A DNA stretch of 36,611 nucleotides from a virus (taxonomy: Duplodnaviria; Caudoviricetes). The notes below the pieces were generated by a model. That model was not told the DNA's origin, did not search any database, and was given only the letters and a program-made list of their open reading frames with translations. The stretch is taken from IMG/VR virus record IMGVR_UViG_3300017766_003347, positions 1 to 36,611 of that record; one strand, given 5' to 3'. Each line of letters opens with the position of its first letter. The stretch's first letter is position 1. Both the position numbers and the translations under genes were made by a program. Positions 1 through 36,611 of this stretch are shown here, piece after piece.

Positions 1-123
1 ACGATTGATGGCTGATCTTGACCGCCTCAAGCAAGTTGATCGAGAGGTTCGCCGCCGCGCCGCTCGCCTGTCGCAGACCTCGGCCGACATGCTGGCCCAG
101 GCGCAACAGATCGACATCCTCAA
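1..123. repeat. Terminal direct repeat, left copy (circular assembly overlap)
   Basis: Bases 1-123 (acgattgatggctgat...gacatcctcaa) are identical to 36489-36611. Confidence 0.97.
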
Positions 124-547
124 GGCGCAACTGGCCTCGGCGATCCAGCTTGCCAAGGATCAGCAGGCGGCCATGACCGCGCTGCAAGGCCGCCTCACGG
201 TCGAGGAACAGGCCACGGCGAACGACGCCACGCGGTTGATCGCGATCGAGGCGAACTATCTCAAGCGGTTCATGCTGCCGGATTGGAACGTCGTCATTGC
301 GCAAGGGCTGGCCCTGGCACTGGCCGCCGGCAACCGAACCTACACCCTCACGCTCGCGGCGTCCTTCGGCGTCAAGGCCGGGGCTCCCATCTTCGCCACA
401 CCAAAGGGCGCCGTGCCGGCCGGCTATCTCGTGGGCGCTGCCAGCGCGCCGGCCGACAACACGCTCAACATCCAGATCGGCAACCCGCTGATTGCGATCG
501 GGGGGAGCATGTCGCTCCTCCTCTCCGTCTTCACCCTGCGACCCTGA
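8..547 (+). CDS. Hypothetical protein: N-terminal coiled coil plus C-terminal beta-rich domain (possible fibre or spike)
   Basis: ATG at 8 overlaps the terS stop (TGATG) across the circular junction. Heptad-rich N-terminal half, beta-strand-like C-terminal half. Confidence 0.75.
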   Translation: MADLDRLKQVDREVRRRAARLSQTSADMLAQAQQIDILKAQLASAIQLAKDQQAAMTALQGRLTVEEQATANDATRLIAIEANYLKRFMLPDWNVVIAQGLALALAAGNRTYTLTLAASFGVKAGAPIFATPKGAVPAGYLVGAASAPADNTLNIQIGNPLIAIGGSMSLLLSVFTLRP

Positions 548-558
548 AAGGACGCCTC

Positions 559-2124
559 ATGCCTCGCAAGAATGGCAATCTCGATCCCCTATCGTCTGGA
601 TCTCGTGGCATCGGCCGCGCCATCTACCGAAACAAGCTCGACACGCTCAACACGATCCTGACGCCGGGATACTTCAACGACGACTGGACGTTGTTGCGCG
701 ACATCGACCTCATGGACATCGTAGCGAGCGACGGAACCATGACAGCCCGCATCGCCGCCGGCACGCGGTTTGTTCTGGTCTCGCCGTTCGGAACAGGATC
801 GGCAACACGTTCAAGCAATGTCGTTGCCGGGATTGGTGACAGCACAGTTGACCAGATGACGGCCGACACGCCGAAGCGCAACTTTTCCGCTTACAATCAT
901 GTGCCTGTCGGCAATGCCCTCGCGGAAAATCGGATTGCCCGGCTCCTCAATTTCGGGAAGTCTGGCGACCGAACAGATCAAACGCTTGCACGTCTTCCGG
1001 CTGCGCTCGCTTCTGGCGCTGGCGTCCTTTACATCAGCGAAGGGATAAACAGCTTCGCACAAGCGCCATATGTCCACGCGGTCACGGGACTGACTATCTC
1101 GGCTGCGGAGGTTGGAGCCTCTGCCTTTGCCGACACCCTGCAAAAGATTGATGCGGGGCTTGCCTTGGGAATGTCCGTGATTGTGGCTCTCTGCCACGGC
1201 GCGGAAAACTACACGGCCGCGCAGATTAAGCAGATGGTGATATATAACGCGGCGATCCGTCGCGCTGCGGAGGTTCGGCCGAACGTCTGGATCCTAGATA
1301 GCCCGGCCATCCTGCATGATCCCACGACAACGCCGAATGCAATCGTCTTCCGCACGAATTACATGCGGGCCGGCGAAGCGACGCGAGTTCATGAAGGCAC
1401 GTTGGGCGCCTATTTCGTCGGCAAGGCGTTCGCCCTGATCCTGCGCGAAGTCATGCGGCTCCTGCCGCGCAACAACGTTGACGGAACCAATCAGCGTGCG
1501 AACGGCCTTCAGCTCCTCAACAATCCGTTCTTCAATGCCACGACGGGCAACGCGGGCGTTCTCGGCGCCGGGGCGACGCTGGCCGGCGGCACCGCGGCCG
1601 CGCCGCGCGAATGGAACTTCAACCGGCAGAGTGGAGACACGACTTGCAATTTCACGGTCGGGGTCGAGCCGAACGCGCAAGGCAACGGCAATGATCTGGT
1701 GATTGCTGCAACGGCGACGGTGCCGGGGACTGGCGTTCGCGTTTCGCAGGATCTCGCCGGCACGCCTCCGAACGGTGACTTCTGGATGCCGGGTGCGGTG
1801 CTGCAAGGCTTCTCGAAAATCGCCGTCATATCGGGAGCGACCGGACTGGCCTCAGTCAATACTCAAATCGAAATGAACGGCACTCTCGACGGTGTAAGCA
1901 CAACGCAAACGACGCATGCGCTCCTCGGAGATGTTCCGAGCGGCCTTTTCCCATCGACGGAAGGTTTCAATTTCGACCTGATGACAGAACAGATGCTTGT
2001 TCCGGCTTACAGCGCGCGTGCATATCTGAGCTTCAAGGCGCTCAACCTCGTGTTCGGAACTGCTGGCAGTGCGACGGTTCGCGTCAATATGCCTCAAATG
2101 TCAGTGCTATCGACGCTCGTCTAA
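559..2124 (+). CDS. SGNH/GDSL hydrolase with N-terminal decoration-protein-like domain and C-terminal putative carbohydrate-binding beta-sandwich
   Basis: AAGGA RBS before ATG 559. SGNH blocks GIGDST, NFGKSGDRT, SEGINS, TRVHEG. N-terminus aligns with ORF 10024-10272. Confidence 0.8.
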   Translation: MPRKNGNLDPLSSGSRGIGRAIYRNKLDTLNTILTPGYFNDDWTLLRDIDLMDIVASDGTMTARIAAGTRFVLVSPFGTGSATRSSNVVAGIGDSTVDQMTADTPKRNFSAYNHVPVGNALAENRIARLLNFGKSGDRTDQTLARLPAALASGAGVLYISEGINSFAQAPYVHAVTGLTISAAEVGASAFADTLQKIDAGLALGMSVIVALCHGAENYTAAQIKQMVIYNAAIRRAAEVRPNVWILDSPAILHDPTTTPNAIVFRTNYMRAGEATRVHEGTLGAYFVGKAFALILREVMRLLPRNNVDGTNQRANGLQLLNNPFFNATTGNAGVLGAGATLAGGTAAAPREWNFNRQSGDTTCNFTVGVEPNAQGNGNDLVIAATATVPGTGVRVSQDLAGTPPNGDFWMPGAVLQGFSKIAVISGATGLASVNTQIEMNGTLDGVSTTQTTHALLGDVPSGLFPSTEGFNFDLMTEQMLVPAYSARAYLSFKALNLVFGTAGSATVRVNMPQMSVLSTLV

Positions 2125-2137
2125 CCGACGCCTATAG

Positions 2138-2166
2138 TCCCGCTGTCCACCAACAGCGGGATTTTT
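2138..2166 (+). terminator. Intrinsic terminator-like hairpin immediately before terL
   Basis: TCCCGCTGT-ccacca-ACAGCGGGA followed by TTTTT. Confidence 0.65.
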
Positions 2167-2167
2167 C

Positions 2168-3817
2168 ATGTCTGAAACCGATAGCCCACGCGAGGGCCAT
2201 GAACGGGCCGTCCGCATCCGCCTGCGCGATGACTTCGAATATTACGCGCCTCGATGCCTCAAGATCCTGACCAAGCCTGACGCGCACGGGAAGTCCGATA
2301 TCGTGCCGTTCGTTTTCAACGCGGCGCAACGGTACATCCACAAGCGGATTGAGGAACAGCGCGCGCGCCTGGGGCTTGTGCGGGCGATGATCCTGAAGGG
2401 CCGCCAGCAAGGCGCGTCCACCTATACCGAAGGCCGCTTCTACTGGAAGACGACGAACAACAAGGCCGAGAAGACATTCATCCTGACGCACAAGGATGAG
2501 GCGACCGCGAACCTGTTCACGATGGCGAAGCGGTATCACGACAACGTGCCGGTTTTCGTCCAGCCGAATGTCTCGAAACAGAACGCGAAAGAGCTGGTAT
2601 TCGACAGGCTCGACAGCCGGTATCAGGTGGCGACGGCCGGGAGCAAGGGCGCCGGGCGATCGGCGACGCTCACGAACGTGCACGGCTCTGAAGTGGGCTA
2701 TTGGGAGAACGCGCAATCCCACCTCTCGGGGATGCTTCAGGCGGTGCCGTTCGCTCGCGGGACGGAGGTCATCCTTGAAAGCACGGCGAACGGCGTTGGC
2801 AATGTGTTCCATGAGCAATGGAAGCTGGCCGAAGCCGGGCAATCAGACTTCATCGCGATCTTTGTCCCGTGGTTCTGGCAGACGGAATACCGGCGGCCGG
2901 TGCCGGATGATTTCTATCCGGATGGCAATGCGGAGAACGTGCCGGAAGGCGAGCTGACGGAGCAAGACTACCAGCAGCAATTCAAGCTGGATGACGAGCA
3001 AATCTACTGGCGCCGGATGAAGATCATCGAAATGGGCGGCGGCGAAGCGGGCTTCTATGAGTTCAAAAAGGAATATCCCGCGACGGCCGATGAAGCGTTC
3101 CAGGCATCGGCAATCGGCTCGCTCCTGTCCCGCAAGTTCGTCCTGAAGGCGCGCAAGTCCACCGTGGCGACAGAGGGGCCGCTGATCATCGGCTGCGATC
3201 CTGCCGGCGACGGGGAGGACAGCGACCGCACCGTGATCGTTCGGCGCCGCACGCGCCGGATCTTCGGGATCGAGACTTACAACACGCTGAATACGATGCA
3301 GATCGCGGCCCGGCTGCACGCGATCGTCATGCAGGAGAAGCCGTCAAAGGTGTTCGTGGATGTCGGCGGCCTGGGCGTCGGCGTGGTGGATCGCCTGCTA
3401 GAGCTGCAAGGGACGGCCGGCATCGTGATCCCGATCAACTTCGGGGAAAGCGCGAACGAACCGGATCGCTACACCAACCGAAAAGCCGAAATGGCGTGGC
3501 TGCTCAAGGAATGGCTGGAAGATCCTGGCGGCGCCAACATCCCCGATGATGACGCGGTGCAGGCTGACTTTCTCGCCACGCCTCCCGACGATCCCGACAG
3601 CAATCAGCGGCGGCGGCTGAAGGGCAAGAAATGGGTGAAGAAGCACGCCGGTTTCTCGCCTGATATCTTCGACGGCGCGTGCCTGACGTTCGCCCTCCCG
3701 ATTGCGGGCTTCACCTCGGGGCAAGGCAACTCGGCCGTCGATTTCGATCCCTTGGACTTCGCCGCGGGAGGTGATGCCGGCATCGGGAATTCGTACACCG
3801 ACTTCAACGTTTTCTGA
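2168..3817 (+). CDS. terL: Terminase large subunit
   Basis: Walker A-type LKGRQQGAST, HGSEV Walker B region, ESTANG coupling motif, RNase H-like IGCDPA and SPDIFD. Confidence 0.95.
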   Translation: MSETDSPREGHERAVRIRLRDDFEYYAPRCLKILTKPDAHGKSDIVPFVFNAAQRYIHKRIEEQRARLGLVRAMILKGRQQGASTYTEGRFYWKTTNNKAEKTFILTHKDEATANLFTMAKRYHDNVPVFVQPNVSKQNAKELVFDRLDSRYQVATAGSKGAGRSATLTNVHGSEVGYWENAQSHLSGMLQAVPFARGTEVILESTANGVGNVFHEQWKLAEAGQSDFIAIFVPWFWQTEYRRPVPDDFYPDGNAENVPEGELTEQDYQQQFKLDDEQIYWRRMKIIEMGGGEAGFYEFKKEYPATADEAFQASAIGSLLSRKFVLKARKSTVATEGPLIIGCDPAGDGEDSDRTVIVRRRTRRIFGIETYNTLNTMQIAARLHAIVMQEKPSKVFVDVGGLGVGVVDRLLELQGTAGIVIPINFGESANEPDRYTNRKAEMAWLLKEWLEDPGGANIPDDDAVQADFLATPPDDPDSNQRRRLKGKKWVKKHAGFSPDIFDGACLTFALPIAGFTSGQGNSAVDFDPLDFAAGGDAGIGNSYTDFNVF

Positions 3818-3872
3818 AAAAAAGTGTCGAGGCTGTCAGACGGCGACGAAGCACACGTTTTTCAAACGGCAT

Positions 3873-3960
3873 TGCTAACCCGCTGTAAATAAAGGATGTG
3901 AGTGCAGCCACGGCAAAGCCAATCGCCAGCCAAACGACTGCCCCCACACCCACACCCATA
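3873..3960 (+). repeat. Intergenic copy of the initiator-gene iteron-like segment (pairs with 32347-32434)
   Basis: Ungapped manual alignment gives 67/88 identity, and 47/53 over the core 3906-3958. Confidence 0.9.
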
Positions 3961-4021
3961 TATACTCACTACGTTCGTATAAAACCGACGCTTCACGTCG
4001 TCAAAAAAATGGGAAGATGAA

Positions 4022-4183
4022 ATGCGGAGACGACAGATCAAGACGCACCTCAATGTGCTGCGATACCAGATCAAGGAACGGGCTTTCGACCTGTGGAATA
4101 TCACCCTCCCAATCTTCCTCACGGTCGGGTTGGTCATGGGGTCGGTGCGCGCCTGGGCTTTCCTGTTGGGGTTCGATCTGTGA
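4022..4183 (+). CDS. Small membrane protein (53 aa), absent from ORF track
   Basis: MRRRQIKTHLNVLRYQIKERAFDLWNITLPIFLTVGLVMGSVRAWAFLLGFDL. Its stop overlaps the next GTG start (GTGA). Confidence 0.6.
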   Translation: MRRRQIKTHLNVLRYQIKERAFDLWNITLPIFLTVGLVMGSVRAWAFLLGFDL

Positions 4184-4704
4184 AGCGGCGATACACCGCG
4201 ATCGTCATATTCCAAGGCGCGGAGCATCGGCGGTTTTGGCGGATCTTCACCCGGCGGGGCTGGCGGCACTGCTATGTGATCCTCCCGGTTTTCTATCCGG
4301 AACCCGGCCTGCTCGCCGATCGATATGCGACCGTCATCAACCCGACGACGGATCACGTCGGCATCGATGTGCATTTCCAATCGCCCGACGCGCTCGCCCG
4401 CCGCGCGCTGCAAGAGGGTGCCACGGCCGCGATCAAGATCGCTATTGCTTGGGATTTTCGCGGGGCCTATGTTCCGCGGGGCATCCTGACGTGCGTTTCT
4501 CTGGTCAAAGCGGTGCTTGGCCTCGGCGCGTGGTACGTCTGGACCCCTGAGCATTTAGCTCGTCACCTCCTCCGGATCGGAGGGCAATTCATGGAGATCG
4601 ATGATGTCAACGTTATTCGGCGGGCCGAAACCGAAGGTGGACCAGAACGCGCAGCGCGCGCAGCGCCAGCAGGAACAGCAGATCAACAAACAGTCGGCCG
4701 ATGA
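4180..4704 (+). CDS. Permuted papain-like (NlpC/P60 superfamily) cysteine hydrolase
   Basis: His motif GWRHC precedes Cys motif LTCVSLVK, then WTPEHL, the order seen in permuted papain-like enzymes. GTG start coupled to upstream stop. Confidence 0.6.
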   Translation: MKRRYTAIVIFQGAEHRRFWRIFTRRGWRHCYVILPVFYPEPGLLADRYATVINPTTDHVGIDVHFQSPDALARRALQEGATAAIKIAIAWDFRGAYVPRGILTCVSLVKAVLGLGAWYVWTPEHLARHLLRIGGQFMEIDDVNVIRRAETEGGPERAARAAPAGTADQQTVGR

Positions 4705-4816
4705 GGCGAAGGATCTCGGCGCTCGCCGGCGGATCATCGCGGCGCGCTCGGGCGGCAACTCCTCGCTCTACGCCTCGGGCGGCGCCGCCGGCGTCAAAGA
4801 CACGTTGGGGGGCTGA
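4604..4816 (+). CDS. Small virion-associated protein preceding portal
   Basis: GGAG RBS. MSTLFGGPKPK...GVKDTLGG resembles the small pre-portal genes of podoviruses. Confidence 0.75.
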   Translation: MSTLFGGPKPKVDQNAQRAQRQQEQQINKQSADEAKDLGARRRIIAARSGGNSSLYASGGAAGVKDTLGG

Positions 4817-4819
4817 TCT

Positions 4820-6496
4820 ATGGCGCGTTGGACAGAGGCGGCCGTCTGCGCCCTATCAGACAAGGCATGGACGGCGAAAGACAACTGGCAGGAATTGCTT
4901 GCCGAGTGCTATGACTTCGCCCTGTCCGACCGCAATCCCTACACGTGGAACGGCACCGGCAAGCCCCAGGGATCGGCCGGCACGCAAGGCAAGGACAAGG
5001 CCAGCCGCAAGGTCTATGACAGCACGCTTGGGACCGACGCCGTTCGCCTGACGAACCGCATTCAGTACGAGCTTTTCCCCATCGGGTCGAAGTGGGCCGA
5101 GTTCATTCCCGGCGCCTTTGTCGGGCAAGGGCAGGACGGCGACGCGCGGGCCGGTCTGATCGAGAGCGCCCGCACGGATCTTGAAGCCCTGCGGGAAATT
5201 GTGTTCACGGCGATCCAGCTTTCGAATTTCGATCTCGCGATTTCGGAATGGCTTCTGGAACTGGTTGTGGCCGGCACGGCCTGCATGCTGATCCAGCAGG
5301 GCGACGACGACAATCCGATTGTTTACTCGGCCGTCACCCAGGCGCATGTGGCCTTCCGCGAAGGCGCGTTCGGCAAGATCGACCTGATCAGCCGGCGGCA
5401 CAAGATCCGGTTCTCGCTGATCAAAGAGACGTGGAAGGACGCGACGCTTCCGGAGGTCGAGGAGGCGGATCGCTCGAAAGATCCGGAATGCGACCTGATT
5501 GACGTGTGCTACTGGTCGAGCCTGGACAAGCTTTGGTATTACGATGTGATCTTTCTTTCGGGCTCCAAGAAGGCCCGCAAGGAACAGCGCATTGTGTCGC
5601 GCGAAAGCGAAGTCTGCCCGTGGGTCATTGCCCGCTGGTCGAAGGCGACGGGCGAAGCGCAAGGCCGGTCGCTCGTCATGCAGGCCCTCCCCGATGCGCG
5701 CGTTCTCTCCGCGGTCAAGTCCTACCTCCTGCGCCATGCGGCCCTGGCGATCGGCGGCGTCTTCATGGTCCGGAACGACGGCATCGTGAACGCGAACAAT
5801 GTCCGGATCTTCCCAGGCGCCAACATTCCGGTGCGCGCCACGGGCGGCCCGGCCGGCGCCTCGATCGCCCCGCTTCAGGTCGGCGGCGACGTGAACCTTG
5901 CGCAGCTCGTCATTCAGGATCTCGTGCAGTCCATCCACAAGATCATGATGAACGACGGGATGCCCGACATCAAAGACGGCGTGCGCACGGCGACGGAATT
6001 GCTTGAGCGCCTGAAAGAGCTTCAGCAGTCCATGGGCGCGCCGTTCTCGCGGATCTTGCGCGAGGGCATCACGCCCATGCTCGAAAACACGATCTACCTC
6101 CTCGGCAAGATGAACGTGATCCCGCTTCAGCCGGGGCAACGGCTGAAGCTCAACAGCGGGCAAGTCCAAGTCCGGTTCGCCTCGCCGCTTGTGCAGGGTC
6201 AGAGCCTGCGTGAAGTCGAGGCGGCACAACAGGCGATGGCGATCACGCAAGCCGTCGCGGGTCCGGAGGGCGGCACGGCCGCCGTCGCCGCGTCGTTCAA
6301 GATCGAGGACTTCGGCGCATGGGTCGCCGGCAAGCTCTCCGTCGATCCGAAGCTTGTCCGCACGTCACAAGAGCGCAAGACATTGCAGGATCAGGCGGGT
6401 AAGGTGATGGCGGCCCAGGCGGGCGGCGTCGGCATTGACGGCACCGCTCCGGGCGTTCCAGCCCAACAGCAACAGCCGCTTTCGATGGCGGCATAA
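4820..6496 (+). CDS. Portal (head-to-tail connector), T7/BPP-1 type
   Basis: 558 aa. Motifs VYDST, LVVAGTA, PWVIARW..GE..GRS, RTATE, QVRFASPL. Confidence 0.93.
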   Translation: MARWTEAAVCALSDKAWTAKDNWQELLAECYDFALSDRNPYTWNGTGKPQGSAGTQGKDKASRKVYDSTLGTDAVRLTNRIQYELFPIGSKWAEFIPGAFVGQGQDGDARAGLIESARTDLEALREIVFTAIQLSNFDLAISEWLLELVVAGTACMLIQQGDDDNPIVYSAVTQAHVAFREGAFGKIDLISRRHKIRFSLIKETWKDATLPEVEEADRSKDPECDLIDVCYWSSLDKLWYYDVIFLSGSKKARKEQRIVSRESEVCPWVIARWSKATGEAQGRSLVMQALPDARVLSAVKSYLLRHAALAIGGVFMVRNDGIVNANNVRIFPGANIPVRATGGPAGASIAPLQVGGDVNLAQLVIQDLVQSIHKIMMNDGMPDIKDGVRTATELLERLKELQQSMGAPFSRILREGITPMLENTIYLLGKMNVIPLQPGQRLKLNSGQVQVRFASPLVQGQSLREVEAAQQAMAITQAVAGPEGGTAAVAASFKIEDFGAWVAGKLSVDPKLVRTSQERKTLQDQAGKVMAAQAGGVGIDGTAPGVPAQQQQPLSMAA

Positions 6497-6505
6497 GGAG
6501 ACGAC

Positions 6506-6859
6506 ATGACACTTGACCTCGGATGGCTCACGGGTTCTGGCCCTGAAACCCCGCAAGAGGCCGAAGCGGCGAACGACGAACTGGCGCGCGCCGCGCAACT
6601 CGCCGCGATCGAAGATGCGAAGCTGTTTCACGATGTCTTCGCCAACGGTCGCGGCCCGGAAATGCTGGAATGGCTGCGGAACCATACGATTGAAATTCCG
6701 CTTATGTCGTTCAGCGGGACATTCGGCGGGGGAGAGGTCAGCCTGTCAACGTCGGATTGGGCGTTCTTCCGCACCGGGCAGAACTCCGTCACTCACCTGA
6801 TCGAGCATCAAATCCGGGTGGCAACCACGCCCCCGACAACCGAAGGGAAACCGAAATGA
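6506..6859 (+). CDS. Conserved post-portal protein (Bbp19-like)
   Basis: AAGGAG RBS. VF....G.EML.WL...T and AFFR.GQNSV pattern; position after portal. Confidence 0.75.
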   Translation: MTLDLGWLTGSGPETPQEAEAANDELARAAQLAAIEDAKLFHDVFANGRGPEMLEWLRNHTIEIPLMSFSGTFGGGEVSLSTSDWAFFRTGQNSVTHLIEHQIRVATTPPTTEGKPK

Positions 6860-7650
6860 AAGCGCTCTACACCTCTGCGGCGGCGGCCGCCCTTATGATT
6901 GCGATGTCGCCGGCTGACAGCGCCAGCGGCGGGACGGCCGATCTCAACAGCCGGATCAAGGCAAGTCTCTCCAAGCTCGACACGGCCAACGATGATCACT
7001 GGACGGATGCGGGTTTGCCGCGCGTCGAACGGCTCCGCGATCTTACCGGCGACCAGGGCATCACGCGCCGCATGGTCGAGGACGCCGCGCCGGGCTTCAA
7101 CCGGGCCAATGCTCACGCCGCGCCGTCCGACACGTCCACGCTCACGAGCAAACAGACGCCCGTTGCGGAGGCCGGCGCCGATACCCCGATCCCCGTGCAG
7201 ATCGTGAAGGCGAATGAAATCGGCGAGCCCGACGCCGGGTCGTTCATGAAATCGGCGGCCGAGATCAGCAAGGAAAACGCCGATCCGGATCTCACCGCCG
7301 GCGAGGCTGCGGCCAACACGGCGACATCGATGTATCCGGAGATCACGGCCGCCGGCGAAGGCCAGCCGGGGAACGATGATGGGTCGCTGTTCGCTGGCGA
7401 CGAAGATCGGCCGGCCGCAACGGTCGAGCCCTCGGCGATCGCCGACAGCTATCCCGACGCCTTCGCCCTGCTCGATGCCCTGGCGATCGTCGCCGCGCAG
7501 CCGCGCTACCGTCGCAACGGCGAGCTTCAGCAGCTCATCCGCTCCTACTCGATCCAGCAGACGCAGATGCGGGATCTTCAGGGCCGGCTTGACGCTCGCG
7601 ACGAAGCCCGCGCCGCGCGACAGGATGACGACGCCGCGAAAGTAGCGTAA
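6856..7650 (+). CDS. Hypothetical head-region protein with acidic low-complexity centre
   Basis: ATGA overlap with upstream stop. Contains LD..NDDHWT..GLPRV...ITR......PGFNR, a motif I recognise from other phage proteins. Confidence 0.8.
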   Translation: MKALYTSAAAAALMIAMSPADSASGGTADLNSRIKASLSKLDTANDDHWTDAGLPRVERLRDLTGDQGITRRMVEDAAPGFNRANAHAAPSDTSTLTSKQTPVAEAGADTPIPVQIVKANEIGEPDAGSFMKSAAEISKENADPDLTAGEAAANTATSMYPEITAAGEGQPGNDDGSLFAGDEDRPAATVEPSAIADSYPDAFALLDALAIVAAQPRYRRNGELQQLIRSYSIQQTQMRDLQGRLDARDEARAARQDDDAAKVA

Positions 7651-7681
7651 AGCTCGGGGCGTAACTCTCCCCCTGTAATCT

Positions 7682-7711
7682 GGCGCGGCCTCTCGGGGTC
7701 GCGCCTTTTTT
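7682..7711 (+). terminator. Intrinsic terminator
   Basis: GGCGCGGCCT-ctcg-GGGTCGCGCC followed by TTTTTT. Confidence 0.75.
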
Positions 7712-7734
7712 GTTCCAACAGCAAGGAATGGACC

Positions 7735-8745
7735 ATGACGAAAACGATCGAGAACCTGCGGGGCGGCGTGGCGCGCGTCGCGATGATGACGGGGCCTGGC
7801 TGGCCGCAAATCAACTTCGCGCCCGATGATGAGAAGGGAGCCGGCGACCCTCCGGGGGATGACGCGCCCCCCGCGGGCGACCCTCCTGCCGGCGACCCGG
7901 CACCTTCTCGAATGGCTGGCGCGGGTGGCCTACTCGGCAAGCGCACGCCTCCTGCCGCTGATCCGAAAGAGGAAGAAGGCGACGACAAGAAAGGCCTCCT
8001 GAACGATGGCCGGCCTGAGCATGTCCCGGCGAAGTTTTGGGACGCTGAGAAGAAGGCGCCCAAATACGAGGAAATGGCGAAATCCTACGGCGACCTTGAA
8101 AAGCAGCTTGGCACGCTCAAGCGGTCAAAGTCCGGTGCAGATGACGACGTGCCGGCCGACGAAGCGGGCTATTTCAAAGACGGCATTACGTTGCCGGATG
8201 AGGTGGATCGCCTGGAATTGCTGCCCGACGATCCGGGCTTGAAGGTCGCCGGGGCCGTGTTCCTGAAAGAGGGGATCGGCGCGGCGAAGGCCACGCGGAT
8301 CATTACCGAGATCTTCAAGGGCATGAACGAACACATGCCGGAACCGATCGACCCGGATAAGGAACACGCGAAGCTTGGCAAGGGCGCGGATGCGCTGATC
8401 GATGCGACATTCTCGTGGCTTGAAGGCGGCGAGCTGGCCGGCAAATTCTCCTCGGACGACATCGACGTGGCAATGCAGCTCGGGCAGACCGCGGCCGGCG
8501 TGCGGTTCCTGGCGAAGATGCGGGCCATGTCGGGAGAACAGGCAATCCCGATTGATCCCGGCACAGGTCAGCGCGGCATGTCGCAAGAACAGTGGCACGA
8601 GGAACATAAGGCGGCGGTCAAGGCGAAGGACTACAAGCGCCAAGACGAGCTTGAGGAAATGGGGAAATTCATCAACGGCACTGATCCGTCACATGGCGGC
8701 CGGGCTGGCGGCGTGAACTCCGAAAAGTCGGTTGCGCGCCGATAA
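7735..8745 (+). CDS. Capsid scaffolding/assembly protein
   Basis: AAGGA RBS. Pro/Asp-rich N-terminus, RPEHVPAKFW and KSYGDLEKQLG motifs, located upstream of the capsid gene. Confidence 0.85.
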   Translation: MTKTIENLRGGVARVAMMTGPGWPQINFAPDDEKGAGDPPGDDAPPAGDPPAGDPAPSRMAGAGGLLGKRTPPAADPKEEEGDDKKGLLNDGRPEHVPAKFWDAEKKAPKYEEMAKSYGDLEKQLGTLKRSKSGADDDVPADEAGYFKDGITLPDEVDRLELLPDDPGLKVAGAVFLKEGIGAAKATRIITEIFKGMNEHMPEPIDPDKEHAKLGKGADALIDATFSWLEGGELAGKFSSDDIDVAMQLGQTAAGVRFLAKMRAMSGEQAIPIDPGTGQRGMSQEQWHEEHKAAVKAKDYKRQDELEEMGKFINGTDPSHGGRAGGVNSEKSVARR

Positions 8746-8806
8746 GATCCGTGAGACAAATCGCGTGCTGGTCGTCTCCACCTCTGGCACATGGGAAACC
8801 TCCGAG

Positions 8807-8845
8807 GCCCGCCACATTCCGCAATGTGGCGGGCTTTGGCGTTTT
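8807..8845 (+). terminator. Hairpin/terminator after scaffold gene
   Basis: GCCCGCCACATT-ccgc-AATGTGGCGGGC (12-bp perfect stem), then TTTGGCGTTTT. Confidence 0.7.
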
Positions 8846-8847
8846 AT

Positions 8848-8940
8848 GAGAGGGTGCGTAAGCCGGTTAGCTGGTCGTACCGGTGGCGGGGCTTCCGCCG
8901 CGTGAGTTCAAGAGTTCAAATCTCTTCCGCCCTCTCGCCT
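8848..8940 (+). ncRNA. tRNA-like structured element (non-canonical or pseudo-tRNA)
   Basis: Terminal stem GAGAGGGTG/CGCCCTCTC. T-arm AAGAG-TTCAAAT-CTCTT. D-like arm CCGGT-tagctggtcgt-ACCGG. Third arm GGCGG-ggctt-CCGCC. Ends GCCT. Confidence 0.6.
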
Positions 8941-8968
8941 TGACATTTATCGGGGCTCGGAACATCTT
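8940..8968 (+). promoter_or_regulatory. Putative sigma70 promoter for capsid operon
   Basis: TTGACA-17 bp-CATCTT, about 160 bp upstream of the capsid ATG. The -10 element is weak. Confidence 0.5.
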
Positions 8969-9130
8969 CCGCAAATCGGGCCTGGACCTAACCGATCGCC
9001 GGCCTCCTTCCCCGATAGAACACGCGGCCCGAACCTCTCGCGAACCTAATCCGGCCTCCGGACCTTCGCCGCCCCGTTCGCTTCAACCGCTGAACCTTCC
9101 GAACCATTTCAGCAACGAAAGCGACACACG

Positions 9131-9976
9131 ATGTCCCGCAATCTTACCGCCAACGAACAGGCCTCTTTCGACAGCCGCGTGAAGGCTGCATACGAACTCG
9201 GCGGCCTCCTCCGCTCCACCGTCGAAATCGCCGACAATATTGTTGGCTCGACGCACCGTTTCCACCTGATGGGTAAGGGCCTCGCCACGAAGCGGATCGA
9301 CCAGACCGATGTCGTGCCGATGAACATCGTCCACGGCAACGCCACGGCGACGCTGGAAGACTGGAACGCGGCCGAATATACCGGCATCTTCAATCAGCAG
9401 AAGGTGCCGTACAAGGAACAGGACAAGCTTGCGACCGTCATTGCGAACGCCATCGGTCGCCGCGAAGATCAGCTCATTCTTGACGCGCTCGACGCCGCCG
9501 CAACCACGCTCACGGTCGCGACTTCGGTCGGCGGCGCCGCGACCGGCCTGAACACGGCGAAGATGCGCCGCGCTGCGATGCTCATGAACCGCGCCGGCGT
9601 GCCGCGCATGAAGGGCGAACGCACGTTCGTTATCTCGGCGGAAGGCCTGGAAAACCTCTTGGGCGATCCGGACGCGAACACGATCGACAAGAACAACATC
9701 AAGACGCTGTATGACGGTGAAATCTCGCACTGGCTCGGCTTCGAAATCGTTGTGATGGAAGATCGCGCGGAAGGCGGCCTTCCGAAGGTCGGCAACATCC
9801 GGACGAACTTCGCCTATCACCGCCCGGCGATCGGCCTCGCGGTCGGCATCAACATGCGGACGGAGGTCAATTACATCCCCGTCAAAACGTCGTACCTCGC
9901 CAACGGGATTTTCTCGGCCGGCGCTGTCGCGATCGACCCGACTGGCATCGTGGAAATCGAGACGACGGAGGCTTAA
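9131..9976 (+). CDS. Major capsid protein (HK97 fold)
   Basis: 281 aa after scaffold. AIGRREDQLILDAL, WLGFEIV and EVNYIPVKTSYL...GAVAIDPTGIVEI match podovirus capsid families. Confidence 0.92.
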   Translation: MSRNLTANEQASFDSRVKAAYELGGLLRSTVEIADNIVGSTHRFHLMGKGLATKRIDQTDVVPMNIVHGNATATLEDWNAAEYTGIFNQQKVPYKEQDKLATVIANAIGRREDQLILDALDAAATTLTVATSVGGAATGLNTAKMRRAAMLMNRAGVPRMKGERTFVISAEGLENLLGDPDANTIDKNNIKTLYDGEISHWLGFEIVVMEDRAEGGLPKVGNIRTNFAYHRPAIGLAVGINMRTEVNYIPVKTSYLANGIFSAGAVAIDPTGIVEIETTEA

Positions 9977-10023
9977 CGGCCTCCTGTCTCGCTCCTCCCG
10001 CACTCGTTTGAAGGACTGCAAAC

Positions 10024-10272
10024 ATGGCAATGGACAAGAAGTTTTTCGATCCCACGGGTTCCGGTTCCAAGGGCACCGGCATTCGCGCGATCTACAATCA
10101 CCCAACCGACACGAAGGCCACGATCAAGACCGCCGGCTATTTCAATTCGGTCGCGAACGAAATGGTGCGGATCAAGACGATCCTGATCATTTCGAGTGAC
10201 GCGACATTCGAAGCGAAAGTTTCGGTTGCCTCGGGCGTCGTCACGATCGCGGCACTCGACACTTTCGCGTAA
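10024..10272 (+). CDS. Putative capsid decoration/cement protein
   Basis: 82 aa directly after the capsid gene and before a terminator. DT.ATI.TAGYFN motif; AAGGA RBS. Confidence 0.75.
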   Translation: MAMDKKFFDPTGSGSKGTGIRAIYNHPTDTKATIKTAGYFNSVANEMVRIKTILIISSDATFEAKVSVASGVVTIAALDTFA

Positions 10273-10299
10273 TCTGCCCTTGCTGTTGGGCTAGACTGG

Positions 10300-10332
10300 C
10301 GGGCGGCGATGGGAAACCACGCCGCCCGTTTT
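10300..10332 (+). terminator. Intrinsic terminator after capsid and decoration genes
   Basis: CGGGCGGCG(a)TGG-gaaa-CCACGCCGCCCG followed by TTTT. Confidence 0.7.
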
Positions 10333-10350
10333 GCTTTGAGAGGATGGACA

Positions 10351-10989
10351 ATGGCCGACACCGATATTGCAATCTGCTCGCGCGCGCTGATCAAGCTCGG
10401 CGAATTCCCCATCGACACCCTGACCGATCCGCAGACGACGCCGGGCCAGATCTGCGCGATCCAGTATCCGCCGTTGCGTGACGCGCTCATGTCCAAGTAC
10501 GAATGGCGCTTCCTCATGCGGAAGGTCGAGCTTTCCCGCGACAGCGAGCGGCCAATCGGCGAGTGGTCCTATTCGTTCGTCCTGCCGTCCGACATCCTCG
10601 CCGGGCCTCATGCCGTGTTTACCTCGGCCCAGGCGATGGTCCCGACATCGCAATTCGAGATCTTCGGGAGGCGCGTCTATTCGAACGACGAACGCCTGTG
10701 GATCGACTACGCCGCGCGCCTGCCGGAAGATCAGTGGCCGTCATGGTTTTCGGAGCTGGTCGTTGCCGCGCTCTGCGCCGATATCGGTTTCACGATCACG
10801 GAACAGCAGAGCGTCGCGGATCGCTGGTGGAGCGTCGCCTACGGCACGCCCTCGGAAGGCGGATCGGGCGGCATTATGGGGCAAGCGATGTCGATCGACA
10901 GCCAGTCGAGCGGGAATATCGGCTTCCGCGATGACACGTTTATCAATGCGCGCTTCGGCGGTTATGTGCCTTGGGGAGGTGGCTTCTGA
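10351..10989 (+). CDS. Tail adaptor (tail tubular protein A, T7 gp11-like)
   Basis: GAGGA RBS. ICSRALIKLGE, W.F..RKVEL, WSYSFVLPSD. Confidence 0.88.
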   Translation: MADTDIAICSRALIKLGEFPIDTLTDPQTTPGQICAIQYPPLRDALMSKYEWRFLMRKVELSRDSERPIGEWSYSFVLPSDILAGPHAVFTSAQAMVPTSQFEIFGRRVYSNDERLWIDYAARLPEDQWPSWFSELVVAALCADIGFTITEQQSVADRWWSVAYGTPSEGGSGGIMGQAMSIDSQSSGNIGFRDDTFINARFGGYVPWGGGF

Positions 10990-13145
10990 TGGGAATGCGT
11001 CAGCTCAAGACGAATTTCGTCAACGGCGAACTCGATCCGCTGTTGCTCGGCCGATCCGACACGAAGGCGTATTTCAACGCAGCGGAATATATGCGCAACG
11101 TGATCGTTCTTCCCCAGGGCGGCGGGCGAACGCGGGCGGGCTCTCGCTATCTCTGGACGGTGCCTAACATTCCCGACATTGACGGCGGCGGGATCTCGGA
11201 TGTGCGACTGGCGGAATTCCAGTTCTCGACGGAGCAAGCCTATCTGTTCGTGTTCCACCACAAGACGCTGACGATCTTCCGAAACGGCGCCGTCGTGGCG
11301 ACGAAGATCACGCCCTGGTCATCCGCGCAGCTCAAAGCGAAGATCGACGCGGAAGGCAACATGCAGTCGAGCGGCATCACGTTCACGCAAAGCCGGGATA
11401 CGATGATCGTCTTTCATGAGGACTTCCAGCCGCGGACGATCAAGCGCGGTGCGACGCACGCGGATTGGACAATCGCGAATTACACATTCAAGAACGTTCC
11501 GCAATTCGACTTCGGGGATGTGACCTATACGAACGGCGTCGATGAGGTGCAGACGCTCGACTTCCCGAACCCAGGCGATCAGGGGAATTGGCAGGAAGGC
11601 GACACGTTCAAGCTGATCTTGGAAGACGAGGAAACGACGAACATCGAGTTCACGGACCCGGCGGCGCCGCTGGCCGCTCGCATCCAGGCGGCGTTGCGGA
11701 AGCTGCCGAACACGAGCGACGACGGCATAACCGTGACCTTCTCTGGCGGCACGTCGGCAGATGATGCGAAGTTCACAATCACCTTCGGCGGGGAAGACGG
11801 TCAACGGCCGTGGGGTTCGATGTCGTTCGACACGGTGTCCACGCAACAGGTTCCGACGATCAGCGTGGTTGTCACGACGGACGGCGTGAAGCCCGGCGAA
11901 AAGGTGTGGTCCACGTTGCGCGGCTGGCCTCGCTGCGGGCTTTACTTTCAGGGACGTCTCTGGATGGCCGGCACGCGCTCGCTCCCAAATACGGTGTGGG
12001 CTTCCCGCTCCGGAGATTACAACGACTTCAATGCCAAGAAGATTGACGACGATTACGGCATCAGCGCCACGACGGACACGGACGACGTTCCGGCCTTTAT
12101 CGCCATGTATGCCGGCCGTCACCTTCAGCTTTTTTCCACCTCGGCGGAATTCTACGTCCCGGCATCGGAAAGCGACGCGATCACGCCGGCGAATATCGTC
12201 CTTCGCCGCACCACGTCGCGCGGTTGCCGGCCGGGCCTGCGCGTGTTCGAAGTGGATGGCGCGACCATGTTCGTGCAACGGCGCGGCAAGGCGCTGCGGG
12301 AACTGATCTTCGCGGATGTCGAGCTCGCCTATCAGGCGAACAGCCTTTCGCTTCTCTCCTCGCACCTCATGCGCGATCCGGTCGGGCTGGCGCTGCGGCG
12401 ATCCACTTCGACGGAGGAGGCGGATTATCTGTTCATGTCAAACGGCGATGGCACGGCGACGGTTTTCTGTACGCTGCGAAGTCAGGAGGTCAACGCTATG
12501 GCTCTCTGGAACACGCAAGGCGCATGGAACGATGTGGCCGTGGTTCTTGATGGCGTCTATTTCGCTTGCCGGCGCGTGGTCGCCGGCGTGACGCGCAATT
12601 TCATCGAGATCATGGATGACACGATGACGGTCGATTGCGGTGTGAAGGCTGGCGCCGGCGCGACCGTCTCGCTCCCGCATCTGCCAGGGATGACGATTGA
12701 GCATCTGCTCGATGGCTTCACGCAACCGCCGAAGGCTGCGGACGGCGCCGGGCTGCTCACGCTGGCGCGGCCGGCGGAGAGCTCCATTCAAGCCGGGCTC
12801 AAGTATCCGGAGGTGTTGCCGGCGCTTTACCCCGGCCTGATCTGGCTGATCAAGACGCTGCCGATCGAGGGGGATTTGCAGGATGGGCCGATGATGGGGC
12901 GGAAGCGGCGCGTTGTCGGACTGGTCGCAAGGCTGTATGAGACGACGGCTTTGACCGTCAACGGCAACCGTCTATCTTTCCAGACCTTCGGGGCGCATCT
13001 TCTCGATCAGCCTGTTACCCCGTTCACGGGTCTCAAGAAGATCGGGGGTCTCCTCGGATACGATCGCGCGGGCGGGCTCGCGATGGGAAGCGATATTTCA
13101 AAGAAGGCGACGATCCTCGCGCTCGCCTGGGAAGTGAGCGTTTAA
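10989..13145 (+). CDS. Tail nozzle (tail tubular protein B, T7 gp12/P22 gp10-like)
   Basis: NFVNGELDP, N.IVLPQGG..TRAG, GWP....FQGRLW, VWASRSGDYNDF. TGATG coupling to upstream gene. Confidence 0.9.
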   Translation: MGMRQLKTNFVNGELDPLLLGRSDTKAYFNAAEYMRNVIVLPQGGGRTRAGSRYLWTVPNIPDIDGGGISDVRLAEFQFSTEQAYLFVFHHKTLTIFRNGAVVATKITPWSSAQLKAKIDAEGNMQSSGITFTQSRDTMIVFHEDFQPRTIKRGATHADWTIANYTFKNVPQFDFGDVTYTNGVDEVQTLDFPNPGDQGNWQEGDTFKLILEDEETTNIEFTDPAAPLAARIQAALRKLPNTSDDGITVTFSGGTSADDAKFTITFGGEDGQRPWGSMSFDTVSTQQVPTISVVVTTDGVKPGEKVWSTLRGWPRCGLYFQGRLWMAGTRSLPNTVWASRSGDYNDFNAKKIDDDYGISATTDTDDVPAFIAMYAGRHLQLFSTSAEFYVPASESDAITPANIVLRRTTSRGCRPGLRVFEVDGATMFVQRRGKALRELIFADVELAYQANSLSLLSSHLMRDPVGLALRRSTSTEEADYLFMSNGDGTATVFCTLRSQEVNAMALWNTQGAWNDVAVVLDGVYFACRRVVAGVTRNFIEIMDDTMTVDCGVKAGAGATVSLPHLPGMTIEHLLDGFTQPPKAADGAGLLTLARPAESSIQAGLKYPEVLPALYPGLIWLIKTLPIEGDLQDGPMMGRKRRVVGLVARLYETTALTVNGNRLSFQTFGAHLLDQPVTPFTGLKKIGGLLGYDRAGGLAMGSDISKKATILALAWEVSV

Positions 13146-13146
13146 A

Positions 13147-13701
13147 ATGGCAGCACTATTTCCGGCCTTCATTTCTGCAATCACGGGCGGCGGCGGGGCG
13201 GCGGCCGGCGGCGCTGCGGCGGCGAGCGGGGCGGCTGCGGCCGGGGCGGGGGCGTTCAGCTCCTTCGCCTCGATCGCCTCGATCGGATCGACCGTCGTCG
13301 GCGGCCTCGCCTCGATCGCGGCGGGCAACAGGCAGGCCGCGGCGCAAGAGCAAGCAGCAATGGACAGTGAAACTCAGGCGGTGCAAGAGACGATCACGGG
13401 CCGCCAGGACGCATTGCAGGCCATGCGCCAGCTCAACCAGAACTTGGCGAAGGTCTCCGTTGCCGGCTTCGCGTCTGGTCTCGATAGCTCGGGCTCTATC
13501 TCGGCCGCGCAAAATCAGGCGTTGGAAGCCGGTCAAGCGAACATCGACATGAGCCGAACGAATGCGGCCTATGCGTCGGCCCGTCGTCGGGGCCAGTCAA
13601 ACGAGCTGCGGCGTGAAGCGACGGGCTCGCGCCTCGCCGGTTACGGCCAGGCACTTTCCGGCGGCCTGTCCCTTCTCTCTCGCCGCACTGATAGGGGTTA
13701 A
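13147..13701 (+). CDS. Internal virion (ejection) protein, small, Ala/Gly-rich
   Basis: Hydrophobic Ala/Gly N-terminus, ASGLD.SGS motif, position after nozzle. Confidence 0.8.
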   Translation: MAALFPAFISAITGGGGAAAGGAAAASGAAAAGAGAFSSFASIASIGSTVVGGLASIAAGNRQAAAQEQAAMDSETQAVQETITGRQDALQAMRQLNQNLAKVSVAGFASGLDSSGSISAAQNQALEAGQANIDMSRTNAAYASARRRGQSNELRREATGSRLAGYGQALSGGLSLLSRRTDRG

Positions 13702-13703
13702 CG

Positions 13704-15902
13704 ATGGCAGGAAATGCGACTATTCGAGGCGTGCCGCGCCAGCTTTCCAACGGCGGGGCGCCCGTCGTTCCGGCCTTGACCGCTTCACAGATCCCCACGA
13801 TCCAATATAGCAGCGGGTCCGCGCAGGCTTTGCAGTCCTTCGCTCGGGATATGTTCTCGATGTCGAAACAGTATGAGGATCAGCTTGACCAACAGGTGCA
13901 GGCAGAAGCCGCCGTGCAAGGCTCCGCGGCCGGGGCCGCCGGCGAATTCGAATATCAGGATTACGGCACGATCCGTGGCCGGGCTTTCAATCTGGCTGCT
14001 CGGGAAGCTTATGCGACGACGCTCGACACGCAAGCGATAGGCCGCCTGAACGACATTCGCGGCCAATATTGGAACGACCCTGACGGTCAGAAAGCCGCGA
14101 CGGAAAGCTACATCAACGGCGTGGCGTCGGAGTTGGCGAAGAAAGACCCGGCCCAGGCCGCCGCATTCCGCAACCGCAACCTGACGCGCGCCATGCCGGG
14201 GATCGAGGCGGCAAAGGATACCGTCTATGCTCTGACGCGCGATCAGGCAAACGCGGCGCTGATCCAGAACGAAGTAGCGTTGAACGCTGAAATCAAGGCG
14301 CAGTCGGCGGATCTCTTCAGCGAGAACCCGGAGCGCTCTCGCGCGGCCGCGCAGGCGATCGGCCTTGTCCAAGAGCAATATTTGCAGATCTATCAGGCGA
14401 AAGACCCTGGCACGGGCAAGCCGCTATATTCGGCCGTCGAGATCGCGAAGGCGAAGCGAGAGTTCATGGACAAGACCATGACGGAGGCCAGCCTGTCATG
14501 GTTCGAAGAGCAGCCCGACAAGGCGGCCGCATATCTGAAATTCTCCTCCGGGGATTTCAAGATCCAGTTGAACGACGGCGCCGGCCAGAAACAGTTCCGG
14601 GGAGACGCGCGGGCGTTCCTGAAGAACAAGACGCCGAACCACGGCCCGGATCACATCGACGGCATGAAGCCCGAAATGGCCGATCGGCTCGCGGCCATGA
14701 TTGACAGCGCGCCGCCGGCGATCAAGGAAGGGCTTCAGATTGGATCTGGCTTCCGGTCGGTAGAGCGCCAGCGCCAGCTTTTCAACGCCTCTGATCGTTC
14801 CGGTCGCATGGTTGCGCGGCCCGGTCATTCGCAGCACAACCACGGCGCGGCCGCGGATCTGAGCTTTAACGGCGCACGGCTCGACAAGGCCCCGCAAGAA
14901 GTTCGCGATTGGGTGCATTCCAATGCCGGCGCTTTTGGGCTCCGCTTCCCGATGGATTACGAGCCTTGGCATATCGAAACGCAAGAGGCCCGCGGCGGTG
15001 CGGCCCCGAAAGACACGGTGACGAGTGTCAAGGTGCGCGAGACGCTTGATCCGACGACACTTGATCGGATCGACACGGAAATGCGCCAGCGGATCGGCTT
15101 CAGCAATCAGCAGCGCGACCGGCGGGACGCTGAAGAGACGAAGCTGATCAAGGCTCAGCAGGATCTCAACAGCTTCGAATTCTTCAACCGGGCTGCGGCG
15201 CCGAAGGGCATCACGCGCGAGGAGATCACAGAAGGCGTCCGCACGGGACTGCTCAATGGCGGCGACGGCGAAAAGCTTCTGAAGTTCATCACGGCGGAAA
15301 AGCCGGAACGTTCCGACGAACCGACACGGCGCTTGATCCTTCAGCGGATCTACGACGGAGAGGACGTGAAAAACATGCTGTTCGACAATGCCGACAAGCT
15401 GCGCGGCGAGGATCTTACGTCTCTCCTGGCGCTCAACCAGACGCGGAACGTCGATGGCGACGCGAAGATGACGGAGGACCAGAAGTTCCAGCAAACGCAG
15501 CTCGACAAGCTTCTGACGCCGGATACCAACATGGCGGCCCTTGACCCCAATCGGCAAATGCGAAAGTTCACGGCGCTGAATGAATACCGCCGACGCATTC
15601 AAGATCCTGATGAGAAGATGACGCCAGAGGAGATCGCCCGCGACATTCAGGAACGGGCATTCCGCGATTTCTCAAACCTCGACATGAGCGAGTTAGGAGG
15701 CAAGGTTCGGCCGCGCTTCTCGGTTCCTTCGCCGGGCAATACGAAATATATCGACAAGCGGCAGTCCGCGATTGCGCTGCAAAAAGCCTATGACGCAAAG
15801 CAGATCACAGAGGCGGAATATCGCCGGCAGCAACGCGATCTGGTCGAATGGCTGAAGCTTCAGGATCGCGTGCAGGCGAACGCAACGGAGAAGGTGAAAT
15901 AG
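13704..15902 (+). CDS. Internal virion (ejection) protein with M15-family Zn peptidoglycan peptidase domain
   Basis: SGFRS.ERQ, ARPGHSQHNHGAAAD (SxHxxGxAxD) and EPWH motifs inside a helical protein. Confidence 0.85.
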   Translation: MAGNATIRGVPRQLSNGGAPVVPALTASQIPTIQYSSGSAQALQSFARDMFSMSKQYEDQLDQQVQAEAAVQGSAAGAAGEFEYQDYGTIRGRAFNLAAREAYATTLDTQAIGRLNDIRGQYWNDPDGQKAATESYINGVASELAKKDPAQAAAFRNRNLTRAMPGIEAAKDTVYALTRDQANAALIQNEVALNAEIKAQSADLFSENPERSRAAAQAIGLVQEQYLQIYQAKDPGTGKPLYSAVEIAKAKREFMDKTMTEASLSWFEEQPDKAAAYLKFSSGDFKIQLNDGAGQKQFRGDARAFLKNKTPNHGPDHIDGMKPEMADRLAAMIDSAPPAIKEGLQIGSGFRSVERQRQLFNASDRSGRMVARPGHSQHNHGAAADLSFNGARLDKAPQEVRDWVHSNAGAFGLRFPMDYEPWHIETQEARGGAAPKDTVTSVKVRETLDPTTLDRIDTEMRQRIGFSNQQRDRRDAEETKLIKAQQDLNSFEFFNRAAAPKGITREEITEGVRTGLLNGGDGEKLLKFITAEKPERSDEPTRRLILQRIYDGEDVKNMLFDNADKLRGEDLTSLLALNQTRNVDGDAKMTEDQKFQQTQLDKLLTPDTNMAALDPNRQMRKFTALNEYRRRIQDPDEKMTPEEIARDIQERAFRDFSNLDMSELGGKVRPRFSVPSPGNTKYIDKRQSAIALQKAYDAKQITEAEYRRQQRDLVEWLKLQDRVQANATEKVK

Positions 15903-15903
15903 C

Positions 15904-18900
15904 ATGGAAGATTTCGGAACGCCGCGCCTCTCGATCGGCGCGCCCTCGGCGGAAGACAATGCGGCCACCTCTTACATGGAGGTGGCCGAAAATCGTTTCA
16001 CGGGCGCGCTCGACGCAGAGTTCCGCGCGCTACTCGATGACGGCGGCGAGGCTGCGGCGAAAGGCCCGGCCGCTCCTCCCTCGGGCTCGACGGGCGATCC
16101 GGAGTTCGACAAGCTTTTGAGCGGTGAGGCTGACCAGACCCAGGCCCCGGCCCCGGCCGCGAGCGGTGAGGCTGCGCCGGCTGCGGCCGCTCCTGAAGCA
16201 AAGGCGCCGCCGGCGGATGAGGGCTTGGCGGCGTCGATCCTGTCGATGGCGGGCGCGGTCGGGGGCGATGTCCTGGGCGGGCTGAAAGAGGCGCCGCGCC
16301 AGATGGTCGGCGGGGTCATGGACGCGCTTGATGAAACGGCGCAATTCATGCAGGACGCGATCCCGTTGCCGGGCGTCCAGCTTTACGGCGCGGACGGCAA
16401 TTTCGACCCGGCCTTTATCTCGGCCGAAACGCTGGCTCAACAGCGCAAGGCAGAACAAGACCTTTTCTCCATGATGACGCCAGACAAGGCGGATACCGTC
16501 ACGGGCGGCTTTGCCCGGTCGGCGTCGCAATTTCTGACGGCCTTCATCCCGGCAACAGGAGCGGTCAAGGCGCTGCGCGTGGGAAAGTTCGCAACCGGGC
16601 TCGCGGCCGGCGCGATTGCCGACGCTGTTGCCTTCGATCCTGACGGCGAACGCCTGTCCACTTTTCTCAATCAGGTTCCGGCACTGCAAGGCATCGTCCC
16701 CGACTATCTCGCCGACAACAACCCGGAGAATAACAGCCGGTGGGAAAACCGGATGAAGAATGCGATTGAGGGGCTTGGCATTGGCGCGGCCACAGACGGC
16801 CTCCTGGCGGCGTTTAAGTATTACAAGGCCGCAGGAAAGGCCAAGGCCGCGGAGCGCGCTGCGGACCCCGTGGGCGCCCAGGTTGAGGCCGCCAAAGATG
16901 CTATGAAGGCCGCGGCCCGTGACGAGATCGTAAACGACATTCCGGATGAGGCATTGCGGGGGATGGGCGACCCGACGCCTGACGCTCCGCTGTTTGTCGA
17001 GGCGACCGAAAACGAGACGTCGCGCGACGCATTCAGCCGGATCGCGGCCGGGCGCGTGCGGGCCGAACAGGCCGATGTCAACAATGCGGCGCTGAACAAG
17101 ATCAATGAGGTCCGCTCTCGGTTCGCTGCAAAGGCCGGGGTGGACGGCCGCGACCCGATGGATGAGATGATCGACAATCTCCGCTCGGGCTCTGGCATCA
17201 TGGCGAAGATCCCGCGCCGTCCGATCAGCGAGATCGTGAAGGGCCTCGGCGGCGTAGATCCGACATCCAGCCTCGCCGGCGATTTGCGGTCGCGCGGCAT
17301 CACCTCCAAGGCATTCCCCGGCCTGTTCAAGCGGGGCGGTGCGCAGGCGCTCGACAACATCTCGGCGCGGGAACATGAGATCTTCAACGCGCGCAACCTT
17401 GCGTCCGATGACGGCTATATCCCGCAACAGTCATTCATCGACGGCCTTGAAGCGGAGTTGAAGGGCGATCCGTGGAAGACGCCGGAAAACCAGCGCGCCT
17501 ATGATGAGCTTGTGGCGCCGCTCGATGATCTCGATGAGCATCTGAACCGGCTCGGCATCGACTACAAGAACATGTCGAACGAAAGCATCAAGGCCCGGAT
17601 CGCACAGATCGCGGACGAAGAGGCTATGTTTGCGCGCGACACGGGGCAGGATGCGCTTTTCAGCGGGCCGCGCAATGAAGCGGACATGCAGGCAGAGGCG
17701 GCGCTTGAATACGAAGCAAAGGGGTTTGCCGGCAAGCCTCTGCCACAGAAGGGGCTCGCGCCGGCAAACATCACTCAGGATGGGACGGTACACGTCGGCG
17801 AGGTTGGCGGCGTTCACTTCATGATTGACCGGCCTGACGGTGTGCAGTGGGAAGACACAGGGTTCGTAAATCCTGACGGTCAGTTCCTCACGCGCAAAGA
17901 AGCGACGGCATGGGTGGACAAGAACGAGGGAAAAATAAAGCCGTCCGAGAATATGAACGGCGGGCTCGATGCGCTCGACTATCGCGAACAAATCCCCTCG
18001 CGGCTTCAGAAGGGGGCAACGCCTGCGAAGCCTAAAGGCAAGGTCTATCTGAACCTTGCGCGCATCCAGGGCGCCGACGACGTGAAAGCGGCCATGCAAG
18101 AAATGGTCGATATGGATGCCGGCCACATCAAGGATAAGACGCGCGGCGTCGTGTCGAACGATCAGACGATCAAGGAAAGCGCGCAAGAGTATCAGGATCT
18201 CAACGATCTGATCGGGCGCCCTCCCGGCCCGATGAACGCGGCCCAGGCGGTCGCGGCCCGTCGCCTCCTCACGTCCTCGGGGGAACAGATCGTCCAGCTC
18301 GCGAAGAAGGCCCAGGCGCCAGACGCAACGCCGGCCGATCTCTACGCTTTCCGGCGGAGCATGGCGGTGCATTATGCGATCCAGTCGGAAGTCGTGGCGG
18401 CGCGGACGGAAACGGCGCGGGCGCTTCAGTCGTGGGCGATCCCGGCCGGCGCGACGAAAGCGCGCTCGCAAGCGATAGCCGAACTGATCAGCCAATCGGG
18501 CGGTGCATCGGATCTTCAGGCGATGGCGAAGGCGGTCGCGACCGTTGGCGACAACCCTACGGCGCTCAACACGATGGCGCGCGAGCTTGGGAAGGGGAAG
18601 TTTGGGAAGGCGCTTTATCAGGTCTGGATCAACGGCCTCCTATCCTCGCCGAAAACGCACATGGTCAACATCATGTCCAACTCCATGACGGCGCTATGGG
18701 CGATCCCTGAACGGTACGTGGCGGCCGGGTTCTCCAAGGCGTTTTATGATGGAGAAATCGAGACAGGCGAAGCGGCGGCTGCGGCCTTCGGCTTTGTGAA
18801 GGGGATCCGCGACGGCGCCCGGCTGGTCGCGCTAGGCAACCGCGCGGAGGGCGCGCAAGGCTTGGGCGACGTGTTCAATGCCTTTGTGGACAGTGAGGCG

Positions 18901-20415
18901 AAGCACCCGAACGCCATTTCTGCGGAAGCCTTCGGGCTGGATGCGGCGGGTATGTTTGGAAGGGGTGTCGATTTCATATCGAAATACGTCATCAATCCTC
19001 CCGGCGCCGCGTTGGCAGCGGAGGACAAACTTTTTAAAACGATTGGCTACAGAATGGAGCTTCAGGCCCAAGCTTACCGCATGGCCGCATCTGAAGGGCT
19101 GGAAGGGAAAGCCTTCGCGGAGCGTGTCGCGGATGTACTGTTAAATCCGCCAGAAAGCATAAAAGCAGACGCGATGTCTTCGGCGAATTATCAGACCTTT
19201 ACGAACAAGCTCGGGCCGGCCGGTACTATGGCGACGGCCCTTCTCAACAAGGTTCCCGGCGCGCGGTGGGTGGTCCCGTTCGTCAAAACGCCGGTCAACA
19301 TCATGAAATACACCTTCGCTCGCACGCCGCTTGCCTATGCCATGGCGTCGGTCAAAGCGGATGTCGCGGCCGGCGGCGCCCGTGCGGCCCAGGCTCACGC
19401 GCGCGTTGCCCTCGGCACAATGACCATGCTCACAATCATGGATATGGCAGCGGAGGGGACGATTACGGGACGCGGCCCGATCGGCTCCGAAGACAATCCG
19501 AACCTTCGGCGGAACTGGCTCGCGAACAATCAACCATATTCCGTCAAGGTCAATGGCCGGTGGTATGCCTATAACCGCGCCGATCCGATCGCTATGATCA
19601 TCGGGCTCGGGGCCGACATGGCGGAAATCGCGAAGGACGCGGAAGCCGGGGACATGGACACTGTGGCAATGGCTGGCGTGATCGCGCTCGCGCAAAACCT
19701 GTCATCGAAAACCTACATGAGCGGGATTTATGATTTCATCGGCGCAATTGATCCGAACAATCCTTCGGGCAACATCGGAAAATATGTCGCCGATTTCGCG
19801 GGCGGTTTCGTTCCGTATTCATCCGCGCTGCGGAACACGCGCAGCGCGCTCGACCCCATCGCCCGAGACACGAAGAACGTCGTGTTCGGCGACGACGGGA
19901 AGCCCGACGAAATCGCGACCTATCTCGACAATATGGTTGCGAAGATCCGCAACGGAATTCCGGGGATGTCCGATCAGCTCCCGGCAATGCGCGACCTGTT
20001 CGGCGATCCAATCGATCGTTCGTCGGGGCTCGGCTTCGGCTATGATTTCCTGTCGCCGATCGCGTCCAAGGTGGATGATCCCGATCCGATTTCTCAGGTC
20101 ATCATCGATAACAAGATCCCGATCACGCTCCCGCCTCGCCAGATCAAAGGCGTGAAGCTCTCGGCCGCGGAATATTCCGAGTTTCAGCAATTGGCCGGCG
20201 CTCCGCTGAAGGAATATCTTGGCGAGCTGATCAAATCCCAGGGCTTCAAATCCTTGTCCGATGGTCCGGACGGAATGAAGGCCGAAGTCATCCGCGACAT
20301 CATCGGCAATTTTCGCGAGAGTGCGGCCGCTCAGATGATGGCGAAAAATCCGCAATTGCGCGAACGCTCTTTCCTGGCACAACAGGACAAGGCGAAACAG
20401 CTCACAGGCCAATAA
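15904..20415 (+). CDS. Large internal virion (DNA ejection) protein
   Basis: 1503 aa, mostly helical. INGLLSSPKTH..N, VPFVKTP.NI and QPYSVK motifs; position before tail fibre. Confidence 0.85.
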   Translation: MEDFGTPRLSIGAPSAEDNAATSYMEVAENRFTGALDAEFRALLDDGGEAAAKGPAAPPSGSTGDPEFDKLLSGEADQTQAPAPAASGEAAPAAAAPEAKAPPADEGLAASILSMAGAVGGDVLGGLKEAPRQMVGGVMDALDETAQFMQDAIPLPGVQLYGADGNFDPAFISAETLAQQRKAEQDLFSMMTPDKADTVTGGFARSASQFLTAFIPATGAVKALRVGKFATGLAAGAIADAVAFDPDGERLSTFLNQVPALQGIVPDYLADNNPENNSRWENRMKNAIEGLGIGAATDGLLAAFKYYKAAGKAKAAERAADPVGAQVEAAKDAMKAAARDEIVNDIPDEALRGMGDPTPDAPLFVEATENETSRDAFSRIAAGRVRAEQADVNNAALNKINEVRSRFAAKAGVDGRDPMDEMIDNLRSGSGIMAKIPRRPISEIVKGLGGVDPTSSLAGDLRSRGITSKAFPGLFKRGGAQALDNISAREHEIFNARNLASDDGYIPQQSFIDGLEAELKGDPWKTPENQRAYDELVAPLDDLDEHLNRLGIDYKNMSNESIKARIAQIADEEAMFARDTGQDALFSGPRNEADMQAEAALEYEAKGFAGKPLPQKGLAPANITQDGTVHVGEVGGVHFMIDRPDGVQWEDTGFVNPDGQFLTRKEATAWVDKNEGKIKPSENMNGGLDALDYREQIPSRLQKGATPAKPKGKVYLNLARIQGADDVKAAMQEMVDMDAGHIKDKTRGVVSNDQTIKESAQEYQDLNDLIGRPPGPMNAAQAVAARRLLTSSGEQIVQLAKKAQAPDATPADLYAFRRSMAVHYAIQSEVVAARTETARALQSWAIPAGATKARSQAIAELISQSGGASDLQAMAKAVATVGDNPTALNTMARELGKGKFGKALYQVWINGLLSSPKTHMVNIMSNSMTALWAIPERYVAAGFSKAFYDGEIETGEAAAAAFGFVKGIRDGARLVALGNRAEGAQGLGDVFNAFVDSEAKHPNAISAEAFGLDAAGMFGRGVDFISKYVINPPGAALAAEDKLFKTIGYRMELQAQAYRMAASEGLEGKAFAERVADVLLNPPESIKADAMSSANYQTFTNKLGPAGTMATALLNKVPGARWVVPFVKTPVNIMKYTFARTPLAYAMASVKADVAAGGARAAQAHARVALGTMTMLTIMDMAAEGTITGRGPIGSEDNPNLRRNWLANNQPYSVKVNGRWYAYNRADPIAMIIGLGADMAEIAKDAEAGDMDTVAMAGVIALAQNLSSKTYMSGIYDFIGAIDPNNPSGNIGKYVADFAGGFVPYSSALRNTRSALDPIARDTKNVVFGDDGKPDEIATYLDNMVAKIRNGIPGMSDQLPAMRDLFGDPIDRSSGLGFGYDFLSPIASKVDDPDPISQVIIDNKIPITLPPRQIKGVKLSAAEYSEFQQLAGAPLKEYLGELIKSQGFKSLSDGPDGMKAEVIRDIIGNFRESAAAQMMAKNPQLRERSFLAQQDKAKQLTGQ

Positions 20416-20424
20416 GGAACCGAC

Positions 20425-22737
20425 ATGGCAGACATTCCCGTAAATGCAGGCGACGCGATCATAACGGTTGACGTGGTGACGAATGGGCAGAACGTTTTCG
20501 CGTTCGACTTCCTGACCTACAGCGTCGAGGACATCCGGGCGATCTACGTCACGCCCGGTGGAATGCGTGTGGAAATTCCACAGACGACGGGCTTCGGTGT
20601 TTCCGGACTTGAGAACGCGGCCGGCGGAACAATCCAGCTTCTAGGCGGCGCTCCGGTGACGGAATTTGGCGGGAAGGTCATCATTTATCGGGATATCGAG
20701 ATCAAGCGTCTTGCCGATTATCAGACGCTTGGCGACTTCAGGGCATCGACGGTCAATCGTGAGATGGACACGGTTTTTATGATCATGCAGGAGTTTCAGC
20801 GCGACCTTAATCGCGCCTTGCTGGTCGATCTCGGGCAGACGCCTCCGGACATTCCGTCGATCCTCGCTGCATCTGTAGCGGCTGTTGCGGCGGCGGCCGC
20901 CGCTCAAGCTGCCGCCGCAAGCGTGAACATTCGGCAGATCGCCACACGCGCAGGGGTAAAGGCTCTCGACACGTCCGCGACGGCGCTTGTCTTTCTCAGC
21001 GAACAAGGGCGGGAAGGTCTGTTTAAGTGGCAAGCCGGTGACTTCTCTTCGCGGATTTCTGCTGATACCGCGGAGGCGCTTTTCCTGAAGGCGAACTTGG
21101 TCGATGCGACGGCCGGCGCTTGGGTTCGACAGTTTGAAGGCGTGCAGGATATCCGGTGGTTTGGCGGCGTCTCGGGTGGATCTGTAGACAACGCTGCGGC
21201 CTTTCTCGCTGCGGCATCAGTCGGCGGTCAGGTCTACGTGCCTGAGGGTACATTCCTCGTGACCCTCACCACAGCGAACTTCGACGCCTTGGCGCGGGGT
21301 TTGTTTATCCGGTGTATCGGCCCAGGCGTGATCGATGCCGTTGTCCCCGTTGGCTTCATCACTGCGGCCGCGCAATTCGGCACGTACAATCAAGAAACCT
21401 GCCGCATCAACATCCGCGGAACTAACGTGAGCGGGAACCTTGCTGCGGCAAACATCTCGATCACGGGCTCTATCGGGAATTACGCCGCCGCGATTACCTT
21501 CCCGGCCCTTCCTGCGGGGATGGCTGTCGGTCAGTTGCTTTCCCTGGCGACGACTGATCGCACGGTGCCTGCCGTGCTGTTGTGCGGGGCGATGAAGATC
21601 ACGGCGATTGCTGGCAATGTCGTGACGGTTGCGCTGACCTATGCTAACGGAGCATGGCAGGCGCCGCCGGCCTCTCTCTCGTTTACTGGCTCTTATGTGA
21701 ACGGCCAGTCCGTCATCAATTACACGCAATTCCGAACGCTTTTCGCGGTGGTCGCGGATGGCGTGAAGTTGTCGCTCTCTCGGCTGGCGATGATCGGGCC
21801 TTACGTCGTGAGCCCGCTCGCCGGCGTCAACACGGTCGCATTTTCTCTAGGGATAAAAGACCAGACGGAAGAACTTTGCAGCTCGACGCAAAAGCTCTCC
21901 GATTGCCTGATCAGCGGGTTCAACTATGGAATTCTGCAACATGGCGGGAGCCTGAACATTCAGCGCCCGCATATCGGCGGCTGCTCCCAAGGCGCGCGGT
22001 TCGTTCGTGGCGCGCAAGCGTTCATGACAAACGTTCGCATTGGCGGGAATGCCGATAGCGGCGTTCACATTGACGCGCTGTCAAAGGTTGTTCATGAAGG
22101 CGAAGGCATGTCGTGCGGGAACGGCGGGCGTGGCGTCTGGTCATTTACTGGAGGCTGGTTTTCCTCGGGCGCGTTCGAAACCTCTTACAACGGATCGGCC
22201 GGCATTTACGGGAAGAATGGCGCTGTCATCTTCGAAGCTCCCAATTCTCGCGCACGCTTCAATAATGACATTGGGTTCGGGAATGAAAATAGCTTCCTGA
22301 ATGTGATCTCGACCTTCTCTCTCGACAACAGAAAGACCGGGTACGAAATCGGCGCGGGCGGCTTTACGGACCTAACAAATTCCGTGTCTCTCAGGAACGA
22401 ACAGGCGGTTTATGCACTGCTCAGTGCCGGCGCCGAGTGCGCGAATGTCGATGCCGGTTACAGTGTGGGCGGTCCTGGCATCAGTGGTAACGGCATGGCG
22501 GCGGGCGAGGGCTCGACCATTCGAGCGAAAAACAGCCGGTCCCATCACAACACAGGCGACGGCTATACGGCTGTCGGGAATTCTCATATTCGCAACGACG
22601 GGGCCACGGCCGATAGCAACACGGGATATGGTGAGCGCGCGCTGATCAACTCCTCCATAAGAAATCCCGGCGGCGTGTTCACTCCGGCCAATACCGCCGG
22701 CGCAACCAATAGCGACGCAACAAGCGTCGTCGTCTAA
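20425..22737 (+). CDS. Tail fibre/tailspike with T7 gp17-like N-terminal anchor and C-terminal beta-helix
   Basis: AAGGA RBS. F.FDF...DI and NREMD...MI.QE anchor, GAWVRQ neck, IRWFG...DN..AF..A...VYVPEGTF pectate-lyase-like start, N..xG repeats. Confidence 0.88.
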   Translation: MADIPVNAGDAIITVDVVTNGQNVFAFDFLTYSVEDIRAIYVTPGGMRVEIPQTTGFGVSGLENAAGGTIQLLGGAPVTEFGGKVIIYRDIEIKRLADYQTLGDFRASTVNREMDTVFMIMQEFQRDLNRALLVDLGQTPPDIPSILAASVAAVAAAAAAQAAAASVNIRQIATRAGVKALDTSATALVFLSEQGREGLFKWQAGDFSSRISADTAEALFLKANLVDATAGAWVRQFEGVQDIRWFGGVSGGSVDNAAAFLAAASVGGQVYVPEGTFLVTLTTANFDALARGLFIRCIGPGVIDAVVPVGFITAAAQFGTYNQETCRINIRGTNVSGNLAAANISITGSIGNYAAAITFPALPAGMAVGQLLSLATTDRTVPAVLLCGAMKITAIAGNVVTVALTYANGAWQAPPASLSFTGSYVNGQSVINYTQFRTLFAVVADGVKLSLSRLAMIGPYVVSPLAGVNTVAFSLGIKDQTEELCSSTQKLSDCLISGFNYGILQHGGSLNIQRPHIGGCSQGARFVRGAQAFMTNVRIGGNADSGVHIDALSKVVHEGEGMSCGNGGRGVWSFTGGWFSSGAFETSYNGSAGIYGKNGAVIFEAPNSRARFNNDIGFGNENSFLNVISTFSLDNRKTGYEIGAGGFTDLTNSVSLRNEQAVYALLSAGAECANVDAGYSVGGPGISGNGMAAGEGSTIRAKNSRSHHNTGDGYTAVGNSHIRNDGATADSNTGYGERALINSSIRNPGGVFTPANTAGATNSDATSVVV

Positions 22738-22750
22738 GAGAGGGTTAGAA

Positions 22751-23584
22751 ATGCGAGAAACACTTCCGAAGGCGCTTGCCCTCATGTTCGGCCACGAGGG
22801 CGGTTATGTAAATGCCAAGACGGACGCCGGCGGCCCGACGAAATACGGCATCACGCACAAGACGCTTGCGGCGCACCGTGGCGTTCCGTCCGTGACGGCC
22901 GATATGGTCAAGGCCCTGACGATCGAAGAGGCGACGGAGATCTATAACCGTTCCTACTGGAAACAGGCGGGGTGCGATCTTCTTCCGGCCGGCCTCGATT
23001 ACATGGCCTTCGATTTCGGCGTGAACTCCGGGCCGCCCCGCGCCGTCCGCACGCTGCAAATCACGCTGCGGGATGCCGGCGTTTACAAGGGCGCCATTGA
23101 CGGCCACTGCGGGGAGCAGACCGTTGCGGCGGTTCGCGCATATCCTGGCGGCCTTGCGTCTCTCATGCGCGCCTATGCTGACGCTCGCATGTCCTTCCTG
23201 CGGTCACTCTCGGGCAAGCAAGGCTTCAGCGTCAACGGCCGCGGTTGGACAATCCGCGTCACGGGCAAAGACCCTCTCGGAAAATGGAAGGATCAGCCGG
23301 GCGTGCTTGGCAACGCGCTCCGGATGGCGAATGCGGTTATGACGGTCGCGACCGTTGCGCCCGCTGGCGTGAACGTGGAAGCCAAAGCGCCGGCAAGCTC
23401 GATCGGCCTCACGGAGATCCTGAAGAAGCCGGAAGCATGGGGGCCTGTCGGCGGCGCGCTGGCGGCGGGCGGCTCCGTCCTCTCCGGTTCCGTCATACTG
23501 CAATACGCATTTGCGGCCGTCATGCTCGTTGGCGTCGGCGTCGGCGTCTGGTATTTCGTGCGCCGGGTGAGGGAACGCGGATGA
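22751..23584 (+). CDS. Endolysin, glycoside hydrolase family 108, with C-terminal transmembrane segment
   Basis: HEGGYVN..D.GGPTKYGIT and FDFGVNSGP. C-terminus ILQYAFAAVMLVGVGVGVWYFVRR. Confidence 0.9.
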   Translation: MRETLPKALALMFGHEGGYVNAKTDAGGPTKYGITHKTLAAHRGVPSVTADMVKALTIEEATEIYNRSYWKQAGCDLLPAGLDYMAFDFGVNSGPPRAVRTLQITLRDAGVYKGAIDGHCGEQTVAAVRAYPGGLASLMRAYADARMSFLRSLSGKQGFSVNGRGWTIRVTGKDPLGKWKDQPGVLGNALRMANAVMTVATVAPAGVNVEAKAPASSIGLTEILKKPEAWGPVGGALAAGGSVLSGSVILQYAFAAVMLVGVGVGVWYFVRRVRERG

Positions 23585-23814
23585 TACGGATCTATCTCAT
23601 CGTCGCAGCAATCAGCGGGGCCGCCATCATCGGCGGCCTCATCATGTTCGCCAATGATCAACGCTCGATCGGCGGCGCGACCGTCCGCGAGCAACAGGAG
23701 AAGGCCAATGCGCAATTCCGTGTCCGCTCTGCTAAGGGCCGCGTCAATTACGATCTGTGCGACACTGCCGGCGGCGTGTTCGACTTCGCGAAAGGCACCT
23801 GTCAACTTCCTTGA
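23581..23814 (+). CDS. Putative inner-membrane spanin (Rz-like)
   Basis: ATGA overlap with endolysin. N-terminal TM helix (IYLIVAAISGAAIIGGLIMF), short coiled region, two Cys. Confidence 0.65.
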   Translation: MIRIYLIVAAISGAAIIGGLIMFANDQRSIGGATVREQQEKANAQFRVRSAKGRVNYDLCDTAGGVFDFAKGTCQLP

Positions 23815-23986
23815 ACTGGCCGATGTGGTCGCGCCTCTGCCTGGGGCGAAGGGAAAGACCGTCGAAGATCAGAGAAAAATTGATCGCACCATTGCTGCAA
23901 GCTGCGGCGCCGGTGTGCTAGGAACGGAACAATGCGCCGCCCACACCCTTGCAAGCTCTGAGCGAAAGAAGGAATTGCGGCAATGA
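23708..23986 (+). CDS. Putative outer-membrane lipoprotein spanin (Rz1-like)
   Basis: Signal peptide with lipobox-like LPAAC-S. Overlaps the 3' half of the Rz-like gene in another frame. Confidence 0.65.
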   Translation: MRNSVSALLRAASITICATLPAACSTSRKAPVNFLELADVVAPLPGAKGKTVEDQRKIDRTIAASCGAGVLGTEQCAAHTLASSERKKELRQ

Positions 23987-24423
23987 CACAGGCAGGCGTA
24001 GCAGGGCGGCAAGTGGAAGAAACATTTCGGCGGTTCGGATCGCTCATCAATTTCGCAATGATAGTGATTGGCTTCGCCGTTGCCGCAATGACTGTCGGTT
24101 CCTGGCGCACGACGCAAGAAACGAACGACGCGAAGACGGCAGAATGGCAGTTGAACCACGAACAGCTCCACCGCGAACGCTTGGCCGATGTGAAGGAAGT
24201 GCAGGGCGCCGTCAACTCTCGGCTCTCTGGCCTCGACAAGGGGCAACAGGACGCGGGCCGTGCGATCGACAATCTTGAACAGCGATTGGCGACGGTAGAG
24301 AAAGCCGTCAACACCGTCGAACAGAATGCGGCTCTCACAAACCGCACCCTGAACGAAATGAACGGCAATCTTCAAGTCGTGAAAGAGATCCTGAACCGGA
24401 TCGAGAAGAAGCAAGGCGGCTAA
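23983..24423 (+). CDS. Membrane-anchored coiled-coil protein (possible lysis accessory or holin-like)
   Basis: One N-terminal TM helix followed by a long heptad repeat; ATGA overlap. Confidence 0.7.
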   Translation: MTQAGVAGRQVEETFRRFGSLINFAMIVIGFAVAAMTVGSWRTTQETNDAKTAEWQLNHEQLHRERLADVKEVQGAVNSRLSGLDKGQQDAGRAIDNLEQRLATVEKAVNTVEQNAALTNRTLNEMNGNLQVVKEILNRIEKKQGG

Positions 24424-24563
24424 AGCGCGCCGCCGTATTTCTGGTAAAAGTAAAGTCCAAGCGCGCCGATCACGACGCCGTGCGCAAGGATCGCATAAAG
24501 CCCCACGGCATAGTCAGAGTTAAACTTGAGAAGCATCTGTTTCGTCTCTTTGCTCATTCGCAT
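24420..24563 (-). CDS. Small membrane protein (47 aa), absent from ORF track
   Basis: AAAGGAG RBS. MRMSKETKQMLLKFNSDYAVGLYAILAHGVVIGALGLYFYQKYGGAL. Confidence 0.65.
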   Translation of the reverse strand: MRMSKETKQMLLKFNSDYAVGLYAILAHGVVIGALGLYFYQKYGGAL

Positions 24564-24617
24564 GTCGCGTCTCCTTTGCTGACATCGCGAGCATAGCCCG
24601 GCCGGGTAAATGCCGGG

Positions 24618-25007
24618 TTAATCCTGGGGCCGCGTGAGAACTTTTATTCCCCGCCAGCTCCCGCCGAACTCCACATATCCTTTCCGCCGAAGCGCCTGAC
24701 AGATCCCATGCGCCCGGCCTTTCCCCTGCCCGATCATGCGGCCTAGTTCATCGAACGTCGGGGAATGCCCGTGTCGGCATTGGTAATCCCACAACAGCCG
24801 GTGGACCGCCATCTGGTTGACGGTGAGGCCGCGGCGCGCGCGCGGCATGTTCGCAATCATGGTGTCGTAGATCCTGGCGACAAGCGCGCGGTCACGCTCC
24901 GGAGTACCAGTCTTCGAAGTCGTGACCAGCATATAAGCCGCCTCGATCTGGTCGCTTTGGGCCGTCCTTGGCGCGAACGTCCATTTCGTGTTCTGCTCGA
25001 CTGGCAA
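24618..25007 (-). CDS. LexA-type N-terminal winged-HTH DNA-binding protein without peptidase domain; start uncertain
   Basis: LT..Q..V...L..Y...HG.SPT..EL........AH....L.RKGY......RGI pattern. Confidence 0.75.
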   Translation of the reverse strand: MPVEQNTKWTFAPRTAQSDQIEAAYMLVTTSKTGTPERDRALVARIYDTMIANMPRARRGLTVNQMAVHRLLWDYQCRHGHSPTFDELGRMIGQGKGRAHGICQALRRKGYVEFGGSWRGIKVLTRPQD

Positions 25008-25155
25008 TGTGTATCCCCTGTTTTGTGATGTAGGCGCCGTGCCGCTCGACGGTGACGAGGCCCCGGCGAAGGGCCTCCATCATTATGTCTCGTGCGCTGT
25101 CAGCTTCGAACAGGATCACGCGACCCTGTTCCCTGACGAGAAGCCACGGCTTCAT
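24892..25155 (-). CDS. Hypothetical protein
   Basis: ATGA coupling to the methyltransferase stop; 87 aa. Confidence 0.55.
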   Translation of the reverse strand: MKPWLLVREQGRVILFEADSARDIMMEALRRGLVTVERHGAYITKQGIHIASRAEHEMDVRAKDGPKRPDRGGLYAGHDFEDWYSGA

Positions 25156-25895
25156 GCGGCCCACTGCTGAACCATCGCCGCCCCAAAATTCGGGAAGGTG
25201 TCGGATCTCCGCGCCCATCTGTCATCGCTCGGCGTCAACTTGTTTTGACCGCTCGGCGTCTGGTTGCTCCATCGCTCTTTCATGATGCCGGAACCTCTCG
25301 GCCACTCCTCCATGCGCCCGGCGATCGGCGTTGTCGGGCGCAACGGCATGAGGCCGCGAAGCCAAAGGCATGTCCCTTTGCTGGCGTCGTCTCCAAACCA
25401 CCAAGGCTGGACAACCTGCGTCGGCTTCATGAAGAATGTTGATAGCGTGCCAACAGGGTTCTCGATCGCCATGCGCTCAATTTTCAAAGCCCATATGCGC
25501 TTGACGAATTCGGTGTCTCTATCGCGTGCCGCGCGCCTGGCCGCGCCTACCAGTGTTCCCGGCTTGACGCGCTGGTGATACCCGACAAGCGGGTAACGGA
25601 CATAATCCGGATCTTTGAAAGCCCATGCGGCGGATACGGTGTGATATGTGCATTCAGGGTGGAAGATAGCCAGATCGGGCCACCACCCTTTTCCCCACAA
25701 GTTATCGAGGACTTCGAAGACTTCGCCGACGATATGAGCTTGGTACATATTCTGGGTGCAAATCGATTTTACACCCAGAATAGGTAACACGTCTTCCTGC
25801 GCTGGAAGAAGGTCGCAAGACAAGACATCGTGACCGGCGGCGGCGAATGCTCGGCGCAAAACGCCAGACGTTTCCATGCCGATAAAAACCCTCAT
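25152..25895 (-). CDS. Phage C5 cytosine DNA methyltransferase-like protein
   Basis: E.SG..RRAF, SCDLLP, HPECT, IENPVG, QPWWFG, K.TCLWL.GL and RS.TFP, the pattern of a short phage Dcm-like family. Confidence 0.75.
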   Translation of the reverse strand: MRVFIGMETSGVLRRAFAAAGHDVLSCDLLPAQEDVLPILGVKSICTQNMYQAHIVGEVFEVLDNLWGKGWWPDLAIFHPECTYHTVSAAWAFKDPDYVRYPLVGYHQRVKPGTLVGAARRAARDRDTEFVKRIWALKIERMAIENPVGTLSTFFMKPTQVVQPWWFGDDASKGTCLWLRGLMPLRPTTPIAGRMEEWPRGSGIMKERWSNQTPSGQNKLTPSDDRWARRSDTFPNFGAAMVQQWAA

Positions 25896-26908
25896 GGCCT
25901 GTCCCCCGGAAAGTCGTCGTCGTCATAGACGGCCGCGCCGGTCTTGGGCTTCTCCGTCTCGGGCGTGGTGCGGCCGCCGATGTCGTCAGGCTCGCGGTCC
26001 TGATCGCTGTCGCCGGGCAAGCTGTCGGCATCCTCGGCAAGGCGCTTCAGGCGGGCGAGGTGCTTGTTCAATTCCTCGCGCTCGGGAGTCATTGACTTGT
26101 TGTCGCCGCTCGGCCCGGTGTTGCGCCACGTCGCGCCCCATGCCTCGCGGAACACTGCGACGCCGCTGCTCGCCGCTTCCTCAAGGTTCGCGATCAGCTT
26201 GACGATCCGGCTCGTGTCGATCCCCTTGCCGGCCTCCTGCATCAACAGCGCGCCATGCTCGACCGTGATGCGCTCGCCCTGGCGGATGTATTTCGCGAAC
26301 GGCTTCGGCACCTTCTCGAAATGCGCGATCCCCTCATTCTCGACGCGCAAGCGGATCGTGAATTCGTAGGGCAGATTGCTTTCGCAGACGGCGTAATCCT
26401 CCTTTGTCGCCGGCTTCGTGTCTGTGTTCACGATCGTCTTGACGCGGATGCAGAAGATCAGATGCGCGCCGCACGACAGAGCCGAACGGATGAAGCGATT
26501 ATGCTGCATCTTGGGCTTGATCCATTTCGCCCGCTTGTTGCTCCCGCTGGCCTCAAGCTGATCGGCAAAGTCGAGCATCCCGCCTTCGGCCTCGTGTTCG
26601 TGGCTGGCGCTGTCGATCACGATTGCATCGACGCCGGCCGCGCGGGCCGCGTGGATCGCCTGCCGGAAGCGGTCGGACGAATAGGGCGCCACGAAATCCA
26701 TGTGCAGGAAGCCGCCGATTGCCTCGTCGTCCGCATACATCAGTGAGCGCTTGCCCTCCGTGTCGATGACGCCGATCTTACCTTTCGGCCCGACGATGCC
26801 GCGCGCGAGGAGCAAGGCGGAATAGGTCTTGCCCGATCCGCTCTTTCCCTCGATGCCGACGAACACGGGCGCGGCCTCCCGCTCGGCTGGTTTGAATTCA
26901 AAGCTCAT
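25892..26908 (-). CDS. Sak4-like (AAA_24) ssDNA-annealing ATPase
   Basis: Walker A GKSGSGKT, VIDTE, Walker B IVIDSASHE, YEFT; located near the RecE-like exonuclease. Confidence 0.85.
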   Translation of the reverse strand: MSFEFKPAEREAAPVFVGIEGKSGSGKTYSALLLARGIVGPKGKIGVIDTEGKRSLMYADDEAIGGFLHMDFVAPYSSDRFRQAIHAARAAGVDAIVIDSASHEHEAEGGMLDFADQLEASGSNKRAKWIKPKMQHNRFIRSALSCGAHLIFCIRVKTIVNTDTKPATKEDYAVCESNLPYEFTIRLRVENEGIAHFEKVPKPFAKYIRQGERITVEHGALLMQEAGKGIDTSRIVKLIANLEEAASSGVAVFREAWGATWRNTGPSGDNKSMTPEREELNKHLARLKRLAEDADSLPGDSDQDREPDDIGGRTTPETEKPKTGAAVYDDDDFPGDRP

Positions 26909-27099
26909 GATTTTTCCTCTCCACCAAACGGCCTGGGATCTCGGTATCCATCAACCTTGCACCGCTGTTGCGGCAACAGGATTGAGGCATGCGCGCGCGG
27001 GCGCACCTCTTTGCAGCGCGGGCATTCGACGCCCAAGCGATTGCGCAATTCCTTTTTGTGGTCTTTGGCGTCGCGCCAATAATCTCCGACATCACCCAT
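26905..27099 (-). CDS. Small Cys-containing hypothetical protein (64 aa)
   Basis: GAGGA RBS. MGDVGDYWRD...CPRC...RCKV; ATGA overlap downstream. Confidence 0.65.
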   Translation of the reverse strand: MGDVGDYWRDAKDHKKELRNRLGVECPRCKEVRPRAHASILLPQQRCKVDGYRDPRPFGGEEKS

Positions 27100-27195
27100 A
27101 GTGATTTCCTCATTCCGCATCAGGGGGTTGAAAGCCTTGTATGGCAGGGGTTTGCGGCCGATTTCCAAGGCGAAAACCGGCCGCCGCATCAGGGA

Positions 27196-28221
27196 TTAAT
27201 CTTCGGCGAGTATCCAGCGCGCGGACGCAAAGTCGTCGTCGGTGAATTCATTGAAAGTCACCTCCGAGAACCAAGGCTTGTCGGGGCCGTGGCTGGTCAT
27301 GTAGGCGTCGAACGTGCCAAGCGCGCGCCGGTATCCCTGATCGGCGCCGCGGAAGTAGGCGTTCAACTGGCTGCTGGCGTCATGGCTGACGAACTTGCGG
27401 GCCACTATGTTTGGAATGCCGCTGTTCTCGATGAAGACATACCAGAACGGCACCACGTCATCCGACTGCGACAGAGCAAGCATGGCCTGAAGGTCGGCTT
27501 CTGCGGTCTCCGTCATAAACGCGGCCGCACCCTTGGTGCTGATCATTTTCTTCATGGCCTGCAAACCGATCTGATAATGCAGGGCCTTGATGTGATAGCG
27601 GTGCTGCGCGACGACATGCGACACGAGCGTTTCGAGATCCTTGCTCATCGGGTTCGCCATCGTCTTCCAGTCGAACGCCTCGCCGCCGAACAAGCGGTCG
27701 ATCTTCATCTTGCGGCGCCGGCCGATCTTGTCCGTCCAGAAGAACGCGACTTCATGGACGCCGCCGCCGATGCCGCCGATCCGTTCCAGCACGCCGGTTT
27801 CGCGCATGGCGTCAATCATGTCCTGGCACATGGTTGCGTGTTCGGCCTTGATGAACGTCGCGCCTTCGTGGTCGGCCTTGAACGCTTTGCCTTCCTTCGT
27901 GGCGAAGGACATGCCGGCCGGCTTCACGACGACATCGCCGCGGATGTTTGCAAGCGCGTTGTGGAAATAGGTTCCGCGAATGGTGGCGGCCGTTTCCTTT
28001 TCATCCTGCTCCTCGACAAGCCGGTTTCGGGCCATGGCGCTTTTCTTGTAGAAGGCGAGCGGCGAGATCAGAAGATCGCAGATACCGGAGGCGCCGAGTG
28101 CGGTATCGCCGTGATAGTCGGCATCGCTCATGCGGAAGTAGATCCCGTCCGCGTGATCCTTCGGGCCAAGCGGCATGTGGATTTTCTTCGGCTCGGCGGT
28201 CTGTGCAACGTGGTCATTCAT
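27196..28221 (-). CDS. RecE/exonuclease VIII-like PD-(D/E)XK nuclease
   Basis: GIYF.MS..DYH...LGAS, RGT.FH, EVAFFW, K.KIDRL, DWKT, Y..K..HY..G. Confidence 0.85.
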   Translation of the reverse strand: MNDHVAQTAEPKKIHMPLGPKDHADGIYFRMSDADYHGDTALGASGICDLLISPLAFYKKSAMARNRLVEEQDEKETAATIRGTYFHNALANIRGDVVVKPAGMSFATKEGKAFKADHEGATFIKAEHATMCQDMIDAMRETGVLERIGGIGGGVHEVAFFWTDKIGRRRKMKIDRLFGGEAFDWKTMANPMSKDLETLVSHVVAQHRYHIKALHYQIGLQAMKKMISTKGAAAFMTETAEADLQAMLALSQSDDVVPFWYVFIENSGIPNIVARKFVSHDASSQLNAYFRGADQGYRRALGTFDAYMTSHGPDKPWFSEVTFNEFTDDDFASARWILAED

Positions 28222-28253
28222 TGTGAGAAGTCTCCGTTTCTGTCGTGGTTTCT

Positions 28254-28505
28254 TCAGTGGATGATCTGATCGGCTTGATCGGCGGCGCGGTTCGCGTCGT
28301 GCATCATCGGGCGTTTCATGGCTTCAATCGTGCTCGCGAATTCCTCGCGTGGCATGTAAAGCCCGACAAGGTTACCCGCGACGGATCCAACGGCCGCAAG
28401 TACGCACCCCATGTCAAAGCCGCGCTTGTCGATGAGATCAGCAACCAGATCGGCGATCTCTTTTTTCGCTCCGCTGATCTGTTTCGTCATTTCTTCGGTG
28501 TTCAT
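28254..28505 (-). CDS. Hypothetical protein
   Basis: GGAG RBS, 83 aa. Confidence 0.65.
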   Translation of the reverse strand: MNTEEMTKQISGAKKEIADLVADLIDKRGFDMGCVLAAVGSVAGNLVGLYMPREEFASTIEAMKRPMMHDANRAADQADQIIH

Positions 28506-28575
28506 GTGTCGTCTCCATGCGGTCGGAAGTGACCGGGACGCCGGCGAGGTCGAGCCCGCCGGCCGCCTTGTCACT

Positions 28576-28872
28576 TCAGTCCCGGTAATCGTCGTAATAA
28601 TCTGGCTCGCTGTGATCGTGCTCAGTCTCGATGAAGCGCATGATCTGCTCGTCTTCGTCGTCGGTCACCTCGAAAGGCTTGCCGCCAAGCGTGATCCGCA
28701 TATCCGAAATTCCGCCGCCTTCCGGGGGGTAACAGGCTTCAGCGGGGCCGGATGAAACGCCTGGGTCGAATGGATCGATATTGTATTCAATCCAAAGTTC
28801 GAATTCCTCATCGCCTCGCTCAAGAAAATACGTTGTGTCGTGACGAAAATTCTTAGTAGCTGATTGCGACAT
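28576..28872 (-). CDS. Acidic hypothetical protein
   Basis: AAGGA RBS. SGPAEACYPPEGG motif, acidic tail. Confidence 0.7.
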   Translation of the reverse strand: MSQSATKNFRHDTTYFLERGDEEFELWIEYNIDPFDPGVSSGPAEACYPPEGGGISDMRITLGGKPFEVTDDEDEQIMRFIETEHDHSEPDYYDDYRD

Positions 28873-30007
28873 GCGGCACCTGTTCCTTGTAGATCGCGAT
28901 GATGACGGCTTGGGCTTCCTTCTCGGATAAGCCAGTAGCGGTGGCGAGGGCCTTTGACGCCTCGGCATTCAGCTTCCGGCGGTGGGCGAGATCGGCCGCG
29001 CGCTCCCGGTCTGCCTGCTCCTGGCGGCGGCGAAGCGCCTCGGCTTGCTCCTGCTCGGCGACGCGCTGCGCTTCCGCTTCCTCGCGAGCGCGCTTGACGG
29101 CCTCAGCCTGGGCCGCCGCTGCCCGCTCGCTCGCTTCTGCGGCTTCCTGCACCCTTCGGGCCTCTGCGGCCTGCTCGCGCTCTGCGGCCTCCTCTACGGC
29201 CTTCTGTGCTGCCGCGACTTTCTCGGCCGCCTCACGCTCGGCTGTGGCTCGGGCCTCCTCGGCGATCCGCTGGCGCTCGATCTCAGCAACGCGCTGCCGT
29301 TCCTTCTCGCGCTCGGCCTCAAGGGCGGCGGCTTTCTCGGCCTCCCGCGCCTCTGCCGCAAGCCGTTCCTTCTCCTGCTGTGCCGCACGGAACGCGCGAA
29401 GCTCCTCAAGTTCGGCGCGCTCCCGGTCCTCGCGCTCGCGGATCTCGATCATTGCGGAAAGCTTCGCGCGGGTCTCCTCGCGCAGTGCGATGAGAGCGTG
29501 CGCGTCTTCGCCGTATTCGGCGGCGCTATATGGCTTGTCGAGATAGTTGATCGTCTCGCGAAGCTGTTCGGCCGTCATCAGCGCGGACGATGCCGGGGCG
29601 CTGGAAAGCTTCTGCCGTTCTGCCGCAACGCGATCCTGCCGCGCCTTCTCTGCCGCTTCCCATGCGTCCAGCGGCGCGCGGGCCTTGTCGCGCAACCCGT
29701 CAAGCGTCGTCTTCAGCGTCTTGCGCTCGCCGTTCACGCTGTCAACGATCGCCTTTGCCTCGACGGCGACGCCGGCCGCGGCTTCGTCCAGCCCGGTTTT
29801 CGTGCGGCTGATCGAATAGGCATAGCTCGCGACCTTCTGCCGGTTGGCCGCAACGGTCATATCCGTGGGAAGCTCGGCGATCCCCTGCTCGATGCGCGTA
29901 TACATCGTGCCGAAGCTCTTGTTCATCTGCTCCGTGATGCCGGTCACATCCGGAAGGTTCAGCTTCGGGAAGGTCGCGAGGGCGGTTGTCTCGGTTTCGG
30001 TGGTCAT
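28853..30007 (-). CDS. Phage coiled-coil protein (Glu/Ala/Arg-rich; family often mislabelled TolA-like)
   Basis: GGAG RBS. ASYAY.ISRTKT.LD, R.PL..WE and C-terminal I....VPHV.I.Y. Confidence 0.8.
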   Translation of the reverse strand: MTTETETTALATFPKLNLPDVTGITEQMNKSFGTMYTRIEQGIAELPTDMTVAANRQKVASYAYSISRTKTGLDEAAAGVAVEAKAIVDSVNGERKTLKTTLDGLRDKARAPLDAWEAAEKARQDRVAAERQKLSSAPASSALMTAEQLRETINYLDKPYSAAEYGEDAHALIALREETRAKLSAMIEIREREDRERAELEELRAFRAAQQEKERLAAEAREAEKAAALEAEREKERQRVAEIERQRIAEEARATAEREAAEKVAAAQKAVEEAAEREQAAEARRVQEAAEASERAAAAQAEAVKRAREEAEAQRVAEQEQAEALRRRQEQADRERAADLAHRRKLNAEASKALATATGLSEKEAQAVIIAIYKEQVPHVAISY

Positions 30008-30051
30008 TTGCGGCGTCTCCGTGTGGTTGGCGGTGCGGTGAAAAGAAGGAT

Positions 30052-30080
30052 GAAAAAGAGGAGGGACCAAAGCCCTCCCC
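30052..30080 (-). terminator. Intrinsic terminator in leftward operon
   Basis: Minus strand GGGGAGGG-ctttggt-CCCTCCTC followed by TTTTT. Confidence 0.6.
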
Positions 30081-30101
30081 CGATGATTGCGACCGTGAGC
30101 G

Positions 30102-30383
30102 TCATCCGTTGCGCTTCTCGTGGTAGTGATCCATTGCCGGCTGCGCCGTCTCGATCTGGCGCGCGAGAGCCATGAAAATTTCCGAATAGAAGGCGTTCGG
30201 TGCGCCGTAAGCGTCGGCACCCTTCGCGTCGAACGTGCGGCCGCCCTCGATCGAAATCAGGCTGACGAAAAAACCGTCGGCCTGATCGTCTTCAAGCGTG
30301 GCCGTTCCGCTGTCGATGCGGATGCCGGGCGCGGGGAAAAGGTCGGTGAAATCAAAATCGGTTGTGAAAGGTACGATCTTCAT
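30102..30383 (-). CDS. Hypothetical protein, first leftward gene
   Basis: GGAG RBS, 93 aa. Confidence 0.7.
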   Translation of the reverse strand: MKIVPFTTDFDFTDLFPAPGIRIDSGTATLEDDQADGFFVSLISIEGGRTFDAKGADAYGAPNAFYSEIFMALARQIETAQPAMDHYHEKRNG

Positions 30384-30409
30384 TTGCCGTCTCCATGGCG
30401 TGAATGTTC

Positions 30410-30490
30410 CGCTATCAATTGCAGAACTTTTTATTGTCGTCAATTACAAATAATTATTGCGCGTAAAAAATATTACGGGCATATTCGGCC
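30410..30490. promoter_or_regulatory. AT-rich divergent promoter/operator region
   Basis: Rightward TTGCGC-17-CATATT (30457-30485). Leftward TTGACG (30443-30438) with weak -10. Palindromes AATTA-caaa-TAATT and CGTAA-aaaata-TTACG. Confidence 0.7.
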
Positions 30491-30514
30491 ATCGCAACCA
30501 GAAAGGAAAAGGCT

Positions 30515-30664
30515 ATGGCCGAAAAGGAAGCACGGAAAGTCGTCACGATTTCGCTCCCCGCGGAAGTGTTCAAGCGCGTCAAAGAACAGGCCGACGAAGA
30601 ACAGCGCACCATGAGCGGAATGGTCGCGTTCCTGCTGGCGAAGGCGACGACGGTCAATGCGTAA
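30515..30664 (+). CDS. Ribbon-helix-helix (Arc/CopG-like) transcription regulator (49 aa), absent from ORF track
   Basis: MAEKEARKVVTISLPAEVFKRVKEQADEEQRTMSGMVAFLLAKATTVNA has the RHH pattern; AGGA/AAGG RBS. Confidence 0.8.
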   Translation: MAEKEARKVVTISLPAEVFKRVKEQADEEQRTMSGMVAFLLAKATTVNA

Positions 30665-31127
30665 GGCGTTCGGCCGGCCCGGCTTCAAGGGGATCGGCAA
30701 AGCGAGCGGCGCGGCGGTCGGCGCCATCGCGATCAAGGTCTATGTGTGCCGGGGCTGCGGCCTTCAGCACAAGGCGGATAAGCCGGTGCAGTGCAAAGCC
30801 TGCGGCCGGATGGACTTCAGCAAGTTCGACAGTACCGGCGAAGCGAACCGCTATGCAGAACTTCTGCTGCGGGTGAGCGCCGGCCTAATTCACAGTCTCG
30901 AAACCCAGGTTCGTTTTCCTCTCATGGCTCATCGCGCGGACGGCGCGGCGGTCAAGGTCGGCGAGTATTGGGCCGATTTCTGCTATGTCCGCGCCGACAC
31001 AAGCGAGCGCGTCACAGAAGATTTCAAGGGGGCGATGACGGATCTCGCCGCTTGGAAACTGCGCCATATGGCGGCGCAGGGAATGCCAGTCACCATCGTA
31101 ACAGCGAAAGGCAAACACAATGGCTGA
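30657..31127 (+). CDS. DUF1064-like PD-(D/E)XK endonuclease with Zn ribbon
   Basis: CxxC...CxxC, FDS..EA.RY, LE.Q..F.L, Y.ADF.Y, EDFKG. Confidence 0.85.
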   Translation: MRKAFGRPGFKGIGKASGAAVGAIAIKVYVCRGCGLQHKADKPVQCKACGRMDFSKFDSTGEANRYAELLLRVSAGLIHSLETQVRFPLMAHRADGAAVKVGEYWADFCYVRADTSERVTEDFKGAMTDLAAWKLRHMAAQGMPVTIVTAKGKHNG

Positions 31128-31560
31128 GAAGACACCGAACCTGACGGAGATCAAGAAGCTGATCGCCGACAGCCTTTACAACGTCAATCAGGCGGAGCTT
31201 GATCGGAAAGACATCAATGCGGATATCCAGGCGATCCGCGAAAAGCTGGCGGCAAAGGGCATCCCGAAGCGGGCCTTCGATCTTGCCCGCAGTTACATGA
31301 AGATGGACCCCGACGATCGCGAAGGATTTGACATCGCATATGCGCTTGTACGCGAGGTCGGAGGGCTGCCGCTTCAGGATGATCTTTTCGCGGCCGCCGC
31401 CCGCAAGGGCTCCGAGACGGTCGAGGCGGAAACGCTGCCGAAGGAAACCGCCGGCCCTGACATGGCGGCCGTGGATAAGGTGATCCAGTCGCAGGAAGCG
31501 GAGAAGACGAAGGGCAAGAAGGTGCTGCCGTCGAACACTGGCACGGGGGCGATCAATTGA
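31120..31560 (+). CDS. GapR/DUF2312-like DNA-binding protein
   Basis: E.DRKDI.ADI.......AKG.......KMD.DDR.E pattern. Confidence 0.6.
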   Translation: MAEKTPNLTEIKKLIADSLYNVNQAELDRKDINADIQAIREKLAAKGIPKRAFDLARSYMKMDPDDREGFDIAYALVREVGGLPLQDDLFAAAARKGSETVEAETLPKETAGPDMAAVDKVIQSQEAEKTKGKKVLPSNTGTGAIN

Positions 31561-32036
31561 CAGACAAACCCCAGGCGAAGAGGGGGCGGCCGCGTTCGGC
31601 CGCTCCCAAGGGGAAGCCCGCCACCCCCGACATTGCGGCTATCGTGGCTGCGGCCGTCGCTCTCGCGCTCAAGGAAGCCGGTCATACCTCGATCGCCGAT
31701 GTCAGTGAACCGATGGTGACGAATACGGACGAAGAGGCCCAGGCGCTTCGCGAGATCCGAGACGATGAACGCCGGCACGCTGAAGAGATCGCCCGCGTCG
31801 ATGAGCTGGCGGCCGAACTGATCCCGCTGGTCATGCAAGCGCGGCATCAGGTCGTGTTTGACTGGATGTGCCAATCTCGCCGGGCGACGCCGGGGCAAGT
31901 CCTGATCGGCATCCTCCGGTCTGAGATTGCCGCTCAAGGCAAAAACTACAGGGAAGCAATCGGCGGCGGCGGCGGATCATCGCGAGATCTGGCGGCTCTT
32001 TCCGAGCGCATCCCTGTGCACAAGGTCAAGGACTGA
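31557..32036 (+). CDS. Hypothetical protein with AT-hook-like motif
   Basis: TTGA-coupled start; KRGRPRS near N-terminus. Confidence 0.7.
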   Translation: MTDKPQAKRGRPRSAAPKGKPATPDIAAIVAAAVALALKEAGHTSIADVSEPMVTNTDEEAQALREIRDDERRHAEEIARVDELAAELIPLVMQARHQVVFDWMCQSRRATPGQVLIGILRSEIAAQGKNYREAIGGGGGSSRDLAALSERIPVHKVKD

Positions 32037-32038
32037 CA

Positions 32039-32830
32039 ATGGCAGAGTTTCCCGCCTTCCCTCTGTGGACGGACGCTTATCTTGCGGACACAGGCCACCT
32101 CTCGACCATCGAACACGGGGCTTATCTCCTCCTGCTCATGACGATGTGGCGGGCAGGCGGGAAGCTGCCGAACGACGACAAGCGCATTGCCCGTTACACG
32201 CGGCTTTCGGCCGGGCAATGGGAGCGGATGAAGCCTGTCATCATGGAATTTTTCACGGTCGATGGTGACGAGATCACGCAAGGGAGATTGAGTGACGAAC
32301 TCGTTTTCGTCAGACAGCGAAGCAAGACCCAATCTGAAAACGCTCGTGCTAAGTCACGGAAAACAAAGGATCATGCACAAGCCACCGCAAAGCCAAATAG
32401 CAGCCAAACGAGTGCCCCCACACCCACACCCACACCTATAGAGAAAAAGGAACCTTCGGTTCACAAAAAAGGGGCGCGACTTTCGGAGGATTGGAGGCCC
32501 GATCAGGATTGGGCGAAGTCCTGCGGATTGCCTGTCGAGACCCTGAAGCGAGAGTACGAAAAATTCCGCGATTACTTCATGGCGGAAAGCGGACAGAAGG
32601 CGGTCAAGCTCGATTGGGAAAAGACGTGGCGCAACTGGATCCGCCGCGTGATCGAGCGGGCGCCGGCGAAAAAGGAAAGCGTGGGCGATTACGCCTACCG
32701 AAAAATGATGGAGACGAAAAATGCAGCTACCAGCAATTCAGGATCGGCCGGATTATTTGAAGATGGCGACGCCCGACAACGTTCGTCAGGTCTTAGCCTC
32801 CTTGAAGATCTTGCCAACTCAAAAGACTGA
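32039..32830 (+). CDS. Replication initiator, DUF1376/YdaU family (lambda O analog)
   Basis: PLWTDAYLADT.HLS..EHGAYLLLLM..W, PTPTPTP linker, C-terminal F.DY......K.DW..TWRNW. Confidence 0.85.
   Translation: MAEFPAFPLWTDAYLADTGHLSTIEHGAYLLLLMTMWRAGGKLPNDDKRIARYTRLSAGQWERMKPVIMEFFTVDGDEITQGRLSDELVFVRQRSKTQSENARAKSRKTKDHAQATAKPNSSQTSAPTPTPTPIEKKEPSVHKKGARLSEDWRPDQDWAKSCGLPVETLKREYEKFRDYFMAESGQKAVKLDWEKTWRNWIRRVIERAPAKKESVGDYAYRKMMETKNAATSNSGSAGLFEDGDARQRSSGLSLLEDLANSKD
32347..32465 (+). promoter_or_regulatory. Putative replication origin within initiator gene
   Basis: 11-bp periodic AGCCA/TGCCC units, CCCACA tandem repeats, GAACC-ttc-GGTTC palindrome. Location analogous to ori within lambda O. 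Confidence 0.55.
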
Positions 32831-33311
32831 CGCCGGCGAAGCCGAAATGGAATTTAACGAGGCGACCTATATCGTCGCTTTGGAGGGCGTCTCAATCTGG
32901 TGTCTCCGCCAGACGGTGAAGGCGATCCTTCAGGGCGGGTTGGGCCACAAATGGTTCCCCGGCCCGGTCGAATTTCGCATGAAGTGCGATGAGATCATGC
33001 AGCCCGTGAAAATGGCGCTGACACAGGAGGCCAGAGAAGCCCGCCAGCGCGACGAACGCGCCCGCGAGGCCCCGCCCTACGTCTCGCCCGACGAACACCG
33101 CCGTGTGATGAACCTCATAGCCGCGACGCGCCGCGAGCGCGAAAGCCGCAAGGCCGCCGAACGGGCTCCCGAACTGGTCATATCAGACGAGGAGCGAGAC
33201 GATCGCTTGCGCCGGATCTTGGCGCTGAAGGATCGGCCCGGCATCACGCAAGAAGAAATTGCAACCCGCGGCGTTGTCGAGCGCCGGCTTAACCAGGAAG
33301 AAACCCCATGA
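32721..33311 (+). CDS. Hypothetical protein, possible helicase loader (lambda P position)
   Basis: Follows initiator. Y..ALEG......WFP.P.EFR pattern; start may be 32763. Confidence 0.6.
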   Translation: MQLPAIQDRPDYLKMATPDNVRQVLASLKILPTQKTDAGEAEMEFNEATYIVALEGVSIWCLRQTVKAILQGGLGHKWFPGPVEFRMKCDEIMQPVKMALTQEAREARQRDERAREAPPYVSPDEHRRVMNLIAATRRERESRKAAERAPELVISDEERDDRLRRILALKDRPGITQEEIATRGVVERRLNQEETP

Positions 33312-33685
33312 CCAACCGCGAAGACGAGATCCTCCAGAAGATCGCCCGCATCGTTGAACTTTCAAACATGCGACATGGTGTCAATGAGCTTGACCTTGAA
33401 GGCACCATCACCGATGCCGAGGAAATATTAGCGTTGGCCCCCCCCTCTCAAGGGGAGAGGGTAGAGACCCCATCACCACAGGCAGATGTGAAGGGCATCA
33501 GCGCCGACGACTGGGCGCTAGCAAATCTTCATGCAGTCATTGAGACCGCTGCCAACGCTGCGGACGCCGCTGTTTACGTGGCAATGCGTTCAGATGCGTT
33601 CGACCCGGGAATACCTGACAACGTTGCGGAATACGTGGGTAACGCTGTCCGCGCTGCTTTCCCGAAGGAGACTGACAATGTCTGA
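33308..33685 (+). CDS. Hypothetical accessory protein
   Basis: ATGA coupling; visibly more A/T-ending codons. Confidence 0.65.
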   Translation: MTNREDEILQKIARIVELSNMRHGVNELDLEGTITDAEEILALAPPSQGERVETPSPQADVKGISADDWALANLHAVIETAANAADAAVYVAMRSDAFDPGIPDNVAEYVGNAVRAAFPKETDNV

Positions 33686-33908
33686 CATTCTCACCGACTT
33701 CCGCAAATTTGTCGATCTTATCGAAGGCCGCGCAATGGCTTGCGATGGGCCAGTGACACCCTTTCTAGAGGAGCTTCACGTTGCATCGGATGCAGAGAAG
33801 GAGCGCTTCACCAAAATTCTCGCCGCAATCTACAAGAACCCATCACCCCAGCCGACTTCGACGCTCTCTCCCCACATTGAAGGCGAGAACGATGGGGGTG
33901 GGAGATGA
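33678..33908 (+). CDS. Hypothetical accessory protein
   Basis: AAGGAG RBS before ATG 33678. Confidence 0.65.
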   Translation: MSDILTDFRKFVDLIEGRAMACDGPVTPFLEELHVASDAEKERFTKILAAIYKNPSPQPTSTLSPHIEGENDGGGR

Positions 33909-34222
33909 GCAAGATGATTGAACGGGTGGCAACGAAGCTTGCAGAAGACGCGCAGCGTGTGCGTGGCGAGCTTCGCGAGATCCAAGGGCTGGCCCACCTA
34001 CCTTTGCCTTCCCTGCACTGGAAACTGTTTGAGCGTGAGGCCCGGATCGCGATTGAGGCGATGCGGGAATGCACCGGCCCAATGATGCAAGCTGGCGCGG
34101 ACGCAAGCCCAATGTGGCAGACGCTATCACCTGACACATACGCTATTGCCGTGAACGACGTGGCAGACGTTTATGTCGCCATGATCGACGCCGCCCTCCA
34201 AGAGAAGGAGGCGGGAGAGTGA
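33905..34222 (+). CDS. Hypothetical accessory protein
   Basis: ATGA coupling. MIERVA...AR.AIEAMRE.T..M...G...AMIDAAL pattern common in alphaproteobacterial phages. Confidence 0.75.
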   Translation: MSKMIERVATKLAEDAQRVRGELREIQGLAHLPLPSLHWKLFEREARIAIEAMRECTGPMMQAGADASPMWQTLSPDTYAIAVNDVADVYVAMIDAALQEKEAGE

Positions 34223-34392
34223 TGGGCTTCCTATTCCGCAACGGCGTGTGGGCCGGCATCGCTTGGCAGGAAGCCAGCTTTGCATCCTACACCTTCGCTA
34301 AGGTCGGGTTCCCGGCGGCGATCCTGACAATGATTTTCATTTGCCTCGCGAATACGATTTTCGCGGCATGGTTCAAGGGAGAACTGAGATGA
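34222..34392 (+). CDS. Small membrane protein (56 aa), absent from ORF track
   Basis: AGGAGG RBS; TGATG and ATGA coupling on the two sides; hydrophobic FPAAILTMIFICLANTIFAAWF. Confidence 0.6.
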   Translation: MGFLFRNGVWAGIAWQEASFASYTFAKVGFPAAILTMIFICLANTIFAAWFKGELR

Positions 34393-34955
34393 GCGATAAG
34401 CTCAAGCCGATCACGGCCGCCCAACAGGCGGCATTCGAAAACAGCCGCATTACCGATAGCGTGATACAGCGCAAATGCGATTGCGGCGCGTGGTATGAAA
34501 CCCGGCGCATGGCCTCGGTCTTTGTCGAGACGTTCCACTGCGACTGCGGCAAGCGCATGTCCTACGAGGTGCCGGCGCTCGATCTCCGTTTGATCAAGCC
34601 GAATATCGAGCAAATCATGTCGGCAAAAGATCCGGATGCCCGGTTCGACACGGGGATGACGGTCAAAGAGGCGATCGCCTCCGCGTGCCACTGGTGGAAC
34701 AAGACCGGGCGCAAGCTCATGAAGGGCCACCGCCAGCGGCAAGAAAAGGCTGGCGCTCCGTTCGTGTCCGACAACCCCGATGATGAAACGTTCGTGCCTT
34801 CCGGCATCCTGCACGGCCTCCCGTGGGATCAGCTCGACAAGCGCGCGCAAATCCAAGTCGTCAAATCCTGGCATCACCATCACGTCCGAATGCCCGACGT
34901 GATCGGCGACACGCAATCACCCGAAAATCAGGCGCAAAGGGGATCAATCCACTAA
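34389..34955 (+). CDS. Hypothetical Zn-ribbon protein
   Basis: Two CDCG motifs; GGAG RBS. Confidence 0.75.
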   Translation: MSDKLKPITAAQQAAFENSRITDSVIQRKCDCGAWYETRRMASVFVETFHCDCGKRMSYEVPALDLRLIKPNIEQIMSAKDPDARFDTGMTVKEAIASACHWWNKTGRKLMKGHRQRQEKAGAPFVSDNPDDETFVPSGILHGLPWDQLDKRAQIQVVKSWHHHHVRMPDVIGDTQSPENQAQRGSIH

Positions 34956-35014
34956 CCAGACACACCGAAAAACACGAAATGTTCACACCAGCACTATGAA
35001 CTTTGGAGAAGATT

Positions 35015-35977
35015 ATGAACGATTTAGCCGCAGCAGCAGAAAATTATTCCAGAAAAGAGGGGTTTAAAGTCGATGTGTGGGAAAAATATATCACGCAGGC
35101 CTTCACGGCCGGCGCTGAATGGGAGGCCATGCGGATCGAGGGGAACGGGCATGTCGTCACCTTTCCTTTGAAAAAATACCAAGAACTGAAGGCCCAGGCG
35201 GCCGAAGCCGAAGCGCTGCGGAAAGAGCGAGACATTGCAGTAGACCACAGCACGGAACAGGCCCGGCTCATATTCCAGCAGCGCGAGGAGATCGGCACGC
35301 TGCATAGCCAGATTGGCCGGCTGACGGATCAGGTGAAGGTTGCGCGTGATGACTGCTTGCGTCTGATTGAGCGCGAGGATCAGATCAAGGGCGACCTGAA
35401 GCGCGCGGAGGAGGACCGCGATCACTGGCGCGAAAAGGCAAAGCTGCATGAAGGTTTGCCCGATGGCGCTGGCGGCATTCGTGCGGAGCGTGTCGGTTAT
35501 GGTGGGACGGGCTATGTCTTCTTCACGTTTGGGGATGTTGATGCGGTCAACGCTATCCGCGATGCTTACATCGGCTTCAAGCGGCTTGGTCTGCTGAAGC
35601 CCCACGACGTCCCGGCCCCGACAGAGGTGGACGAAAGCGGCGTGGGCTATGGTGCCGGCATTGCCTCGGGCGACACGGGCGGCTTCACGGCCACGGGTGA
35701 CGCGGAGGCGATGCGGCTCCACAATGAGAAGGTGCGGGGCGATAAGGTGACGGACGATGCCTGCCGTGAGAGCTACAACAACGCGGCGATCAAGACCGCG
35801 GCGGGGACGGTTGCTGCGCACTACGCTGAGAAAAGCAAGGATGATGAAATCCGCCGCCTTTCCAGCGACAATGCAAATCTTGAAGGCAGGCTGAAGGCTT
35901 CGGAGGATAAGGTCGGCTCTTTGCGGCATCAGCTTGAAGCCCTGAAGCACAAGGTCATCATGAAGTTTCTCTCATAG
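35015..35977 (+). CDS. Hypothetical coiled-coil protein
   Basis: GGAG RBS; two heptad-repeat segments. Confidence 0.75.
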   Translation: MNDLAAAAENYSRKEGFKVDVWEKYITQAFTAGAEWEAMRIEGNGHVVTFPLKKYQELKAQAAEAEALRKERDIAVDHSTEQARLIFQQREEIGTLHSQIGRLTDQVKVARDDCLRLIEREDQIKGDLKRAEEDRDHWREKAKLHEGLPDGAGGIRAERVGYGGTGYVFFTFGDVDAVNAIRDAYIGFKRLGLLKPHDVPAPTEVDESGVGYGAGIASGDTGGFTATGDAEAMRLHNEKVRGDKVTDDACRESYNNAAIKTAAGTVAAHYAEKSKDDEIRRLSSDNANLEGRLKASEDKVGSLRHQLEALKHKVIMKFLS

Positions 35978-36005
35978 GGCATGTCGATTTTCTCGCCCTG
36001 ATCGT

Positions 36006-36041
36006 AGGCCGTCGCGGGGATCTCGCGGCGGCCTTTCGTTT
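36006..36041 (+). terminator. Intrinsic terminator-like hairpin
   Basis: AGGCCGTCGCG...CGCGGCGGCCT followed by TTCGTTT. Confidence 0.6.
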
Positions 36042-36080
36042 GCGGTATAGGTGACGCCTCAACAGCAAAGGAGAATGATC

Positions 36081-36224
36081 ATGCGCAAGGACATCATGGA
36101 GCGGATGGGGGAATGGGTAGATCGTATGTTGATCGAGGGCTATAGCCGCGATGAGATCGCCAGCGCCATCGAATGCCAGAAGATGGCAATGGACGAAGAG
36201 GACGAAGGCGAGGAGGAGGAATGA
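36081..36224 (+). CDS. Small acidic protein (47 aa), absent from ORF track
   Basis: AAGGAG RBS; MRKDIMERMGEWVDRMLIEGYSRDEIASAIECQKMAMDEEDEGEEEE; ATGA overlap with terS. Confidence 0.6.
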   Translation: MRKDIMERMGEWVDRMLIEGYSRDEIASAIECQKMAMDEEDEGEEEE

Positions 36225-36496
36225 GCAGCAAGAAGAAAGAGGCGGAAAGCGGCTTCCATGCGGTCTTGGCCGATGGGCTGGCCACGCCTGAAAGCGTGAT
36301 GATTGCGGTGATGCGGGGCGAGACGGCGATCCTGAACGGCACACGCGGTCGCCCTCGCAAGCTGACGCCTCGCATGATCGACGCGGCGGAAAAGCTCTTG
36401 CCGTACCGCTTGCCGAAGCTGAACGCGGTTGATGCGGTGTCGCGCAATGTCGAGATGACGCATGAGGACTGGATCAACGAGATCGGGAACGATTGA
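36221..36496 (+). CDS. terS: Putative terminase small subunit
   Basis: GGAGGAGG RBS. TP..VM..VM.....R..DAA..LLPY..PKL..V pattern; upstream of terL on the circle. Confidence 0.65.
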   Translation: MSSKKKEAESGFHAVLADGLATPESVMIAVMRGETAILNGTRGRPRKLTPRMIDAAEKLLPYRLPKLNAVDAVSRNVEMTHEDWINEIGND

Positions 36497-36611
36497 TGGC
36501 TGATCTTGACCGCCTCAAGCAAGTTGATCGAGAGGTTCGCCGCCGCGCCGCTCGCCTGTCGCAGACCTCGGCCGACATGCTGGCCCAGGCGCAACAGATC
36601 GACATCCTCAA
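36489..36611. repeat. Terminal direct repeat, right copy
   Basis: Identical to 1-123. Confidence 0.97.

Follow-up and report, generated by a model that had tools for sequence, protein, structure and literature searches.

A decoration-family anchor fused to an SGNH-fold domain in a podovirus-type genome: a candidate head-displayed carbohydrate deacylase

Can a phage display an enzyme on its head by fusing it to a second copy of its own decoration protein? This question is raised by an open reading frame close to the left end of the viral genome IMGVR_UViG_3300017766_003347, the whole of which (36,611 nucleotides) was analysed and is called the window below. The original prediction had seen in this frame a paralog of the small protein encoded after the major capsid gene, followed by an esterase of the SGNH type and a beta-rich domain. 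The window is a circularly complete genome of an uncultured phage with a terminal overlap of 123 bases. It is of the podovirus type, encoding, according to Pfam and PHROG matches, terminase, portal, scaffold, major capsid and tail tubular proteins as well as internal virion proteins, a tail protein and a GH108 endolysin. No close cultured relative was found, because the best annotated capsid proteins, those of Dunaliella viridis virus SI2 and Methylophilales phage MEP301, are only 53% and 47% identical.

The features that matter for the argument are collected in Table 1. The fusion gene is preceded by a ribosome-binding-like AAGGA at 548-552, and the similarity of anchor-less Rhizobium proteins to its product begins near residue 75-82. 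The region 400-2400 was found whole and with 0 differences in one contig of a second assembly (run X1), which shows that the fusion junction is no oddity of a single assembly, although the source sample may be the same as that of the window, and the run is hence not independent. Among the sequencing runs listed with this sequence, none is of RNA, and the five in which its share is small were left aside with respect to habitat.

Table 1. Positions of the fusion gene, its parts and the genes discussed with it
Feature	Position	Strand	Basis
Fusion ORF, 521 aa: decoration-type anchor, SGNH domain, beta-sandwich	559..2124	+	intact frame, BLASTP, Pfam, Foldseek
Anchor domain, residues ~1-75, LME-1 head-decoration base family	559..783	+	BLASTP, profiles
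Short joint, residues ~76-88	784..822	+	homology start of anchor-less proteins
SGNH hydrolase domain, residues ~89-300	823..1458	+	Pfam, alignment, Foldseek
C-terminal beta-sandwich, residues ~315-521, CBM-like fold, putatively sugar-binding	1501..2121	+	model, Foldseek
Terminator-like hairpin, 11 pairs, between fusion gene and terL	2136..2163	+	consensus match only
179-aa gene, in the terS-terL slot with the fusion	8..547	+	no Pfam or PHROG match
Terminase large subunit (terL), right edge of the variable slot	2168..3817	+	PHROG
Putative terminase small subunit (terS), left edge of the slot across the 123-base overlap	36173..36496	+	position and size
Major capsid protein	9131..9976	+	PF19821, phrog_3437
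Standalone decoration protein, 82 aa, predicted homolog of the LME-1 trimeric base	10024..10272	+	model, structure search, profile
Tail fibre/tail protein, separate from the fusion, own tail-type N-terminus	20425-22737		PHROG

The proposed relationship between the first ~75 residues of the fusion protein and the 82-aa protein, the gene of which comes after the major capsid gene, is well supported. BLASTP aligns the two with 28 identities over 73 residues (38%, E 1e-12), and the comparison of the fused anchor with the standalone family by hhalign gave a profile-profile probability of 99.7% over 78 columns. As a control, all 535 stop-to-stop frames of the window were searched with a profile from which both window sequences had been left out, and only two of the frames scored at E<1, namely the 82-aa gene (2.5e-28) and the N-terminus of the fusion (1.1e-12); the next frame had an E of 2.3. 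The fused anchor retains the family-invariant residues Y23, Y38 and F39, the near-invariant D28 and the N-terminal arm motif of the family. It departs from the family consensus at A31>N, G70>R and T73>L, and thus its binding site may differ.

The family itself can be named with the help of a solved structure. The model of the 82-aa protein (pLDDT 89.9) matched chain H of 9EG4, the head-decoration base of phage LME-1, with a VIA-align Z of 10.2 (rmsd 2.0, 77 aligned residues), the next best of 48,161 chains having a Z of 4.0, and the same chain was ranked first by Foldseek (TM 0.71, E 3.1e-3). Single-sequence searches of the PDB gave no useful match. A profile of 65 rows that included both window domains had 9EG4_H as its sole PDB match (E 7e-9); with a profile of fused anchors only, the E value for this chain was 0.22. 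Moreover, a PDB search with the window's capsid protein yielded a single sequence match at E<=1, to the capsid protein of LME-1 (9EG4_A, E 9.5e-33). Thus, the 82-aa protein, which had been taken for a decoration protein from the position of its gene, is homologous to a solved head-decoration base, and the N-terminus of the fusion belongs to the same decoration family and would share the fold of the base. Over residues 1-81, where the underlying alignment had almost no rows, the full-length model of the fusion has a pLDDT below 50, and a complex prediction with two standalone chains and one fused anchor scored 0.00, but its controls did not fold, and it counts neither for nor against binding. 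The LME-1 decoration protein is described as a trimeric base that joins capsomers, with distal C-terminal regions that point outward and are unmodelled, and as different in its base from the decoration proteins described before (PMC12407071, in its available text); 9EG4 contains seven decoration chains per asymmetric unit. Searches of the fusion for Hoc or Soc domains in Pfam and PHROGs gave no match. A match to CsgH was rejected, as it was below the cut-off and did not appear among the fold-search matches.

The anchor family, for which there is no Pfam model, comprises 1,381 representatives at E<=0.001, and its members differ greatly in length. Among the best 150 of these, 69 have at most 100 residues and 81 have more: 61 fall between 101 and 250 aa, a class in which some entries are double anchors in tandem or calls extended at the N-terminus, and 20 are longer. 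Eight long fusions (P0047, P0123, P0094, P0084, P0112, P0101, P0092 and the L057 gene) were chosen by eye for their likeness to the fused anchor of the window, while P0139, P0170, P0159 and P0151, among others, are long members outside the tree. Only one of the 36 pairs among the resulting nine long fusions has similar cargoes (P0084/P0092), so that the nine carry eight distinct cargoes. The anchor of the window's fusion is 79% identical to that of P0047 over 84 aa, but the cargo of P0047, in which SGNH-like motifs were read by eye, is unrelated; similarly, the L057 and P0101 proteins are 82% identical over their first 112 residues and have no similarity beyond. The expectation that the same anchor would be found on different cargoes in related proteins was therefore borne out. 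Other sister cargoes match beta-helix, pre-neck appendage or tail-fibre proteins, i.e. exterior parts of virions; for two of the eight (P0123 and P0112), neither Pfam nor PHROG gave a match. In 50,697 annotated phages, tblastn found no match to the 82-aa protein or to P0047, and the fusion retrieved three weak actinophage records, by its SGNH part only, of which the one inspected was uninformative; when metagenomes were scanned with the fused anchor, the record of the window itself was the sole match.

In a tree of 62 rows and 82 columns, the fused anchor of the window and the eight long fusions lie together on one side of a branch with support 98/93 and form a long-branched group of their own, outside of which the standalone gene falls. 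It should be noted that this grouping was picked after viewing the sequences and that the tree has few columns. A clade that unites the two copies of the window with P0047 was not rejected by the AU test (p-AU 0.264). An old duplication is therefore favoured rather than proven, and a recent duplication within this genome is disfavoured by the tree, although not rejected by the AU test. The original prediction of an anchor-gene duplication holds with respect to paralogy; in the tree, the duplication looks old and shared by a phage group instead of having arisen in this genome. Two domains of the anchor family also occur in tandem in P0082, P0135, P0142, P0173, P0189 and P0199, proteins of ~180-190 aa that are possibly the fused form of a two-paralog decoration unit. 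Furthermore, a bare and an extended decoration paralog follow the capsid gene in tandem in L013 (3207-4079) and L014 (about 10001-10876), the latter a more distant phage than the eight close relatives discussed below; this is apparently a second case of a two-copy design, separate from that of the window.

The location of the fusion gene between terS and terL was compared with that in eight close relatives, defined by a capsid protein at least 76% identical and a visible terS-terL interval (L001, L002/L057, L003, L005, L006, L010, L011 and L012). Two of them (L057 and G002) have an anchor fusion in this slot, of 880 aa and 687 aa, together with a standalone gene behind that of the capsid protein. 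In the remaining six, the slot contains unrelated genes, only a homolog of the neighbouring 179-aa gene, or a short gap. The slot is thus variable and its fusion optional and dispensable. It is likely that the fused anchor stems from an old paralog lineage that has been kept as a display socket in this slot. The slot of L005 is filled solely by a homolog of the 179-aa gene that is 32% identical. The C-terminal part of the 179-aa protein is weakly similar to the extension of the decoration-family member P0078 (E 0.002 in a search of 151 proteins), and its gene possibly encodes another virion fibre. When the genome ends are joined, the start of this gene overlaps with the stop of terS. In the genome G001, the slot contains two large anchor-less proteins of 382 and 758 aa (L076 1837-5267) with no PHROG match. 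With respect to base composition, the GC3 of the cargo (0.67) is close to that of the tail protein (0.68) and lower than that of the core genes (0.76-0.84), which would be in line with a recent acquisition of the cargo.

The two domains that had been proposed to follow the anchor were both recovered. Residues 92-255 match PF13472 with an E of 3.9e-6 and 27.9 bits, below the gathering cut-off of 32.9, which a homolog 72% identical (P0036) clears with 38.8 bits. Beyond residue 81, the model of the fusion has a pLDDT mostly above 70, and its top Foldseek matches are mostly SGNH acylhydrolases and acetyl esterases (E about 1e-6). A match to PHROG 6102 likewise supports the SGNH assignment. The residues G93-D94-S95 (GDS), G133, S135, G136, N164 and H278 are invariant in all 14 aligned homologs, down to 27% identity, and the cargo thus possesses the SGNH fold and blocks I-III with Ser, Gly and Asn. 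The position of the canonical DxxH Asp, three residues before H278, is occupied by T275. The close subfamily has an acid five residues before the His, which is E273 in the fusion and Asp in P0042-P0044, and E273 is a candidate for the substitute acid; two distant cargo homologs show DxTH. SGNH enzymes with a Ser-His dyad exist. In the model, the C-terminal domain consists of beta structure throughout. Its Foldseek matches include CBM11 and CBM4-2, and on this structural likeness it would bind sugar; its Atlas feature matches are all below 0.9 and serve as leads at most. Carbohydrate esterases that share the SGNH fold with the cargo in Foldseek are CEX (PDB 6hh9/6hfz), which consists of an SGNH domain and a carbohydrate-binding sandwich, PbeAcXE and Axe2; however, the identity is only 11-20%, and no CAZy family can be assigned.

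The closest homologs of the cargo are 56-72% identical over ~85% of the query and have no anchor. No anchor match was present in the fetched DNA of any of 37 cargo loci, so that the cargo does not need the anchor. A link of the cargo to polysaccharides had been suspected, and it is strengthened by the location of these relatives: all five chromosomal Rhizobiaceae loci at >=56% identity (L020-L024) are surrounded by glycosyltransferase genes together with genes for Wzc-like proteins or flippases, as read from 74 selected ORFs. Two of the five loci (L020 and L024) contain two Acyl_transf_3 genes each, L020, L022 and L023 contain sugar epimerase genes, and an integrase is near L024. In contrast, none of the findings point in particular to the succinylated exopolysaccharide that had been named as a target. 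The likeliest substrate would be an O-acylated Rhizobiaceae polysaccharide, with succinoglycan not singled out, and Rhizobiaceae would be the host, as inferred from the cargo only. The 14-row clade of the cargo (support 100) contains two other phage copies besides the chromosomal ones, one of which (L036) lies between a T7-type tail fibre and terminase. The phage and chromosomal copies are not separated in the cargo tree (three changes versus a shuffled mean of about four), and the tree thus favours neither direction of transfer. The anchor-less homologs in L020-L024, around 9900-11340, have no evident signal peptide by eye. Their N-terminal THxxGHD motif recurs behind the anchor in the phage fusion L057, a hint that the chromosomal copies might derive from phage appendage genes. 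Distant cargo homologs on Sphingomonas-type and viral contigs (L033, L043, L046-L048, L050-L052) have N-termini that resemble signal peptides by eye, and the SGNH cargo family may therefore also be exported.

The reading that we prefer, with a probability of roughly 0.6, is that the fusion protein would be a carbohydrate deacylase displayed on the head by a dedicated display paralog. The cargo-free 82-aa protein and the fusion would both be made late, and the fused anchor would trimerise and, as in LME-1, bind where three capsomers meet. A T=7 head, a geometry that is assumed for this phage, would offer 140 trimer sites, of which the bare base would take the majority. A minority would go to the bulky fusion, in which a joint of ~13 residues bears ~440 residues of cargo, in the form of homo- or mixed trimers, with the C-terminus of the fusion facing outward as in LME-1. 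The enzyme would bind the surface or extracellular polysaccharide of Rhizobiaceae and strip its O-acyl groups, which might hold the virion on the matrix or loosen the matrix, while final adsorption would be left to the separate tail fibre. A more far-reaching version is offered tentatively and is doubtful as a whole: this podovirus group might reserve the hypervariable terS-terL slot for a dedicated second decoration gene that works as a plug-in socket. The socket would be loaded with polysaccharide enzymes and adhesins, some of them exchanged directly with the polysaccharide-synthesis clusters of the host, and would form mixed trimers with the bare protein. If so, the head, and not the tail alone, would carry a fast-evolving module for host range or biofilm entry.

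The sites used by the fused anchor might be different ones. The fused anchors form a group of their own with changes at some consensus positions, their cargoes resemble tailspike or fibre proteins, and gp84 of phage phi24B is described in the available text as being proteolytically cut from its own anchor. The diverged anchor might thus be placed at the portal vertex or tail region, or serve merely for trimerisation or as a cleavable leader of a released enzyme. This seems unlikely: the one family member with a solved structure serves as a capsid base, the fused anchor has lost neither the N-terminal arm motif nor any of the three invariant residues, and a distinct tail protein, with a tail-type N-terminus of its own, is encoded by the phage.

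Alternatively, the fusion might be on the head and be non-catalytic or weakly catalytic, the SGNH fold and the sandwich acting as a glycan-binding adhesin. This would fit the replacement of the usual Asp by T275 in the close subfamily, the PF13472 score below the cut-off and the fibre-like rather than enzyme-like look of several sister cargoes, but it is quite improbable in view of the invariance of S95, G136, N164 and H278, the acid five residues before the His, the DxTH of the two distant homologs and the existence of dyad enzymes. A third possibility is a non-virion enzyme that deacylates the polysaccharide of the host, or a precursor of it, within the cell during infection, and whose anchor is a vestige. 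This would be in keeping with nearest homologs (about 70%) that are anchor-less, lack an evident signal peptide and lie in chromosomal polysaccharide clusters, and with the match of the cargo to PHROG 6102, which is filed as moron/host takeover. However, the fusion gene lies in the packaging and structural block, and the virions of phage phiPsa374 were found to contain an SGNH protein whose gene is upstream of that for the portal, according to the available text of PMC9796965. Moreover, anchors conserved at 79-82% while the cargoes were replaced are the opposite of vestigial, and an intracellular role must be judged very improbable.

Head display of an enzyme is already reported with other anchors, as far as the available texts describe it. 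LME-1 (orf16, PDB 9EG4 chain H etc.) has the same base family and a homologous capsid protein, but only one decoration protein is described, of 269 aa with 89 modelled, which combines the N-terminal base with a C-terminal extension that is shorter and of unknown function (PMC12407071); the window has a bare base of 82 aa and also a distantly related paralog of it that bears ~440 aa of enzyme-fold cargo. Closest in design is gp84 of the Stx phage phi24B, in which a small N-terminal capsid anchor is likewise followed by an esterase and a jelly-roll (bioRxiv 10.64898/2026.04.10.717836). Gp84 has been shown in virions as a capsid decoration, and its anchor family occurs alone and with other cargoes. 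However, the gp84 anchor is a DUF1737 domain (PF08410) that is hexameric at hexon centres and that the available text does not present as paralogous to the cementing protein of that phage, and the esterase is of the NanS/SASA type. No Pfam match to SASA or DUF1737 was found in the fusion at E<=0.01, and the fusion would work like gp84 without being a member of the gp84/NanS-p family. Enterobacter phage PG7, a myovirus, has a second Hoc-like protein of 511 aa in which an N-terminal capsid-binding domain is fused to GDSL, as described from sequence in one sentence (PMC10385173); its anchor is of the T4 Hoc type, and the fusion differs from Hoc- or Soc-anchored GDSL fusions in that its anchor is assigned to the LME-1 family rather than to the T4-type capsid-binding domains. 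Other virion proteins with SGNH or esterase domains, i.e. G7C gp63.1 (PDB 4qnl, also a Foldseek match of the fusion with E 2e-5), the tailspikes of Moo19/B2 (PMC11654681) and phiPsa374 gp053 (PMC9796965), are described in the available texts as tail parts without a decoration-family anchor. In the literature searched, which comprised few subscription papers, no enzyme fused to an LME-1-type base was found. Compared with that literature, the new elements are the family to which the anchor belongs, a lineage of seemingly dedicated paralogs that bears many cargoes at one constant slot, and the connection of the cargo with polysaccharide clusters of the host.

Several points follow for the biology of phage heads. 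A family of 1,381 representatives gains a name, the LME-1 decoration base, and this base is seen to be used as a modular N-terminal socket for cargoes of up to about 800 residues. Together with phi24B gp84 and the Hoc-GDSL protein of PG7, the fusion suggests that unrelated phages have repeatedly placed glycan esterases on the head. The link of the cargo to Rhizobiaceae polysaccharide clusters provides a concrete substrate to test, and an anchor of 80 residues that carries large folded enzymes would make a compact display tag.

Two minor observations concern other parts of the window. The terminator-like hairpin behind the fusion gene has a T run and ends four bases ahead of the terL start, and it could damp the expression of terL relative to the upstream fusion gene; terminator-like sites number 15 in the window versus 10.6 +/- 3.3 in shuffled sequences. 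Lastly, the putative internal virion protein encoded at 13704-15902 contains a VanY-type D-Ala-D-Ala peptidase domain at residues 321-424 (PF02557, E 4e-13 in Pfam).
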